IMG/VR virus record: IMGVR_UViG_3300034069_000411
Strand: one strand, 5' to 3'
DNA length: 64,000 nt
Source of the DNA: a virus
Shown here piece after piece: positions 1 to 64,000 of this stretch; positions within the stretch are counted from its first letter, which is position 1, and each line of letters starts with the position of its first letter. Position numbers and translations under genes: made by a program. The notes under the pieces are model-generated. The model was not told the origin of the DNA. It saw nothing but the letters and a program-made list of their open reading frames with translations, and made no database searches.

Positions 1-35
1 GCGCAAAGTAATCCCCACCACAGGAGCAACAGCAG

Positions 36-314
36 ATGATGAACAGATGGCAAGAGGAGGCGCTGATCGAGCGCATCCGCGAGATCCGGTCGCGCGCCGC
101 CGCCGGTGAGCGCACAAACCCCCGGCTCGAGGCGCTGATGACCGAGGCGCAGCGCCGAGCCGCTGACCACGAAGGCGCGGCCGATACGCACGTCAGCCCC
201 CTCGACACGGTCAGTTGCCGGTTCCGCCGGGAGTGGTCGCCGGAGTTCTACTTCTTTCACAACGGCGTCGCGATCGAGCAGGACCGCGCCTTCGAACTGA
301 CCTGCGGAGCCTGA
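36..314 (+). CDS. hypothetical protein (92 aa)
   Basis: ATG ORF preceded by the CCCCACCACAGGAGC leader/SD motif. No recognisable domain. Confidence 0.5.
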   Translation: MMNRWQEEALIERIREIRSRAAAGERTNPRLEALMTEAQRRAADHEGAADTHVSPLDTVSCRFRREWSPEFYFFHNGVAIEQDRAFELTCGA

Positions 315-316
315 CC

Positions 317-568
317 ATGGCAAGGAAGCGCGCCACCCCGCCGAAGCCGGTTGATAAGTTTGAATGCTGGGCCGCATTCGCCCGCGGGATCCTCTCGACG
401 TCGCGGCCCGATGTGAGGCCCCCGCTCCATCCAGTTCTGCAGGACGCCTACTACGACGGCCGATCCGCGGTGGTATCCGGTCATGCGGTGGTGGGTGATC
501 CCGATGCCCTCGCGGCCCTGATCGCGCACGTATGGGCGGGCAACCCGCCTCATACTCACCGGCCATGA
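317..568 (+). CDS. hypothetical protein (83 aa)
   Basis: Internal ATG of ORF 215..568, 3 nt after the previous stop. The upstream part of that ORF overlaps gene 36..314. Confidence 0.5.
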   Translation: MARKRATPPKPVDKFECWAAFARGILSTSRPDVRPPLHPVLQDAYYDGRSAVVSGHAVVGDPDALAALIAHVWAGNPPHTHRP

Positions 569-945
569 CACGCTGCCAGATCTGCGGTCGGCGTAAGCAT
601 CTGCGGAAGGATCAGGGCATCGCGCATCACCATGTCGGCGGGGTGCCATGCGCGGGCATAGGGCACCCCCCGATCGAGGTGGACGACGCGGCGCTTGTAG
701 CGGCGGTTTCAGCCGCCGAGGCTTCCGACCGCGCGCTGACCCGTCAGCTGGTCGAGCTATACGATCGCCGCGCGAACTTCATCGACCCGCAGCTGATCAG
801 CGCAATGATCGAAGCATCGGGGCGGCTCAACCGTCTACGCCGCCGCCTCGACCGTCATCGCGCGTGGCCCGCGCGATTTGCGCGCGAGATGGAACGGGAC
901 GGGTGGGGGTCACCGCCGCCGCAGTATCTGATCGATCGCGAGTAA
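565..945 (+). CDS. hypothetical Cys/His-rich protein (126 aa)
   Basis: ATGA overlap with the previous stop. The N-terminus reads CQICGRRKHL...HHHVGGVPC (zinc-ribbon-like). Confidence 0.55.
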   Translation: MTRCQICGRRKHLRKDQGIAHHHVGGVPCAGIGHPPIEVDDAALVAAVSAAEASDRALTRQLVELYDRRANFIDPQLISAMIEASGRLNRLRRRLDRHRAWPARFAREMERDGWGSPPPQYLIDRE

Positions 946-946
946 T

Positions 947-996
947 GCGGCGGTGGCAGCGATACCGCTTGCTGCCGCCGTGGCAGGGGAGCAACA
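947..996 (+). promoter_or_regulatory. promoter/operator cassette, copy 1
   Basis: Upstream arm GCGGCGGTGGCAG, then CTTGCTG-N-GGGGAGCAACA with the embedded palindrome CTGCCGCCGTGGCAG (972-986). Lies 50 nt before ATG 1046. Confidence 0.45.
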
Positions 997-1045
997 GGAT
1001 CGGGACGGGACCGCAAAGCGGCCCGGCCCCACCACGGAGACGACC

Positions 1046-1366
1046 ATGACCGAGACCCTGACCCACCACACCAGCCGCAAGATTGACCTCATCGTGCGCG
1101 ACTACGCGCTCCGCGACGCCAAGGGCCGCGAGATCGGCGGCCGGTTCTATATCAGCGAGGTCACCTATTACCCGAAGCCCGCCGAGGCGACTTGGGGCAG
1201 CTATCACCCGGTCGGAACCGTGATCACCGGCTGCCCGCAGGCAACCCGCGGCGGCCAGACCTACGGGGCCAGCCAGCACGCTAAGGAGTACCCGACGGTC
1301 GAGGACGCCCGCGCCGCCGCCGAGATCTACTTCACCAAGGCCGCGAAGCGCGCCGGTCACCGCTGA
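1046..1366 (+). CDS. hypothetical protein (106 aa)
   Basis: Internal ATG of ORF 953..1366 with leader CCACCACGGAGACGACC. Starts MTET like gene 3093. Confidence 0.6.
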   Translation: MTETLTHHTSRKIDLIVRDYALRDAKGREIGGRFYISEVTYYPKPAEATWGSYHPVGTVITGCPQATRGGQTYGASQHAKEYPTVEDARAAAEIYFTKAAKRAGHR

Positions 1367-1372
1367 CCCATC

Positions 1373-1388
1373 GGGGGCTTCGGCCCCC
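1373..1388 (+). terminator. GC hairpin (GGGGGC-TTCG-GCCCCC), weak terminator candidate
   Basis: 6-bp stem with a TTCG loop, 7 nt after stop 1366. No T-tract. Confidence 0.35.
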
Positions 1389-1407
1389 GCCCGCTACGGA
1401 GGCCGCT

Positions 1408-1626
1408 ATGCCCCATCCCACCGTCGTCATCCCCACCGATTTTGACCTGACCCCCGTCGGGAAGCGCCGGGTTAAGGTCAGGCCGTCACTGATCCGGTGG
1501 TTCGTATCCGGCCGCCGCTACCACGCGCTGCCGATCACCGCCGCCAACATTGCCCTGTCGCGTGAGTGGGTCGCCAACGCCGGCGCACCGAACCACCGCC
1601 CCCAGCCCCGGAGCCTGTTTCAATGA
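1408..1626 (+). CDS. hypothetical protein (72 aa)
   Basis: ATG ORF. Its stop overlaps the next start (ATGA). Confidence 0.5.
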   Translation: MPHPTVVIPTDFDLTPVGKRRVKVRPSLIRWFVSGRRYHALPITAANIALSREWVANAGAPNHRPQPRSLFQ

Positions 1627-2987
1627 CCACCGCCATCGCCTTTCCGACCACCGTCGCGGATCTGATCGAGGAGTACGCGGCCAAGGACGCCGCGATCGAG
1701 GAAAGCATCGCCGCGTTCGACCGCGCCTATGACGCTCTCGGCATGTCAGCCACCGTGCGCGGGACCTACGTCGAACCCATCGGTTCGAAGTCCTACCTCT
1801 ACCCGGCGTCGCTACGTAAGAACCTGCTGATCTCCGGCTGGCGCGCCGTCTACGAGCGTCTCCGGATCAAGACGATCGCGAGCGCGAACGACCGCAAGCT
1901 GTTCGACCGGGCGCTGGCGTCGCCGCCGCCGCTGACGATGGAGAATGCCAAGGCGACCTTCGGCGACTACCTGATCCGCCCGCGCTTCCACATCCTGCGC
2001 GGCCTCGCCGAAGTGTTCACCGGGCTCGACGCCGCGTACAAGTCGCACTCCAAGGTGCGGATCGGCGTCAAGGGTCTGCCTAAGCGCGTCATCCTGAATG
2101 GCTGGACGGGGTCGGGCGGTTTCGGTCGCGGTTACGGTCACGACCTCTTCCAGAACATGGCGAACGCTCTCGCCGCGGTGCGTGAGCAGCCGGGCCTAGA
2201 ATGGATCGAGATGATCGATCTGGACGATCAGATGAAGACCGGCGACGCCGTGATGGACGGCCGGACGCTGACCCAGACCGTGCACGGCGGCGAGGACCGG
2301 ATCTATCAGGCACCGAACCGCGGCCTGACGGTGCGTCGGTTCGGCAACGGCAACGCGCACGTCTTCTTCGACCAGGACGCACTCCTAGCCGTGAACAGGG
2401 GCCTCGCCGAGTTCTACGGCGAGGTGCTGCCGGACGCCGAGCCGGAGGGCGTCAGGCCGACCGCAAGCACCGCTGTGTCCAAGGACCTGCAATTCTACTG
2501 GACGTCGGCCGCCGTCGCCGAAGAGGCGCTGAACTTCGCCGGCTTGCCGAGCCCGCAATCCTACAGCGGGCGGTACCCGGCCCGCCGCGTGCTGGAGCCG
2601 TCATGCGGCGACGGCCGAATCCTCGACGCGATACGCGCGCGCGGTCACGACGCCCTCGGGATCGAGTACCACCCGGGCCGGGCGGCCGAGGCGCGCGCGA
2701 AAGGGCACGCCGTCCTGACCGCGAACTTCTTGGAGGAGCCCGCCACAGCCGACTTCGACACGGTGATCATGAACCCGCCCTTCTACGGCCGGCACTACCT
2801 CCTACACGTCAGGCATGCCCTCGGGTTCGTGAAGCCCGGCGGCACGCTGGTCGCCATCCTGCCGGCGACGGCGCGGTATGATCACGGCGAGTTGAGCGGC
2901 AGCTGGCGGGATCTACCGGTCGCCTCATTCGCCGATTCGGGAACAAACGTCCCGACGACGATGCTGCGGATCAGCAAACCGCGCTAA
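1623..2987 (+). CDS. N6-adenine DNA methyltransferase with a large N-terminal domain of unknown function (454 aa)
   Basis: C-terminal motif I VLEPSCGDG and motif IV IMNPPF (gamma-type order). The N-terminal ~290 aa are unassigned (possibly DUF4942-like). Confidence 0.8.
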   Translation: MTTAIAFPTTVADLIEEYAAKDAAIEESIAAFDRAYDALGMSATVRGTYVEPIGSKSYLYPASLRKNLLISGWRAVYERLRIKTIASANDRKLFDRALASPPPLTMENAKATFGDYLIRPRFHILRGLAEVFTGLDAAYKSHSKVRIGVKGLPKRVILNGWTGSGGFGRGYGHDLFQNMANALAAVREQPGLEWIEMIDLDDQMKTGDAVMDGRTLTQTVHGGEDRIYQAPNRGLTVRRFGNGNAHVFFDQDALLAVNRGLAEFYGEVLPDAEPEGVRPTASTAVSKDLQFYWTSAAVAEEALNFAGLPSPQSYSGRYPARRVLEPSCGDGRILDAIRARGHDALGIEYHPGRAAEARAKGHAVLTANFLEEPATADFDTVIMNPPFYGRHYLLHVRHALGFVKPGGTLVAILPATARYDHGELSGSWRDLPVASFADSGTNVPTTMLRISKPR

Positions 2988-2992
2988 ATCAT

Positions 2993-3039
2993 GCCGCCGT
3001 GGCAGTTTCCCTTGCTGCCACGGCGGCAGGGGAGCAACA
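2993..3039 (+). promoter_or_regulatory. promoter/operator cassette, copy 2
   Basis: GCCGCCGTGGCAG-tttccctt-GCTGCCACGGCGGC (13-bp inverted repeat), CTTGCTG...GGGGAGCAACA, and palindrome CTGCCACGGCGGCAG (3015-3029). Confidence 0.45.
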
Positions 3040-3092
3040 CGCTCATAGGCCGATTCGGGGAAACCGAGGGGCCACCCACCACGGAGACTACC

Positions 3093-3395
3093 ATGACCCA
3101 GACCGCTTCAACCCTCACGCTACTCGCCGCGATCGGACAGCTGGCGCACCGCGGCGAGTTCGCGCCGCTGACGCGCTCCGATCGCGCGGCCTTTTGCGAG
3201 GCCGCCGCCGATGCACAGATCGCCCACACCGGCCACGACGTTGGTGCTGCTCTCTGTGAGGTGACCGGCAAGTCCATCCTGATCGAGGGCAACGCAATCA
3301 TCGTGATCGTCAGCGGTCAGAGCGTCGAAGTGCACGCACACACGCCGGAGTTCGAAGACGTGACCGTCACCATCGACCTCGAAGTGGAGTGCTGA
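3093..3395 (+). CDS. hypothetical protein (100 aa)
   Basis: Internal ATG of ORF 2991..3395 with leader CCACCACGGAGACTACC. Starts MTQT. Confidence 0.55.
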   Translation: MTQTASTLTLLAAIGQLAHRGEFAPLTRSDRAAFCEAAADAQIAHTGHDVGAALCEVTGKSILIEGNAIIVIVSGQSVEVHAHTPEFEDVTVTIDLEVEC

Positions 3396-3398
3396 TCG

Positions 3399-3575
3399 AT
3401 GGCCCGACTGACCATCATCGCCCGCCTCGGCATCGTACTCGAGGCGGCCCGCGCCGAAGCCGCGTCAGCGTTCGTCGACCACACGGACGACGACGCCTTT
3501 GTCGCCCATAGGTCCGCTAACCGCCGCGCCCAGCGCTGCCGCCGCGCCCTTCGCACCCTCGGAGCCGTGGCCTGA
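3399..3575 (+). CDS. possible small ORF (58 aa)
   Basis: Hand-translated ATG ORF (MARLTIIARLG...) filling the gap after 3395. Below the ORF-track cutoff. Confidence 0.25.
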   Translation: MARLTIIARLGIVLEAARAEAASAFVDHTDDDAFVAHRSANRRAQRCRRALRTLGAVA

Positions 3576-3659
3576 CTGTCGCCACCTGACGGGCCGCGGG
3601 CCGACCCGTCTAGCGGCAACAGCCGGGGCACAAGCCCAACCCACCACCGGAGACCTACA

Positions 3660-4088
3660 ATGCCACACGACTCCAAAGACCTTCTCGAATCGACGACCGC
3701 AATAGCTGTCGCGATGGCTGCGGCCGGGACGCTGTCAAACGTCCGCGAGACGCCGGCACAGTCGATTGCCGCGATCTACGCGGCCCTCGCCGCCACCGCC
3801 GGGCCGGGCGCGCCCGAGATGGCCGAAGGCGATCACCGGACCTACGAGCCCGCCGTCACCAGCCGCAAGTCGCTGGCCTCCGACGAGCACATAATATCGA
3901 TGATCGATGGCAAGCCGTACAAGACCCTGCGCCGCCATCTCGCCGGGCACGGCCTCACCCCCGAGACCTACCGCGAGCGGTACGGCTTGCGCCCCGATTA
4001 CCCGATGGTCGCCAAGGCCTATTCGGAAAGCCGGCGCGCGATGGCGAAGAAAATCGGGCTGGGCAGGAAGCCGGCGTCGAACAGCTAA
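3660..4088 (+). CDS. MucR/Ros-family transcriptional regulator lacking the two zinc-binding Cys (142 aa)
   Basis: HIISMIDGKPYKTLRRHLAGHGLTPETYRERYGLRPDYPMVAKAY aligns gap-free with the Ros/MucR core. Same length as Ros (142 aa). Confidence 0.85.
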   Translation: MPHDSKDLLESTTAIAVAMAAAGTLSNVRETPAQSIAAIYAALAATAGPGAPEMAEGDHRTYEPAVTSRKSLASDEHIISMIDGKPYKTLRRHLAGHGLTPETYRERYGLRPDYPMVAKAYSESRRAMAKKIGLGRKPASNS

Positions 4089-4093
4089 ACCCC

Positions 4094-4116
4094 GGGCGGG
4101 GCTAACAGCCCCGCCC
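4094..4116 (+). terminator. hairpin after the mucR-like gene
   Basis: GGGCGGGGC-TAACA-GCCCCGCCC, 9-bp stem, 6 nt after the stop. No clear T-tract. Confidence 0.4.
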
Positions 4117-4291
4117 CAACACGGCAGGCAATGATGCTTACCCCCTCACAGATAGGTCACGAACATCACGCCGCCGGCCGCGCTCGTAAGGACAACCCCT
4201 ACCGCGTGAATCGCGATGCGGCTCGGGCGTGGACCGCCGCTTGGGATCTTGCCGAGAAGGCCGCCCGGCTTCGTCCGGTAGGGGGCCGCTG

Positions 4292-4495
4292 ATGGCCGCT
4301 GTTACATTCGAGGGCGAGGAGGTCGCGCGCGTGACCGGCTTTATAGCTCGCGCGTTGCCGATGCTCGATGGTGACGAGTTTGAGCTGGCTGACTTGATGC
4401 TCGACAAAGCCTTAGCCGGAATGGGTGGGCGAATTGCGCCGGACCTGCAGGCCATCCTGGACGATTTACGCAAGCGGCCGGAATCGCGCCGATGA
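4292..4495 (+). CDS. hypothetical protein (67 aa)
   Basis: Internal ATG (MAAVTFEGEE) of ORF 4229..4495, purine-rich upstream. Confidence 0.45.
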   Translation: MAAVTFEGEEVARVTGFIARALPMLDGDEFELADLMLDKALAGMGGRIAPDLQAILDDLRKRPESRR

Positions 4496-4710
4496 ACGGG
4501 ATCGATCTAGAGGCGCTGCGGGCGCTGCGCGATTGCGGCGTGGTTCGCGCCCGCCTTTTCGATGACCGTTATTCAGATCTCGTCGCGCGCGGCATCGCCG
4601 CCGCTATCCCGTTTCCACAGCATGAGGATGACCCGCACCCCCGCCGCGACTTTCACCTGACCACCCGTGGCGCGATCGTCGCCGATGCAATCCTGACCGT
4701 AGGACCCTGA
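4492..4710 (+). CDS. hypothetical protein (72 aa)
   Basis: ATGA overlap with the previous gene. Confidence 0.5.
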   Translation: MNGIDLEALRALRDCGVVRARLFDDRYSDLVARGIAAAIPFPQHEDDPHPRRDFHLTTRGAIVADAILTVGP

Positions 4711-4712
4711 CC

Positions 4713-4874
4713 ATGATCCTGATCTACTTCGCCCTCGCCCTCGTCATCTTTCGGGCGCTGTTCCGGCTGTTCGCCCCGGCGCACGCGCAGCAGGCGCTGG
4801 CCCTCGCGCGCCGCGACGACCTGATCTCCGTCGGCATCGGTGCCGGTGCGATCGCGCTTCTGGTGCTGCTGTGA
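4713..4874 (+). CDS. small membrane protein (53 aa)
   Basis: Hand-translated MILIYFALALVIF...GAIALLVLL with two hydrophobic segments. Its stop overlaps GTG 4871. Confidence 0.4.
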   Translation: MILIYFALALVIFRALFRLFAPAHAQQALALARRDDLISVGIGAGAIALLVLL

Positions 4875-5089
4875 AGCACCCCGACACCGCTGACCTCGCC
4901 AGCAAGGCGTTCACCGCGTCAGGCGCAAAGTCTCACCCCGAGTTCGTCGCGATCTTCGGCGATGCAGTCGGCCTGCGCACCTTCCGCGGCTGGCTCGCCG
5001 GTGAGCAGCCCGCGGCCCCGATCGCACGCCTGATGCTTCGCGAGTTCGTCGCGGGCTGGCGTCCAACGCTGCCCGAGACCAAGGCATGA
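4871..5089 (+). CDS. hypothetical protein (72 aa)
   Basis: GTG start overlapping the previous stop. Stop overlaps the next ATG. Confidence 0.5.
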   Translation: MKHPDTADLASKAFTASGAKSHPEFVAIFGDAVGLRTFRGWLAGEQPAAPIARLMLREFVAGWRPTLPETKA

Positions 5090-5670
5090 ACGCCGGCACC
5101 GGGTTTGCCGGCTTTCAGGCGTGCATCGCCGCGATCACCGACGCGCTCGGCGAGCCAACCCTCCAGCCCGCGGTCGCCAAGCATGCCATCGCGTGCCTAG
5201 AGATTGAGGCGCGCGCGGCCCGGGGCCTTCGGTCATGGGGACGGCTCGACTGGGGTACGTGGTGGACGACGGCGACGGTCGCCGAGTTCGATCAGGCTAC
5301 ACGGCGTACACAGACCACGCTCGCGCTTGCGCGGTCGACTCTGGGCCCCAACGCCCGGCCCACCGCCGAGGGCGTGTGGCGGGGCACTGTGATGCGGTTG
5401 CGAGGCTGTGCCGTGTGGGCCGAGGGGGGAGGCTATAAGCTGCACGTCGCGTCGTGTTCGAAGGGTCACCCCCGCTACGATCGCGCGAAGCGCAGGGACG
5501 TCGATCAATGGCAGGTCAGCCTCGACACGGATTTTCTCAATGCGGCCCGCGGCGGGTTCCGCGACGAGAGCAAGGCCAAGTCGACACACGCCTTGTCCGA
5601 GGCCGCGGGGGTCAAGGCGATGCGGCGGATGATGCGCGACTTCTACGAGGTCGACCTGACAGATATTTGA
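5086..5670 (+). CDS. hypothetical protein (194 aa)
   Basis: Last ORF of the rightward arm, followed by an intrinsic terminator. Confidence 0.6.
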   Translation: MNAGTGFAGFQACIAAITDALGEPTLQPAVAKHAIACLEIEARAARGLRSWGRLDWGTWWTTATVAEFDQATRRTQTTLALARSTLGPNARPTAEGVWRGTVMRLRGCAVWAEGGGYKLHVASCSKGHPRYDRAKRRDVDQWQVSLDTDFLNAARGGFRDESKAKSTHALSEAAGVKAMRRMMRDFYEVDLTDI

Positions 5671-5754
5671 TCGGGTACTGACAACGCCGGAGAGCGCCGC
5701 TATATCGGCCTCTGTTTCCCGTGGTGGGGGAACCTCCGGCGCAAGCCACATACT

Positions 5755-5782
5755 GGCCTCGACGAAAGTCGGGGCCTTTTTT
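5755..5782 (+). terminator. rho-independent terminator of the rightward arm
   Basis: GGCCTCGAC-GAAA-GTCGGGGCC followed by TTTTTT. Confidence 0.8.
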
Positions 5783-5891
5783 CGTATAAGTCGGGAAGCG
5801 TAGGAGCCCCGATACGGCGCTCCCGGTGTCTGACCGGGCCGACGCGGCGCGATTACCGGCGCTGCGCTCTGTTGGCGATCTGTGGGGAGGC

Positions 5892-5911
5892 GGGGCGGCT
5901 GTCACCGCCCC
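5892..5911 (-). terminator. hairpin ending the leftward arm
   Basis: GGGGCGG-CTGTCA-CCGCCCC, 8 nt after stop 5919 on the minus strand. No U-tract. Confidence 0.45.
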
Positions 5912-5918
5912 GGGGAGG

Positions 5919-6101
5919 TCAGAGCGACTGCGCGGCCTGATGCGCGGCGGCGGCGTCAGCCAGAGCGGCCTCATAGGACGTCTGCAGCTTCTCCTGATCA
6001 GCCGGCTCGAATAGACCGATCACCTGGTCGAGCAGCTGCTTGTAGGCGGGAAGGTTTGACCCGATCAGGGCCATGGTCTTGAGGATTGCGTTCAGATCCA
6101 C
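5919..6101 (-). CDS. hypothetical protein (60 aa)
   Basis: Last minus-strand ORF, helical-looking sequence. Confidence 0.45.
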   Translation of the reverse strand: MDLNAILKTMALIGSNLPAYKQLLDQVIGLFEPADQEKLQTSYEAALADAAAAHQAAQSL

Positions 6102-6110
6102 GGCGGGCTC

Positions 6111-6488
6111 CTATCGAACAAGGGTGTTGATGTCAGCGACCGCGGCGTTCACCCGGTCGATCGCGGCGGTGTAGCTGGTGGCGTTGCCGGCGTCATACGC
6201 CGCCTTGACGGCGGTGATCGCGGCATAGCCCTTGGCGTCGAGCGCCTTAAACCTCGTCTTGTCGATCAGCCCGGCGCGGGCGAGCGCGGTGCCGAGCCGG
6301 GAGGCGGCGGTGTAGCCGATCGTCGCGCCAATGCCGAGGCGCTCGTCGAGCGTCGTCTTGCTGGCTACGTCGGCCGGCTTGATCGGGACAGCCGCATCGA
6401 TCACCGGGCCGGCCGCGGATCGGGCCATCGTGTTGCAGCCGGGCAGGGCCAGCAGGGCGGCGGATAAGAGGATCAGGCCGAGGCGCAT
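6111..6488 (-). CDS. lipoprotein, o-spanin candidate (125 aa)
   Basis: Signal peptide plus lipobox MRLGLILLSAALLALPGC. TAATG overlap with the upstream membrane protein. Lies in the lysis cassette. Confidence 0.6.
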   Translation of the reverse strand: MRLGLILLSAALLALPGCNTMARSAAGPVIDAAVPIKPADVASKTTLDERLGIGATIGYTAASRLGTALARAGLIDKTRFKALDAKGYAAITAVKAAYDAGNATSYTAAIDRVNAAVADINTLVR

Positions 6489-6814
6489 TATCGTGGCTCC
6501 GTGGTTGAGGACTGGATGATGTCGGCGCGGCTCTCACCGGTAGCCGTGGCGACTTTGTCGGTGATCGGCTGCGTCCCCATCGCCTGCTTCGCGACATCCT
6601 TGACCGTCACCCCGGCCGTGACGCGGCTCGCGACCTCGGCCCCGAGGATAGCGGTCAGCTGGCGCACAAAGCCCCAGAACCCGACGGCGTCGTCAGGAAT
6701 GCGGCGGGTGATCGCGCGGCTCGCGACGTTGACGACGACGACCCAGAAGACGAGCGTGCTTGGCGCGATGCCTAGCGCCGCGGCGATCTGGGGGATCATT
6801 GTGAAGGGGTCCAT
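6488..6814 (-). CDS. membrane protein, i-spanin or holin-like (108 aa)
   Basis: N-terminal TM segment APSTLVFWVVVVNVA. Directly after the endolysin. Confidence 0.5.
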   Translation of the reverse strand: MDPFTMIPQIAAALGIAPSTLVFWVVVVNVASRAITRRIPDDAVGFWGFVRQLTAILGAEVASRVTAGVTVKDVAKQAMGTQPITDKVATATGESRADIIQSSTTEPR

Positions 6815-6823
6815 CGGTTGCTC

Positions 6824-7540
6824 CTACTTTCCGCCGAACGACTGGTAAGCCGCGGCCATTTTCTCATGGTACCGGTTCACCTTGTACGCCGTCCCGTTGT
6901 ACCGGCGCGCGACAGGCTCCCAGCTGGCCGGGGTGCGGTCCACCTTACGCAGGAAGGGTAGGATTCCGGCGCTGCTCACGAAACCCTCGAAGGCGCGCAG
7001 CTGCGTATCCTCGTCGCGGGCCATCGCCTCGGCGAACGCCATGGCCGACGGGTACCCGCAGGCGGCGTAATTCTCGCCCATGATCTGTGGCGCGCCGTAG
7101 CTGGCTGACCCGAACCCCGCGTCTACGTCGAGCCCGATCATCTGCAGCAGGACGTCATACCGGGCGTCCTGCGATACCGGGTAAGGCCGCGCGCCCCAAT
7201 TCGGGTAGCTGATCTGCGGGTGCGTCTTGTCGAACCGGCCGCCCGTCGCGCGTGAGAAGCGGTGCGGTTCCGGCAGGATCTTAGGACGGCCCGCGAAGAA
7301 CCCGGCCCCGTTGGCCTCCGTCTTCCAGAACGCCTTGATCGCGGCCGGCGCGACCAATAGGCGCTCACCCGCCTCCTTGAAGTTGGCCTCCGTCAGCGCC
7401 GTGTCCGGCCCGTCGGTCAGCATCAGCAGCACGCCGGCTTGCGTGAGTCGACCGTACCAGTACGGCTTGCTGCCATCGATCGCACCGGCGTAGCGGCCGG
7501 TTTCTTTCATGTGGGTCTGTAGCTGTACGGGCGTCGTCAT
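6824..7540 (-). CDS. endolysin, N-acetylmuramidase (DUF3380/PF11860-like) with N-terminal PG-binding-like repeat (238 aa)
   Basis: RPKILPEPHRFSRATGGRFD...GAPQIMGENYAACGY...RRYNGTAYKVNRYHEKMAAAY matches the family consensus as I recall it. Confidence 0.85.
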   Translation of the reverse strand: MTTPVQLQTHMKETGRYAGAIDGSKPYWYGRLTQAGVLLMLTDGPDTALTEANFKEAGERLLVAPAAIKAFWKTEANGAGFFAGRPKILPEPHRFSRATGGRFDKTHPQISYPNWGARPYPVSQDARYDVLLQMIGLDVDAGFGSASYGAPQIMGENYAACGYPSAMAFAEAMARDEDTQLRAFEGFVSSAGILPFLRKVDRTPASWEPVARRYNGTAYKVNRYHEKMAAAYQSFGGK

Positions 7541-7588
7541 AAGGGCCTCCCCGGGGTGCGGCTGCCTAGCACGCGCCCGGGGGGCCTG

Positions 7589-7996
7589 TCACGTCGCCGG
7601 GGGCGGGCCCCCGGGGATACCGCCGCCGCCCCTGAACAGCGCGACGACACGGTCGCGGAGCAAATCATACAGGACGATCCCTGACCCGCCGACGCCGATA
7701 CCCCACGCGATTGCGACACCGGGGCCCGGCTGACGCTCGACGACGAGGCCGAACAAGATCATCACAAGCACGCCGGTGAGATACCGCCCGCCGGGGGCCA
7801 TGCCCTCCCGCGCTGCGCTGACGCCGCGCGCCATCGCGAGGCCGACCATCGACAGCGCCATGGACGCGATCGGGATGTTGACGCCGAACAACTCCACGGC
7901 CGGCGGCCCCCAGACCGGGATCGTCGCGGGGGCCACAGCCGGGAGGCTGACAACGGCAGCGTTTGCGGCTGCCCGCGCGAGTTCAGCGACCTGCAT
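7589..7996 (-). CDS. holin candidate (135 aa)
   Basis: 3-4 hydrophobic helices, immediately upstream of the endolysin. Confidence 0.5.
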   Translation of the reverse strand: MQVAELARAAANAAVVSLPAVAPATIPVWGPPAVELFGVNIPIASMALSMVGLAMARGVSAAREGMAPGGRYLTGVLVMILFGLVVERQPGPGVAIAWGIGVGGSGIVLYDLLRDRVVALFRGGGGIPGGPPPAT

Positions 7997-8567
7997 GCTC
8001 TAGCCACAGCACATATTTGCCCGTGGTAACAGCCGCCGCGCCGACCGCGCTGTACGCAAGCAACTGAAGCGGCACGGTCTTGCTGTCCCAGACGGCCCGG
8101 ACGTCGTTTACGACGCCGTTGAGCGTGATCGTCGGCGACCTACGCAGCACACCGATATGACACAGCCAGTTGAGGACGATCGTCGGGAACAGCGCGCAAA
8201 GGAACGGGATGACACTGATGGCATCGAGCAGGCGGGAGATCAGCAGGACGATCGACGTGGTGGCGTTGCTGACCTCATTCCAAACCAGATACGTCAGCAC
8301 ATCGCTCGTAGAGCCGATCAGCGCCGCCCATAGAAACGCGGTGATCACGGCGCGGTGATAGAACACGGGGTGGTTGCCCGGCAATTTGTCGACGCGCGCT
8401 TTGCTCGACATCCGCGCCAGCGTTGCCGCCGCCAGCAGCATGATCAGGAGGCGGGCGAACAGCGCCCATCCGAAGATCAGCGGGTTGTTATCGAAACTGG
8501 GCGGGTAAGGGCTGACGGCGAAGTCAACCGCCCGGCCGATCATGTCCCCGTGCTTGATCACCGTCAT
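7983..8567 (-). CDS. polytopic membrane protein, unknown function (194 aa)
   Basis: About 5-6 TM segments, visibly lower GC3, cargo position. Confidence 0.55.
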   Translation of the reverse strand: MTVIKHGDMIGRAVDFAVSPYPPSFDNNPLIFGWALFARLLIMLLAAATLARMSSKARVDKLPGNHPVFYHRAVITAFLWAALIGSTSDVLTYLVWNEVSNATTSIVLLISRLLDAISVIPFLCALFPTIVLNWLCHIGVLRRSPTITLNGVVNDVRAVWDSKTVPLQLLAYSAVGAAAVTTGKYVLWLEHAGR

Positions 8568-9073
8568 CGGCCGCTCCCGTCCTGATCACGCGCCACATCG
8601 CGAGCGCCTGATGCGTAATCCATGCCCCGGCGGGGAGCGCGAGAACGAAAGCTGCGGCAGACCACATCGTAAATCCCGGGAACCCCTACAAGCAGGCATT
8701 GCAGGAGGAAGATGATGTTCGAAGCCCACCCGAGCAGGATTGCCGCTGCCCGCTCCGTGACTGTGCCGCTGATCAGTGACCACGACAGCACGCCGGCAAC
8801 AGCTACGTCCGCGGCGGCAAGGATGACGATCACCGCCGACCAGGGTGACCGAGATCCGCGAAAGGCGATGCGCGCCGTGAAGGTCACGCACAGTCCCTGA
8901 CAGATTTCGAGGACAAGCCTCGAATCGAATGACGACCCGAAATAGGCCGCGCTGGTCACCAGCGAGCAGACGAGGAGCGCGAGACCGATGACCGCCTCGG
9001 CCCGATGCCAAGACGCCCGGGTGCACACGGCGGCGAACACCGCCCATGCGATCATCTGCGAAACATCGGTCAC
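8564..9073 (-). CDS. polytopic membrane protein, unknown function (169 aa)
   Basis: GTG start with GGGGAGG SD 7 nt upstream (refined from ORF 8564..9196). About 5 TM segments. Confidence 0.5.
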   Translation of the reverse strand: MTDVSQMIAWAVFAAVCTRASWHRAEAVIGLALLVCSLVTSAAYFGSSFDSRLVLEICQGLCVTFTARIAFRGSRSPWSAVIVILAAADVAVAGVLSWSLISGTVTERAAAILLGWASNIIFLLQCLLVGVPGIYDVVCRSFRSRAPRRGMDYASGARDVARDQDGSGR

Positions 9074-9092
9074 CGCGCTACCTCCCCTGCTG

Positions 9093-9311
9093 TTAGGCGT
9101 CGGACGGCTTAGGATTGCCACCGCGCGCCATGGTGCCCGCGGCTCCGATCTCTTCAAGGTCGCCCTCGTCGAGCCCCAACGCACCTGCCTGCTCATCGAG
9201 CCCGGCCTTCATGCTGGCGTGCAGGACATCGAGTTCGGCGCTCTTTCCTACCGCGGCATGGGCGGCCTGCAGCTTGCGGCTGATATCGATCACGCGGTCT
9301 TTAGCGTTCAT
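9093..9311 (-). CDS. hypothetical acidic protein (72 aa)
   Basis: ATG ORF with an AT-rich upstream region. Confidence 0.45.
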   Translation of the reverse strand: MNAKDRVIDISRKLQAAHAAVGKSAELDVLHASMKAGLDEQAGALGLDEGDLEEIGAAGTMARGGNPKPSDA

Positions 9312-9358
9312 TTTTCATCCAGTATTACGGGGTTGGTGAATTACAGGGATTACGCCGC

Positions 9359-9571
9359 TTACGCGGTTTTGAAAGCCACAATATCCTCGCCCGGATCGCT
9401 GGCGTTTCGTCCCCAATTAAACTTTTGAGCCGCGCCCTTTCGCCACACCGCCATACCGCCATCGGTCTTTCGGAGGATGATGATCACAATGGTTTGAGCG
9501 GGGACCGGGCAGCTTCCGCCTTCCCATGAGGTCCAAGGCGAGGACGCCTCGTCTATATTTTCTTCGGCCAT
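9359..9571 (-). CDS. hypothetical protein coupled to the tailspike (70 aa)
   Basis: TAATG overlap with the tailspike stop. Possible fibre chaperone by position only. Confidence 0.45.
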   Translation of the reverse strand: MAEENIDEASSPWTSWEGGSCPVPAQTIVIIILRKTDGGMAVWRKGAAQKFNWGRNASDPGEDIVAFKTA

Positions 9572-12324
9572 TACATTTTCTCCACACGAATTTTAAACGC
9601 CGCGCTTGCAAGATCGACGGTCCCGTTAGGGTTTCCCGTTGGGTTTGTAATGAAGAACTTCACAGTGTTTGCGGCGCTCACTCTCGCATGGATCGTCAGC
9701 CCCTTACTATCGCCGGGGTACGTCATACGAACGCTATCGCCGACGACCGCGCCGGTAACAGTAACCGTTTGCTCCGCGTCTACGGCCCCGGGCGCAAGGC
9801 TCGGCACGTCATAGGCTGCCGTCACCGCGTCGATGAAGAGCGCGCCCGACTTATACCATACAGCTTCTGTCGTGACGGTGGTCGACGTTTCGCTAGGCAT
9901 GACCGTGGCGACCGCGCACGAATAGCCAAGGCACTTGTAGAAGGCCGGGTTTGACGTGAACGCAAACTCGCCAATGGCATAGTCTTGCCCGGTGGGTGGC
10001 GTGTTGACGTACTGGTGGATCTTTCGCCCGTTGCCATCATTCCGAAGCACAAAGCCGTTTGGAAATACTGTTGTGACGTTGTTTAGGTTGTTGGCGGCGG
10101 TATTACGCACGACGGGGCTTGAGCGCCCGTAGCGGGAGGTATCGCCCCTAGCGGCGAAACCGATGGGACTTACCGAGTTTGCAAACGTGACGGTGAAGCC
10201 CCCGTTATTGGCCTTCAGAACAAAGCGCAGGTCTTCATTAAACTGCGAACCGGCTCTGTAAATCTCACCCGGGTTCGCTCTATCAGCGGTGTTGTAAGAA
10301 TAGACGTAGTCACCAAACGAAACTTTGGCAGCAGCGGTTTTCGTATAGGCAAACGCGCCCATGCCTACGTTTGCGGCAAAAGATCCGCCCGTCCCTGCCG
10401 AGACGGCCATCCACGGCGTGCGATCCGTATAGCCGGTATCGTTCTGGCCTCCGATGATCATCGACGGTGCGATTACATGGCCAACGCAAGTACCGCCCTC
10501 GATATAAAGATCAGTGAACACCGAGCGCGCGTTGCCGTTGTTGCTGAATACGCAATTCGAAGCGATGTACGTCCCCGTATTCGACCACAGCGGGGTCAGC
10601 CAATAGAAGGCGTAGTTATCGCCAACACCGAAGGCTGTGCCGGTCATGGTAAAGCTAAAGCCGGGCCCATTGAACTGCTGGTTGATAGTGCCCGTACCGA
10701 CCAGCGCGCCGCTGTTCTGGATAGTTACCGTAAACTCGGTCGTACTGGTCGCGGTGACGATATACGTGGCCCCAACATTAGCGGTCGCGTCGCGCGTCAG
10801 GTTTGAAAGGACTCCGTTACCGGTATTGGTGTGGCCGTTGAAGCTGTCCCTGTACCCATAGGTATAAGCGCCCATGTCATACCAGACATTCTCGTTTGTT
10901 CCGGGAACGGTCGAGGTTCCGATGCCATCAGTGATGCTGACAAGATCATAGGTTCGGTCGTTGTAGACGACACGACCGAGTTGGCGTCCGTTAGTTCCGT
11001 GGACCGCGCAGCCGGTCCAGCAGTTGCCCAGGAACGACACGTCCATGATGCCGCCGCAGCCCGAGCCAAGCACCTCTACCCCGACGCAATGGCCGGCATT
11101 TGCATCGATCCCGGCGACGTAGATGGCGTGAAGACCGGAATTCGCAATGCTGACGCGCGTGAGCTGGAAATCGTTCGCGTTGCCCGCGGTCAGGTTAGTA
11201 CCGAGATTGCCGTCCGTACTGCTGTTGGCAACGATGTTCAGATTGTTGCCCGGAAACCCATTTATGAACACGTCCTCAAAAGTTGCGCGGGCCCGCATCC
11301 AGACACCATGCTTCGTCCGATCAGTGCCCCCTAGGCTTTCGATAAGCATGTCCTTGTAAGACGAGCCATCGGCGGCGCGAACCGTACCCCGCGTAACAAC
11401 CTGCTCCATGTCAGTGTTGTTGCGATTGACGACGATGCCGTGAATATTCTGCGCGAATACCAAACTCGTATTTGCCGCGCCGGCCATCCCGCCCCCGGCC
11501 CCGCGGAAGTCCCACCGGGCGTGAAGATTGTGGGGACGAGTATGGTAGAACCGTCCCGGACCAACACTAACTTTGCGGCCACTAAATCCGTAAAGGATCA
11601 ACCCGATGGCCGGGTATGCATTGTTCAGCGCCTGCATCTCATCAAATGCGGGTGAGCAGTCGTTCGCCGCGGTTGCCGTGCCGGTATAGGGCACAGAGCC
11701 GAACGCCTCGTAAGCCCACTCCTTGTCCGCATACAGCGCCCAGCGGGTCACATTGCCGGCTTCATCCTTGGCCTTGAAGGACGAGCGCGGGTAGGCGGCA
11801 AGATAGGCGTCGTCGATGTCATTGCGGCGCTCATAGAACGCCCGACCATAACGGGCGGTCGTGTGAAAAGCAGTCATCACCATGGTAGTACCCGACGGGA
11901 TAACCTGCGGGTTCGCCCCGGCTCCGCTCGTTCGGACCGCGACGAATGACGGGATGGACATGATGTTGCCGCCCGGGTCGCCCTTGTAATAATTAGGGAG
12001 GCTCATGACCCGCTGCAGAGCGGTGTTCGCCCAAAACTTCGCGCCACGCGAGGTGCTGTCGGGCGCGCCGGAGATGGGCGCGTCGTCATTGTTGTTGGCG
12101 TACCGGCTGGCGAGCGCGGCGCTGTTCGTCGCCTTTTCCTCCTGGACGACGATCGCGGCGATCATGTTCGCCATCGTCTTGACCAGCCGCCCCAGCCGTG
12201 TCGTTACCGTGCCCGGGGGGTTGCCCGGATTGTTGCGGTCCGGCGCGCCGTTGACGACCTCCGCCAGATCATCCGCGTCGCGCTTTGCGTTTTCCATGTC
12301 CTCGGGGGTGATCAGGTCAGCCAT
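9571..12324 (-). CDS. tailspike/tail fibre with right-handed beta-helix-like central region (917 aa)
   Basis: Position after the J-like gene. N/G/T-rich repeats (NNLNIVANSS...GNANDFQLTRVSIANSGLHAIYVAG) typical of pectate-lyase-fold depolymerases. Confidence 0.7.
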   Translation of the reverse strand: MADLITPEDMENAKRDADDLAEVVNGAPDRNNPGNPPGTVTTRLGRLVKTMANMIAAIVVQEEKATNSAALASRYANNNDDAPISGAPDSTSRGAKFWANTALQRVMSLPNYYKGDPGGNIMSIPSFVAVRTSGAGANPQVIPSGTTMVMTAFHTTARYGRAFYERRNDIDDAYLAAYPRSSFKAKDEAGNVTRWALYADKEWAYEAFGSVPYTGTATAANDCSPAFDEMQALNNAYPAIGLILYGFSGRKVSVGPGRFYHTRPHNLHARWDFRGAGGGMAGAANTSLVFAQNIHGIVVNRNNTDMEQVVTRGTVRAADGSSYKDMLIESLGGTDRTKHGVWMRARATFEDVFINGFPGNNLNIVANSSTDGNLGTNLTAGNANDFQLTRVSIANSGLHAIYVAGIDANAGHCVGVEVLGSGCGGIMDVSFLGNCWTGCAVHGTNGRQLGRVVYNDRTYDLVSITDGIGTSTVPGTNENVWYDMGAYTYGYRDSFNGHTNTGNGVLSNLTRDATANVGATYIVTATSTTEFTVTIQNSGALVGTGTINQQFNGPGFSFTMTGTAFGVGDNYAFYWLTPLWSNTGTYIASNCVFSNNGNARSVFTDLYIEGGTCVGHVIAPSMIIGGQNDTGYTDRTPWMAVSAGTGGSFAANVGMGAFAYTKTAAAKVSFGDYVYSYNTADRANPGEIYRAGSQFNEDLRFVLKANNGGFTVTFANSVSPIGFAARGDTSRYGRSSPVVRNTAANNLNNVTTVFPNGFVLRNDGNGRKIHQYVNTPPTGQDYAIGEFAFTSNPAFYKCLGYSCAVATVMPSETSTTVTTEAVWYKSGALFIDAVTAAYDVPSLAPGAVDAEQTVTVTGAVVGDSVRMTYPGDSKGLTIHARVSAANTVKFFITNPTGNPNGTVDLASAAFKIRVEKM

Positions 12325-12382
12325 CTGTCGCTCCTATGTCTCTGCCCGGGCTATATCGGCAAAGGCATAGACGCGACAGGGC

Positions 12383-15300
12383 CTAGCGGCTGGCCATGTA
12401 GACGACGCGGACCTCGGTGTCGGTCAGGGCACGGCGGTAGAGCCTCACGTCGTCGAACCGGCCGATCAGCCCGGACAGCACGGCGAGATTGCTAAGCAAG
12501 CCGCGCGCGATGCCGGACGCCCGGCCAATGCGCCTGCCGTCGGCATACAGCGTCATTGTGCCGTCCGGGGCATAGCTGACCGCGACGTGGTGCCACTCGG
12601 CCGCGGGGGGCATCGGGGCCGCGACTTGAACAGACCCGTGACCGGCGACGAGATTGCCGGCACCGTCATACCCGAACCGCTCCGATGCTGAGCCCCCACC
12701 GATAATGTCGCCGGCCGCGCCGGCCGCCGGCTTGACCCACGCCATCTTCGTGTAACCGACGGGCGCGATCAGATTGACGACGCTGACACCCGCGCCCCCG
12801 GCGGTGGCCGAGTAGACGAAACCGCGCGAGCCGGCCTCCTCAATGGTGGAGGCCCCGCCGATTAGCGCGGCTGACTGCGCGCGGACGCTTTCGTCTATGA
12901 CGTCGCCGTTCGTAAAGGGCAGCCAGAGCGTCAGCTGGTCGTGCTGATAATACAGGAATGTATAATTCACCGCCCGCACCGTCTCGGTGAAGTCGCTGTT
13001 CGGCTCTCGCTCACTGACAATAAACGCGCGCGATTGCACGTCCTGCTCGGGGGCGATCGAGTAGATCGTTCGCACCCCGGCATTCGGGTCAGTGATCAGC
13101 GGCAGACGCGGCAGAGCGGACAGGCTGACCCGGTTCGGGTCGGCGCTCTCGCCCGCCGGTGGCTGCCACGCCGTCACGCCGATAGCCTGCACCGTCGCGT
13201 CGGGCAGCTGGACGAACATCGTGTAATCGCGATCGGGGTCGAGATCGACCTGGTCGGTGAGCGTCAGCACTGTTCCGTCCTGCCCCTTCACCTGCCCGGA
13301 TAGATGATCGGGGCGGGTCATATCGGTGATCAGCACCCGCTCCTGCGGTAGAACTAGAGCCGCTTCCTCTGTCGCCTCGAGTTCGACGGACACGTTCTGG
13401 TACCGCATCCTGTTCCACGCGCGCTGAGCGTGCCAGTAGCCGAGGGTGCCGGTGCCGATGCCCGGTAGCTCGACATTCCGCGGGCTGGTCGGGGTGTAGC
13501 CGGTTGGCAACGTGATAGTCAGCTTCGCGCCGTCCCGGGGCACCGTATAGGCCAGTTCGACGCCATCCTGATCATCGAGGATCCCGAAGCGCACGGTGCG
13601 GGTCTGGCTATCCGGCAAGACGTTGCGATGATTGAACAGCAACGCGGGGTCCTCGGTGGCCCGCTCAAACGCCACGCGGATGAGGCTGCCCTTGCGGTAG
13701 GCCTGACAAAATACCGCCTGGGCGACGGTCTGAATGGTCTCCTCAAAGGACGTGTTGTCGTCGTCGAACGTGTAGCTGAACTCGCGCGCGAGGCTCGACC
13801 CGAAATACTCGGCTACCTCGTCGCTGACCGCGCGAAGCAGCGGCAGATCGATGTCGCTGACACCCCGGGCCCCGATGTACGGGTCGAGCGTCACGGCGGC
13901 CATGATGTCGGCGGCGTCGTCGCTTCCGATCTCCGCGCTTAGCGTGCCATCGGCGAGGATTCGCGGGACACGACGCCTCGCGCGGAGGTTCAGCTTGCGC
14001 TCTTTTTGTGATGTCGCGCCGCTGGTCGCATACGTCTTCGACAGCACCGTCGTGACGTTGCCGAAGTGCTGCCTGTCGACGAGCGCGCCGCCATAGGCGT
14101 CTCTCCATTTCACGTCGTCGACCAGCGTGCCGTCGTAGTCGAGATCGGTGGGCGTGGTACGCATGGACCGCAGCTTGCAGGGCCCGGTGAAAGTAGGGAT
14201 CCCGTCCAGCGTCAATCCGACCAACTCTTTGTCATCGGCGCTCCCGATCAGCGTGCCGGCGAAGGTCTCCGCTGGGCCGGTGGCGTTCCCGTTGCTGTCA
14301 ACCGGGGTTAGCTCAAGCACGATGCCGACGCGGAGCGCGCCCTGCTTTCCCTTCTTGTTGATCGAGTAGAGACCGGAGAGCGCGACGTAATTTGTGATCA
14401 CCCGGTCGAGGTCGTCGAGATTGACCGTGAACGGGCCGACCCATCGCTCACCCGACGTTGACAGGCTCGGGCTGCCGTAGGCCGTCCGCCCGTCCGGAAG
14501 GCCCTGCAGATTGAGCCACGCCGCATTGACGTTGGACGGGTTGCTAAGGGTGATCGCTTTCGCCTCGACGGCGAGCGCAACGTATGTACCGGCGAGATTG
14601 AGCGACGAGGTCGGCGTAGGCACCGAGAATTGAACCGTGCGGTAGCCGGTGCGATCACTGTCCAGTTCGTCGAGTTTGTCCCAATCGGTGTTGATGTCAC
14701 CCGGGTTCGTCAGGGTCACGGTCCGGTCCGACCCGCTGATCGCGGTGATCGGGTAGCCCCCGGATAGATCAACATAGATGGTCGACGAGATCCCGTTGCT
14801 TTCCGCCCAGCCGGCGTTGCTGACGGTCAGGAACTGGCCCGCCGCAAACACCGTCGTCGGGTCAAAGTTTTCGAAGCGGATCACCCCGCCGAACTCAAAC
14901 CGCGCGGATACCATGACGGTGGTAGATCCGACCGCGCCGCTGTTACTGAAATCGGCACCGCCGATCGTCAGATCGTCACCGGCGTCGAATAGCTCGGTGA
15001 AGTCAATCTTGCTGCTCTTTGTCTCGATGCGGTCGGGATAGACAAACCGGATGTCGTCGTCGCCGCGCGCATTGTTTGCGTTGGGCGGGCGCAGCAGCTG
15101 ACCGTTGACGCCGGTGACCGAAACGATCGACAGCACCGGCGCGCCGATCTCGCTGCCGATGCGCAGCTGCGGCGCGCCAAACCCGGGCGCTGTAAAGGGC
15201 GCGTAGAACTCGACGGCGGATCCAGCGATAGAGGCGATCAGGCTGTCGCCGTCCCTGACGTCCGACAGATCGAACGCGCCGCGGCCGACGCACATCAGCG

Positions 15301-15814
15301 CGATCTCGAACTCGAGGTTTCCGGCGAACCGGCGGTAGGGCACCGCGATCAGCGAAGGCACCGATCTGACGCTGCCGAAGTGATCCTCGATCCGCATCAG
15401 CGGCCGGGCCTTGTTGGACCGGTCCGAGAGCGACTTGCTCGCGGACGGCGTGTTGTCAGCCCCCGGGGGCTTTGGCATCAGGAACAGCCCGATCGCAACC
15501 GCGGCGAGGGTCACGGCGACCGTGATCGCGGCGGTGATCGGGTCGTTGGGCTCAAGCGTGATCAGCAGGGGCCCCGCGGCGGCCTCTAGGCGCGTGACAT
15601 CGCCGCCCACGGGGGTGACATCCCTTGCAGCCAGCGATCGGGCCGCGGCGAGGGCCACAGCACGGTCGGGATGCCCGATGCCATCCAGATCGTAGATCCG
15701 CCCCAGCGACGGCCACGTCGGGAACTCGGCGCGTAGGGTGGCCGCGACGTTGTCGGTCTCGACCTGGTCCCACGACCCCGGGTCCATCGGGTTGCGCACG
15801 ATCCAAATGATCAT
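12383..15814 (-). CDS. central tail fibre / host-specificity protein (J-like) with C-terminal LamG-like domain (1143 aa)
   Basis: Size and position after the NlpC/P60 gene. C-terminus WHHVAVSY...LYADG...DDVRLYRRALTDTEV is LamG/concanavalin-like. Confidence 0.75.
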   Translation of the reverse strand: MIIWIVRNPMDPGSWDQVETDNVAATLRAEFPTWPSLGRIYDLDGIGHPDRAVALAAARSLAARDVTPVGGDVTRLEAAAGPLLITLEPNDPITAAITVAVTLAAVAIGLFLMPKPPGADNTPSASKSLSDRSNKARPLMRIEDHFGSVRSVPSLIAVPYRRFAGNLEFEIALMCVGRGAFDLSDVRDGDSLIASIAGSAVEFYAPFTAPGFGAPQLRIGSEIGAPVLSIVSVTGVNGQLLRPPNANNARGDDDIRFVYPDRIETKSSKIDFTELFDAGDDLTIGGADFSNSGAVGSTTVMVSARFEFGGVIRFENFDPTTVFAAGQFLTVSNAGWAESNGISSTIYVDLSGGYPITAISGSDRTVTLTNPGDINTDWDKLDELDSDRTGYRTVQFSVPTPTSSLNLAGTYVALAVEAKAITLSNPSNVNAAWLNLQGLPDGRTAYGSPSLSTSGERWVGPFTVNLDDLDRVITNYVALSGLYSINKKGKQGALRVGIVLELTPVDSNGNATGPAETFAGTLIGSADDKELVGLTLDGIPTFTGPCKLRSMRTTPTDLDYDGTLVDDVKWRDAYGGALVDRQHFGNVTTVLSKTYATSGATSQKERKLNLRARRRVPRILADGTLSAEIGSDDAADIMAAVTLDPYIGARGVSDIDLPLLRAVSDEVAEYFGSSLAREFSYTFDDDNTSFEETIQTVAQAVFCQAYRKGSLIRVAFERATEDPALLFNHRNVLPDSQTRTVRFGILDDQDGVELAYTVPRDGAKLTITLPTGYTPTSPRNVELPGIGTGTLGYWHAQRAWNRMRYQNVSVELEATEEAALVLPQERVLITDMTRPDHLSGQVKGQDGTVLTLTDQVDLDPDRDYTMFVQLPDATVQAIGVTAWQPPAGESADPNRVSLSALPRLPLITDPNAGVRTIYSIAPEQDVQSRAFIVSEREPNSDFTETVRAVNYTFLYYQHDQLTLWLPFTNGDVIDESVRAQSAALIGGASTIEEAGSRGFVYSATAGGAGVSVVNLIAPVGYTKMAWVKPAAGAAGDIIGGGSASERFGYDGAGNLVAGHGSVQVAAPMPPAAEWHHVAVSYAPDGTMTLYADGRRIGRASGIARGLLSNLAVLSGLIGRFDDVRLYRRALTDTEVRVVYMASR

Positions 15815-16155
15815 CGGTAAAATCCCACCTTATCCCAGCCGGTCGTAGCTTCTTCGACCGGGCGGAAGCTGTAGCGTCCGCCGGCCAGCTGCAACACCTT
15901 CCCGCGCATGAAGACGCCGACATGCGGCACCACGCCGGGTGAGCGCATCAGTACGATCGATGGGTCGACCGGCCCGCTCTGCTGCTCAAAGCCGGGCACA
16001 TCGGTGTCGAACCGGGATAGCAGCGCTTCCTTGGCAATGCGCTCCGGCGTCCGGTCGCCGAGGTCGACTCCGGTCAGATCCAGCCAGATCATCTGTACCG
16101 CCTGCCAGCAGTTTTCCCCGCGGGGGCGGCGCGTCAGATAGGCGTCGATGTTCAT
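15811..16155 (-). CDS. NlpC/P60-type tail-tip peptidase (K-like, 114 aa)
   Basis: Cys motif GENCWQAV and His motif VPHVGVF. ATGA coupling on both sides. Confidence 0.65.
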   Translation of the reverse strand: MNIDAYLTRRPRGENCWQAVQMIWLDLTGVDLGDRTPERIAKEALLSRFDTDVPGFEQQSGPVDPSIVLMRSPGVVPHVGVFMRGKVLQLAGGRYSFRPVEEATTGWDKVGFYR

Positions 16156-16673
16156 CGCAGGAAACCCCGCAGCATCGGAAACCGCTCGACGGTGTAGCGT
16201 TCGCCGGTCTTTGTCGTGTTGAGGGCCGGCGCGCGCGCGTCGATCGATGACACCGTACCGTCGAAATTGATCGTCGGAGCCTCAAGATTCACTGGGCCGA
16301 GGATCGGGGCTGTCAGGTCATCAGACCGGAACACGAAGTATCGCACCCGAGGTTTGATCAGCAGCCCCCCGGCCTCGGTCACCGCGTCCATCTCTTGAGG
16401 CAGGATCTCACCCAGATCGCCCAGATTGATGTTGATCTGATACTCGAGGTCGTCGCGCGCGCCTTTGCCGCGGAACTGGGCCGGGTAATACTGAAACCGC
16501 ACATCGGGCTCCGTGCCCGACAGGGTCACCGTGACGCCGTTTGGGTCCGCCGGGTCAACCGGGTTTCGGACGATCCTGTATGGCTGCGTAAAGTTTGGGT
16601 GGGTGAGCTCAAGAAGCTCTAGGCCGGCGACATCCCGCCGGCTCGCGAGGAAATAGTCGGCTAGATCGCTCAT
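16152..16673 (-). CDS. minor tail protein (L-like / DUF1833-like, 173 aa)
   Basis: Position in the tail-tip cassette. ELLELTHPNF...YRIV pattern. Confidence 0.55.
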   Translation of the reverse strand: MSDLADYFLASRRDVAGLELLELTHPNFTQPYRIVRNPVDPADPNGVTVTLSGTEPDVRFQYYPAQFRGKGARDDLEYQININLGDLGEILPQEMDAVTEAGGLLIKPRVRYFVFRSDDLTAPILGPVNLEAPTINFDGTVSSIDARAPALNTTKTGERYTVERFPMLRGFLR

Positions 16674-17152
16674 TATGCCAGCACCGTAAGGTCCTCATTT
16701 ACCAGCTTGGCGAGCCGCTGCAGGACCGTTCCAGCGTCCTCGCCATAGGCCGCATAGAGCCAGATCATTGTCATGTCAGCATCGGCGTCCGCCGCCTGCG
16801 GTACGACCTCGGCCTGCGCCCTGACAGTCATTAGGTGACCCTGCACGCTGACGAGGGATGGTGGCCCCCCGACGAGGTGGACCTCGTACTCCTGCAGGAG
16901 CGCGCTATCGAGGATCAGGTCGCAAAGGAAATACAGCGACCAGTTCGACACCACGCTCCGGCCGAACGCCATCAGATACTGATATTGGATCGGCGAGCAG
17001 GCCCACTGGATGTTGATTGTTGCCGGCGCATTGGCACTGTCGAGGCGAAAGCGTGACGCCCCGGATCCGAGTTTGGCCTGCTTGAACGTCTCACCCGGCG
17101 CGGCCGAATAGCCGCCCTGTGCTGGCGGCAGCATGAGTTTAGGCAACGGCAT
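16673..17152 (-). CDS. minor/distal tail protein (159 aa)
   Basis: First gene after the tape measure, 1-nt overlaps on both sides. Confidence 0.5.
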   Translation of the reverse strand: MPLPKLMLPPAQGGYSAAPGETFKQAKLGSGASRFRLDSANAPATINIQWACSPIQYQYLMAFGRSVVSNWSLYFLCDLILDSALLQEYEVHLVGGPPSLVSVQGHLMTVRAQAEVVPQAADADADMTMIWLYAAYGEDAGTVLQRLAKLVNEDLTVLA

Positions 17153-20100
17153 CAGGAACGCCTCCGTCCGGCGAGGGTGTTACGGGTGATCGAGCGCGAC
17201 AGCCGCGAGTTCGGGTCAGCCATGGTACGCGCGGCGGCGGGCCCCGCCTCCTCGCGCACGACGCGCCGGGCGATGAAGGTCATATCGTCATCAGACGTCT
17301 GCTGCTGATCCCACGCGATGCCGGGCACATCGCTGCTATCGATCCTGACGTTCATCGGCCGGGCCGAGCCGCCGCCCCCGCCTCGATTGTCATTGGACGC
17401 CGCGCGCGTCTGTCGCATCGTCGACCCGGAGTTGATCGCCTCCAGCAGCGCCCGGTTGTTCGCGGTCGCCCGAGCGTTGACGACGAACTCGCCGTTGGAG
17501 AGGTTCGCCGGCACGCTGTCCGATCGCGGCCCGCCCGGCCCGCGCACCATCCCGCCGTCGGCGAGGTTGAGCGCGACCGACTGGATGTTGGAGATGATCG
17601 ACGCCGTCGATGCAGCCACCGCGGCAATCGCCGGGAGATTGGCCGGGAATGGCAGCGCGGCGGCCTGCGCGATGCCCTGCTGGATCTTGATGATCGCGTC
17701 GGCGATGGCGAACGCCTTGGAGGCCACGAACAGCGCCTTATAGACCGCGTTCTGCTTTCCGATGCTCGCCTCCGCGATCGTCATCAGGCTCTCCGCCGTC
17801 GACTGCGCCGCGTTGATCGCGACCGACTTTCGCGCCTGATCGATCTTGTTCAGGTTGTCGATGTGCTTGCGACGCGCCGCCTCCTCCAGCGCGTCGTAGT
17901 CGACGCCCAGTTTCAGAAGTTCCTCGCGGTTGGCCGCCATCAGATCCTGCTCGCGGGCGTAGCGCGCATCCTCGTCCGCCGTCGCCCCGATGTCCGAGTA
18001 GGTCTGGCCGCTCTTTGGATCGACGCCGGGCATGTCGGAAAGGATGCCTCGCGCGGTACCGCCAAGATCCGAGATCCGGGCGTTGTACTGGGTCTGGTTG
18101 ATCGCGCCCTCGGCGAGCAATTTGTTGAGATCCCGGACGCGGTTTGCGTAATCCTCCTGGGGCTGCCTGACACTTTCGAGGATGGACTGCTGACGCTGCA
18201 GGGCGTCGCTCTGACGCACGGCATTTTCGATCATCTGCGCCTCGGTAGGCGTGAGGGCGCGGCCCAGCCGGTCAGTTTCCTCCAGCTGGCGGTTCAGCAC
18301 CTCGCGGTCGATCCCGGTCTTGCCCTGTACCGCGCGCAGACGGTCCAACGGCTTGACGTAGGCGTTGTCGAACCGTTCCGCGGTCTCGCGCGCCTCGGCG
18401 TCGGTCAGCGCGCCGGTGACTTTCTTGAGGTCCTCGGGGCTGATCGATTCATTGAACCGCCGCTTGTAGTCCTCCTGCACCTTTCCGATCCGTGCCGAGA
18501 GTGCCTCGGAACGGTTGCCGTTGCCGCGGGAGTTCGCCTCGGTGATCGCGCCGGAGACAAAATCCCTCTGCTGCTCGGCCTTGGTCGCCTCGGTCTTTTC
18601 CTCGCGGTTCACCTGCGCCTCACCGGAGGCGTTCGTGGCCTTGCCGACGATCGTAGTCGGTGCCTCGACGTGCAGGTGATCGCGGTGCTGGTCGCTCCCC
18701 CTGATCGGGCCCGTAGGCCCGCTGCCGCCTGCCTCGTAGACCTTGCCGTTCCACAGGACCCGGTAACCGCGCGCCTGATAGCGCCGGGCCAGCGCCTCAA
18801 ACTTGGCGCGCAGATCGGGGACGTTCGATTCGATCACGCCGGTGCCGCTGTTGACGTCGATCGCGTTTTGATGGCCCGACTTGTGCGCGCCCGGCGTGAT
18901 CCCGCCGAACTGCTCATTTTCGCTGACGCGCAGGCCCTGCCCCTGCAACTCCCGGCCGGCGATGCCGATCGCTTGCGCGCGGGTACGGAACCGCGAAACG
19001 CCGTCGCTTGCGTTCGCCGCTTTCTTTTCGTCGGCCGCCGCCTTGATCTGGGCATCGCGTAGTTTGCCGATCCGCAGCAGTTCCTTGCGGTACTCGGCCT
19101 CGCTGATCCCGTTCAGGATCTGCCCCGACTTGCTCCCAGTCTTGCCATCGACCAGCGCGAAATCCTGCCTGCCGGCACCGATCGCCAGTTGGCGGTTCAG
19201 CTTACCGAGCGCCTCGGTGTAACGCAGCGTCGCCGCCGCCTTCTTGTCGAGAGAGGCCTCGACATCGGACTGGATCAACGGCTGCTGCGCCTCACGGACC
19301 GCGCGCTGCCCGTTGGCGATCGAGGTGTCGAGGTCGCTAAGCTGGGCCTTGAGGCGCTGTAGCTCCTGCGCGGCGTTCCGGGCCGCGAGCGCGACACCGG
19401 CCTCGGCCGCGGGGTCGCCGCCGATCGTCGGCACCTTGTAGCCGTCGACCGTCTTCTGCTGCGCCGCGATCCTTGCAACCAGACCGGTTCGGCTATCCTG
19501 CTGACGGGAAACCGATTGCCGGGCGCTCGATAGCGTCAACTGCGCCTGCTGGCGCTGCGTCAGGATTGACCGGTCGAGTTCATCGTTCAGCCGCTTCTGG
19601 GCGTCGATCTGTCCCTCGATCGTCTTCGTGAACGCCTCATGCGCGGTGCGCGCAACGTCAGCCTCGTGCGCATCCTTCTTGAGTTTGTCGGCCATGTTGT
19701 CGGTCTCGTTACCGGCCTTGTAGGCGCTGTAAGCGAGGTTACCGAGGACCGACACGGCGGCGAGGATCAGCGAGCCGAACGGGCCCGCCATGTAGGTCGC
19801 GACCTTGCCGGCCGTACCCGCGGTGCCGAGAGCAAGCGACAGCGCCGACGCGGTCTGACCGCCCTGCTGCGCCAATACGACGAGCGGGTTGATGCCCAGC
19901 GCAAGCGTCTGGGTGATGTCCTGAATCTGGAAACCTAGCTGCGTGTACCCGGCGCGCTGCTGACCGATCGAGACCGTGTTGCTCCGGCCCGCCTGCTCCG
20001 ACAGCCTTTGGACCTGGCCGTACCGCTCCTGCGTGATCACGCCGGCATCGAGCAGCACCTTGGCGTCGGCGAGTAGCATGTTGAGGCGCTGCTGCCCGGC

Positions 20101-20505
20101 CGCCTCGGCGTCGGTCGCCTGCAGGACGCGGCGTAGCGCGGCGTCGAGCGAGGCCTGCCCCTTCGCCGCGTTCCCCGCCTGCCGGCCCAGATCCTCGGTC
20201 GATTTGCCCGCGCGGATGCCGGACGCGGCCAGCTGATCGAGCGAGGCCGCTACGGTCTTGTTCGATGACGCGACGGTGGCCGATTGCCGGCTGACATCGG
20301 CAAGGCTGCCCTCAAGGCTGTCGAGCCGGCTGATCAGGTTGCCGACAGAGCGATCGAACCCCGAGGGGTCGAACGCCCTGTCGATTGCCGTCTTGGTGGC
20401 CGTCGCCTCCTGCGCCACCTGACGCAGATCCTGCTTTACCTTCTGCGTGCCCTGGGTGACGCCGGCCGCGTCGACCTTGGCGTAGATGGGATATTCAGCT
20501 GCCAC
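17152..20505 (-). CDS. tape measure protein with embedded LAS/M23-like peptidase motifs (1117 aa)
   Basis: Length, coiled-coil and Ala/Gln-rich composition, position after the G/G-T genes. HKSGHQNAIDV ... HRDHLHVE. Confidence 0.85.
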   Translation of the reverse strand: MAAEYPIYAKVDAAGVTQGTQKVKQDLRQVAQEATATKTAIDRAFDPSGFDRSVGNLISRLDSLEGSLADVSRQSATVASSNKTVAASLDQLAASGIRAGKSTEDLGRQAGNAAKGQASLDAALRRVLQATDAEAAGQQRLNMLLADAKVLLDAGVITQERYGQVQRLSEQAGRSNTVSIGQQRAGYTQLGFQIQDITQTLALGINPLVVLAQQGGQTASALSLALGTAGTAGKVATYMAGPFGSLILAAVSVLGNLAYSAYKAGNETDNMADKLKKDAHEADVARTAHEAFTKTIEGQIDAQKRLNDELDRSILTQRQQAQLTLSSARQSVSRQQDSRTGLVARIAAQQKTVDGYKVPTIGGDPAAEAGVALAARNAAQELQRLKAQLSDLDTSIANGQRAVREAQQPLIQSDVEASLDKKAAATLRYTEALGKLNRQLAIGAGRQDFALVDGKTGSKSGQILNGISEAEYRKELLRIGKLRDAQIKAAADEKKAANASDGVSRFRTRAQAIGIAGRELQGQGLRVSENEQFGGITPGAHKSGHQNAIDVNSGTGVIESNVPDLRAKFEALARRYQARGYRVLWNGKVYEAGGSGPTGPIRGSDQHRDHLHVEAPTTIVGKATNASGEAQVNREEKTEATKAEQQRDFVSGAITEANSRGNGNRSEALSARIGKVQEDYKRRFNESISPEDLKKVTGALTDAEARETAERFDNAYVKPLDRLRAVQGKTGIDREVLNRQLEETDRLGRALTPTEAQMIENAVRQSDALQRQQSILESVRQPQEDYANRVRDLNKLLAEGAINQTQYNARISDLGGTARGILSDMPGVDPKSGQTYSDIGATADEDARYAREQDLMAANREELLKLGVDYDALEEAARRKHIDNLNKIDQARKSVAINAAQSTAESLMTIAEASIGKQNAVYKALFVASKAFAIADAIIKIQQGIAQAAALPFPANLPAIAAVAASTASIISNIQSVALNLADGGMVRGPGGPRSDSVPANLSNGEFVVNARATANNRALLEAINSGSTMRQTRAASNDNRGGGGGSARPMNVRIDSSDVPGIAWDQQQTSDDDMTFIARRVVREEAGPAAARTMADPNSRLSRSITRNTLAGRRRS

Positions 20506-21309
20506 CGCTTTCCGCCTTGATCTGTTCTACCCGCCACCGCCGTTCGGTACCGTCCATGCGGGAGATAACAGACCAGAGGGCGTTTGCCACGTCCGGCGCG
20601 AGTAGCTTACGGGCCGCGTAATCCATGGTCCTATCCCAAGGGATCGGGCCGTCGGGGTGCCTGCAGGTGCCGAGGTCACGGTAGGCCTCGTAAAAGAACT
20701 CACACCCGACCGGCTGGGGCGGCTCATTGAGCGACCAATGGTCGGGTGGGAGTTTGCGCCGTTTCTTTTTCGCCGACCGGACGGAGTACCCGTCGCGCTC
20801 GTAACGCAACTCCCACTGGAGGCGGTCGGCTAGGAGTTTCCCAGCGCGGCGGCCTGCACTTCGCTGATGGTCTTGCCGTCGATGAAATTGTGAATGTTGG
20901 CGACGAAATTGCGCAGCGGGTCGAACATCCAGAGCGGCACAGCTTTGAAGAACGCGTAACAGTTGTCGGCGCTGAAATCGGGCTCCTCACCGTTCACGTC
21001 TTTAGGTGGGGTGCCCCACTTCTTTGCGCACGCGCGCGAGAGCAGCTTGCGGTCCACCTCGCGATCGGCCTCGATCTGGGCGGCCATCTGCTCTGGCGTC
21101 AGGGGCCCCGGCTTCGTTCCCCGGGGCTCCTTTGCGATCCGTTCCGACGACGCGATCGACAGCCGCATGCGCTCGTTGATGAAGTCCTTGTTGCTGTCGA
21201 CGGCCGGCGCAAACCAGATCGACGGCGAGCCCGGAAGGTCACCGAACACATACTCCCGCAGAGTTTCCTCGGTGGGGTTGAACGCGGAATAGTCGAACGT
21301 GACGGTCAT
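20495..21309 (-). CDS. tail assembly chaperone G-T fusion via -1 frameshift
   Basis: The -1 frame is open across the G stop from at least 20860 down to 20495. Slip site G GGA AAC lies 2 codons before TAG. Confidence 0.6.
20830..21309 (-). CDS. tail assembly chaperone (G-like, 159 aa)
   Basis: Lies between the tail tube and tape measure genes and ends just after the slippery heptamer. Confidence 0.7.
   Translation of the reverse strand: MTVTFDYSAFNPTEETLREYVFGDLPGSPSIWFAPAVDSNKDFINERMRLSIASSERIAKEPRGTKPGPLTPEQMAAQIEADREVDRKLLSRACAKKWGTPPKDVNGEEPDFSADNCYAFFKAVPLWMFDPLRNFVANIHNFIDGKTISEVQAAALGNS
20836..20842 (-). other. programmed -1 frameshift heptamer GGGAAAC
   Basis: X XXY YYZ in the zero frame (CTG GGA AAC TCC TAG). 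Compare lambda G GGA AAG. Confidence 0.65.
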
Positions 21310-21327
21310 GTGGCGATGCCTTTCAGA

Positions 21328-22842
21328 TTAAGCGCAGGGCTGCGCGGGGAGGGCGGGGAAGAACGACCAGCCGCAGGTGAAGCCGATAGGCTCCTCCTGA
21401 TGCGCCGCAAAGGTGTCATTCAGCAGCACGGACTGATTGGCGGGATAGTCACGGCCACCGCCGGTCAGAGTGCCCGTCGGGAGATCCATCGCGACGCCGC
21501 CGTCACCATTGCGCAGCACCCAGTCGAAGCCGACCGTCTTGTTGCAGCGGACGCGCTCGATAACGTCCGCGTTCGTGAACAGCATCTGGTTTTCGACGTC
21601 GACCTCAATGTCACCCGCGTTAAGGTATTTCGGCCCGAGGCGGGCCAGCACCTTCTCACCGGCGACGTTATTGGTGAGCGTGAAAGTCGCCGACTTGAAG
21701 TCGGTCGTTAGGCCCTCTTCGTCGACATCCTGTACGCGGAGGCGCGCGATATCCGACGCGGTACCGAACGCCTCGGTCTGCCCGCCGACCTTGGCATCGG
21801 CGGCATTCGCGGCGCGGGCCGACGTCGGGTTGAGCGTGTTGACGCCGACGAAACCCAGCGTAACCGTCGCCTTGCCCGACAGCGGGATCGCGATCGAGAT
21901 ACTGTCAGCCCAGTTGCCGATCGAGTACTCGTATCCCGTGAGCCCGCCCGGCATGAGGTTCGGGCTCGCCAGCTCAAACTGCGCGCTCGGCTGGAAGAAG
22001 TCGGGGTGGTCGATGTCGACGTTGCGCACGAATTGGCCGAACAGGATGTCGACCGCGATACCCGTGCCGGCGTCTGCGACAAAATCCTGATCGCGCTTAG
22101 CGAGCGTCAGCTTGTGAGCCGCGATCTGGGAGACGCGGGCAAAGCCGAAGTTCTCGTCGTTCGCGAACTGATTTAGCAGGTCGAGGCCGCCGATGTGGAT
22201 CACCTGCCCGGCGACGATGCCCAGCGTCGTGAAGTCGAGCGCAACCGACAGCAGGTTACCCGCGCCGTCGATCGAGAGGTCGCCGGTCGCGGCTCGGACA
22301 CCCGCCACCGACACCTCGACCAGATCGTCGATCGCCGGGGTCTCGGTAGCTAGCCCGGCCACCGTGATGACAGACGAGCCCGCGGCCGAGGCGGCTGCGA
22401 GAGGCTTGACGCCGTTGTTCCCGTCGATCGCGAAGCCGCGGCCATGAACGAGGGTCTTGGCACCCCCGGCGCTGTAGATCAGGCGCGACGCCTGCTGCGC
22501 CGACAGTGCGGGGATCGAGTAGGCGGCATTGGTGGCCCCGAGCGGCGCGAAGGCGTCGCCGCCGACATAGCGCGCAAACATGAAATGCTCGGCGAACAGG
22601 CGAAGGTGCGTCAGGGTGACGTCCGCCTCGATCTCGACCGCGCTGTCCAGGTCGGTGATCACGCCCTTGCGTCGCGCGCGGGCTTTGCTGATCGGCGTGC
22701 GGTTCGTCTTGGAGATGGTGGTACCGAACGAGTTGATCGTGTTCGGCTCGAGTTCGAACCACTGCGGCGTCACGGGAAGCACACCGAGGCTGGCCTCCCG
22801 CGCGAACGACAGCGACATTCCGTTGGTCAATACGCGGCCCAT
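21328..22842 (-). CDS. major tail (tube) protein, unusually large (504 aa)
   Basis: Position between the tail-terminator-like gene and the chaperones. No motif-level confirmation. Confidence 0.65.
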   Translation of the reverse strand: MGRVLTNGMSLSFAREASLGVLPVTPQWFELEPNTINSFGTTISKTNRTPISKARARRKGVITDLDSAVEIEADVTLTHLRLFAEHFMFARYVGGDAFAPLGATNAAYSIPALSAQQASRLIYSAGGAKTLVHGRGFAIDGNNGVKPLAAASAAGSSVITVAGLATETPAIDDLVEVSVAGVRAATGDLSIDGAGNLLSVALDFTTLGIVAGQVIHIGGLDLLNQFANDENFGFARVSQIAAHKLTLAKRDQDFVADAGTGIAVDILFGQFVRNVDIDHPDFFQPSAQFELASPNLMPGGLTGYEYSIGNWADSISIAIPLSGKATVTLGFVGVNTLNPTSARAANAADAKVGGQTEAFGTASDIARLRVQDVDEEGLTTDFKSATFTLTNNVAGEKVLARLGPKYLNAGDIEVDVENQMLFTNADVIERVRCNKTVGFDWVLRNGDGGVAMDLPTGTLTGGGRDYPANQSVLLNDTFAAHQEEPIGFTCGWSFFPALPAQPCA

Positions 22843-22889
22843 GGTGCCCTCCTGAAAAGCCCGCCGCCCCGGCGCTTTTCCGGCGCGGC

Positions 22890-23318
22890 CTATCGGATGT
22901 CTTCGTAGTCGAATCGGCCCTCCACCACAACGGCGCGGTATCGGCCCCCGTCGCTGTCGAAGGTGTCACCGGGCTCGACCGTCCCGAACCGCACATCGTG
23001 TACCGTCAGGAGGCGGCAATTCTCGAAGATCCGGGCCGCGCGTTCGCCCGCGATCGTCAGCCGCTCGACGCCGTCACCCGGCGGCACGAACAGCTGCACG
23101 TACACGACCCCGACGCGGTCCATCTTTCGGTTGCCCGGCCGCCCGATCGTACCGGGCCCACCGGGGCGGCGTTTCACGCTGAACCGCGCCCAGAGCCCCT
23201 CCGGCGGATCGAAGGTCTCGTCCTCAAAGCAGTAGGGGGTAGCGGGCTCGCCGCCATCTACCCACGCATCGGTCCAACGCTGATACAGCGCCTCCTGCAC
23301 CTCACCCCAGACCGTCAC
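22890..23318 (-). CDS. tail terminator-like protein (142 aa)
   Basis: Synteny only, possibly DUF4128-like. Confidence 0.5.
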   Translation of the reverse strand: MTVWGEVQEALYQRWTDAWVDGGEPATPYCFEDETFDPPEGLWARFSVKRRPGGPGTIGRPGNRKMDRVGVVYVQLFVPPGDGVERLTIAGERAARIFENCRLLTVHDVRFGTVEPGDTFDSDGGRYRAVVVEGRFDYEDIR

Positions 23319-23803
23319 CGCGCTCTCCTCTTAGATTGCCGCGCCTTAGCCGCCCTGCGGGCCCGTGTCGCCTTTGACGCGCCCGCGGAGTAGGTCTCGC
23401 GGATAGCCTTCTCGATGGCGATCTGCACGAACCCCCTGGGCGACTGTGTGCTGTGCCCGTTGTTGAGCGGCTGGATGTACGGGACGCTGTTGGTGATGAA
23501 GATTGACCCGTCGGCCGGCTTCCACGCCAGCAGCGCGTTCCGGCCGGTATCGGCGACCGCGGCACGGGCCGCGATGTCAGCCGACGACGGATCCTTTTTG
23601 TCGCTGTCGAGAAACTTGGGCTCCCCGATGCTGGGGACCCAGTTTGCGCTCGCCCACCCGGTGTCGATCGGGGTGCCGCCGGGTGGGCTGTCGCGAAGGT
23701 TCGCGTCCACGTTCAGTGATAGCGCGACGATCTCAAGGCGGGTGAACCGCTCGAGGTCGGCGACGATGAAGTCGATCTCCTCGAGTTCGGTTTCCTTCGC
23801 CAT
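23315..23803 (-). CDS. HK97 gp10-like head-tail joining protein (162 aa)
   Basis: DTGWASANW and ITNSVPYIQPLN motifs. Basic C-terminal tail. Confidence 0.6.
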   Translation of the reverse strand: MAKETELEEIDFIVADLERFTRLEIVALSLNVDANLRDSPPGGTPIDTGWASANWVPSIGEPKFLDSDKKDPSSADIAARAAVADTGRNALLAWKPADGSIFITNSVPYIQPLNNGHSTQSPRGFVQIAIEKAIRETYSAGASKATRARRAAKARQSKRRAR

Positions 23804-24301
23804 TTAGCCCTCCGAGGTGCCGCCCCCGGTACCCGTCCCGGGCTCGCCGCCGGTCAGGTTATCGGTCACCACAGCCGTCGGTTGCGCGTCACCCTCCGGC
23901 TCCGGATCGATGTCCGCGGGCAGCGGCTCAACGCCCGTGTCGATGCCGTGCTGCACCACCTCGGCGCGCAGCGCGTCAGCCGCTTCCCGGCCCTGTACCT
24001 TCGTCGGCCGGATCCACGGGGCCCGGACCATGAACCAGTTACCGCGGAGCGGCTCCAGTTCGGTCAGACGCTCCGCAGCGTCGGCTACGCTCTCGACCGG
24101 GGTCGGGCGTGCCTGATTGCGGTAGATGACGCGCTTGGACCGCCAGAGACGCTCGGCGACGGCCTCAAGGATCTCTCCGCGCTGGTCGCTCTCCTCGTCG
24201 ACGATGACGATGCGGTCACCGGCGTGCAGGTCGTAGCCATTGAGGGTGCCGAACTTCGCCATAACGAGCGGCTGGGTCGGGTCGAACGTGTCGGTGGACA
24301 T
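23804..24301 (-). CDS. hypothetical head-tail module protein (165 aa)
   Basis: Synteny only. Gly/Thr-rich C-terminus. Confidence 0.4.
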   Translation of the reverse strand: MSTDTFDPTQPLVMAKFGTLNGYDLHAGDRIVIVDEESDQRGEILEAVAERLWRSKRVIYRNQARPTPVESVADAAERLTELEPLRGNWFMVRAPWIRPTKVQGREAADALRAEVVQHGIDTGVEPLPADIDPEPEGDAQPTAVVTDNLTGGEPGTGTGGGTSEG

Positions 24302-24340
24302 GGGATGCTCCTTTCGATCTTGGGGCCCTGATACACCAAC

Positions 24341-24370
24341 GGCCCGCCCCCCGGATATAGGGGACGGGCC
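24341..24370 (-). terminator. conserved bulged-A hairpin (family copy 1)
   Basis: GGCCCGCCCC-loop-GGGGACGGGCC, 22 nt after stop 24392. The minus-strand read is followed by GTTGGTG. Confidence 0.45.
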
Positions 24371-24391
24371 GTCGGGCGGTTGGCGGGCTGA

Positions 24392-25192
24392 TCAGCCCTC
24401 GTTGTCGGTGGGGGGCTCCCAGCCCTCGGGCGGGCCGGCGTCACGGATCTCGTCGGCCGCGGCGTTGGCGTTGTCCTCGCCCTCGATCGTGACCGGCTCG
24501 TCAAGCCATGCCGCGGTGATGACGAACGTGCCCTCGTCGGTGCCGGCCGTGATCGTCACGGGATCCGCCGGGGGGCCCTCGGCGCGCCACTGGGTGGCAA
24601 GATCCCGGGCGGCCTCCTCACCCTGCACCTTGGCGACGTTTTCGGGATCCCAGTTTGCCGAGACGCCCCACCAGCCGTTTTCGCCGGGGGTCAGCGTGAC
24701 GCCGTGATGATATGCGGGCTCGCCGACATCGTGCAGCTGACGCTGTGCCTTCTCCGCATTCTCGCGGCCCTGATAGGCGATTGGCTCATCCAGCCACGGC
24801 GCGTCGACGTGGTACCAGCCGCCGTCGTTGGGGCCGTCGATCGTCGTCAGGGTGCCGCCCGCGATCCAGCCGAGCGGCGGGCCATCCTTGCGCAGCTGCG
24901 CGGCGGCCTCTTCCATCTTGGCCTTGCCGCGGGCGCGGATCGGCTCGTCGAGCCACGGTGCGGAGACGTTGTAATAACCGCCGCTGACCTGGACTACCGA
25001 GACCGGATCCGCATCGGCCGTCTTCTCCGGCGCGAAGTTGATCATGCGGCTCTCGTACATCATCGACAGGCGGGTCGGGGTCGCCGCGGTCTTATCGAAT
25101 GTGTCGCCGGAACCGTGATCGGTACCGGCGAAGGTGAAGCCCCGGGCAGCGACGAAGTCGCGGGCGGGATCGAAGCGAGGACGGACTGCCAC
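24392..25192 (-). CDS. head-module protein with four tandem ~45-aa repeats (266 aa)
   Basis: Directly downstream of the capsid gene. Repeat core G-W/Y-Y-x-V-x-A-P-W-L-D-E-P...GPP. Confidence 0.6.
   Translation of the reverse strand: MAVRPRFDPARDFVAARGFTFAGTDHGSGDTFDKTAATPTRLSMMYESRMINFAPEKTADADPVSVVQVSGGYYNVSAPWLDEPIRARGKAKMEEAAAQLRKDGPPLGWIAGGTLTTIDGPNDGGWYHVDAPWLDEPIAYQGRENAEKAQRQLHDVGEPAYHHGVTLTPGENGWWGVSANWDPENVAKVQGEEAARDLATQWRAEGPPADPVTITAGTDEGTFVITAAWLDEPVTIEGEDNANAAADEIRDAGPPEGWEPPTDNEG
24419..25000 (-). repeat. 4 x ~45-aa coding tandem repeat
   Basis: YYNVSAPWLDEPIRARG.., WYHVDAPWLDEPIAYQG.., WWGVSANWDPENVAKVQG.., FVITAAWLDEPVTIEG.. Confidence 0.7.
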
Positions 25193-25222
25193 GGGGCTTC
25201 CTTTTCAGTTTAGGCGGCGCGC

Positions 25223-26239
25223 TTAGTTGCGCACCGCTCCGTTGATGAACACGGCCATGTCGTCGGCGACCTTCTTGAAGCCGAACGCCTGACGGCTGTG
25301 GAAGTAGTCGCTGTAAGCGCGCCCGTCACGCCCCCGGCTGATCACGCCGCCCATGTCGTTGGTCTGCCCCGGGACGAGGCTGTCCCACGCGAACATCGCG
25401 ATCGAGGTCGGGCTGTTGAGCGACGGGTTGCGATCGATGTAGCCGAGCCACGCGCTGTTCGGATCGACGATGTACGACAGATCCTTGCCGCCCATGTTGG
25501 TGCCGTCGTTCTTGTTCGGGATGCGCTCCGCCGCCGTGTTGTAGAGCGCGCGGGCGACCCGGACCTCCTCGACCTCGAACAGCGCCGCCATGATCGCGTT
25601 CGTGATCGCGGCCGACGACGTGTACTTGGTGCGGTCGATGAACTCGGGGTGGTTCTTCAGCCGCTTGCGCGTGTTCGACCCGAGGATTAGGACGTTCGGC
25701 TCCATGCCGGTTGCGGCGCGGATCAGTTCCTTCCAATCCTCGATGTCGCTGATCGGCGTCGAGGCGGCGTCATCCCAGTACAGGAACTGGTCCTGACCCG
25801 GGTTGGCCGCGGCACCGTCGACCTGCATGCCCCAGACGCCGGCCTTGAAGAACTGCGTCGCCCAGAGGCGGTCGGCGCGGATCATCTGCTTGCCGGTCAG
25901 CAGGCGGGTTGCATTCTCGTCGATGCGGCCCTGCTGGCGGCTGTTCTGGCGGGTGCGGTCATCGACCACATGCTCCAGCGCCCATTCCTCGGCGCTGTAG
26001 GTGTCCTCGGACATGCCGTAGGTGACCTGGACGGGTCGGCCGCCGAGCGGGCGGACCTGCGCTTCGTCGCGCCAGAAATAGCCGGGCGGGTACACGTCGT
26101 ACTTGCCCGATTCCTGCGTCACGGTGATACGCGACGAGCCGGCACCGGCGACGAAAGTCGCGGCATCGGCCTGCAGCGAGTAGCTGAAGTTGGTCAGGTA
26201 AGCATCGGGGTTCGTGTCCCCGGAGATTGCCTTCGGCAT
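25223..26239 (-). CDS. major capsid protein (338 aa)
   Basis: Size and position after the scaffold and decoration genes. Upstream intergenic hairpin GGAGCC-ccaa-GGCTCC. Confidence 0.75.
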   Translation of the reverse strand: MPKAISGDTNPDAYLTNFSYSLQADAATFVAGAGSSRITVTQESGKYDVYPPGYFWRDEAQVRPLGGRPVQVTYGMSEDTYSAEEWALEHVVDDRTRQNSRQQGRIDENATRLLTGKQMIRADRLWATQFFKAGVWGMQVDGAAANPGQDQFLYWDDAASTPISDIEDWKELIRAATGMEPNVLILGSNTRKRLKNHPEFIDRTKYTSSAAITNAIMAALFEVEEVRVARALYNTAAERIPNKNDGTNMGGKDLSYIVDPNSAWLGYIDRNPSLNSPTSIAMFAWDSLVPGQTNDMGGVISRGRDGRAYSDYFHSRQAFGFKKVADDMAVFINGAVRN

Positions 26240-26303
26240 ATTCTCGTCCTTCTCTCTCTAGGTCACGGAGCCCCAAGGCTCCGGCTGATCCCCGGCGGGG
26301 GAA

Positions 26304-26687
26304 TTACGCCGCCGCGTTGCCGGTCTTGGTGAAGTCGACCTCGACCAGCTCATCCGCCGCGGCCTGATTGATCGCCTCGCCCGCGATGATCTCGCCGGCC
26401 GCTGCGACCTTCGCCGCCCCGTTGGCGTCGGAGGCGACCTTCTGGCCCGGGTTGATCGCCGCGGATGCGACGACCTTCAACTGGTTGCCGGTGTCAACCG
26501 AGGTATGGAGGCCGACGGCCTTACCCTCGCTGATAACGCCGGCCATCTGCTGACCTGCGCCGCAAATGTCGAACCGCGATTCACCGCCCGCATTGACGCG
26601 CTTGGCGAAACGATACTCCTTGCCGGTGAGGTCGGAGTTGGAGGGCTTGGCGTCGGTCTGCGAACCGACCTGCCGGGTAACTGCCAT
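26304..26687 (-). CDS. head decoration / DUF2190-like protein (127 aa)
   Basis: Size, Ala/Gly-rich beta-type sequence, position immediately before the capsid gene. Confidence 0.65.
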   Translation of the reverse strand: MAVTRQVGSQTDAKPSNSDLTGKEYRFAKRVNAGGESRFDICGAGQQMAGVISEGKAVGLHTSVDTGNQLKVVASAAINPGQKVASDANGAAKVAAAGEIIAGEAINQAAADELVEVDFTKTGNAAA

Positions 26688-26725
26688 AATGTCGTCTCCT
26701 TGACGTTTTTCGGGGTCGGTGAGGC

Positions 26726-27976
26726 TTACGCCTCGTCGGCGTCCACGGGGGCGGGGTAAGCCTCGAGGAACAGGGCCTCATGCTCGGTGCGGGCCTTCGA
26801 CATCGCGTCAGCGCGCGGGATGCTGTCGCGCTTGGCGATCTCGGTGACCTTGCCTTCGAACGACTGGCGGGCCTTCTGGATGTCGCCGCTACCCTCGCCG
26901 CTGGCACCGGTTTCCTCGGTCGAGCCCAGCGACTTAAACAGGGCCTTGGAGCCCTTGTTCATCGTGTCGAGCGACTTGAGGATCGCCTTGCCAGCCTCGC
27001 TGTCGGCACCGACGGTGTCGACCGACTTCAGCATTTCCGAGGACACCGCTTTGGCGATGTTCGGATACGCCGCGGCGCGCTTCTCGATCGAGGCCCCGGT
27101 CGTCTCGGCCCGCAGGCCCTTGATCACCTCGTCCTGCTCGTCGGCGCGCTTCGCCATGCGGGCGGCAAACGCACCGTCCGACTTGCGGATCGCGGTGCCA
27201 TCCGCGCAGGTGTAGATGATCGGGTCGCCCTTCTCGATCGCGTCGACATCGGCCTGACGGCCCGCGGCGTCCTTGGCGATGAACGCGTCCTGCCCGGCCT
27301 TGTCGAGCCCGTCATAGTGCTTGCGGATGTTGGCAGGCATCTCGGCGACGTCGACGCGACGCTTGAGGACGGCCAACTCGGGGTCGGCGGTCGTGACAGT
27401 GATTGCCAGCACGCCCTCGGCCGGAAGGAGACCGGTTTCGCCCAGGGCGATTGCGCTTTCCTTGATGTCGACGACGTCCTGCGCGGTCGCCTTAGCGATG
27501 GCGAAGCCCGCGACGGCCGACTGCAGCGCGGCCTTGGTGGTGAACTTGTGCATGGTCTGCTCCTGCTGGTTTAGCCAATCTTCGGCTACGTCGGTAAAGG
27601 CCTTTGCGAGCGTTTCCGGCGTAATCTGCGCCGCTCCGGCCGCCCTCACGGTGGTCACGGCGCGGTCGACCAACCCGGTCAGCCACGCCTTGAAAGCGTC
27701 CGCCGCAACGTCACCGTCACCGCCCGCCGTGAACTCGTCTATCAGGGCGGTGCGGAACGCATCCTTGCCCTCGTAAATGTTGTCGAACGCGCTGTAGAAG
27801 GCGTCGCGAACCTGATCATTGAGCAGCGTATTGCCGAGCGCCTGCTGAAAGGTCTGCTTGAGAATAGCGGTCGGCGCGCGCTTGATGATCGCGAAGGTCG
27901 CGTGCTCCTGACAGGGCTTATCGACGGCAGCGATCTTGTCGAGACGGATCGATGTAAGCTTGCGGCGCGTAGCCAT
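26726..27976 (-). CDS. scaffolding-like protein (416 aa)
   Basis: Ala/Asp/Lys-rich helical sequence between the protease-like and decoration genes. Confidence 0.5.
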   Translation of the reverse strand: MATRRKLTSIRLDKIAAVDKPCQEHATFAIIKRAPTAILKQTFQQALGNTLLNDQVRDAFYSAFDNIYEGKDAFRTALIDEFTAGGDGDVAADAFKAWLTGLVDRAVTTVRAAGAAQITPETLAKAFTDVAEDWLNQQEQTMHKFTTKAALQSAVAGFAIAKATAQDVVDIKESAIALGETGLLPAEGVLAITVTTADPELAVLKRRVDVAEMPANIRKHYDGLDKAGQDAFIAKDAAGRQADVDAIEKGDPIIYTCADGTAIRKSDGAFAARMAKRADEQDEVIKGLRAETTGASIEKRAAAYPNIAKAVSSEMLKSVDTVGADSEAGKAILKSLDTMNKGSKALFKSLGSTEETGASGEGSGDIQKARQSFEGKVTEIAKRDSIPRADAMSKARTEHEALFLEAYPAPVDADEA

Positions 27977-28446
27977 CAGACCTCCTCCTCCTCGTATGCA
28001 ACCCGGCCGCCGGTCATCGAGAAGCCGGTGTATTCGCCGCTCTCGAACTTCTTGAGGACCGCGGCCTCGGGGTGATAGCCGACCAGCAGGCCCAGCTTCG
28101 GCGCGTCGATGCCGAGCGCCTTTGCGATGTCCTCGGTCAGCGGGAACATGAACGGATAGCTGCCGGTGTCCGGGCCGGCGTGCATCTCATCGCCGACCAT
28201 GTGCGTGCCGGCGGCGGACGCTTCGACTACGGCCTTGAGGATCGCGTCATCGGTGATCGCCTCGGGGACCGGCTTGCCCTTGTGTACGCCCTCGGTGTCG
28301 ATGTTGAGGTCGTAGTAATCCTCGTAAACACCGGCCGCGTTCTTGACCTTCGACACGATCGCAAAGCCGAAGACGATACCGTGCGCGGCATCGACCTGAA
28401 CGTCGTCTTGGACCTTCATGATCCCGGGGGCTGGCTTCGTCGTCAC
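27976..28446 (-). CDS. XkdF-like putative prohead protease (156 aa)
   Basis: GTG start with AGGAG SD (refined from ORF 27976..28518). C-terminal GEYTGFSMTG pattern. Confidence 0.5.
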   Translation of the reverse strand: MTTKPAPGIMKVQDDVQVDAAHGIVFGFAIVSKVKNAAGVYEDYYDLNIDTEGVHKGKPVPEAITDDAILKAVVEASAAGTHMVGDEMHAGPDTGSYPFMFPLTEDIAKALGIDAPKLGLLVGYHPEAAVLKKFESGEYTGFSMTGGRVAYEEEEV

Positions 28447-28567
28447 GGGTCGCTCCTGTGCCCGGGCTGGGCGGCGGTGCTTCCGAGGGTGGGGCAGGCC
28501 GCGTCTGTTCGACGTCAATCCCTGTCGCGTCTCATATCGCGACTCGGCTGCCGTGCATAGTGGGGGC

Positions 28568-29539
28568 CTAGCGGCGCTGCTTGATGCGGGTGAGGAGCGC
28601 GCACCGACACTGCACCGTTTCCGAAGCCGGCGCGTCGGGGTCTCCGGGGTAAGCGATCTCGCCGTGCTTCGTCATCCACGTCTCACCCCATGCCCGCTTC
28701 TGACCGTTGAGCAGGAGGTGGGTTTTGCGCTCCCGGCCGTCCAGCCGGGTTCGCCATGTGCGTTCGATCAGATCGGGGTTGATCGTCCCGTCGGCGATGG
28801 CCTGCCGGTACATCTCCTCGTTGCCCTGATGGACGGCGCGCAGGGCCTCGGTGCGGCCGATGACCTCGGCGCGGTGCTTCACATAACGGGCCGTGTACCG
28901 CTCGACGAGCCAGTCGATCTTAGCCGGGGGCAGCGCGGTTCCCGCCTTGGCGGCGCGCCTGACCTGACTGTCACCGCGGCCATCGCGCAGCGCGCGGCCG
29001 ACAGCATTGGCGGCGGCCTCGGGATCTGCGTGGGCGCGGTCGAGCGCGGCGCGGTAACTGGCGACGTGCGTCCACTGCGTCTCGGTCAGGCCGACGCTGT
29101 CGCGGAAGTTGCGCGCCTGCGCGATCGGGTTGACGCCGGATTCAACGCCGGAGACCAGAGCGAGTGAGGTGGCGCGGCGCTGTTCCGCCGTGAACTCGCG
29201 GATCAGCGTCAGACTGTTTGCCTGCATCGCGGCGACCGCATTGAGGTTGACCTGATTGAACACGACCCGGCCGACGTTCGCACCGGTGAGGAAGTCGGCC
29301 GTCGACTGACCGGAGGTCACGAACGCTACGTTGGTCGCCGCGCCCAGCGCCTCGGCCGCGTGCTGTAGCCGGTCGAGCGCATCGCCTACCCGCCCCTGTG
29401 CGATCAGGTCGGCTAGATCCTCCAGGTCGATCTCATCCTTGAGCGCGGCGACGGCGGTTCGAAAGATATTGGCGATCCGCGCCTCCTGCACGTCGAGCAA
29501 GTCATTCAGCCGCTGTTCGCCGTCGATGATGTCAGCCAC
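28568..29539 (-). CDS. head morphogenesis protein, Mu F / SPP1 gp7 family (323 aa)
   Basis: C-terminal ...YPGDPDAPASETVQCRCALL typical of the family. Lies in the portal-proximal head module. Confidence 0.75.
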   Translation of the reverse strand: MADIIDGEQRLNDLLDVQEARIANIFRTAVAALKDEIDLEDLADLIAQGRVGDALDRLQHAAEALGAATNVAFVTSGQSTADFLTGANVGRVVFNQVNLNAVAAMQANSLTLIREFTAEQRRATSLALVSGVESGVNPIAQARNFRDSVGLTETQWTHVASYRAALDRAHADPEAAANAVGRALRDGRGDSQVRRAAKAGTALPPAKIDWLVERYTARYVKHRAEVIGRTEALRAVHQGNEEMYRQAIADGTINPDLIERTWRTRLDGRERKTHLLLNGQKRAWGETWMTKHGEIAYPGDPDAPASETVQCRCALLTRIKQRR

Positions 29540-29542
29540 TGC

Positions 29543-29953
29543 CTAGACCTTGTCCGGGCCGCGCCGATCGCGGCACAAATAGCTAAAGACGGCGGCGGCC
29601 GGGTCGCGCGCAAGATCCTGCACGCAGTACAGCGTCACATCGCCGGCCTCCTCATGCACCGTGCAGGCGTCGTTGTACTCGGGGAAGCCGCCGGGCTGTA
29701 CGGTATCCCCGATCAGGACAAGCTTGCGGTCGGTCACCTGCAGATCGGTACCGGGCGGGACCGAGTTGGGATTGATGTCGTCGAAGAAGCCGATGCAATC
29801 GAACGGCGTCGGCGTACTTGAGCGCCCCGCGGTCAGCTTTCCCGGGACGCGCGCGCCACGGATGTCGCGGACGATCGTCACCCCGAGCAGGCCGTCGCCC
29901 ATCACGTCAGCGATGATCCCGGCGATGTCGACGCCGAATAGCTCGTTACCCAT
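29543..29953 (-). CDS. hypothetical head-module protein (136 aa)
   Basis: Coupled ORF between the portal and MuF-like genes. Confidence 0.55.
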   Translation of the reverse strand: MGNELFGVDIAGIIADVMGDGLLGVTIVRDIRGARVPGKLTAGRSSTPTPFDCIGFFDDINPNSVPPGTDLQVTDRKLVLIGDTVQPGGFPEYNDACTVHEEAGDVTLYCVQDLARDPAAAVFSYLCRDRRGPDKV

Positions 29954-30495
29954 CAGTCACGGTCCTCGGCGAGCCAGCCATCGCGGCGATAGTCAGCATA
30001 GCGGCCCTCGTAGGGGCGGCACCCGTCCGAGGCACCGCTGACATACGCGCCGGAGTTCGTGCCGTCATCGTCAGCGCCCGGCGGGCAGAGGAGCCCGGCC
30101 CCGAGCAGCATCTTCCACAGCGCCGACGGGATCGGGGGCCCGCCCTCGACCGCGGCGAAGAACTCGACCTGCGCCGATCCGGCCTTGGCGATCTTCACGT
30201 TGCTGTTGCCGCTGGCGTCAGCGAACAGCTTAGGCTTGGTGAGCAGATCACAGGCCAGCATGGCGGTCACCTCCTGCACGACGGCGGGCTGCTCCAGCGC
30301 GGCCGGATCCGGCGCGGTACCGCACCACGGGAGGGTCATCATCATGCGGGTCGCCGACACGATGCCCCGCCCATGTGCGTCGGCCTGTTTCAAAGCCCAG
30401 AGCGTTGCGCGGCTGACATCGCCGGCAAGGTACCGGGTGGCGTTCTCGATGGTCGTCAGCGCGTCGAACTCGAGTTGCCCGATCATAACCTTCAT
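29953..30495 (-). CDS. hypothetical head-module protein (180 aa)
   Basis: ATGA overlap with the portal stop. Confidence 0.55.
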   Translation of the reverse strand: MKVMIGQLEFDALTTIENATRYLAGDVSRATLWALKQADAHGRGIVSATRMMMTLPWCGTAPDPAALEQPAVVQEVTAMLACDLLTKPKLFADASGNSNVKIAKAGSAQVEFFAAVEGGPPIPSALWKMLLGAGLLCPPGADDDGTNSGAYVSGASDGCRPYEGRYADYRRDGWLAEDRD

Positions 30496-32087
30496 CGACG
30501 TGCCCTCCGCTTCGCCATTTTCGTTCGTGACCGTAGGACCTTCGTGATCCGCCGGGCGTCAGCGTTGCCCTCGACACCGTCCGCGGGATCCGGCGCGGTC
30601 CCGCTGTTGCGCCCCGGGTTCAGCGACAGATCCATTTCGTCGACCCGCTCGGGCGGGCGTGATAGGCCCCAGATATCGTAGATCTCGCCGACGGCGGGAT
30701 CGTCAGGCATGACGGGCGCGCCGGCCTGCGCCAGTTTCGCCAGACCGTCCAGCAGCTGCTCGACGTCGCGGTCGCTGATCTCGTTCACGCCCATCTCGGG
30801 GCGCAGTTCCTCCGGCCACCCGTTCAGATCCGCGATCGGGGTCAGCACATCGCGGTCGATCACTTCGACCAGGTCGAGCAGGGTCGACGTGATCGTCAGG
30901 TAAAACGTGCCTACCTTTGACCGCGCCAGCGCGAGAGAGCCCGACCCGTCGGCACCCAGCAGCAGATGCTCGACGCCGAGGACGCGGGCCAACTCCTGAT
31001 TCGTGCGGGTGATCGCGGCGGCGATGTCGGCGAAACTGCTGCTGTCGCCGGTGAGCAGTTCCAGCCCCCATTTCGGCACCGCGGACGGCGTCGTCGCTTT
31101 GTCGGTGCCCTGACCGATGAACGGATCCGACGGGAGCATGACGCCGGTTTTCTTGTTGCGGACGTGCTTGTCGATGAAGTCGCGCAGGGGCCGTAGCATC
31201 GCGGCGCGACGGCCCTCGGCCTTGGCGCGCTCCGGGGATCCTACCCCGCCGGCCGCCTCTACCTCGGCCTTCAATTCGCCGAGCGGCGCGCGCGCGATCG
31301 GGATCCCGCGCAGATCCGTGGTGAAGCCGATGTTCTCAAGCTCGAGCAGCTGACGTAGCCGTTCCGCGCTTTCGGCGAGGTGGCGGTAAAGCCCCATGCC
31401 CTCGGGGCTGTCGGTCAGGGTGTCGTCGACCGCGTAGACGATCTTCGCGCGGGGCAGGGGGACCTCGTTGAGGCCGGGCACCCGCTGCACCACCCCGAGG
31501 ACGGTGCCCGAGGCATCGCGCAGCCAGCGCGCGATCGAGCGTTGCGGCCGATGCTCGATGTCCTTGAGGCCGATCGACCCGTCCTCATTCCGCTTGGCGG
31601 TCCACTCCATGATGGAGAAGCCCTGCAGGCGGTACGCCGCGATCTTCTTGATGACCGACGACCAAGGCGTCGTCATGTCGAACAGCATGTCATAGGCGGC
31701 GTCGGCGTAGCCCTGGGCGATCGGGGCCTCGTTGTCGTTCAGGCCCTCGGGCGGGTTCACCGTCCAGACCGCGTTCGCGATGAGGTTGAGAAAGACGCGG
31801 ACGCCGGCGGAAACGATCGATACATCGCGGACCAGCCGGTCGTATTCGTCGAACCGGGCTGATCCGACCAGCGAGACGCGCGGATCGTTGTAGCTACCGG
31901 AGTAGCCCGACAGATCCGCCGCGGAATCGAGGCTCGACCCCAGCGTGTTGGTCGACCCGCCGTCGGCCTTCTGGATCTCGTCGCCGGTGCTGATCACGGC
32001 GTCGACCATGGGATCGCTGATGGCGTCGGATCGCGCGTCACCGCCGAACCAACTCCCCATGCGCTCGAAAATGCTGTCCTCGGCCAA
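30492..32087 (-). CDS. portal protein (531 aa)
   Basis: Size and position (first structural gene after the terminase, followed by MuF-like). TTG start with GGGAG SD. An ATG alternative exists at 32060. Confidence 0.65.
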   Translation of the reverse strand: MAEDSIFERMGSWFGGDARSDAISDPMVDAVISTGDEIQKADGGSTNTLGSSLDSAADLSGYSGSYNDPRVSLVGSARFDEYDRLVRDVSIVSAGVRVFLNLIANAVWTVNPPEGLNDNEAPIAQGYADAAYDMLFDMTTPWSSVIKKIAAYRLQGFSIMEWTAKRNEDGSIGLKDIEHRPQRSIARWLRDASGTVLGVVQRVPGLNEVPLPRAKIVYAVDDTLTDSPEGMGLYRHLAESAERLRQLLELENIGFTTDLRGIPIARAPLGELKAEVEAAGGVGSPERAKAEGRRAAMLRPLRDFIDKHVRNKKTGVMLPSDPFIGQGTDKATTPSAVPKWGLELLTGDSSSFADIAAAITRTNQELARVLGVEHLLLGADGSGSLALARSKVGTFYLTITSTLLDLVEVIDRDVLTPIADLNGWPEELRPEMGVNEISDRDVEQLLDGLAKLAQAGAPVMPDDPAVGEIYDIWGLSRPPERVDEMDLSLNPGRNSGTAPDPADGVEGNADARRITKVLRSRTKMAKRRARR

Positions 32088-32228
32088 CGCCCGGCTCCCT
32101 GTGCTGCTCGGGGTGGTCTTATCGCAGGGGCGGGGCGGGGGATAGTCGGCGGCGTGGGCCTCGAACCCTACGGGGCCGCATCAGCCCTATCACCTGCCCG
32201 TCGTGCGCTTCGGGACGCCGCCTCGATG

Positions 32229-32302
32229 TTGCGGGGACAGGATTCGAACCTGTGACCTCCAGCGCATGAAGCTGGCGAGCTACCGGGCTGCTCCACCCCA
32301 CG
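32229..32302 (-). tRNA. tRNA-Met (anticodon CAT), initiator-like acceptor/D arm with non-initiator anticodon arm
   Basis: Hand-folded cloverleaf. C1 opposite A72, A11:U24, anticodon stem CCAGC/GCTGG, loop TTCATGC, T arm ACAGG-TTCGAAT-CCTGT. No encoded CCA. Confidence 0.85.
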
Positions 32303-32319
32303 GGGGCTGGATGGCAAAC

Positions 32320-32347
32320 GGCCCGCCCTCGGTCAAGAGGACGGGCC
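32320..32347 (-). terminator. conserved bulged-A hairpin (family copy 2)
   Basis: GGCCCGCCCTC-ggtcaa-GAGGACGGGCC. The minus-strand read is followed by GTTTGCC. Lies 17 nt upstream of the tRNA 5' end. Confidence 0.45.
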
Positions 32348-32642
32348 GTCAGTATCGCACCGCCAATTCGGGCGACGGTGCCGTGTGAGCCGGTCGTTAC
32401 CCCGGCGATGTGTTTCCCGTTGGTCCCGAGGGACTTTCAGAGCGGAGCGGCCACCTACCTGCCTAAAGCCCCCGGCTGATCTTTATCGGCCCCGGGGGAG
32501 CCTAGCCCGTCTCCGGAATATCCGGGCTGTCACACGGCGGTCCCTGCTACCGAGGGGCCGACCAACCTACCCCTGCCGGCGCGTCCGCCGCGTGATCCCG
32601 GTGTTCCTACCGGGGCCGCCTCTGGCGAGGCGTCGGACCCGG
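32320..32642 (-). ncRNA. candidate structured ncRNA or long structured tRNA leader (~300 nt)
   Basis: Bounded by a promoter-like motif and a hairpin. Many local helices and a 9-bp long-range pairing. No credible ORF. Confidence 0.35.
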
Positions 32643-32648
32643 GAACGG

Positions 32649-32677
32649 CGTTGCTCCCCACCGTCCCGATTCGCAAG
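32649..32677 (-). promoter_or_regulatory. promoter-like motif CTTGCGA-N-GGGGAGCAACG (minus-strand copy)
   Basis: Same CTTGC-N13-GGGGAGCAAC spacing as 968-996 and 3011-3039. Confidence 0.4.
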
Positions 32678-32690
32678 CTGAAACGTAAAC

Positions 32691-32719
32691 GGCCCGCCCC
32701 CTGTGCAGAGGGACGGGCC
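32691..32719 (-). terminator. conserved bulged-A hairpin (family copy 3)
   Basis: GGCCCGCCCCC-loop-GGGACGGGCC. The minus-strand read is followed by GTTTACGTTT. Downstream of gene 32798..33055. Confidence 0.45.
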
Positions 32720-32797
32720 GGCCAGCCGGGGGCTCAAGATACCCCGACCTACTTCCACCGCGTGCGGGCCTAACACCCGGGCGCGATGGCTATCTGG

Positions 32798-33055
32798 TTA
32801 TCGCTTGCGATCCGACGAGTAGCGCGGGACGCCGGCTTCGTGCCGGAGGCCGTTCTGGATGCCGCGGGGAAGTGCGTTGCCGTCGATCCGGATGGTCAGG
32901 CCGAACGTGTCGGTCGCGAGGCGCGTCGGTTCCGGGCTGAACAGGGCGGCGCAGTCGCGCATGAACGCCCCGGCGCGTGCGATCGTGGATGCGAAGGCGG
33001 CGTAGGCCGAGAGCGCGGGGGCGATGATCAGGGCGAATAGCAGGCTGCGACGCAT
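32798..33055 (-). CDS. small secreted protein (85 aa)
   Basis: AGGAGA SD 5 nt before the ATG. Signal peptide MRRSLLFALIIAPALSAYA. Lies between the terminase and portal genes. Confidence 0.55.
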   Translation of the reverse strand: MRRSLLFALIIAPALSAYAAFASTIARAGAFMRDCAALFSPEPTRLATDTFGLTIRIDGNALPRGIQNGLRHEAGVPRYSSDRKR

Positions 33056-33116
33056 GACGGTCTCCTAACAGGGTGGCGGGTGCCGGAGGCGAACCTGCGT
33101 CAGACCGGGCTCGGGG

Positions 33117-34781
33117 TCAAGCCGCGCCCCACGGGTCGTCGTCATAGCCGGCCTCGGCCATCGCATCGGCCAGCACCTGCTCATCGCTGCCCGGCTCGAC
33201 GACCTCGGGCCCGGCGTTGACCGTCACCTCGGCCATGTCGATGATCTCGCCATAGGCGCGGCTGCTCGCGTCGATCTGATCCTTGAAGGCACCCGCGGGG
33301 AACGTCCGCATTTCCTCGACATAGTCGTGGTTCCACGCACCCTTCACCAGCCGCACCATCCCGAGGCCCACCTGTGAGGCGAACGGCTCGGCGCGACCGA
33401 TCTTGTCGAGGCGGCCCTCGGTCGTGATCCGGAGATTGAACTTGCCGAGGTGTTCGGCGAGGTCGTGCTTCTGAACTTTGCCGGCCGAGGCGGGATCTTG
33501 CGGCAGCGACTGCAGGGTGCGCGGGTCGATATCGAAATCGGCCTGGGCGACCGCCTTGATGTTGGTGCGCAGCTCATCCGGGCCCCAGCGGTCACGGCGG
33601 ACATCGGCGATGTAGATCAGGCCGTTGACCCGCTTCATTTTGACGCCGGCCGTGAAGGCTGACCGGCGGTCCTTCGAGGCGGCAAGATCCCAGCCGCGGA
33701 CCCATGACCCGCCGCTCGGCGCGAAGTCGACGTATCCGATCTGGCCGACCTTGAACATGCCGCCCTCGCGCGGGGCCGGGCGCTGCAGGTACTGACCGTT
33801 GTACGCATACTCGCCGATCTTTTTCAGCTGCTCGATCGCGGCCGGGGGCACGCGGACCGGGTCCATCGGCTCGCCCATGTAAGAGCGCGGGTCGGTCCAG
33901 TCGGTCTTGCCGCCCGCCCCGTCGTCGACCTTGAGCGGCGTGGTGCAGCGCCGGTCCGGTTCGAACTCCATCGGGATCATCAGGTGGACGAACCCGAACT
34001 CGCGCGCGAGCAGCACGCCGGTCAGATCCTTCTCATGCAGGCGCTGCATGACGATGACGATCGCGGACGTCTCCCAGTCGTTCGTTCGGTTCAGGCCGCC
34101 CTCGATGAAGGCCTGCACCGCGCCGTCGCGCTGTACCTCTGATTCCGCGCCCTTGAGGTTGTGCGGATCGTCGACGATCAGGCGGTCGCCGCGCTTGCCG
34201 GTCACGCCGTAGAAGCTGACGCCGAGGCGGGTGCCGGTGTCGTGATTGCCGAACGACAGCTTGCCCGCCGTCTTCATCCTGACCTCGGGCCACAGCGACT
34301 GGAACCATTCGGACCGGACCACGTCGAGCGTCTTGCCGGTGTCGCGCTTCACGTTGCCCAGATCGAACGACGTCGTGACATAACGGAGGTGGCGTCGGCC
34401 GAACGGGCCCCATTCCCATGCCTGCCACAGGACGGTGACGATCGTCGATTTCGACGAGCCCGGGGGGACGTTGATGATCAGGCGGGGGTGCAACTGGCCG
34501 CGGCTGATCGCCTCCAGATGATCGCACATCGCCTGCATGTGCCAGTTCCACCGCAGGGTAGTGCCCGGCTCGATGATCTTCCACGCGTACCGGACGAACC
34601 CGGCGAAGGTCTGGCATTCGGCGCGGACCCGGTCAGCGTCGCGCTCGACCTCGTCCATCATCGCTTCGTGCTGTCGCCGCGCTATCTCGCGCTTGTAGGC
34701 CGCAACCGACAGCGGCAGTTCGTTGCGGGGCGTCCAGCCGGTCGCGACCGGCGAGTCGTCAAGGCTCGCCAGTGATGTCAT
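33117..34781 (-). CDS. terL: terminase large subunit (554 aa)
   Basis: Walker A VPPGSSKST, Walker B RLIVDDPH, C-terminal nuclease-type region. Synteny with TerS and the portal. Confidence 0.9.
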   Translation of the reverse strand: MTSLASLDDSPVATGWTPRNELPLSVAAYKREIARRQHEAMMDEVERDADRVRAECQTFAGFVRYAWKIIEPGTTLRWNWHMQAMCDHLEAISRGQLHPRLIINVPPGSSKSTIVTVLWQAWEWGPFGRRHLRYVTTSFDLGNVKRDTGKTLDVVRSEWFQSLWPEVRMKTAGKLSFGNHDTGTRLGVSFYGVTGKRGDRLIVDDPHNLKGAESEVQRDGAVQAFIEGGLNRTNDWETSAIVIVMQRLHEKDLTGVLLAREFGFVHLMIPMEFEPDRRCTTPLKVDDGAGGKTDWTDPRSYMGEPMDPVRVPPAAIEQLKKIGEYAYNGQYLQRPAPREGGMFKVGQIGYVDFAPSGGSWVRGWDLAASKDRRSAFTAGVKMKRVNGLIYIADVRRDRWGPDELRTNIKAVAQADFDIDPRTLQSLPQDPASAGKVQKHDLAEHLGKFNLRITTEGRLDKIGRAEPFASQVGLGMVRLVKGAWNHDYVEEMRTFPAGAFKDQIDASSRAYGEIIDMAEVTVNAGPEVVEPGSDEQVLADAMAEAGYDDDPWGAA

Positions 34782-35325
34782 CAGGGTCCAAGCCCTCGGC
34801 GATCGCGGAGAGGCGGCCGTAATTCTTCAGATCCGCTGGCGACAGGCGCGACAGGTCGACGCTACCGCCGAACGGTTCAGACGCCTTCGGCCCGGCGTCG
34901 ATCTTCGTCGTCCATCCGCCGAGGCGGGCGAGGATGAACTTTTGCGCGTCCAGGTCGCCCTTCGCGATCGGCTTCCCGTCAGCCCCGACAGCGTCGACAT
35001 TGATCGCGCGGTTGATCACCTGCGCGCCGACCGCGGCCAGCATCTCGGCGCGGCCCAGTTCCATGTCGTCGGCGTGGTGACGCCGTAGCGTGCTGGTACT
35101 GATGCCGACGAGGCGGGCGATCAGATGCTCGCCGTGCAGCGGGAAGGTCTTTGCGTAGTCGCGGACCTTCTTTCGCTGTTCCTCGCTGGGGATGTACGGG
35201 GCCTGCCCGATCCGGCCGCCGTGGGGCGGGGTCACGGTCCCGGTGCCGGGCTTCGCGCCGCGCGCGTCGTCGGGGCGGACCTTGGGGTTTGAGGCTGTTG
35301 GGGTCTGTGGCGGTCGATCAGACAT
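34759..35325 (-). CDS. terminase small subunit candidate (188 aa)
   Basis: HTH-like LIARLVGISTSTLRRH. Immediately upstream of and overlapping terL. Confidence 0.6.
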   Translation of the reverse strand: MSDRPPQTPTASNPKVRPDDARGAKPGTGTVTPPHGGRIGQAPYIPSEEQRKKVRDYAKTFPLHGEHLIARLVGISTSTLRRHHADDMELGRAEMLAAVGAQVINRAINVDAVGADGKPIAKGDLDAQKFILARLGGWTTKIDAGPKASEPFGGSVDLSRLSPADLKNYGRLSAIAEGLDPDDITGEP

Positions 35326-35388
35326 CGGGGCGTCATAGGCCGACAGATTTGCCCGGTCGAGTCCTAGACGCCCCTGTGGCTTCCCGAC

Positions 35389-35826
35389 TTATTCGGGAAG
35401 GTGACGGGCCACTTCGGCGAGGGTTGCGGCGTCCGGTTTCCAGAAGAGCGGCGCTACGGTGCCCCGGCAGGGGATGAAAGGCAGCGCGATCGGGTTGCGC
35501 AGGACCAGCGCGCGCGGCCCCATCCACCACGGACTCGTGCTTTCGGTAACGGCGTCGACGATCTCGACCGCGCCGACGATGCCGCCGCGTTTCAGGTCAT
35601 CGAAATGGGGCCGCCCGCCGTGCCGCTTGAAACCGGTCGCGTTCATCGCGTGGCCCATGAACTCGATCGCGGTGTCGTATTCCTCGCGGGTCATACCGGC
35701 GGACGCGTGAATAAGGGTCAGGCCGCGGTGGCTGAACAGCGACTTGCGGTTCTCCAGGTCTTTGCCGTCGTGGATGATCGCCCAAGCCCAAGGCTGGCGG
35801 ACGGAGAGGGCAAGGAGCGAGGCCAT
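35389..35826 (-). CDS. ASCH domain protein (145 aa)
   Basis: N-terminal LSVRQPWAWAIIHDGKDLENR...LTLIHAS matches the ASCH consensus as I recall it. Confidence 0.75.
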   Translation of the reverse strand: MASLLALSVRQPWAWAIIHDGKDLENRKSLFSHRGLTLIHASAGMTREEYDTAIEFMGHAMNATGFKRHGGRPHFDDLKRGGIVGAVEIVDAVTESTSPWWMGPRALVLRNPIALPFIPCRGTVAPLFWKPDAATLAEVARHLPE

Positions 35827-35834
35827 GTCGCCGC

Positions 35835-36500
35835 CTACTCCCCGTCACGGCGGGTGACAATCGTGAACCGCTCCGCGATCCGGTCGGCCCCCGCGGTCAG
35901 CTGCGGCAGGTCAGGGCGGTCGGCCGGGGGGCGATCCCAAGACGGCTCCCATGTCGCGCAGGCCTCGTCCTGCGGTACGCGGACCAGCCGCCCGGCGTCG
36001 AGGTCGGCGAGGACAGAGACGATCAGCCGCACCCCCATCGGGAACAGCGCCTCGCGCCACAGATCCGAGGCGCGCGTGCCCGGTCGGATCATCACCCAGT
36101 CGGCCGCCGCGATCGGACCGCCATCGACCCGGGGTGACAGCCAATAGATCGACCCGCCGGTGACCGGGTCGCCCATGTGGCACGCCCACTTCACGGCGTC
36201 CCGGCCGCGGTGGCGTGGTAGCAGTGACGGGTGGTACCCGATGCCGCCCAGCAGCGTGCGCGACAGGGCGCGGTCGCTGACGATGACGTGAGCGTGTGCG
36301 CAGACGATCAGGTCGAGCCCCTCGGGCAATTCGTCGGCGGTGAGGCGGGCCGCGCTGACCGGGATGCCGAGACGGCGGGCCTCCCAGTCGAGGCGGTCGT
36401 CGATCGGCGCGAACACGGCGGCCACATCGTGCCCGGCCTCTACGATCGCGCGCAGCGCCGCGGCCCCGAAACTCCGCTGTCCAACCAGAGCAACCCTCAT
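35835..36500 (-). CDS. formyltransferase, Fmt/PurN-like catalytic domain only (221 aa)
   Basis: Start refined to the ATG in the ATGA overlap (ORF 35835..36857). MRVALVGQ, HPSLLPRHRG, PQDEACATW linker. No Fmt C-terminal domain. Confidence 0.8.
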   Translation of the reverse strand: MRVALVGQRSFGAAALRAIVEAGHDVAAVFAPIDDRLDWEARRLGIPVSAARLTADELPEGLDLIVCAHAHVIVSDRALSRTLLGGIGYHPSLLPRHRGRDAVKWACHMGDPVTGGSIYWLSPRVDGGPIAAADWVMIRPGTRASDLWREALFPMGVRLIVSVLADLDAGRLVRVPQDEACATWEPSWDRPPADRPDLPQLTAGADRIAERFTIVTRRDGE

Positions 36501-37687
36501 GCCGCCGCCTTCTCCAATGCTTTGCGGGCGGCCCATGCCTCCCCGCGATATTTGAACCCCTGCACGGCGCGGAAGTGCCCGCCGTACCCGGCAACGCCGG
36601 ACTCGAAATTGCCCTTTTTCTCGGTCTGTTTCCGCTCCGACTTCTTGAGCGACGCGATCGACTTCGACCTCGACGACCCGTGGAGGGACGCGCTGATCTG
36701 TTCCCACCTGGGATCGCGGCGCAGCGCGGCGCATAGGCCGGGGTGGCTGGTGTGGAAGAAGCCGCACTTCACGCGGTCGCCAAACTGGCCGAGGCCGGTC
36801 ACCTCGCGCTCCATGACCCAGTTTAGGAACTTCATCCCCACGCCGGCCCCCTGCCACTCGGGCATGATCACCATGCGGCAGCCGCGAATCCCGCCGGTGT
36901 TCAGGCGGGGCGCGATCCCGAGGTGGGCGACCGGCTCGCCGTCGACGAACGCGACGAAATACCGGCAGGCCACCATGCGGGGCAGTTTCAGATAGTGATG
37001 CGGCTCAAAGAGGTCCCAGTAGGAGCCGTCGACCTGCCGAATCTCAAGTTCGATAGGAGGTCTTCGCCTAAGACGCCTCCCTGCGGCATCCCGCTCGAAC
37101 ACGCCTGTCGACGTGTCAAAAATCCAATCGGGCTCGAGCCAGTCGAGGACGTCGTAGTGGCATGACAGCAGCACCGCCTTACCCGGGGTGCGCCGCCACG
37201 CCTTTTGGAACGCGAGCGCGCCCACCTTCGCGATCTGGCGGTCGACGACGGACGTGAACTCGTCGATCACGACCGCGGCCGGCTCCTCGGCGACGATCCG
37301 CGCCAGTTCGGCCCGGAACTTCTCGCCGTTCGACAGCACCCCATAGGGCCGCAGCCATGACGGGACAGAGCCCAGCCCGACGGCTGACAGAGCGGCGGTA
37401 ACGGAATTGAAGTCGCCCCCGGGCGCGATGGCGTCGACGATCGGGGCGTCGTCAGGCCAGACCCCGCCGGTCCACAGCGCCTCTTCGCCGAGGATGCGAC
37501 GACCTAGCGAGGTTTTGCCGGATCCAGACGGGCCGACGACGACGCCGACTTTCCAGTCATCGTCATCGATCGCTAGATCGGCGTCCAGGTCGAACGCCTG
37601 ACCGGACTCGGCATTGAACAGGGATTGCACCCGAGCAGCGCGATAGCTCTCGTAGTGCGGGCATCGGTTTCGGATCTCGATTTTCAT
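36497..37687 (-). CDS. ABC-type ATPase fused to a GNAT acetyltransferase domain (396 aa)
   Basis: Start refined (GGAGG SD, MKIEIRN). GPSGSGKT, LSNGEKFR, VVIDEF, then the GNAT motif RMVIMPEWQGAGVGMKF. Confidence 0.7.
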   Translation of the reverse strand: MKIEIRNRCPHYESYRAARVQSLFNAESGQAFDLDADLAIDDDDWKVGVVVGPSGSGKTSLGRRILGEEALWTGGVWPDDAPIVDAIAPGGDFNSVTAALSAVGLGSVPSWLRPYGVLSNGEKFRAELARIVAEEPAAVVIDEFTSVVDRQIAKVGALAFQKAWRRTPGKAVLLSCHYDVLDWLEPDWIFDTSTGVFERDAAGRRLRRRPPIELEIRQVDGSYWDLFEPHHYLKLPRMVACRYFVAFVDGEPVAHLGIAPRLNTGGIRGCRMVIMPEWQGAGVGMKFLNWVMEREVTGLGQFGDRVKCGFFHTSHPGLCAALRRDPRWEQISASLHGSSRSKSIASLKKSERKQTEKKGNFESGVAGYGGHFRAVQGFKYRGEAWAARKALEKAAA

Positions 37688-37722
37688 GCGGCCTCCGGGG
37701 GCCGCCATACGCCAGATGCAAA

Positions 37723-37760
37723 TGACCCGCCAGTCCGGGAGGGGGTGGACTGGCGGGTCA
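37723..37760 (-). terminator. strong hairpin between the parB-like and ATPase-GNAT genes (terminator/attenuator candidate)
   Basis: GACCCGCCAGTCC-N10-GGACTGGCGGGTC, a perfect 13-bp stem. The minus-strand read is followed by ATTTGCATC. Confidence 0.5.
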
Positions 37761-37820
37761 CCTTGGGCCGCACCGCGCGAAAGGGGGGGACGCGTCGGGC
37801 ACCCCCACCATATCACCGGA

Positions 37821-38498
37821 TCAGACGACGACAACCTTGACGTTTTCGGCCCCGTAGATCTCGCGCAGGCTGTTGAAGCAGGACTCCTGCTCGCCCTCTG
37901 ACGCGCACTTCACGATGACGGCAAACTGGTCGACGTGCTGATAGTCGCTGTCGTTTTCGGTACCGCCGGTCTTGCGGGTAGAGCCGGTGCCGGCATCACC
38001 GCCGCCCATGTCGACGAGAGCGTCAGCGCCGAAGCCCAGCGGGGCCATGTCGAAGTCGACCGCGGCGAGGGCGTCGAGCTCTCCGGTCAGGATCTCGATG
38101 TCCCAGCCGGCATTCTCGGCGATCCGGTTGTCGGCGAGCGCGTAGGCGCGCCGCTCCTCATCGGTCCATCCCTCGCACCCGATGACGGGTACAGCCCCGT
38201 CGGGGAGCAGCGTGCCGCCCCTGTCCTCGCCCGGGGCCATGTAGATCCGGCCGCCCTCGCCGTAGATCACCTGCGCAGCTGCGCGCCGGCCGTGCCCGGC
38301 CCTGATCAGGTCATCGGCGAGGATCGGGTTCGTCCAGCCGAACCGGCGGATCGACGCAACGATCTCGGCGATCTGCTCGGGGCTGTGCGTGCGGGCGTTG
38401 CGGGGATCCGGCGTCAGGTCCTCGACCTGGCGTAGCTGGATGGCGGGCTTCCGAGCGGCGGGTTTCGTCATGGGCGCAATCGGTAGACCCAGTGCCAC
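37821..38498 (-). CDS. ParB/Srx-like N-terminal domain protein (225 aa)
   Basis: DPRNARTHSPEQIAEIVASIRRFGWTNPIL...GHGRRAAA. GTG start, with an ATG alternative at 38471. Confidence 0.8.
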   Translation of the reverse strand: MALGLPIAPMTKPAARKPAIQLRQVEDLTPDPRNARTHSPEQIAEIVASIRRFGWTNPILADDLIRAGHGRRAAAQVIYGEGGRIYMAPGEDRGGTLLPDGAVPVIGCEGWTDEERRAYALADNRIAENAGWDIEILTGELDALAAVDFDMAPLGFGADALVDMGGGDAGTGSTRKTGGTENDSDYQHVDQFAVIVKCASEGEQESCFNSLREIYGAENVKVVVV

Positions 38499-38562
38499 CG
38501 CTGATCAATCAGGACCATGCGGCGCTCGATCCAGCGCAGCCATGGGCGAAGGGGCTGCCACG

Positions 38563-38865
38563 TCATCGCCGGCCTCGTTTCCGGGGGCGCATGCCGCGCG
38601 GGATCGCGAACCGCTGAACGGATAGGCCGTCGCCCGATCGCAGGACCATCACGTCAGGGATCGGGCCGAGGACGGCGTCCCATCCCTCCCGCTCGGCGCG
38701 CGCCTCGATCGCCTGCTGCTCTAGGAACTTCTCGCGGTGACAGTGCCCGCAGAACTGCCCCGGCCTCCATTTGGGGCCGACGGCATGCCCCGCGTCGCAG
38801 ACCTTGGGGGCCTTCTTCGGGATGGTGCGGGGCTTTGGGGCGGCGGTCTTAAGGGTGGTGGCCAT
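38563..38865 (-). CDS. hypothetical zinc-ribbon-like protein (100 aa)
   Basis: CDAGH...CGHCH motif. Confidence 0.5.
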   Translation of the reverse strand: MATTLKTAAPKPRTIPKKAPKVCDAGHAVGPKWRPGQFCGHCHREKFLEQQAIEARAEREGWDAVLGPIPDVMVLRSGDGLSVQRFAIPRGMRPRKRGRR

Positions 38866-38897
38866 CCCGGGAGAGCAGCACGCGCGCCCCTATCGGG

Positions 38898-39101
38898 TCA
38901 AGGGCTGCTGTCGGGGTCGTCTTCGGGGATCGGTACGACCCGCTCCAGCGCGTCGAGCGCCGGCTTTATCCAGAGGTTCTCGAATCCGGCGCGCAGGCTG
39001 TTGGCGGTGTTTCGCCATGCAGGGCCCATGCGATCGAACTCGGCGGCGTAGGCCTCTCGGGCCTGCTGTCTTGCGCGTGTCACGGTCCGGCGCGGTAGCA
39101 C
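38898..39101 (-). CDS. hypothetical protein (67 aa)
   Basis: ORF in the operon strand only. Confidence 0.4.
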   Translation of the reverse strand: MLPRRTVTRARQQAREAYAAEFDRMGPAWRNTANSLRAGFENLWIKPALDALERVVPIPEDDPDSSP

Positions 39102-39124
39102 CGGCCCCGGTCAGCGTCGAGTGG

Positions 39125-39337
39125 CTATAGCAGCGAGCCTTGCCCGGCATCAGCGGTCGGCAGGCCGGCAAAGGGGTCGGTGACAGGCATGGGCTCGGCC
39201 TTAGCGTTGCAGCGCGCACAACGCCACGGCGTGCCCTCCTTGCCCCCGTCCAGGTTGAACGACGGGTGGCGCTTCGGGCAGTCGGCGCACACCTTTGGTT
39301 TCCATTTCGGCCCGGCCGCGCGCTCCGCTTTGCTCAT
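39125..39337 (-). CDS. hypothetical zinc-ribbon protein (70 aa)
   Basis: CADCP...CARCN pairs. Confidence 0.5.
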   Translation of the reverse strand: MSKAERAAGPKWKPKVCADCPKRHPSFNLDGGKEGTPWRCARCNAKAEPMPVTDPFAGLPTADAGQGSLL

Positions 39338-39735
39338 AGCCCCGCTCTCCTCAATTCCTCACGCAGCCCCGGTGGCAGCGCCACATCGTCAGGCCGCTCG
39401 TCGCCCGATCCGATCCTGACGCACCGCGCCCAGACGGACCGGATCAGGCGCTCGGTTTTGACCAGCCGGATCCGCCTGGGCGATCCCGGCGGCAGTTCCC
39501 AGAGCGAGGTCACCTTCCCGCGGCGCATCACCGCGCGCCAGTGCGCGATCAGCTTGCGCCGGCGGGTCTTGACCAGCGCGGGCACCCGCCGCCAGTGGGG
39601 CCCGCACATCCAGCCCGGGTCCTTGGTGCCGGTCTCAAGCCAGACCCAGCCGTCGGCCTGCGGGATCCGCGTCGTGCCCCGGGTGCAGCCGGGCACGCTA
39701 CAGCTGACGCGCGGGTGGCCGCTGGTCTTAGCCAC
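39334..39735 (-). CDS. hypothetical Cys-rich protein (133 aa)
   Basis: GTG start refined from ORF 39334..39963, whose 5' part overlaps gene 39728..39973. CSVPGC...CGPHW. Confidence 0.45.
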   Translation of the reverse strand: MAKTSGHPRVSCSVPGCTRGTTRIPQADGWVWLETGTKDPGWMCGPHWRRVPALVKTRRRKLIAHWRAVMRRGKVTSLWELPPGSPRRIRLVKTERLIRSVWARCVRIGSGDERPDDVALPPGLREELRRAGL

Positions 39736-39973
39736 GGGGGTCCTTGCACGCCGAGCAGGTGGTCGACACCATAGCGCGGTGATCGATGGTGCAGGCGTGC
39801 CCGACGATGTCAGCGCGCGCCTCGGCCTCCATGCGATCGGCGGCCAGCCGGTAGCAGGCGGCGAAGGCGTGGAGCATGCCGGATACCGCAGGGTCATCGT
39901 CAAGCGCGGCGTCATGGCTGAACGCCTCGGCGACGATGCGGGCGGCGCGTGCGTGGTCGGCAAGGTGGCTCAT
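39728..39973 (-). CDS. hypothetical protein (81 aa)
   Basis: Coupled ORF. Confidence 0.45.
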   Translation of the reverse strand: MSHLADHARAARIVAEAFSHDAALDDDPAVSGMLHAFAACYRLAADRMEAEARADIVGHACTIDHRAMVSTTCSACKDPRG

Positions 39974-40365
39974 AGTTTGGATGCCCGGATGCGCCGCAAC
40001 CGACGCGCCACCCTTGATAACAGAGACGGCCGATTAGGAAGCGGAGCCGGGGATAGCTTGGCCTCGGCCCGGTGAATGACGTTTCGCGCGATGTGAGCCG
40101 CGCCCTCCTCGGCAAGATCGCACTGCCGGTTCCAAACCTCCAGCGGGACGACCGCGTATCCGACGAGGTTGACCTGCATCCGGCCCGGCTGATCGTTGGG
40201 TAGAACGCTGAACAGATGCGCGTCATCGCCTTCCCGAACTGATAAATAGCAGTCCATGATCCGGCTTTCATTGTATCTGAGCGGCCCATAATCACGGGCT
40301 GTGCGGAAGTCTGTCTTGCGAAAGAATCCGGGGTCCTCGATCCCCTTTCCGGACGGACGGCTCAC
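39970..40365 (-). CDS. hypothetical protein (131 aa)
   Basis: ATGA coupling. Locally lower GC. Confidence 0.5.
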   Translation of the reverse strand: MSRPSGKGIEDPGFFRKTDFRTARDYGPLRYNESRIMDCYLSVREGDDAHLFSVLPNDQPGRMQVNLVGYAVVPLEVWNRQCDLAEEGAAHIARNVIHRAEAKLSPAPLPNRPSLLSRVARRLRRIRASKL

Positions 40366-40580
40366 TTCGGTATCTCCTCGAATATGTCGTTGCCGCTGTA
40401 GACGGACGGCGGGTGGTCGGCCCCATGCCGCGCGAATACGACGGTGTCACCGGGCGCGATGTCACGCTGCGCCCGGCGATCCCAGTTATAGTGGACGAAG
40501 TCGGGTGTGCCCCAGACGCGCCGCGCCGCGCTGTACTCGTCGCCGCGGAACCCGACGAAGTGGACGGCCGGGCGGCTCAT
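40362..40580 (-). CDS. hypothetical protein (72 aa)
   Basis: Start refined to the ATG in the ATGA overlap with the upstream stop. Confidence 0.5.
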   Translation of the reverse strand: MSRPAVHFVGFRGDEYSAARRVWGTPDFVHYNWDRRAQRDIAPGDTVVFARHGADHPPSVYSGNDIFEEIPK

Positions 40581-40780
40581 TCGTCTGCGGCGGTCAGCGC
40601 GGCCCGCCCGGCGTTCGTCAGCACCCACCGGGATGGGTCGGGCTGGTTGGGTGCGACGCGGATCTGACGATCGCGGATGGCGGTGCGGCGAACCGGCGTG
40701 TCGACGGCGAGTATCGGGTCGCCCCGGTCCTCACCGTCGCGGGTCTCACGGAGCAGCAGCATGACGTCGTGTGCGATCAC
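40577..40780 (-). CDS. hypothetical protein (67 aa)
   Basis: GTG in a GTGA overlap, GGAGG upstream. Confidence 0.4.
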   Translation of the reverse strand: MIAHDVMLLLRETRDGEDRGDPILAVDTPVRRTAIRDRQIRVAPNQPDPSRWVLTNAGRAALTAADE

Positions 40781-41343
40781 GCCTCCTCCCTCCAGCCGCA
40801 CCGCTGACATTCCGGCATGGTCGACGTGCAGTAGCTGCAGGGCGGGTGGCGCATCGCGTGACAGCCGCACCCGCCAAGGTCCTCATCGGGCAGGTAGATC
40901 AGCGATCCCAGACAGGTCTCGCCGCGCCCGTCGATCCGGAGGCACAGATCGCCCTCGTCGTCGCCCGGCGTGGGGGTGACGATGCGGCCCCGCATGACAG
41001 GGGCGGGCACCCTGACATCGCGCGGAAAGGCCGCCGGCTGGCCCTCGACGTAGATGGGCCACCAGCTGATCGGTATCTCGCCGGCATAGCGATGCTCGGG
41101 CGGGTAGGGAGCGCCGTATCGGCCCAGCCACCAACCGCCGGGGCCGCGCCGCTTCCAGACCTTGCCCTCGGGCGTCCCGGTGGGAAGCGAGTGCGAGTAC
41201 TCCATCAGGGCGGCTACGGCCGGGCGGGTCAGGGGGATCGACCCGTTGGCCATCAGGGCGTGGATCGGGGCGGACAGGCGAGCAATGTCGCGATCGGGGA
41301 CGCCATAGGGGCTGCGGAGGTGCAGATGCGCTGCGCGGGTCAT
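40777..41343 (-). CDS. hypothetical protein with Cys-rich C-terminus (188 aa)
   Basis: ATGA-coupled start. C-terminal GGCGCH...CSYC...CQRC. Confidence 0.5.
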   Translation of the reverse strand: MTRAAHLHLRSPYGVPDRDIARLSAPIHALMANGSIPLTRPAVAALMEYSHSLPTGTPEGKVWKRRGPGGWWLGRYGAPYPPEHRYAGEIPISWWPIYVEGQPAAFPRDVRVPAPVMRGRIVTPTPGDDEGDLCLRIDGRGETCLGSLIYLPDEDLGGCGCHAMRHPPCSYCTSTMPECQRCGWREEA

Positions 41344-41708
41344 TCGGGGTCCTTTGCGGTGAAGAGGGGGTGACCCATTTCGGTCAGCATCCGAGCCATC
41401 TTGTGCATCGTTTCCTCGGCCGATCGGCAGGCGAGCCACCCGTCCTCGTCGCCTTTGCCGGCAAGCAGGGTGCCCAGCGCGTCAAGCCCGGCCATGTCCC
41501 GGTTCACCTCGACGCGGTCAGGCCCGGGGGGTGATGGGTTGGCTTCGCGCGGCGGGTCGATAGCCCTGATAATGGCGAAAGTGATTCGCCTGCGCAGGAC
41601 CCGAACAACGGGGGCGGCGATGCCCTGTCCCATGCGCCAGCCGAAGCCGAGGGCCATGGTGATCCACCACAGGTTCGCGGTTTGGTGCCACGTCAGGTGA
41701 TCAATCAT
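41340..41708 (-). CDS. hypothetical membrane-anchored protein (122 aa)
   Basis: N-terminal hydrophobic segment WWITMALGFGW. Confidence 0.5.
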   Translation of the reverse strand: MIDHLTWHQTANLWWITMALGFGWRMGQGIAAPVVRVLRRRITFAIIRAIDPPREANPSPPGPDRVEVNRDMAGLDALGTLLAGKGDEDGWLACRSAEETMHKMARMLTEMGHPLFTAKDPE

Positions 41709-42004
41709 GCTGAGCGCCCCTTGATGTCCCGCAGGCTGTACCCCTGACTGTGACGCAATTCGACGGGTATGCCCTTTGCGCGCAACCAGCCGACGATCAT
41801 CCTGACCTGACCCAGCGCATTCTCGGGCTCCTGGTCGGGGTCAGGCCAGACCGCAGCGATAATCTCGTCGTGCGTCGCCAACCCGGGGCGGGCGAGCAGG
41901 AGGCGCTCCAACACGCGGGCCTCCTGCGGGAACAGAGCGACCTCGACGCCCTCGATCGACGCGCAGCTGCGGCGCGACTGGGGCATGGTCATGGTGACGG
42001 TCAC
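41705..42004 (-). CDS. winged-helix (OmpR/PhoB C-terminal-like) DNA-binding protein (99 aa)
   Basis: EARVLERLLLARPGLATHDEII...NALGQVRMIVGWLRAK...GYSL pattern. GTGA-coupled start. Confidence 0.5.
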   Translation of the reverse strand: MTVTMTMPQSRRSCASIEGVEVALFPQEARVLERLLLARPGLATHDEIIAAVWPDPDQEPENALGQVRMIVGWLRAKGIPVELRHSQGYSLRDIKGRSA

Positions 42005-42732
42005 GGCTTCACCTGTGCGCGGACGAGGGCGGCAGCAAGGCGGTCGAGAACAGTCTGATCGACCTCTTTGTGGTGGATCCACACATCATCGTGTTCGCCG
42101 AACTGCATGCGCGCGCCAGGACGGTCAGCATTGTCCAGCACCGCCTGTGCAGCCTCCCGCAAGTCCTCCGACAGGGTGGGAGGCGTCGGGGAATCCGGAA
42201 CACAATGCGCGCAAGATAGGTCGTGCTCATCAGGATTTGCGAAGTTATCCGGGTCGCACGGACATCTTGGGGTGGGCGGCGTCGGGGTGGCGGCGAACAG
42301 CGGCGTTTCCGTCCAGCCGTCCGCATTCGACCAGCGATATGCGGCGGACTCTATAATTGCATGCTCGCCTCGCACATACCGATAGGCCAGCGCCTCCCCC
42401 TCCAGCGACGTTGCGGGCTGGGTAGCGAATAGCTCGCGAAGGTAACTGTCCCTCTCACCGGCTATGATGCTGTCAGCGTCGCAGTCGTATCCACAGTCGC
42501 GGTAGGCCCGCCCCACAATTACGCGCAACCGCTCCACATCCCCCGCCTGATTGGTCGCGGGTACAGCAGGCGCGGCGAACGCAATCATCGCGCGGACCGC
42601 CGTGTTGACGGGGATGGTGACGTATTTGCTCCCGGCGCGGATCTTGTCCGGGGCGGCGGTGCCCTTGGGGCCGAACGCATCGGCGAGGGCGTTGCGAGCG
42701 CGCTGCTCGTCTGTCTGTTTGGTGTCGGTCAC
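42001..42732 (-). CDS. hypothetical protein (243 aa)
   Basis: Coupled ORF, no motif. Confidence 0.55.
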   Translation of the reverse strand: MTDTKQTDEQRARNALADAFGPKGTAAPDKIRAGSKYVTIPVNTAVRAMIAFAAPAVPATNQAGDVERLRVIVGRAYRDCGYDCDADSIIAGERDSYLRELFATQPATSLEGEALAYRYVRGEHAIIESAAYRWSNADGWTETPLFAATPTPPTPRCPCDPDNFANPDEHDLSCAHCVPDSPTPPTLSEDLREAAQAVLDNADRPGARMQFGEHDDVWIHHKEVDQTVLDRLAAALVRAQVKP

Positions 42733-42944
42733 TGATCATCCTCCGGTGAGGGGGCCCAATAGTCGGTGAGGTAGGTCCACAGGCTCTCGTAAATCGCGTC
42801 CTGCTCGGCCTGTGTGGTGTCGATCCCGAACAGGATCGTCTCGGTGTCGAACCACCACAGGATGACCCCGTCGCCCTCGTATTCAAACTCGACGGTGCGC
42901 TTAGCCCCGCGGAAGTCGATCTCGGTGCTGTGGGGGTCGGTCAT
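42729..42944 (-). CDS. hypothetical protein (71 aa)
   Basis: Start refined to the ATGA overlap (ORF 42729..43349 is mostly artefactual extension). Confidence 0.45.
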   Translation of the reverse strand: MTDPHSTEIDFRGAKRTVEFEYEGDGVILWWFDTETILFGIDTTQAEQDAIYESLWTYLTDYWAPSPEDDQ

Positions 42945-43153
42945 ACGTCGGTCGCCTGCTCCATAGCGTGGGCAAAGCAGACCCGGCCCTTGGGGGTCTG
43001 ATACCGCTGCCGCTTGTGACAGCGGACGACGATCGGGTGGCCGGGGTTCATGACGTGAACGCAGATCCCGCCGCGCAGGTGACGGGGCAGGGTGCTGATC
43101 CCGTCCCGCTCCATCTGGGCCGCGCAACGGAGCCGGGCGTAGGACCGGCTCAT
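42941..43153 (-). CDS. hypothetical protein (70 aa)
   Basis: ATGA-coupled start. Confidence 0.4.
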   Translation of the reverse strand: MSRSYARLRCAAQMERDGISTLPRHLRGGICVHVMNPGHPIVVRCHKRQRYQTPKGRVCFAHAMEQATDV

Positions 43154-43389
43154 GCCGCAGCCGGCGGCGGGCCGCCCCGCAACCAGTCGCCCCAGCCGAT
43201 CGCGTCGAGTTCGCGCGTGATCTTGCGCGAGCAGCCGGTGCAGAGCGTGATGCTGTGGTCGGCGGTACCGCGCCCGCATTCGTGACAGCGGCAGGACCCC
43301 TGCGCGACGAGCGCGTCGACCTGCCTGTACCGCTCTGCCTCGGCATCACGGTCGAACGTCGGGTCGGTGATCGGCTTGCCCGGGATCAC
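43150..43389 (-). CDS. hypothetical zinc-finger protein (79 aa)
   Basis: CRCHEC...CTGC. Confidence 0.5.
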   Translation of the reverse strand: MIPGKPITDPTFDRDAEAERYRQVDALVAQGSCRCHECGRGTADHSITLCTGCSRKITRELDAIGWGDWLRGGPPPAAA

Positions 43390-43640
43390 AGCCGGGCCGC
43401 CATGCGCTCGACCAGCATGGCGTCGGCCATCTGATACGACAGGTGGGCGACCGCGGCAGCGAACCCGCCGTTATCGGTTGGGCTACAGCCGGGGACGGAC
43501 TCGAGCACCAGCAGGATCGTCTGGGGCAGGGCTTCACCGGCGAAGTAGTCGCGCAGCGACATGCCGGGCTCGCTCGACGGGTGGCCGGGGTCACCCAGAC
43601 AGACGCTGGGGAAGGCGGGCGGGTTGTAGGGGGCGGTCAC
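43386..43640 (-). CDS. hypothetical protein (84 aa)
   Basis: GTGA-coupled start. Confidence 0.4.
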   Translation of the reverse strand: MTAPYNPPAFPSVCLGDPGHPSSEPGMSLRDYFAGEALPQTILLVLESVPGCSPTDNGGFAAAVAHLSYQMADAMLVERMAARL

Positions 43641-43927
43641 AGCTTCCACCCCGCGGCGATCCGCGCAGCGCCCGCGGCGAACACGCGCTCGGCGTGGGGG
43701 TGATCCATTTCGCGGCCGAGGCTGTCGAAGCAGGTCTCGCCCGCCGGTACGTCGCAGATCGCGCAAACCGCGGCGTCTACCACCTCGCGGGGGGTGAGTT
43801 CCTCGCCCGCGTACTCCTCGGCGACTTTCCACCTGGACAGGCGATCGTTCCAGTCGGGATTGCGCCCGTGTTCGTTCGGGGTGCGCCGAATGCGGACGCC
43901 CGCCTTCGACCAGTCTATTTTTGCCAT
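43637..43927 (-). CDS. hypothetical protein (96 aa)
   Basis: Leader CCCCACCAAGGAGC upstream of the ATG. Confidence 0.5.
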   Translation of the reverse strand: MAKIDWSKAGVRIRRTPNEHGRNPDWNDRLSRWKVAEEYAGEELTPREVVDAAVCAICDVPAGETCFDSLGREMDHPHAERVFAAGAARIAAGWKL

Positions 43928-43991
43928 CTCTGTTTCGCTCCTTGGTGGGGCCGCCGCTCCGTATCGGAGTCGGCGGGTCAGCGTTACTCCG

Positions 43992-44963
43992 TCAGCGGCG
44001 ATACTGCCAGCGCCGCAGCGCGCGGGCCTTGCCCCGGAGGCGGCGATAGGCGCGCTTTGTCAGGTGCGGCCTGATCATCGCGAAGGCCCGGCTATTGAGC
44101 GAGCCCTGACCGGCGCGGATGGCGCGGAGCAGGGCGGGGTTCTGAAAGTGGGCCGTGATCGTACCCGACACGTCGAAACTACCCGACTCCGGTACCCGCG
44201 TAAGTCGGGAAGGCGGGAAGCCCTCCACACCGCGCGCGGCCTTTAGCAGCGCATCATCGATCCGCTTCGACAGGGCCGCACCCCGGCGGGCCGTTTCCCG
44301 GTGGAACGCCTCGGCGGGCACGGACTCGCGCAACATTTGCTCGGTGACCCCCATCACGTCGATCACTCGGCGGGTCATCGTATCCAGCACCTCGGCGATC
44401 TGACCACCCGACTGGCGCATCAGGGTCAGGGGCCGCTCAGTCTCCGGCATCCCGGGCCAGACGTAGTCGCCCCTGCAGTTGAACCGGCCAAGGTGGAACG
44501 GGGGCGGCTCCGGCGCGTCATCCCACCACGTCGAGGCGAACCCGAACGCGCCATGATCAGCGCGAACCCGGGGATCCAGCTTAGGCTCCCAGCGGACGTA
44601 GAGGTCCTCCCTCCTGTAATCCGCCCCGTCGACCGTCACGACATCGACATCCCTGCCGCTCGCTTTGATCAGGTCGGCGATCTCGCGGTGGCGGTCTGAC
44701 CCGCCGTTCAAGACGAGGACGCACCGGCCCTCGCTCAATCCTCCGGCGAGGTCCCAGCCCCTCACCATGTCGGGTCCGCTCTTGGTCTGTACCTCCTTGC
44801 GGGCGGCATCCATCGCCGCGATCGGATGCATCGGCACACACTCGTAGCAAGGCGCGCCGAACCGGCTTTCGCGGGCGTCCTTCTGGCACTGCGGGCAGGG
44901 CGTGTAGTGCGGGTCGTCGATCACCAGCCGGTCGCCGCGGTCCCTCTTACTGTCATCGGTCAT
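43992..44963 (-). CDS. hypothetical protein (323 aa)
   Basis: Start refined to the ATGA overlap. N-terminal CPQC...CYEC. Confidence 0.55.
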   Translation of the reverse strand: MTDDSKRDRGDRLVIDDPHYTPCPQCQKDARESRFGAPCYECVPMHPIAAMDAARKEVQTKSGPDMVRGWDLAGGLSEGRCVLVLNGGSDRHREIADLIKASGRDVDVVTVDGADYRREDLYVRWEPKLDPRVRADHGAFGFASTWWDDAPEPPPFHLGRFNCRGDYVWPGMPETERPLTLMRQSGGQIAEVLDTMTRRVIDVMGVTEQMLRESVPAEAFHRETARRGAALSKRIDDALLKAARGVEGFPPSRLTRVPESGSFDVSGTITAHFQNPALLRAIRAGQGSLNSRAFAMIRPHLTKRAYRRLRGKARALRRWQYRR

Positions 44964-45136
44964 CGTGGCCTCCTGTTGGGCGTTCCCCGCCATCCGTTTT
45001 CGTCTCGGCCCCAGACCTCACCTTCGGCGAGCGGCTGGATCTGACCCGCGCACTTCGGCCAGTCGCAGGCCGTACCGGGCGGGCACCGGAGGATGCTGTC
45101 GCTGCGGACGCACCCCCTGATCGTCTTGACGGTCAC
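44960..45136 (-). CDS. possible small Cys-rich ORF (58 aa)
   Basis: Hand-translated. GTGA and ATGA coupled at both ends. Below the track cutoff. Confidence 0.3.
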   Translation of the reverse strand: MTVKTIRGCVRSDSILRCPPGTACDWPKCAGQIQPLAEGEVWGRDENGWRGTPNRRPR

Positions 45137-45453
45137 TGCCGCACCGCCACGTCAGACGCATCGGCAATCGCCTGCGCCTCGGCCATCTTGTCGATCAGGA
45201 TCTCGACCAGCGTCATCGCGTCGGCATGCCGCAGGATGGTCGCGAGGCTGTCGGTGTCGGCGTGCTTGACCTGCAGGATCAGGCGGGGCTGGCCGGTCGG
45301 GAGGGTGACGACCCCTATCCCGATCGTCCCCAGCTGATCGGTGCGCGGTTTGTTCGATTGCACGCTGTGCTGCACCTCGCACCGGAAGCCCTCCAGTTCG
45401 GGGTGGCTAAAGAGGACCGTTGTGCCGTTGACGATCGTACCCTCGGCGCTCAT
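45133..45453 (-). CDS. hypothetical protein (106 aa)
   Basis: ATGA-coupled start. Confidence 0.45.
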   Translation of the reverse strand: MSAEGTIVNGTTVLFSHPELEGFRCEVQHSVQSNKPRTDQLGTIGIGVVTLPTGQPRLILQVKHADTDSLATILRHADAMTLVEILIDKMAEAQAIADASDVAVRQ

Positions 45454-45701
45454 GCGTTCAGCGCCCGGTCGAGCGCGTCGGTCACCAGCGCCACGGCATT
45501 GCGCGGCCTGTCCTGATGTCCGGCAAACTCGCGCCAGTCGACCTCGACGGCGTGGCGGAACACTCTCGGGGGCCGGCTGGCGTCGCGGCCCCTGACGATC
45601 ACGCCGTCCTCGGTCAGCACGATCTCGACGACGCGGTCGCTGTTCAGCACCGATGAGGCGGTGCGGGCGGCGCGCGCCGCGGCCTGCAGGGCGGCGATCA
45701 C
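45450..45701 (-). CDS. hypothetical protein (83 aa)
   Basis: ATGA-coupled. Confidence 0.45.
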   Translation of the reverse strand: MIAALQAAARAARTASSVLNSDRVVEIVLTEDGVIVRGRDASRPPRVFRHAVEVDWREFAGHQDRPRNAVALVTDALDRALNA

Positions 45702-46045
45702 TGATCCGCCTCCTCAATCCGCTTTAGCTCGCCGATCAGGGTCTCGGTCGGCCCGGCGGTGCGCTGGTCGGTGCCGCGCTCGATCTCGACCCTCTCACCG
45801 TAGCGCGCGACAGCTGCGTCTCGGATCTCGCGCCAGTTATCCGCGGTAGCCTCCATGGGGAAGTCGGGCAGCTGCGCCGGGATGACCTCGCGCGCCCTGT
45901 CCCCGGCGCGGCCCATCTCATGGGTCCATACCGGGTGACCGCAGACGGCCTCGGCCGCCTCCCCTACCCCGGCGAAGCCCTCGACCATGACGATCCCGGG
46001 CGTCAGGGTGGCGAGGGCGGCGGTGCTTACGGTGACTCGGGTCAT
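45698..46045 (-). CDS. hypothetical protein (115 aa)
   Basis: ATGA-coupled start. Confidence 0.45.
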   Translation of the reverse strand: MTRVTVSTAALATLTPGIVMVEGFAGVGEAAEAVCGHPVWTHEMGRAGDRAREVIPAQLPDFPMEATADNWREIRDAAVARYGERVEIERGTDQRTAGPTETLIGELKRIEEADQ

Positions 46046-46629
46046 GACTGGGGCTCCCATCCCTTGCGCTGTTCGTCCGTGGCGGCCCTGACCGGCATTC
46101 GCGGCCCGAGTTCGCGCAGGGCGTTCTTGAACTGGATCGACCCGACCTTCATCGGGTGTTCGTGACCGTCGCGCTCGCGGATCTCGACTATCGCGCCGTC
46201 GGGGAAGGGGCTGCTCTCCCATGCGACAAAGTCGGGGCGCGGATTGGGAGGCGGCGATACCGAACCGATAACATCAGCGAACGCCACGATGCGCCATGCG
46301 TCCTCGTCGCCCTCATGGGCGAGTTCCGCATCCTCCCGCCGGGCATAGCGCGTCGCCTCCTCGCGTACTTCGGTCCAGTCAGGCGACCCGCCGCTGAAAG
46401 TGCGCCACCGGGTGCCCATCCCGTTACCGACGATCCAGCCCGCGTCGGTAGCCGCCAGCGCCCGGTTGATGATCTCGGCGAACAGGGGGGCGTGCATCCC
46501 GACGAGGACGCCGGTCAGCGGGTCGTTCTTGGATCGAAGGACGCCGGGCATGTTGTGAGGGTCGACGTGCACGCCGCCCCAGTCACGGCGCAACTGGGCC
46601 AGCCCGAACGCATAGGTTTTCTCGTCCAT
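46042..46629 (-). CDS. hypothetical protein (195 aa)
   Basis: Coupled ORF. Confidence 0.55.
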   Translation of the reverse strand: MDEKTYAFGLAQLRRDWGGVHVDPHNMPGVLRSKNDPLTGVLVGMHAPLFAEIINRALAATDAGWIVGNGMGTRWRTFSGGSPDWTEVREEATRYARREDAELAHEGDEDAWRIVAFADVIGSVSPPPNPRPDFVAWESSPFPDGAIVEIRERDGHEHPMKVGSIQFKNALRELGPRMPVRAATDEQRKGWEPQS

Positions 46630-46925
46630 CAGTTCCTCCTCAATGACGGGGTAGCGTTGATCGCGGCCCGGCCGCTGTCGAGGCGCTTGGCGTCCTCGAC
46701 GCTGTTGCGCATCAGGATGATCAGGGCCTCGACCTCGTCGTGATCGATGATGTCGATGACCGCCTTCCCGTCAGGCCCCGGGTTGGAGTGAACGAGCGCG
46801 GTGAAGTGCCCCTCGGGCAGCGACACGGTATGCACCGCGCATTCGGTCATCGTCAGGCACCGCTTGACGATGCCGTTGTGGGTCGGGGCCTCCATGGAGG
46901 GGGCCACGGTGCGGGCGCGGGGCAT
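46629..46925 (-). CDS. hypothetical protein (98 aa)
   Basis: TGATG-type 1-nt overlap with the upstream stop. Confidence 0.45.
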   Translation of the reverse strand: MPRARTVAPSMEAPTHNGIVKRCLTMTECAVHTVSLPEGHFTALVHSNPGPDGKAVIDIIDHDEVEALIILMRNSVEDAKRLDSGRAAINATPSLRRN

Positions 46926-47914
46926 CAGCCCAGCACCCCGCCCAGACCCACGAAGGCGTCGCGCGCCTCGCGGTAGTCGGCGACGGTCAGGCGCACCTTC
47001 ATCCACTCGTCGCCCTCCTCGTCATCCCTGATCTGGGCGGCGGCCTTGGCGAACGGCTCCAGCGCCTCGCGCACCTGATCGACGTCAACCCCGCCGATGA
47101 ACGTGTCGTCGGCCGACAGATGGGTGATCACCTCATCCAGCGCCTGCCGGCTGACGGTCACCCGCTCGCCGCCCTCGTCGGCCTGCTGCTGGTGATCGCG
47201 CAGGTTGGTGATCGCGCCGAGGATCGGGGTCACGTCGAAGTGGGTCACGCCCCGATCGAACGCGGCCGACATAGCCCGGATCGCGGTCATGCGGTCGACG
47301 GCCAGCACGCCGATCGCACCCGCGGTCTCGTCGAGCAGGCCGCCCATGCTCGATTCCCGGCACTTCGCTACCGGGGCGACCATAGCGGGATCGGGCGCGG
47401 TGGGGTCAGGGGCCGAGCGGGTGAGGGGGCCGCCTGGGCGAAGGCTGACATAGGGCGGGACGGTCGGGGTTGGCTGGAAGCCCCAGTCGCGCAACAGGCG
47501 GGTCACCGTCGGCAGGGCGTCAGGCCAAACCATCGGCTTACCGAGGGGCCCGTGGCGGCGATCGTCGCCGTCGATGTACGTCCGCATCCACGTCATCGCC
47601 TGTGGCGTCTCGGGGATGACGAGGCCGCCGAGGATCAGGGTGCGAAAGATCCGCGCCACCAGCTTGGTCAGGACAAGCTCATCGCTGAATTGGCGGGCGT
47701 CGGCGAGGACCTGGTTGACCGGGGGAACGCCGGGGACGATCCAGCCGCCCTCGAGCAATTCGTACATCACGGCGCGGTTCTGGAAGTGGGTCAGGTGCTG
47801 CTCGGGGGGGCGGCTCTCACCCAGCACGACGCCGGGGTCCCGGATGGCGCGCAGGAGCAGGGCGGACAGATCAGCCCGCTGGGTCTCAGGCTCGGGCGTC
47901 GGGGTGTCAGACAT
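46925..47914 (-). CDS. hypothetical protein (329 aa)
   Basis: Leader CTCCCACCAAGGAAC upstream. Confidence 0.55.
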   Translation of the reverse strand: MSDTPTPEPETQRADLSALLLRAIRDPGVVLGESRPPEQHLTHFQNRAVMYELLEGGWIVPGVPPVNQVLADARQFSDELVLTKLVARIFRTLILGGLVIPETPQAMTWMRTYIDGDDRRHGPLGKPMVWPDALPTVTRLLRDWGFQPTPTVPPYVSLRPGGPLTRSAPDPTAPDPAMVAPVAKCRESSMGGLLDETAGAIGVLAVDRMTAIRAMSAAFDRGVTHFDVTPILGAITNLRDHQQQADEGGERVTVSRQALDEVITHLSADDTFIGGVDVDQVREALEPFAKAAAQIRDDEEGDEWMKVRLTVADYREARDAFVGLGGVLG

Positions 47915-47949
47915 GGTTTGTTCCTTGGTGGGAGGTAGGTGGGTCGGGG

Positions 47950-48132
47950 TCAGCCGCGCGCGGTCTTGGACCAGTTCGCGATGTCCCGCTCCTGACGGAC
48001 GCGGGTGAGGGTGGCGCGCATCTGGCGGTGACGGCGGCGCAGGTGGATCAGGCTTGCGGCCAGACCGAGGCAGGTCAGGGCAAGGGCCATCAGCGTGACG
48101 GAAACGGCAAACGCGGTCGGTGCTTCAAACAT
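47950..48132 (-). CDS. small single-pass membrane protein (60 aa)
   Basis: Start refined (MFEAPTAF...). TM segment plus a basic tail. Leader CCCCCACCAAGGAGAC. Confidence 0.4.
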   Translation of the reverse strand: MFEAPTAFAVSVTLMALALTCLGLAASLIHLRRRHRQMRATLTRVRQERDIANWSKTARG

Positions 48133-48274
48133 CGGTGGTCTCCTTGGTGGGGGTGGCACGGCGGGCGCGCATGTTGCGGACCCTGATCCGGGAGAGGACC
48201 CGAGACCGGAGGCGTCGCCCCTCGGTCATCAGTTCCTCGGCCCGGGCCAGATCGATTGAGTCGCTTTCCGTCAT
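48125..48274 (-). CDS. possible small ORF (49 aa)
   Basis: Hand-translated MTESDSIDLARAEEL.... Overlaps the next start. Confidence 0.25.
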   Translation of the reverse strand: MTESDSIDLARAEELMTEGRRLRSRVLSRIRVRNMRARRATPTKETTDV

Positions 48275-48318
48275 GTTACGCCGCCCATAGGCACCGTAAC
48301 GTAACGCAGCAAGGGGCG

Positions 48319-49413
48319 TTACGCGCCGTCATGGGTCTGGCGCAGGGCCTCTACGACCTCGGGATCGAACCCGCCCGGCGGGAACAGACGGGCCTCGACG
48401 CGCTTGCCAGACAAGCGGGCCTCGGTGATCCCCGGGATCAGCCCCCCGGCCACCGCCGCCTCGATGGTGCGGACCGTAGCGGCTGGGTCGGCGTCCTGGT
48501 CGTCATCCGGGCGGGTGCCGGCGTTGACCATCGCCACCTCGCGCGGGATCGGGCCGTCGACGTCGTAGGACGGGGCGGTGCGGCGGGCATACGGGCCGGG
48601 CAAACCCGCGGCCCGCGCTGCCGCCTCACCGGCCGCGCCGGGCTCGACCACACCGACATAGTCGACGCCCTCATGCCTGACCGTCACACGATCGCCCGGC
48701 TCGGGCCAGCCCGGGTGGGAGTCACGCGGGGGAAACATGCCGTCGAGCGCCTCGCGCAGATCTTCATACGATCCGAGCCATTCCTCGAACTCGCCGCCAA
48801 CCAGCAAGGACGCCCAAGGCGCGACATCCCCATTGCGGTGAAGGCCGTACACCCCGTCGCTATCGCTGATCAGCGCGTCCAGGTCTTGACAGAGCGACAG
48901 GGCCAGCAGGGCGATCTTGTCGCGCGGCACGGCGTCATGCAGCAGATAATCCTCAAACCGCTTGGCGATCTCGGCGTTGCGCTCGGCCTTGTTCGTGCTG
49001 TCGAAAGCGTCGTCGCTTAGGTTCTCGCGGCGGTTAGGCTCGGCGAAGGCGGCGGCGTGGCGAAAGCCCTCGGCCTTGGCGCGGTGGCTCTTCTCGTACT
49101 CGCGGAACCGGCGCGCGCCCTCCGAAAGCAGCAGCACCGCGCCGAACAGCGTCGGGGCCGTTGCCTCGACCTGATGTGCCCGACCGGCTGCGAACGCCGC
49201 CAACACGATGTCGCGCCCGAACTGATGATGCTCGGTGGTCTCCCCGATCAGGCCGTGGCCATCCCGCGGGTTGTACCCCGCCAGCCAGTCCAGCGCGATC
49301 CGGTCGGCCTCGGGCGAGCGCGCGCACGCGTGGTTCTGGCTCATGGGATCGAGCGAGTCAGCGTCTGGCCCCGTTTTCGGGCCCGCATCGGCTCCGTTGT
49401 TATCCTGTATCAT
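48319..49413 (-). CDS. hypothetical protein (364 aa)
   Basis: ATGA-coupled to the upstream gene. Confidence 0.55.
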   Translation of the reverse strand: MIQDNNGADAGPKTGPDADSLDPMSQNHACARSPEADRIALDWLAGYNPRDGHGLIGETTEHHQFGRDIVLAAFAAGRAHQVEATAPTLFGAVLLLSEGARRFREYEKSHRAKAEGFRHAAAFAEPNRRENLSDDAFDSTNKAERNAEIAKRFEDYLLHDAVPRDKIALLALSLCQDLDALISDSDGVYGLHRNGDVAPWASLLVGGEFEEWLGSYEDLREALDGMFPPRDSHPGWPEPGDRVTVRHEGVDYVGVVEPGAAGEAAARAAGLPGPYARRTAPSYDVDGPIPREVAMVNAGTRPDDDQDADPAATVRTIEAAVAGGLIPGITEARLSGKRVEARLFPPGGFDPEVVEALRQTHDGA

Positions 49414-49955
49414 GTTCGGTTCCCTCTCTGTGTGGTGTCTGTGGTGTGGGTAGCGTCAAGCGCCCGCCGGGCTGCGTCACCTGCGGAGGTGGTGCCCCTG
49501 CTATCGGGCTTCCCCCTATCCGGGGGCCTGTCCTCATCGCGTGACTGGTAGGCGAGGGCGGGTGTACCTCCCCGGGCTGCGCTGGCGATGAGGCTGTTGA
49601 TGCGGGACAGCCTCCACTTACGCCGGGCGAGTTCGCCGCAGAGCGCGCGCAGTTCAGCGACAGTGGGGAAGAACGTGCGGGTCTTGATCGCGGTCTTGTA
49701 GGCGTCGGTCAGGATGTCGATCGGGATGTCGTCGAGGCCCTCGGTGTACTGCTCGATACGGACATCGGCCTCGTCGTCGCTTAACTTCTGCTGGGGAAAG
49801 GCGATGGCGAGTTTGCCGACCATCGTGACGATCCGGTGCGGGGGCGCGGGCTCGAGGCTTTCGGTGATCAGGGCCGCGGCGTGGCGCAGCGCGGGCAGCT
49901 GATCGGCGGGGACGACGGTAGTGAGCGAGGGATAGGCCCTGGCATCATCGATCAT
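49410..49955 (-). CDS. possible helicase-loader-like protein (G39P-like N-terminus, 181 aa)
   Basis: RIEQYTEGLDDIP...FFPTVAELRALC resembles the loader motif. Follows the initiator gene. Confidence 0.4.
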   Translation of the reverse strand: MIDDARAYPSLTTVVPADQLPALRHAAALITESLEPAPPHRIVTMVGKLAIAFPQQKLSDDEADVRIEQYTEGLDDIPIDILTDAYKTAIKTRTFFPTVAELRALCGELARRKWRLSRINSLIASAARGGTPALAYQSRDEDRPPDRGKPDSRGTTSAGDAARRALDATHTTDTTQRGNRT

Positions 49956-50754
49956 CGCGAGCAGCTTGGGATCGCAGGGCTGCGCGAACGAGAGGGCTGA
50001 CGTGGGTTTCTGAACGACGAGATTTGTCACGGGGGGCTGCCTTCTGCGCGGCGAGTTTCGCCATGGTGGGGTTGAAGTATCGGAGGCTGTGTCGAGGCGG
50101 GCCCTCTCCGCGGGCATCGGCTTCGAGAGCGGGTATGATCTCGGTGTCGGGATCTAGACCGAGGTCGACCCATCCCCTGACGATCGCGAGGACGTCGGCG
50201 AACCCCTTGGTGTCGGGAAAGACGATCACCCCGGCTGCCTGCGCACACCGGTTCGTCAGCTTGCCGATGGGGCCGAACGGATCGACGGGCTCGGGCTTCA
50301 CGGGCCCGCCCGCGACTCCGTCTAATTTATTCCCTTGATTCCCTTCTTTATCGTTTGCGGTGCCGCCGCGGCGATCCTGCGGTGCTGCTGCGGCGGCCGG
50401 TGCGGTGCCATACTCCGGGCGGGCCTGATATTTGTCGTAATTACAGATACTTATGACGGTCTGTCCTGCGGCGGTAGCTGCGTCGATTATTTCCGCCTTC
50501 TGTAACGATGCGATAAACCGCCGCACCTTCGATTCCTCCCATTTCCACGCCTTCGCCATGAAGCGGTAGCTGTGACCCAGCTGGCCGCGGTCGAGCGTGA
50601 CCTCCCCGCTGGGCATGGCGACGCGGCGCTGCAGATAGGCCGCCTCCTCTATCATCCAGACGAAGGCGTCGCGTTTCGAGAAGGCCTCGCCGCGGAATAC
50701 GGGGTGATCCTGCCAACCCCTGTGCATCAGATAGAAACCGTCCTCGCCTGCCAC
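49945..50754 (-). CDS. replication initiator-like protein (269 aa)
   Basis: N-terminal winged-helix-like WQDHPVF...FSKRDAFVWMIEEA. AT-rich linker-coding patch. Confidence 0.5.
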   Translation of the reverse strand: MAGEDGFYLMHRGWQDHPVFRGEAFSKRDAFVWMIEEAAYLQRRVAMPSGEVTLDRGQLGHSYRFMAKAWKWEESKVRRFIASLQKAEIIDAATAAGQTVISICNYDKYQARPEYGTAPAAAAAPQDRRGGTANDKEGNQGNKLDGVAGGPVKPEPVDPFGPIGKLTNRCAQAAGVIVFPDTKGFADVLAIVRGWVDLGLDPDTEIIPALEADARGEGPPRHSLRYFNPTMAKLAAQKAAPRDKSRRSETHVSPLVRAALRSQAARDDR

Positions 50755-50756
50755 GG

Positions 50757-51428
50757 TCAGCGCCTCCCGTCGCGCAGCAACGCGGCGTCGATCAGGGCGC
50801 GGGTCTTGGCGTCGTACTTCGGTTTGCGAACCGACTTAGTCGGGTTCGATACGGGGGCCACTGTGCCCTTGAGGGGTTTTGACACGGGCTCGGAGACCTT
50901 GCGCTTGGCGGGCGGCGCTAGGACCGCGTCCCAGCCCTCGGTCTCGATACGCTTCTCGAGCCGGCGCTGTCCGGGGGTGATCTCGTCGGGCCGCTGCGGC
51001 AGGGCCTCGACGGTGATCTCGGTGCGTTGCGGGTAGCCGTAGCGTTTGGCGCTGTTCGGGTAGCCGACGACCTGATTGTCATCGACGTAGGCGATGCCCT
51101 TGAGCGCGTCCTTTGCCTGTTTGACGATCTGGTCGAGGTCGGGGTCGGCTACGTGCATGACGCGCGCCTGCTTCGCCGCGGCGATGAGGGCCTTGGGCCA
51201 GCTAGGCGGAATCTCAAAGATCCCGATGACCCTGACGAGGACGGGACCGGTGAACGGACGCTGCGACCCGAAAGCCTGCTTGGCCGCCCACGCGATCCTC
51301 TCCTTGCCGGCTTCGGCCTCGGGATCCGTGAAGCGCATGGCGCGCCCGGTGCGGGGGTCGATCCCCTGCCCCGGACGCTGCCAGCGCGACGGCTTCCCGT
51401 CGACCGTGATAGCGACACGCGTCTTCAC
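50757..51428 (-). CDS. rusA: RusA-family Holliday junction resolvase with basic C-terminal extension (223 aa)
   Basis: ADPDLDQIVKQAKDALKGIAYVDDNQV matches the RusA catalytic core. Confidence 0.8.
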   Translation of the reverse strand: MKTRVAITVDGKPSRWQRPGQGIDPRTGRAMRFTDPEAEAGKERIAWAAKQAFGSQRPFTGPVLVRVIGIFEIPPSWPKALIAAAKQARVMHVADPDLDQIVKQAKDALKGIAYVDDNQVVGYPNSAKRYGYPQRTEITVEALPQRPDEITPGQRRLEKRIETEGWDAVLAPPAKRKVSEPVSKPLKGTVAPVSNPTKSVRKPKYDAKTRALIDAALLRDGRR

Positions 51429-51670
51429 GCCAGTCGGCGCTCAACCAGCTGCTGCCAGTCGCCGACGGTCTCGCACGCCTCGACCTCGTCATCGGTGAGG
51501 CGAAGGCTGAACGCCTGCTCAACCGCCATGGTGATGTCGACCCCGTCGAGGACGTCACCGCCCAAGGAGTCGGTGATCGTGGCCTCGGGTACAGCGGTGT
51601 CGGCGTCGACCCCGAGGATGTCTATGATGATCAGGCGCACCTGCTCATTGTTGGCTACGGTATCGGGCAT
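51425..51670 (-). CDS. acyl-carrier-protein-like protein (81 aa)
   Basis: Gap-free alignment to E. coli AcpP over ~70 aa, LGGDVLDGVDITMAVEQAF vs [19 protein letters not shown]. Confidence 0.6.
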   Translation of the reverse strand: MPDTVANNEQVRLIIIDILGVDADTAVPEATITDSLGGDVLDGVDITMAVEQAFSLRLTDDEVEACETVGDWQQLVERRLA

Positions 51671-51723
51671 TGGATCCTCCGTGGTGGGGTAGCGGCGGCC
51701 GGGTCAGCCGCCGCCGGGTCTTA

Positions 51724-52425
51724 TCAGTCCGGGTCGTCACCCCCTGCCTCGAACCCCATGCCGTGCTGGTCAGGGTCGGTCACGGCCTCACGCGCGTTGC
51801 CGCTGTAGTCGTCGACGCTCGCGATCGTCAGCATGACGTGCTTGCCCCGGGCGCTATGCAGCAGGGCGACAGCGCGGTCCTCCTCGTCCTCGGCGAACGT
51901 CTTGACCTTGCCAGCGATCACGATGTCATCGCCCAGGGTGACTTTGGTGAGCAGGACCCGGATCGGCTCCTTGCCGTCGGCGGCGATGGCCTCGATGATC
52001 TTGCGGACGAGTTCGCGGCCGGCATGCTCGCAGGCGGCGACGACGTCGCGCTGTTCGGCGTTTGACGTCCCCGACCAAGGTTTCGGCCGGGCCTTGATCT
52101 GATCGACCAAGAAGTCGCGGACGTCGTAGACCAGCGACTTATCATCCAGCACGGCTTCGGCCGCCATGTTCTCCATCCGGACGATCGAGGCGTTATGGGC
52201 CCCCTCGCTCAAGTCGTGACCGTCGGTACCGGCCCCGGGCTGGGCGTCGATCGCGGAGCCAAGCCCGGCGAGCGCGCCCTTGACGTCCGAGTCCGGCTCG
52301 GCGGTACCGAGGTGAGTCTTGGCGGCGGCGGTGGCCGCGGCCTTCTTCGGGGTCTTATTCCGGGCCGCCTTCGCGTCCTCGTTCAGTAGCCGCGCCGTGG
52401 CGTCGAGCGGATCTTCAGTTGCCAT
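51724..52425 (-). CDS. hypothetical protein (233 aa)
   Basis: ORF on the operon strand. Leader TCATCACGGAGAAG. Confidence 0.55.
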   Translation of the reverse strand: MATEDPLDATARLLNEDAKAARNKTPKKAAATAAAKTHLGTAEPDSDVKGALAGLGSAIDAQPGAGTDGHDLSEGAHNASIVRMENMAAEAVLDDKSLVYDVRDFLVDQIKARPKPWSGTSNAEQRDVVAACEHAGRELVRKIIEAIAADGKEPIRVLLTKVTLGDDIVIAGKVKTFAEDEEDRAVALLHSARGKHVMLTIASVDDYSGNAREAVTDPDQHGMGFEAGGDDPD

Positions 52426-53146
52426 GTTCTTCTCCGTGATGACCGGGCCGTTGCGGCGCGGTTGGGTACTGACCCGGCGGGAGCCAGATCAATTCGGTGC
52501 GATGACGGTGCGGCCGGGTGAAGATGACGGCGCAATAATCCGCCATCCCCCCCTCATAGGGCCTCTCCATCTGATCGATTAGGTGACCCGGGGGCATGGT
52601 GTGCCGCTCCCGGTAGATACAGACCTGCGACGGCTTCCAGCGCATCAGGCGGCCCCGGCCCCACCGCTCCTGTGAGGCGAGGAACGCGATCGGCAAGATG
52701 AACGCGGCGCGGCGGACCGGGAAGGTCTCGACGATCCGGGTGATGATCTTCTCCGCGATCTCGGGCTCGTAGCTGTACGGCGGGTTGCAGATGATTGAGG
52801 TCGCGCGTCCCTCCAGCACCGGCATCTTGGACACGCTTTTCAGGATGTTCCCGACCCGGAACGGGTGGCGGGGATGCCGGTCGACGACGTCTGACCCGAA
52901 GGTCTTGTGGCCGTACCGTTTGGCGACGTCGAGGACGTTACCGCCGCCGCAACACGGATCCCAGATCAGGTCATTGCCGAAGCTGACGCCCGCCGCGGCG
53001 AGGCCGTGGAACAGCTGCTCGACCGCGCGAGGGCTCTCCCGGTACCAATCATACGGGGAGCGTTCCCACTTCTTGGAACGGTCGCCGCCTGCAGGACGGT
53101 TGCTCAAGAGCGCACCGGCGCGGATCTGGTTGGGGTGTGGCCGCAC
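52415..53146 (-). CDS. N6-adenine DNA methyltransferase (243 aa)
   Basis: Motif I IWDPCCGGGN, motif IV IICNPPYS. GTG start 1 nt after the upstream stop. Confidence 0.8.
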   Translation of the reverse strand: MRPHPNQIRAGALLSNRPAGGDRSKKWERSPYDWYRESPRAVEQLFHGLAAAGVSFGNDLIWDPCCGGGNVLDVAKRYGHKTFGSDVVDRHPRHPFRVGNILKSVSKMPVLEGRATSIICNPPYSYEPEIAEKIITRIVETFPVRRAAFILPIAFLASQERWGRGRLMRWKPSQVCIYRERHTMPPGHLIDQMERPYEGGMADYCAVIFTRPHRHRTELIWLPPGQYPTAPQRPGHHGEEHGN

Positions 53147-53147
53147 A

Positions 53148-53342
53148 TCATGCCGCCAACCTGGCTGCGATGCGATCGAGCGCCTCGGTCAACGCCCGGA
53201 TCGTGGACACCCGCGGGTTCCAGTCAGGATCTTCTAGGCCGGACAGGGTCTCGGCCCTGATCTTGGCCTCGGCCGCGAGGGCGGACTTCTTGAGGCCGTC
53301 TGTCGTGACGGCCCGGCGGATGCGGGCGATGGCTTCGTTCAT
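53148..53342 (-). CDS. small HTH regulator, Cro-like by position (64 aa)
   Basis: First gene of the leftward arm. LKKSALAAEAKIRAETLSGL is HTH-like. Confidence 0.5.
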   Translation of the reverse strand: MNEAIARIRRAVTTDGLKKSALAAEAKIRAETLSGLEDPDWNPRVSTIRALTEALDRIAARLAA

Positions 53343-53475
53343 AGCCCGCCACTAAGCGCAATATTTCTTTGCCGCAATAGGGTTCTAAACTACGGATACC
53401 GCTTGCCACCACGGCAGCGAGGCGACTAATCGGGGCGCAGGAGTCGGACACCGACCCACCCACCACGGAGGCATC
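53343..53475. promoter_or_regulatory. divergent early control region
   Basis: 133-bp gap between divergent first genes. AT-rich. GCAATA direct repeat. Leftward TTGCGG-N17-TTAGTG. Rightward CTTGCC...CTAATC with palindrome TGCC-N5-GGCA. Confidence 0.5.
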
Positions 53476-53787
53476 ATGCCGGAACGCAAAGCACAGACGC
53501 AGGCCCTGCCCGGGGACCTCGTACAGATCACCGCACCGGGCCACACCTTTCGCGCCGCTGTCGCGATGGTGACCGAGACCCACAACTGGGGCATCGGTGC
53601 CAACATTCTTGCAATCGTCGACGGCCAGACCGCGGAGGCGTATCAGCGTCTCCGCTTCGGCCGCGGCAGCCGGCCTGACGAGTTTGTGATCGTCGGTGCC
53701 GCGCAGCTGATGCCCCCCGAGGTCTACAAGGCCCGCGCCGCCGCGATCGAGACGGCGCGGCTGGCCGCCAAGGATGCTGCGCAGTGA
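53476..53787 (+). CDS. hypothetical protein (103 aa)
   Basis: First rightward gene. Leader CCCACCACGGAGGC. Confidence 0.5.
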   Translation: MPERKAQTQALPGDLVQITAPGHTFRAAVAMVTETHNWGIGANILAIVDGQTAEAYQRLRFGRGSRPDEFVIVGAAQLMPPEVYKARAAAIETARLAAKDAAQ

Positions 53788-54005
53788 GCGCGGCCCGCAG
53801 CTACAGCGACTTCGTGCCGAACCGCTTTCGCGACGAGAAGCCCCCGGTCCTGACGCCGGACCCCGGCACGGTCATCATCACATCGAGCGGCGCTTTCGTC
53901 GTCGGGCTGGACGGCAAACACCGCCCCCGCGCGCGCGCCGCCGTCAACAATTCGGGGCCTGTCGCCCCGGAGAAGCGGAGGAAGAAATGGGTATTTTTCG
54001 GATGA
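53784..54005 (+). CDS. hypothetical protein (73 aa)
   Basis: GTGA/ATGA-type coupling. Confidence 0.45.
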   Translation: MSAARSYSDFVPNRFRDEKPPVLTPDPGTVIITSSGAFVVGLDGKHRPRARAAVNNSGPVAPEKRRKKWVFFG

Positions 54006-54277
54006 CTATCGCGGGCCGTAAGGCTCCGTTGCTGGTCAAGGGTGCCGGCATGCGCGAGGCGAAGGACCGCATCATCACGGCCTGCGACCCGCTGAACGCC
54101 GACGAGATGGAGACGGCGCTGACGAACGGCGAGACGGTCTGGCGGGAAGGTGACGACTTCCCGGCCGATGAGGGCCAGCTGTCGATCGTCGGTGATCAGC
54201 TGCTGCTCGACGGCAAACCGCACCCCGGCGTGAAGTCGATCGTGTTCGTCGCGGCCGACGAGGCAGATCAGGACTAA
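53987..54277 (+). CDS. hypothetical protein (96 aa)
   Basis: ATG after the GGAGGAAG SD. An alternative ATGA-coupled start exists at 54002. Confidence 0.5.
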   Translation: MGIFRMTIAGRKAPLLVKGAGMREAKDRIITACDPLNADEMETALTNGETVWREGDDFPADEGQLSIVGDQLLLDGKPHPGVKSIVFVAADEADQD

Positions 54278-54284
54278 AACTACC

Positions 54285-54305
54285 GGGCCGGCACCCCGCC
54301 GGCCC
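54285..54305 (+). terminator. GC hairpin
   Basis: GGGCCGGC-ACCCC-GCCGGCCC after stop 54277. No T-tract. Confidence 0.4.
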
Positions 54306-54326
54306 GCCCCACCACAGGAGCGGAAC

Positions 54327-55757
54327 ATGCGCGTCAACGGCCTCATGGTTGAGAATTACAAACGGATTAAGCTGGTCGACATCACGCCCGAGGGCGGGAT
54401 CGTCACGATCGGCGGCAAGAACGAGCAGGGCAAGAGCAGCCTGCTCGACGCGATGTACACCGCGATCAAGGGCCGCAGCGCCAACGCCCCGGTGCCGGTG
54501 CGCGCCGGTGAGGAGAAGGCGACCATCCGCCTCGACCTCGGGGAACTGATCATCACGCGCACGTTCACGGTCAAGGAGGGCAAGCCGTACACCGACACGT
54601 TGAAGGTCGAGCGCGCCAACGGTGACCGGCCCGGCAACCCCCAGGCCATTCTCGACGCGTTGCTCGGCGAGATCGGTTTCGACCCGTTCGAATGGGCCCA
54701 GAAGAAGCCGAAGGATCAGGTGGCGCGGATCCTCGAAATGGTACCGCTGACGGTCGACCTCGACGAACTCGCCGAGCAGGACATCAGCGACATCGCGAAC
54801 CGCCGCGACGTGAACCGCGAGATCACGGCGCTGCAGGGGCAGCTGCAGGGCATCCCCAAGGAGGATGTCCCCGCCGACGCGCCTGACCGTGACGCCCTCA
54901 CCCAGCGGCTCGCATCGGCGTCGGAAACGAACACCGCGATCGCGACCGAGGCTGCGGCGCGCGATGCGCGGCGCGCGCGGATCGACGGCGCGATCACCAC
55001 GCGCGACGAGCGGCGGGCACAGGCCGAGGCCCTGCGTGAGCAGGCCGCTCTGCTGGACACCGTGGCTGACGAACTGAACACGAAGATCGTCACCGCCGAG
55101 GCGGAACTGACCGCTCTTCCCGCGCTCGACACGCCGGTCGAGGTCGCCGCGATCCAGACCGAGTTGCGCAACGCCGACACCGTACTGGCGGCGATCGAGC
55201 GTCAGGCGCGCCGCGGCCGGGTCGAGGCGGATCTCGCCGCTAAGGAGGCCGAGTCAAAGGCCTTCACCGACGCTATCGCTGCCCGCGCGAAGAAGCGCAC
55301 CGACGCGCTGGTCAAGGCCCCGATGCCGATTGAGGGCCTCGGGATCAGCATCAACGACAAGGGCGAGCCGTTCCTGACGTGGCATGGCCTGCCGTTCGAC
55401 AAGGATCAGATCAGCACGGCGGTCAAACTCAAGGTCAGCACCGCGATCGGCATGGCGGCCAACCCCACCCTGCGCGTCCTGTCGATCAAGGACGGGTCGC
55501 TGCTCGACGAGGACTCGATGGCGATGCTGGCCGAGATGGCCGACACAGAGGACTTCCAGCTGTTCGTCGAGGTGGTCGGTACCGGCGGCGTCGGCATCAT
55601 CATGGAAGACGGGTCGGTTCGGGGCACAGAGGCCTCCCCTGACGCCAAGGCCCAGACGGGCGCGGACGAGGGGCAGGGCGCTGACAAGGCTCCTGTGGCG
55701 AAACCGACTAAGTCGAAGAAGGCAGCCGCGCCCAAGACCGAGGGCGGCCTGCTGTGA
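54327..55757 (+). CDS. SMC/RecF/SbcC-like AAA ATPase (476 aa)
   Basis: N-terminal Walker A GGKNEQGKSS, long central coiled coil, C-terminal ATPase half. Confidence 0.7.
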   Translation: MRVNGLMVENYKRIKLVDITPEGGIVTIGGKNEQGKSSLLDAMYTAIKGRSANAPVPVRAGEEKATIRLDLGELIITRTFTVKEGKPYTDTLKVERANGDRPGNPQAILDALLGEIGFDPFEWAQKKPKDQVARILEMVPLTVDLDELAEQDISDIANRRDVNREITALQGQLQGIPKEDVPADAPDRDALTQRLASASETNTAIATEAAARDARRARIDGAITTRDERRAQAEALREQAALLDTVADELNTKIVTAEAELTALPALDTPVEVAAIQTELRNADTVLAAIERQARRGRVEADLAAKEAESKAFTDAIAARAKKRTDALVKAPMPIEGLGISINDKGEPFLTWHGLPFDKDQISTAVKLKVSTAIGMAANPTLRVLSIKDGSLLDEDSMAMLAEMADTEDFQLFVEVVGTGGVGIIMEDGSVRGTEASPDAKAQTGADEGQGADKAPVAKPTKSKKAAAPKTEGGLL

Positions 55758-56053
55758 GCGACGAGGCGAACGATCAGGCATTGCGCGACGGGTTGGAGCC
55801 CGTCGCGCTCGCGTGCCACCTCTACACCGGCGACCCCCTGTTTGCCGCCAGCATGGCGGTGAGCGCGAAACGTCAGGCCGACGCGCTGGAGCAGATTGCC
55901 GGGGTGCTGCAGGGGTTCGGCGATCACCCCGACAACGCCAACAGCTACGGCGAGACCGGCATGCGGGCGGTGCAGGGCACGCTGGAGCGCACCGCGAGCA
56001 GCATCGTCAACGAGGTGAGCTTGGCGCTCCACCACATGAGAGGCAACCGATGA
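55754..56053 (+). CDS. hypothetical protein (99 aa)
   Basis: GTGA-coupled between the ATPase and nuclease genes. Confidence 0.5.
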   Translation: MSDEANDQALRDGLEPVALACHLYTGDPLFAASMAVSAKRQADALEQIAGVLQGFGDHPDNANSYGETGMRAVQGTLERTASSIVNEVSLALHHMRGNR

Positions 56054-57792
56054 CGAAGAAGGATTACGAGGACGCGATCAGCAGGGAGGTCGAGCAGTGG
56101 CCCGGCGTCCAGGTCGAGTTCGTGACCGGGGGCAAGCACCCCAAGGCGAAGCTGACCTACACCCCCTCGGAGGAGGGCGCGGATCCTCTGCAGATGTCGC
56201 GCCCCTACGCCGGCACACCGAGCGACGCGGCCCGCGGTGTCCACCAGACGCTTAGCGATATGCGCAAGGTGATGAAGCAGCTGGGCGCGACGCGCGCCAA
56301 GCCCGCCCCCTCACAGGAAGAGGACGAGGCCCCGTACCGCAAGCCGAACGAGGGCCGCGCCAAGCGCCCGGACCCGGTCAAGGCCGGCCCGACCCCGGAG
56401 CAGCCGAACGTCATCGACCAGCTGCTGGCGGCCGGTGCCGTCACCCAGAAGCAGGTCGACAACGTCGTGATCACGGAGGACCCCAGCCTGATTACCCAGT
56501 TGGCGCTAGAGGGCGATCGGGCGGTGGTTAAGACGCTCGAATCCACGATCGACGAAAGCCGGGCAAAGGCGCGGCGGATCCTTGCCGACAAACCGCTGCC
56601 GGCGAGCCGCGAGATCAAGGACGTCGTGCTGGCCGAGGCCATGGCGCGGGTCGAGGCGATCGTCGACGGGGTCTATTTTGACCTGCCCGACGAGATCTAT
56701 CACGCCGTGCCCCGCCTGTCGGCGTCAGGGGTGCAGAAGATCTGCGCCAGCCCGGCTACGTTCTGGCGCGGTAGCTGGCTCGATCCGGAGCGGCCCCCGC
56801 TCGACGAGGAGCAGACCCTCGCGCAGCTGCTCGGCAAAGCCTATCACAAGGCCCGGCTCGAGCCCGATCTGTTCCTGTCGACCTATGTCCGCAAACTCGA
56901 CAAGACCGAGTTTCCCGACGCCCTGTTTACCGCTGATCACATGAAGGCGGTTTGCGAGGACATCGGCCTGTCGAAGACGGGAACCAAGGACGTCCTCGCC
57001 GACCGGCTCGTTGATCACGGCTACACCGATCGCCCGATCTGGACGGTGCTTGAGCGCGCATGGGAGGAGGAGCGCGGCGGGCGCATCCCCCTGGACGCCA
57101 AGCACTTCGATCAGATGGCGACCGACATGGGCCGGATCCGCCAGAACGGCGAGGTCGCGGCTCTACTCGTCGACGGGTTCGCCGAGGTCTCGATCTTCTA
57201 TACGGATCAGTACGGGATCAAGATGAAGTCGCGCGTCGATTATCTCGCGCTGACCCATTGGGCCGATTTTAAGACCTTCGAGAATAGCCGCCAGAAGGAA
57301 CTCGACACCGCGCTGGCCGACGCCATGCGGTACAACCGGTATTACATTCAAGCCGCGGTCTACCGGGAGGCTGTCGAGGCTGTACGGGTCGGCGGGCTTG
57401 ACGTCATTGGCAACGCTACCGACGCCCAGCGCGAGTTCATCACCAAGCTACGCCTGAGCCAGAGCGAATTGGAGTGCCACTACGTCTTTCAGGAGAAGGG
57501 CGGCGTACCTAACCTGCTCGCCTACGAGTACCCGTTCTACATGGTCCCCTACTCGACCATTTTCCATGAGGCGATCACCGAGGACGCCGAGCGCAAGGAG
57601 GCGATGCGCGAACTGACGCGCAACCGGACCCGGCTGTTCATGAAGGCGCAGCACGACGTGATCGAGGCGAAGAAGCTGTTCGTCCTCTATAGTCAGGTCT
57701 ACCCGGCCGGCACGCCGTGGTTCCCGCTCAAGGCCCGCCGTACCTTCAATGACGAGATGTTCTCGGCCTTCTGGCTGGAGACGTTTTCGTGA
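56050..57792 (+). CDS. PD-(D/E)XK exonuclease (RecE/RecB-like) with SAP motif (580 aa)
   Basis: Start refined to the ATGA overlap. SRVDYL...ADFKTF...QAAVY core. SAP-like MKAVCEDIGLSKTGTKDVLADRLVDHG. Confidence 0.7.
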   Translation: MTKKDYEDAISREVEQWPGVQVEFVTGGKHPKAKLTYTPSEEGADPLQMSRPYAGTPSDAARGVHQTLSDMRKVMKQLGATRAKPAPSQEEDEAPYRKPNEGRAKRPDPVKAGPTPEQPNVIDQLLAAGAVTQKQVDNVVITEDPSLITQLALEGDRAVVKTLESTIDESRAKARRILADKPLPASREIKDVVLAEAMARVEAIVDGVYFDLPDEIYHAVPRLSASGVQKICASPATFWRGSWLDPERPPLDEEQTLAQLLGKAYHKARLEPDLFLSTYVRKLDKTEFPDALFTADHMKAVCEDIGLSKTGTKDVLADRLVDHGYTDRPIWTVLERAWEEERGGRIPLDAKHFDQMATDMGRIRQNGEVAALLVDGFAEVSIFYTDQYGIKMKSRVDYLALTHWADFKTFENSRQKELDTALADAMRYNRYYIQAAVYREAVEAVRVGGLDVIGNATDAQREFITKLRLSQSELECHYVFQEKGGVPNLLAYEYPFYMVPYSTIFHEAITEDAERKEAMRELTRNRTRLFMKAQHDVIEAKKLFVLYSQVYPAGTPWFPLKARRTFNDEMFSAFWLETFS

Positions 57793-58502
57793 TCCGCGTG
57801 ATAGATTTTGAGGCGACCACCGGTGACGAGGGGGGCCGGGTGATCGAGGCCGGCTGGTGTGACCTCGCTCTCGATCCGGTGAGCCGCCGCTGGGTGATAG
57901 GCGCGAGCGGTGGGTACCTATGTGGGATCCCCGACGACGCACCTATGCCGGCTGACGCCCGGGCGGTGCATCACATCCGCCGGTCCGAACTGACGGGCAT
58001 CCCGCGCTTCGATCCTCGGCTGATGTACGAGGACGCGATGCAGGCCGGCGCGGTGTGCCTCGCGGCGCAGGGGGCTGACTTCGAGGCAAAGTTCATCATG
58101 GGCTCCCTGCCCCTGATCTGTACGTACAAGGCGGCCCTGCGGGTCTGGCCTGACGCGGTATCGCACAAGAACTTCGGCCTCCTCTACATGCTTGAGGACG
58201 CCGGGGTAGAGTTCGACCAGGACAGGGCATGGCCGCCGCACCGCGCCGAGGCCGACGCCTACGCCACCGCCGTCATCCTGCGGGAGATCATGGCGTCCGG
58301 GGTGACCGGGGCGGAACTGTTCGAATGGACCCGGATGCCGGCGATGCTGGCTCGGTGCCCGATAGGCAAGTACCGCGGCCAGAAGTGGGATCAGATCGAC
58401 AGCGGTTTTCTGACGTGGATCCTGCGCACCATCACCGACCGCGAGGACCTCCGGTACTGCGCGGCCCTAGAACTCGATCGTAGAGAGGACATCGAAGAAT
58501 GA
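57789..58502 (+). CDS. DnaQ-like 3'-5' exonuclease (ExoX-like) with DUF3820-like C-terminus (237 aa)
   Basis: VIDFEAT (Exo I), GADFEAKF (Exo II), HRAEADAYA (Exo III). C-terminal CPIGKYRGQKWDQI. Confidence 0.75.
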   Translation: MIRVIDFEATTGDEGGRVIEAGWCDLALDPVSRRWVIGASGGYLCGIPDDAPMPADARAVHHIRRSELTGIPRFDPRLMYEDAMQAGAVCLAAQGADFEAKFIMGSLPLICTYKAALRVWPDAVSHKNFGLLYMLEDAGVEFDQDRAWPPHRAEADAYATAVILREIMASGVTGAELFEWTRMPAMLARCPIGKYRGQKWDQIDSGFLTWILRTITDREDLRYCAALELDRREDIEE

Positions 58503-59533
58503 ACGACAAGACCGACATCGCTTTGACAGGGGGGCAGGGCATCGCCCCGGCTAATCTCGCCGCCTTCAACGCGACAACAATGATGCAGATGGTCGAGCGC
58601 CTCGCGCTGGACGAACGGGTCGACGCCGGCAAGTTGGAGACCGTCATGCGCGTCGCCAACCAGCAGCAGGATCGCGAGCGCGAGATCCAGTTCTATCAGG
58701 ACAAGAACCGCGCCGTCCGCGGCATGCCTCTGATCCGCAAAGACGGCCGAATCGTCATTCTCGACAAGGCCAACCCGGATGACATGAGCAAGGCGCGAAC
58801 GCAGGGGCATTTCGAGAAGTGGTCCGATGTTCAAGCCGCGATCACCCCGGTCCTCGACGCGAACTATCTGACGCTGACGCACAAGATCGACCACGCCGAC
58901 GGGCAAACGATCGTCATCGCGGTCCTGACGCATGACAACGGGTACCGTGAGGAAAGCGGCCCGATGCGGCTGCCGCTCGACACCAGCGGCGGCAAGAACA
59001 ATGTCCAGGGCGCGGGGTCGAGCCAGACCTACGGCATGCGCTACACCGCCCGCGCTATCTGCGGTCTCAAGCTGATCGGCGGCCAGCAGGATGACGACGG
59101 CAACCTGACGGCGATGTCCGACGAACCGCTGAACGATCAGCAGGCGCGGCGGCTGGAGGAGGCCCAGCGTGCCTATGACCGCGGCCCGGAGGCCTACATG
59201 ACATGGTTCGGCGGCATACCCGCTATCGATCGAGCGTGGATGATTCAGTCGGGACGGCACGCCGGATTTGGCGGTGGCGCGGCGCTGCCGGGCGCGGCAT
59301 CCGCCGGGGCAGGAACGGCGGGCGCGGACGCGCCGAAGCGTACCGCCCGCGGATGGACCGAGGATTACGAGCGGCTCTGCGCCGCGGCGGGATCGACCGA
59401 CGAACTGCTGACAATTCAGACTGACGCGGCCGACGACATCGAGCGGCTCAAGAAGGCCAACCCCGCGCTTCATCAGCGCGCAATCAAAGCCGGGAGTGAC
59501 GCCTATGCCCGCCTGACCGGAGGTGATCTGTAA
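58499..59533 (+). CDS. ERF-family single-strand annealing protein (344 aa)
   Basis: [21 protein letters not shown]...QQDDDG resembles the ERF core. Lies between the exonuclease and ssb genes. Confidence 0.6.
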
Positions 59534-60135
59534 TGGCCGGCTCCCTGAACAAGATGTGCCTGCTCGGCATGCTGGGTCGTGACCCCGAGGTGAAGAACTT
59601 CCAGAACGGCGGCAAGGTGGTCAACCTCCGTATCGCGACTTCGGAATCGTGGAAGGACCGCCAGTCGGGTGAGCGGAAAGAAAAGACCGAGTGGCACAGC
59701 GTCGCGATCTTCGCCGGGAGCAACGGTGACGGCCTCGCCGGCATCGCTGAGAAGTATCTGCGCAAGGGTTCGCAGGTCTACATCGAGGGCAAGCTACAGA
59801 CCCGAAAGTGGCAGGATAGCGCCGGTGCCGACCGGTATTCGACCGAGATCGTCCTGCAGGGTTTCGGCGCGGTGCTGACAATGATCGGCAAGGCCCCCGG
59901 CGGCGACAGCGGCGGGTCGCGCGACAGCGGCGGCGGTGATGACTGGGGCGGCAATGACAGCCGGGGTCGGTCGAACAGCAGTAGCGGCGGTGGCGGCGGC
60001 AACTTCAACGGCGGTGCCGGGCGCACCGGCGGGTTCGGCGGGGGCTTCTCTGATGACCTCGACGACGACGTCCCGTTCGCATCGTGCGACCCGGCCCATG
60101 ATACCCCACGGTCGCACCGGCCGCGGATCATTTAA
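59533..60135 (+). CDS. ssb: single-stranded DNA-binding protein with extension beyond the acidic tip (200 aa)
   Basis: OB-fold N-terminus ([15 protein letters not shown]...TEWH...KWQD), Gly-rich linker, DDLDDDVPF followed by 18 extra residues. Confidence 0.9.
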
Positions 60136-60137
60136 CC

Positions 60138-60155
60138 GGGCGGCTTCGGCCGCCC
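60138..60155 (+). terminator. hairpin after ssb
   Basis: GGGCGGC-TTCG-GCCGCCC followed by CCTTCCATTTG. Confidence 0.45.
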
Positions 60156-60177
60156 CCTTCCATTTGATGAGGACACG

Positions 60178-61107
60178 ATGGACAATTTTCCCGAACCTGT
60201 ACTCGCCCTGTTACGGCGAGAGGGCACCGGCATCAGCTGGACCCACCTGACCTTCAACCCGTGGATCGGGTGCCAGAAGGTCAGCCCGGCGTGCGCGGGA
60301 TGCTACGCCGAGATCGTCGCAAAGAACCGGCTGAACGTCGCGTGGGGCCCCGGCGCTGAACGCCGCCGTACCAAGCCGGCGACGTGGGCGAAGGTCCGAC
60401 GCTGGCAGCGCGTAGCGGCGGCCTCCGGGGTCACCCTGCGCGTCTTCTGCGCCAGCCTCGCCGACTGGGCCGACAACGCGGTCGACGATGCGTGGCGGGC
60501 TGACCTCGCCGCCGAGATAACGGCCACCCCCAACCTCCAGTGGCTGATGCTGACGAAGCGCATCGGAATTGCCCGGCGCGCGCTGGAGCGGATGTTTCCC
60601 GACGGGGTGCCGGCCAACGTCGCACTGGGCGTGACGATCGCCAACCAGGAGGAGGCGGACCGTGACATGCCGAAGGCTCTGTCGGTCAAGGCCGGGCTCG
60701 GTATCCGCCGCCTGTTCCTATCATGCGAGCCACTGCTGGGGCCGCTCGATCTGACGAAGTGGCTGGCGGTGCCCGGCGCGATCGACCTCGTCATTGCTGG
60801 CGGCGAGAGCGGTACAGAGGCTCGGCCGATGCACCCGGACTGGCCGTGGATCGTCCAGGGCGATTGCGAGGACGCCGGGGTGCCGTTTCACTTCAAGCAA
60901 TGGGGGGAGTGGAAGCCTTGGGCTCCGAGCGACCGGGGCCGGGTCAGGCACGTCAGCCTGCGCGACGGGGCCTCGGGCGACGAGCCCGGCCGCATTGACG
61001 GCGAGCGCAACCTTCGCGCCGACACGCGCCCGGTGAGCCGGGCTGGAACAGTAACTGCAGGCCGCACACTGCGCGGCAAAGAGCATCAGGAGCAGATCGC
61101 ATGCTGA
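60178..61107 (+). CDS. phage Gp37/Gp68 (DUF5131) family protein (309 aa)
   Basis: ISWTHLTFNPWIGCQKVSPACAGCYAE and GGESG..ARPMHPDW, FHFKQWGEW motifs. Confidence 0.75.
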   Translation: MDNFPEPVLALLRREGTGISWTHLTFNPWIGCQKVSPACAGCYAEIVAKNRLNVAWGPGAERRRTKPATWAKVRRWQRVAAASGVTLRVFCASLADWADNAVDDAWRADLAAEITATPNLQWLMLTKRIGIARRALERMFPDGVPANVALGVTIANQEEADRDMPKALSVKAGLGIRRLFLSCEPLLGPLDLTKWLAVPGAIDLVIAGGESGTEARPMHPDWPWIVQGDCEDAGVPFHFKQWGEWKPWAPSDRGRVRHVSLRDGASGDEPGRIDGERNLRADTRPVSRAGTVTAGRTLRGKEHQEQIAC

Positions 61108-61754
61108 ACGACACCATTAACGCCGCTGAGGCGGCGAAGCATATCTACGGCTCCACCATCGGCCTCGGCGACGGCAGCTATTTCGACTATCTCGACCCGG
61201 CCTCGACCGGGATGACGATGGAGGATTACGCCTACGCTCTGGCCTATACCTGCCGGTTCCGGGGCCAGACCTGGTCGAACGGCCGGCGGGTGTTCTACGG
61301 CGTCGGCCAGCACTGCGTCATCGGTACCGAGCGGATGCTTGTCGACGGGCACAGCGTGCGCGATGCGCTGGCCTTCCTGATGCATGAGAGCGACGAGGTG
61401 CCGTGGGGTGACTTCGCGAGCCCGGCGAAGCCGCTGATGCCTGCCGAGTTCCGCGCCCTGATCAAGTCGAACGGCAAGGCGATCGACCTGCACTTCGGCA
61501 TCGTCACGCCCGACCCTGACCTGATCAAGCGGTATGACATCCGCCTGTTCGCTACGGAGAAACGGGATCTGATGCCCCAGTTCAGCCGCCAGACTTGGAC
61601 GAAGGATCAGATCAGCACCGCCGCTGCCGAGGGGTACGAGCCGTTCGATTCCGTCATTACGCCGGCCGCGCACCCGGACGAGGCCGCGGAGCGGTTCCTG
61701 ATGCTCTATTCCGTCCTCACCGATCGCCTCGCACGCGAAGGCGCAGCCGCATGA
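61101..61754 (+). CDS. HD-superfamily hydrolase-like protein (217 aa)
   Basis: EDYAYALAYTCRFRG, VGQHCV, FLMHESDEVPWGD resemble phage HD/YfbR-like proteins, with HE in place of HD. Confidence 0.5.
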   Translation: MLNDTINAAEAAKHIYGSTIGLGDGSYFDYLDPASTGMTMEDYAYALAYTCRFRGQTWSNGRRVFYGVGQHCVIGTERMLVDGHSVRDALAFLMHESDEVPWGDFASPAKPLMPAEFRALIKSNGKAIDLHFGIVTPDPDLIKRYDIRLFATEKRDLMPQFSRQTWTKDQISTAAAEGYEPFDSVITPAAHPDEAAERFLMLYSVLTDRLAREGAAA

Positions 61755-63997
61755 GGCTCGCTCCTGTCACCAAGACCTACCGCGTCGGCCACCTGTTCTG
61801 CGGCGTCGGATCCGGCGCGGCCGGCTTCAACGATGCGAACCCGAGGGTCAACGGCGTCGCCGCGCGGTTCGTGTGCGCCGGGGGCGTCGACTCCGATCGC
61901 GGGGCTATCGACAACTTCGATCTGATCACCGGGTCGAAGGGCACCGTCATGGATCTGTTCGACCGCGAGCAGTTCATCTCCTTCCACGGTCACGAACCCC
62001 CGGCCGGTTGGCGGGAGGCCAACCCCGCCGACATCCGTCGGGCGCACGGCGACCTTCCGCTCGACGTGATGTTCCTGTCGGCCCCGTGCAAAGGCTTCTC
62101 GGGGCTGCTGTCAGCCAAGGCGTCGGGGGCTGACAAATATCAGGCGCTTAACGCCCTGACAGTGCGCGGCGTCTGGCTGACGCTTGAGGCGTACAAGGAT
62201 GACCCGATCAAGATCATCCTGTTTGAGAATGTCCCGCGGATCCTGACGCGCGGCCGGGCGCTGCTCGACAAGATCCAAGCTCTGCTCCGGGCCTATGGGT
62301 ATGTCTTTGCAGAGACGACGCATAACTGCGGCGAGATCGGCAACCTCGCCCAGAGCCGCAACCGGATGCTGATGGTTGCGCGGCACTCCGCGTCGGTGCC
62401 CCCGTTCCTGTACCAACCCGCAAAGTCCGCCCTGCGCGGCGTCGGTGAGGTCATCGGCCTGCTACCGCTCCCGGGTGACCCGATGGCGGGGGGCATGCAC
62501 CGCGTCCCGCAGCTGCAGTGGAAGACGTGGGTGCGCCTCGCGTTCGTCCCAGCCGGTAAGGATTGGCGCGCGCTCAATGATCTGGCTGTCGAGGACGGCC
62601 ACCTGCGCGACTACGGGATCGTGCCCGAGGTGAAGATGCGCGACAACCAGCTGGGCGTGCTGGACTGGGCTGACACCGCGCCCGTCCTGACCGGTCAGCG
62701 TTCGCCGGCACAGGGCCGTTTCAGCGTCGCGGATCCTCGAATCGAGAGCGTCCACAACGAGACGCTCGGCGTTCGCCCGTGGGAGGCCGCGGCGCGCGTC
62801 GTCGCCGGGGCGAGCCGGCCGGCCAACGGCGCGCATAGCGTCGCGGATCCCCGACCCCAGCAGGCCAACCAGAGTTTCGCCCAGTACGGGGTCAAACCAT
62901 GGGAGGAGACCGCGGCAACGGTCACCGGACAGGCGGCACCTGGAGGCGGGCCTAACTCGATCGCTGACCCGCGCCTCGGCCGCGTTGCCCATTCGAACGT
63001 CTACCGGATCGCTCGATTCGATCAGCCGTCGTCGGCGGTGACATCCAGCCGCGACACCGCCGTCGCGGATCCGCGCGCGACGACAGGATTCGAAGGGGCG
63101 GGCAAGTACAGGGTCACCGCCTACGGCGAGGCCGCCGGTACCGTCATCGGCGGGTCGACCACGGGACAGGGGGCGTTCGCGCTCGCTGACCCCCGGCCGA
63201 CACACGGGCCGAACGCCCACGCGACTAAGCACAAGGTGGTCGGGTACGATGACACGGCCCCGGTGGTCACCGGCAGCGACCGCGTCGGGTCCGGCGCGCT
63301 GTCAGTTGCTGACCCGCGCCCCGGGTACACCGACGCGCACCACAACGTCATGAAGGTCACGCCGTTTGACGAGCCTGCGGGCACCGTGACCAGCGGGGGC
63401 GGCCCCAGCAACGGGGCGATCAGCGTCGCCGACCCGCGGCCTGTCGGGCTCAATGCCGACGCCCGCGAGGGCTACGCGACGCAGGGGCACTACGGAGTGC
63501 TTGGCTGGGATGAGACGAGCAAGGCGGTGCCGGGGTACGCAAAGTACGATCGCGGCAACTGGTCGGTCGCTGACCCCCGGGATCTTGAAATGGAGGCCGC
63601 ACCCGCGCTGCCCGCCGCCAACACCCGCCTCGTCGCCCGCATCATCGCGCGCGACGGCACATGGCACCGGCCCTTCACGACGCTTGAGCTGGCGGCGCTC
63701 CAGTCGATCTTCGATCCCGAGGAGGTGTTCGCGGTCGACGAGGCAACCGGTCAGTGGACCCGGCGGGCCGAGTTCGATCTGATCGGGGGCAGTGATCAGA
63801 CGAAGCGCGAGTGGATCGGCAACGCGGTGCCGCGCGCCGCCGCCCGGGGCATGGCGGAAACGATCGGCGAGACGCTGCTTCTGGCGGAACAAGGCGAGAC
63901 GTTCGTGTTGTCGAGCCGGGCGATCTGGACGAAGCCTCTAGCCCTCGCGCTGGCCGTCGACCCGCGCCAGTCGGTGTGCGGCGAGGTGATCCTGTGA
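61751..63997 (+). CDS. DNA (cytosine-5) methyltransferase with eight tandem TRD-like repeats (748 aa)
   Basis: Start refined to the ATGA overlap. Motifs FCGVGSG, PCKGFS, ENV, QSRNR, GNAVP in order. Repeat array lies between motifs VIII and IX. Confidence 0.85.
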   Translation: MRLAPVTKTYRVGHLFCGVGSGAAGFNDANPRVNGVAARFVCAGGVDSDRGAIDNFDLITGSKGTVMDLFDREQFISFHGHEPPAGWREANPADIRRAHGDLPLDVMFLSAPCKGFSGLLSAKASGADKYQALNALTVRGVWLTLEAYKDDPIKIILFENVPRILTRGRALLDKIQALLRAYGYVFAETTHNCGEIGNLAQSRNRMLMVARHSASVPPFLYQPAKSALRGVGEVIGLLPLPGDPMAGGMHRVPQLQWKTWVRLAFVPAGKDWRALNDLAVEDGHLRDYGIVPEVKMRDNQLGVLDWADTAPVLTGQRSPAQGRFSVADPRIESVHNETLGVRPWEAAARVVAGASRPANGAHSVADPRPQQANQSFAQYGVKPWEETAATVTGQAAPGGGPNSIADPRLGRVAHSNVYRIARFDQPSSAVTSSRDTAVADPRATTGFEGAGKYRVTAYGEAAGTVIGGSTTGQGAFALADPRPTHGPNAHATKHKVVGYDDTAPVVTGSDRVGSGALSVADPRPGYTDAHHNVMKVTPFDEPAGTVTSGGGPSNGAISVADPRPVGLNADAREGYATQGHYGVLGWDETSKAVPGYAKYDRGNWSVADPRDLEMEAAPALPAANTRLVARIIARDGTWHRPFTTLELAALQSIFDPEEVFAVDEATGQWTRRAEFDLIGGSDQTKREWIGNAVPRAAARGMAETIGETLLLAEQGETFVLSSRAIWTKPLALALAVDPRQSVCGEVIL
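62647..63580 (+). repeat. 8 x 34-47-aa coding tandem repeat ending in S-V-A-D-P-R
   Basis: ADPR codons recur from 62729 to 63569. Units share ..GV.xW(D/E)..A.TVTG......G..SVADPR. Confidence 0.8.
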
Positions 63998-64000
63998 CGG

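Follow-up and report, generated by a model that had tools for sequence, protein, structure and literature searches.

What does a phage cytosine methyltransferase (MTase) do with eight tandem repeated units in the position where a single recognition domain normally sits? The question arises from a gene near the end of a stretch of 64,000 nucleotides (the window) of IMG/VR virus record IMGVR_UViG_3300034069_000411, in which a preliminary description had recognized an ORF with cytosine-5 (C5) MTase motifs in canonical order; all features given below lie on the plus strand. Our analysis confirmed this ORF to the base. The coding sequence (61751-63997, stop codon included) specifies 748 amino acids, its ATG overlapping the stop codon of an upstream gene on the same early-operon strand (61101-61754; 217 aa, PHROG 318, annotated as a dNMP phosphatase), and an identical protein (P0001) is on record from two sources. 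From the N-terminus we located motif I for AdoMet binding (FCGVGSG, aa 16; 61796-61816), motif IV with the catalytic Cys113 (PCKGFS, aa 112; 62084-62101), motif VI (ENV, aa 159; 62225-62233), motif VIII (QSRNR, aa 201; 62351-62365), the motif IX region HRPFTTLELAALQSIF (63665-63712), with the motif IX-like FTTLELAALQSIF beginning at aa 642, and motif X (GNAVP, aa 690; 63818-63832). Catalytic residues showed no variation in an alignment of 60 relatives, and G18 and G20 of motif I, P112, C113, K114 and G115 of motif IV, and H639 to T644 of the motif IX region are invariant. The Pfam model PF00145 matched at 42.7 bits (cut-off 22), covering the N-terminal half only (aa 11-213), and TIGR00675 scored 21.4 bits, under its cut-off of 100.65; a whole-family profile searched against PDB returned weak matches to motifs IV-VIII and X of DNMT1/MET1 and nothing else. 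The core was modelled by AlphaFold2 at pLDDT >85, and Foldseek matched this model to MET1, DNMT1, HhaI and M.MpeI (E 5e-11 to 1e-8, probability 1.0). By motifs, profile and fold, the protein is thus a C5 cytosine DNA methyltransferase, as originally assigned, and we infer that it generates 5mC with an anti-restriction role.

The repeated units lie between motifs VIII and IX, and the motif positions bear out their assignment to the recognition-domain slot. Eight exact ADPR motifs begin at aa 327, 365, 405, 439, 479, 520, 560 and 607 (nt 62729 to 63569) with ADPR-to-ADPR periods of 38, 40, 34, 40, 41, 40 and 47 aa, all precisely as first described, and each of the eight units (34-47 aa) terminates in ADPR. 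The array is preceded by a segment (aa 214-288; 62390-62614) with high family-wide conservation, modelled with moderate confidence, which is probably the constant part of a small domain. Classified by the sequence types introduced below, the array begins with unit 1 (aa 289-330, type A; 62615-62740), which leads the array in 114/120 close relatives, followed by unit 2 (aa 331-368, type D; 62741-62854) and unit 3 (aa 369-408, type E; 62855-62974), replaced in other relatives by types K and J, respectively. Unit 4 (aa 409-442, type H; 62975-63076) is a short, 34-aa form in whose place other relatives have type F, and unit 5 (aa 443-482, type B; 63077-63196) is also found in phiCTX and PBC5 and in 37 of 150 family representatives. 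Units 6 (aa 483-523, type G; 63197-63319) and 7 (aa 524-563, type M; 63320-63439) are optional cassettes, present in 46/150 representatives and 22/120 close relatives, respectively, and unit 8 (aa 564-610, type C; 63440-63580), a long, 47-aa form, ends the array in nearly all close relatives.

The ADPR repeat is not a product of chance, given that no 4-mer occurred more than 5 times in any of 2000 shuffles, compared with 8 observed for ADPR, and that leave-one-out HMMs with ADPR removed scored each unit at 15.7-33.6 bits, against 12.8 for the best shuffle. Identity among the units is 21-45% at the protein level and 38-59% at the DNA level, with no array detected in the unit region by Tandem Repeats Finder, which indicates that the units are old; recent slippage or an assembly artefact is ruled out by this DNA divergence, in agreement with the preliminary description. 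All units share a scaffold of V13, W16, A20, V23, G25, G32 and S-V-A-D-P-R. Two segments either side of a [T/A/V]-[V/I/L] dipeptide are type-specific and conserved inside each type, which is the layout of the two M.HhaI recognition loops around Thr250-Leu251. Of the T-V-T-G consensus initially proposed, the dipeptide position stands in every unit ([T/A/V]-[V/L] in 8/8), but its first residue is Thr in only 3/8, being otherwise Val or Ala; family-wide, this residue is T in 354 cases, A in 302 and V in 182. The suggestion that the unit end represents the lead-in to motif IX did not hold, as a separate lead-in, DGTWHRPFTT, exists apart from ADPR. In composition the array is 59% G/A/P/S/T/V and 5% L/I/M, and its charge is near neutral rather than basic (pI 6.5, net -2 over 322 aa). 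An acidic DNA mimic of the Ocr/ArdA type was therefore rejected.

The resemblance of the unit to the core of a known target-recognition domain (TRD), also put forward initially, could not be established statistically. A unit profile searched against PDB sequences retrieved no MTase, only chance matches (best, NF-kB at E = 1.2), and neither Pfam nor NCBIfam matched aa 289-610. Artificial one-unit constructs, comprising the N-terminal part, one unit and the C-terminal part, were scanned to see whether a unit fills the recognition part of PF00145; the model still matched the N-terminal half only, which speaks neither for nor against the resemblance. Modules of the Bacillus phage enzymes SPR, rho11s and H2, taken from GenBank, contain one x-T-[L/I/V]-x motif each (three in SPR, four in rho11s and H2); the unit HMM scored them at -2.5 bits or lower, and the hhalign probability was 0.15%. 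The dipeptide of the units aligns in register with these modules, with scores that are not significant. AlphaFold2 was run on two family members, the window protein (alignment of 60 sequences) and a 5-unit phiCTX-type protein (108 sequences), and the proposed structural check yielded no fold for the array in either: pLDDT was <50 with no secondary structure, so that the regular, confident packing of a structural repeat domain (solenoid, propeller or similar) was not predicted. In both runs, the segments before and after the array were modelled as folded.

Comparison across relatives revealed how the array varies. Among 945 units from 120 relatives we distinguished ~16 recurrent types, with 63% identity within and 25% between types, arranged in 93 architectures. 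A type backbone of A, D/K, E/J, F/H, B and C is nearly universal and mostly colinear in close relatives, the order of B and H being reversed in phiCTX; the optional types G, I, L, M, N, O and P vary in position between proteins, and type A is not always first in distant members. Matched units between relatives are 64-94% identical, similar to the catalytic core at 70-82%, and their conservation is mosaic. For example, P0007 is 73% identical in the core and 90-94% in units 3-4, while for unit 4 of P0016 identity is only 50%. Among Pseudomonas aeruginosa alleles ~99% identical elsewhere, such as P0122, P0225 and P0223, one whole unit is replaced by another (unit 2 in P0225), or one by two (as in P0223, where two units, one of type G, replace unit 4), with breakpoints that fall on ADPR junctions. 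Types B, one of the two most widespread, and G are found from sphingomonad to Pseudomonas enzymes and persist between enzymes ~45% identical overall. The units therefore behave as independent, exchangeable and strongly conserved cassettes, and such behaviour, as we interpret it, supports a multispecific enzyme by analogy with those of Bacillus phages, since recognition modules of such an enzyme should show just this.

Enzymes with ADPR arrays form a large family, encoded by temperate phages and prophages whose hosts are Alpha-, Beta- and Gammaproteobacteria; phiCTX orf41 and PBC5 gp34 belong to it. Depending on the member, the array has 3-12 units, 7 being the commonest number, such that the eight units of the window, initially considered exceptional, are so relative to characterized enzymes but typical inside the family, where 7-8 is usual. 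A unit search of 1.84 billion representative proteins gave 549 matches essentially confined to this family, which ties the function of the unit to the methylase core; the top-scoring matches listed were all multi-unit, with no single-unit relative among them. P0249, in which an array without the catalytic half is fused to a GcrA regulator, was rejected as an independent array context, as its tail resembles a frameshifted motif IX and it is probably a damaged gene. Family-wide conservation is high in the segments flanking the array (aa 214-288 and aa 611-660), and any variation in specificity must hence lie in the array. A literature search found no paper, methylome or biochemistry for any family member, and the family is apparently uncharacterized.

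The window gene is an orphan: no nuclease gene adjoins it, and the phage early operon to which it belongs includes genes for exonuclease, Erf and SSB, among others. All four 4-bp GC palindromes occur at expected frequency in the genome (700-1150 sites each), leaving it heavily exposed unless protected. Several restriction-type sites are strongly avoided, including GGCGCC (0 observed vs 55 expected), AGCGCT (2 vs 27.5), CCWGG (O/E 0.29) and CTCAG (O/E 0.10), and protection by methylation is thus incomplete at best.

As our preferred explanation, to which we assign roughly even chances of being right, the gene would encode an orphan phage C5-MTase that is multispecific, consisting of a constant core and eight exchangeable recognition cassettes of ~40 residues. 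From the conservation and exchange of these cassettes we infer that they read DNA, each with its own specificity, such that each cassette, or most, would be a minimal target-recognition module. A single cassette might dock beside the catalytic loop, read a short DNA sequence and present its cytosine for methylation, while undocked cassettes loop out as a flexible string. Being expressed from the early recombination/replication operon, the enzyme would methylate several unrelated motifs in replicating phage DNA and shield that DNA from several restriction systems of the host simultaneously, and recombination at the conserved VADPR junctions could reshuffle unit content between phages. Counted against multispecificity are the lack of significant similarity to TRDs, the unstructured AlphaFold2 array, its near-neutral charge, the occurrence of Thr in only 3/8 dipeptides and the strong avoidance of several restriction-type sites in the genome. 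In addition, the near-universal, mostly colinear backbone could be a sign of structural function, as opposed to host-specific anti-restriction targets. We put forward more tentatively, as somewhat improbable in its full extent, a combinatorial system in which at least about 60-110 cassette types serve as DNA readers, with 3-12 per core in any order and exchange between phages of different bacterial classes at ADPR junctions; the window enzyme would then methylate ~8 unrelated motifs, and no smaller portable sequence-recognition modules would be known in any DNA-modifying enzyme.

Recognition might be confined to one unit or a few, for example to the last, adjoining motif IX, or to those of backbone type, with the remainder being inactive pseudo-domains or spacers that duplication has left behind in an enzyme with one to three specificities. 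Such inactive 'pseudo' recognition domains reportedly occur in Bacillus phage enzymes, in work attributed to Lange et al. in 1991, and the reported targets of rho11s and H2 are fewer than their four T-[L/V] modules; the fixed terminal positions of types A and C in close relatives and the small share of Thr at the key dipeptide would also fit. We consider this reading unlikely. Conservation of all internal types is close to that of the catalytic core, types B and G have persisted across highly diverged enzymes as decaying pseudo-domains should not, and whole-unit replacement in near-identical alleles suggests selection on unit content. It also seems doubtful to us that the array is a flexible, conditionally ordered non-recognition region, with any target choice made by the conserved flanks, and with roles such as non-specific DNA tethering/processivity, oligomerization, interaction with a partner from phage or host, or near context-free cytosine methylation. 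Disordered tethers rarely keep ~16 or more types at such within-type identity, or two type-specific segments per unit conserved within each type; moreover, the charge is neither acidic, as in a DNA mimic, nor basic, and the unit is essentially confined to this MTase family. These observations have to be set against the unstructured array in both AlphaFold2 runs, its bias to small residues with few L/I/M, the undetected homology to known recognition domains, the folded models of the flanks, which could make a small domain alone, and the near-universal backbone of types among close relatives, all of which favour a non-recognition role.

Units might instead contact one long or degenerate target jointly, unit number tuning a single complex specificity, an arrangement that we regard as highly improbable. 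The substrate of a C5-MTase is a single flipped cytosine within a short site, optional units change position, B and H stand in reverse order in phiCTX, and anything from 3 to 12 units is tolerated. The mostly colinear backbone of close relatives would be compatible with joint reading, as would the known separated recognition elements of M.(phi)BssHII (cited in PMC8936443).

For the multispecific enzyme that we prefer, the closest precedents are the MTases of Bacillus phages, in which tandem modules give multiple targets and protect against several restriction systems (PMC8936443, PMC12707154); a 2025 review cites recognition-domain arrays for Bacillus phages only. Similar to M.SPRI, M.Phi3TI, M.Rho11sI, M.H2I and M.SPBetaI, the window MTase is an orphan phage enzyme with one core. 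Several contiguous modules (~40-50 aa in Bacillus phages, 34-47 aa and of putative recognition function here) lie between motifs VIII and IX, modules have a dipeptide of a small residue and [L/I/V] with variable segments on either side, and module content differs among related phages. Conversely, the core is of a different lineage (motif IV PCK here, PCQ there), sequence similarity between the modules and the window units is undetectable, module number is 3-12 in the ADPR-array family compared to 3-4 in the Bacillus phage enzymes, the strict ADPR junction motif is specific to the former, and the hosts of the family, in which the same function is predicted, are Proteobacteria. M.(phi)BssHII of a Geobacillus stearothermophilus prophage reportedly has five targets, in work ascribed to Schumann et al. 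in 1996 and Sethmann et al. in 1999 (both cited in PMC8936443 and PMC4081073); to our knowledge, this is the largest number characterized. As predicted for the window MTase, it is a prophage C5-MTase with many targets; its recognition elements, however, are spaced apart and do not form a regular tandem array.

Catalytic fold (Foldseek probability 1.0) and motif order are shared with M.HhaI, M.HaeIII, M.MpeI and DNMT1, which have one folded recognition domain as opposed to eight repeated units in which no similarity to those domains was detectable. Swapping of putative specificity modules as cassettes between near-identical alleles is reminiscent of type I HsdS and other systems with exchangeable recognition domains, and domain movement has been described in restriction-modification proteins (PMC3467074); HsdS proteins, however, are specificity subunits of adenine MTases with two ~150-aa domains, in contrast to up to twelve of ~40 aa here. 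Broad protection has also been proposed for the prophage-borne orphan MTase M.EcoGII (PMC5778455, PMC12707154). Breadth of the M.EcoGII type stems from a non-specific single domain and adenine is methylated, whereas here it would come from many modules.

Eight targets would exceed any characterized enzyme. Multispecific cytosine methylases, a classic example of modular protein design, are known to us only from a small number of Bacillus phages, in which they have three to five targets; if our preferred explanation is true, proteobacterial phages employ this strategy in a much larger, independent family and on a scale two to three times as great. Alleles one cassette apart already provide natural isogenic tests. 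The family would bring to light 5mC marks that escape detection in routine PacBio methylomes, and its ~40-residue modules would form a catalogue from which programmable methylases could be engineered. The strategy, with dozens of cassette types, would be present in phiCTX and other very common prophages of P. aeruginosa, and would account for the ability of temperate phages to overcome restriction barriers.

The window methylase is encoded by an intact ORF of 748 aa (61751-63997, + strand) whose ATG shares bases with the stop codon that ends the gene before it (61101-61754, +), and an identical protein has been deposited in two public sources (P0001). The six motifs named in the preliminary description were located at the positions claimed and in canonical order, and aa 11-213 match Pfam PF00145 at 42.7 bits (cut-off 22). 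AlphaFold2 modelled the core with pLDDT >85 at aa 10-240 and with moderate to high values (~77-93) at aa 650-710; Foldseek searches with this core matched MET1, DNMT1, HhaI and M.MpeI, each at probability 1.0. Across 60 relatives, the catalytic Cys113, ENV, R203/R205 and N691/V693/P694 are invariant. Motif order, predicted fold and profile match thus assign the protein to the C5-MTase superfamily. No nuclease gene is present among the adjoining genes, and the enzyme is therefore regarded as an orphan methylase. Its + frame has a GC3 of 0.83. The gene is also overlapped on the antisense strand by long ORFs, the largest of 256 aa (e.g. 62462-63232, - strand); these are rich in Arg, Pro and Gly, a common trait of spurious reading frames in high-G+C DNA.

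Eight ADPR motifs are spread over aa 327 to 607 at spacings of 38, 40, 34, 40, 41, 40 and 47 aa, reproducing the number and the series of periods initially reported. The repeat is far beyond chance: the 4-mer count did not exceed 5 in 2000 shuffles of the protein, and leave-one-out HMMs with the ADPR anchor removed scored all units at 15.7-33.6 bits, compared with 12.8 bits for the top of 300 shuffled controls. Pairwise identity among the units is 21-45% for protein and 38-59% for DNA, and Tandem Repeats Finder reported no array in this region. This bears out the earlier claim of old divergence, indicating an ancient duplication and excluding recent slippage or an assembly artefact as the origin of the array.

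Universal positions of the unit comprise V13, W16, A20, V23, G25, G32 and the terminal S-V-A-D-P-R. Two segments, one formed by the first ~12 residues of the unit and the other by the 6-8 residues following a [T/A/V]-[V/I/L]-x-G motif, are strongly conserved inside a sequence type and different across types. Those lying between V13 and the dipeptide of this motif are free to vary. Clustering of 945 units from 120 close relatives, based on residues preceding VADPR, yielded ~16 recurrent types, with 63% identity inside a type versus 25% across types. The window methylase has the architecture A-D-E-H-B-G-M-C, one of 93 distinct architectures among the 120 proteins (others include A-E-D-J-F-B-M-G-C, A-D-G-E-F-B-O-C and A-D-M-J-F-B-I-G-C). 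In this set the array is framed by types A and C, type B is nearly always there, the members of each pair D/K, E/J and F/H take the same place in different proteins, and types G, I, L, M, N, O and P may be absent and take varying positions. In a wider representative set the repertoire rises to roughly 60-110 recurrent types; of 150 representatives, 37 contain type B and 46 type G, Pseudomonas enzymes included, and distant members do not always begin with type A.

Conservation between relatives is mosaic along the protein. Relative to the window methylase, units 3 and 4 of P0007 are 90-94% identical and its core 73%; unit 4 of P0016 is 50% identical; and in P0004, unit 2 is 45% and units 5-6 are 91-92% identical. 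The clearest case of modular behaviour is a trio of Pseudomonas aeruginosa prophage alleles (P0122, P0225 and P0223) that are ~99% identical outside the array (alignment A3). P0225 carries a different type in place of unit 2 and P0223 two other units in place of unit 4, with the breakpoints of both swaps at ADPR junctions. Junction codons share a common core of ~15 nt, GTCGCNGAYCCNCG, which may have a role in recombination.

The family is large: a search at E < 1e-5 matched over 5900 clusters (90% identity), and a unit-profile search of 1.84 billion representative proteins returned 549 matches at E <= 1e-3 and 424 at E <= 1e-10, with all matches inspected belonging to this family or fragments thereof. 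Sphingomonas, Sphingobium, Novosphingobium and Sphingopyxis are the sources of close relatives. Sinorhizobium phage PBC5 gp34 (L002 3956-6211) has eight units and 56% identity; in the original PBC5 record (AF448724) its gene is broken into four "unknown" ORFs, orf51-54. Further members were identified in Marinobacter phage PS3, Achromobacter phage CF418P1 and many Pseudomonas phages, including the five-unit phiCTX orf41 (L001 2938-4716), still labelled "hypothetical protein" in RefSeq, and the phiCTX-type methylase was found across very many P. aeruginosa genomes. Members carry 3-12 units, most commonly seven. Eight units, initially expected to be exceptional, are ordinary within the family, but would top any characterised enzyme. 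Other forms include P0244 (1203 aa) and P0331 (1057 aa), in which an intein with Hint and intein-splicing domains interrupts the N-terminal catalytic half, that of P0244 also bearing a LAGLIDADG domain. P0249 (614 aa) has a GcrA cell-cycle-regulator domain (aa 5-162; E = 5e-45) joined directly to eight or nine units and lacks the catalytic N-terminal half; since its C-terminal tail resembles a frameshifted motif IX, damage to the gene or mis-assembly is more probable than a new architecture.

The window, a siphovirus-like phage or prophage of ~67% G+C, encodes terminase, portal, tape measure and tail protein J. The methylase is the final gene of a plus-strand early block comprising exonuclease VIII-like, DnaQ-like exonuclease, Erf annealing, SSB, DUF5131 and PHROG 318 proteins. 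The DUF5131/PHROG 2045 protein (60178-61107, +) has a weak match to radical-SAM "mobile pair protein A", and the PHROG 318 gene (61101-61754, +), annotated as a dNMP phosphatase, is linked to the methylase by an ATGA overlap that couples their translation. Neighbouring genes differ in the phiCTX and PBC5 relatives. A putative second DNA methyltransferase-like gene (1566-2987, +; DUF4942, Pfam E = 3.7e-27, with PHROG "DNA methyltransferase" matches) suggests that the phage may carry two modification enzymes. This gene also occurs on a Logan contig (L006 9091-10455), near a Ros/MucR-family gene (L006 11128-11556). Elsewhere, a 444-aa ORF (36497-37834, -) has weak ABC-ATPase and GNAT acetyltransferase matches.

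Comparison of observed and expected site counts over the whole window (1-64000) revealed marked avoidance of GGCGCC (0 vs 54.6), AGCGCT (2, at 3532 and 16022, vs 27.5), CCWGG (47 vs 161, O/E 0.29), CTCAG/CTGAG (9 vs 86.5, O/E 0.10), CACGAG (2 vs 27), GAGCAC (4 vs 31.5), CTGAAG (7 vs 28), CGTACG (0 vs 10) and CACGTG (0 vs 8). Counts matched expectation for GGCC, CCGG, GCGC, CGCG and the majority of GC-rich hexamers. The phage lineage thus appears to rely on avoidance at the former and to be fully exposed at the latter. The avoidance could reflect host restriction selection or decay of methylated sites, and the pattern is compatible with partial methylation protection without proving it.

In M.HhaI, two recognition loops lie around Thr250-Leu251, the layout of C5-MTase recognition domains. 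The two type-specific segments of the unit flank its dipeptide in the same manner, a likeness at the motif level only, and Thr occupies the dipeptide in only three of the eight window units. The multispecific Bacillus phage enzymes compared likewise carry one x-T-[L/I/V]-x motif per module (SPR 3, rho11s 4, H2 4), a parallel again at the motif level only. The proposed resemblance of units to target-recognition domains did not extend to significant similarity in Pfam searches, PDB profile searches or comparison with SPR, rho11s and H2 modules; the lack of relatedness to these Bacillus modules places the window methylase outside that lineage. Structure prediction, advised in the preliminary description, likewise gave no fold: AlphaFold2 returned pLDDT <50 throughout and no secondary structure for the window array, as it did for a five-unit phiCTX-type array from a different, larger alignment. 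A rigid repeat domain is therefore disfavoured. The prediction would suit units that order only once docked on core and DNA and, equally well, a disordered region with another role; a DNA mimic is ruled out by the near-neutral charge of the array.

The best explanation, to which we give about even odds, is that the enzyme is a multispecific methylase, in which each cassette would be a minimal recognition module served one at a time by the shared catalytic core, with cassette content shuffled by recombination at the conserved junctions. It is rather unlikely, though conceivable, that only a few units are active and the remainder are pseudo-domains. An array with a non-recognition role, with which the disordered prediction is consistent, or one merely relaxing specificity, seems a shade less probable again, and we regard as improbable that the units together read one complex site. 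A 2025 review co-authored by the curator of REBASE credits single-polypeptide recognition-domain arrays to Bacillus temperate phages only, and we found no paper on the present family. If the multispecific reading holds, the window methylase would work like the Bacillus enzymes. P0122, P0223 and P0225 offer ready-made isogenic material for asking what a unit does.
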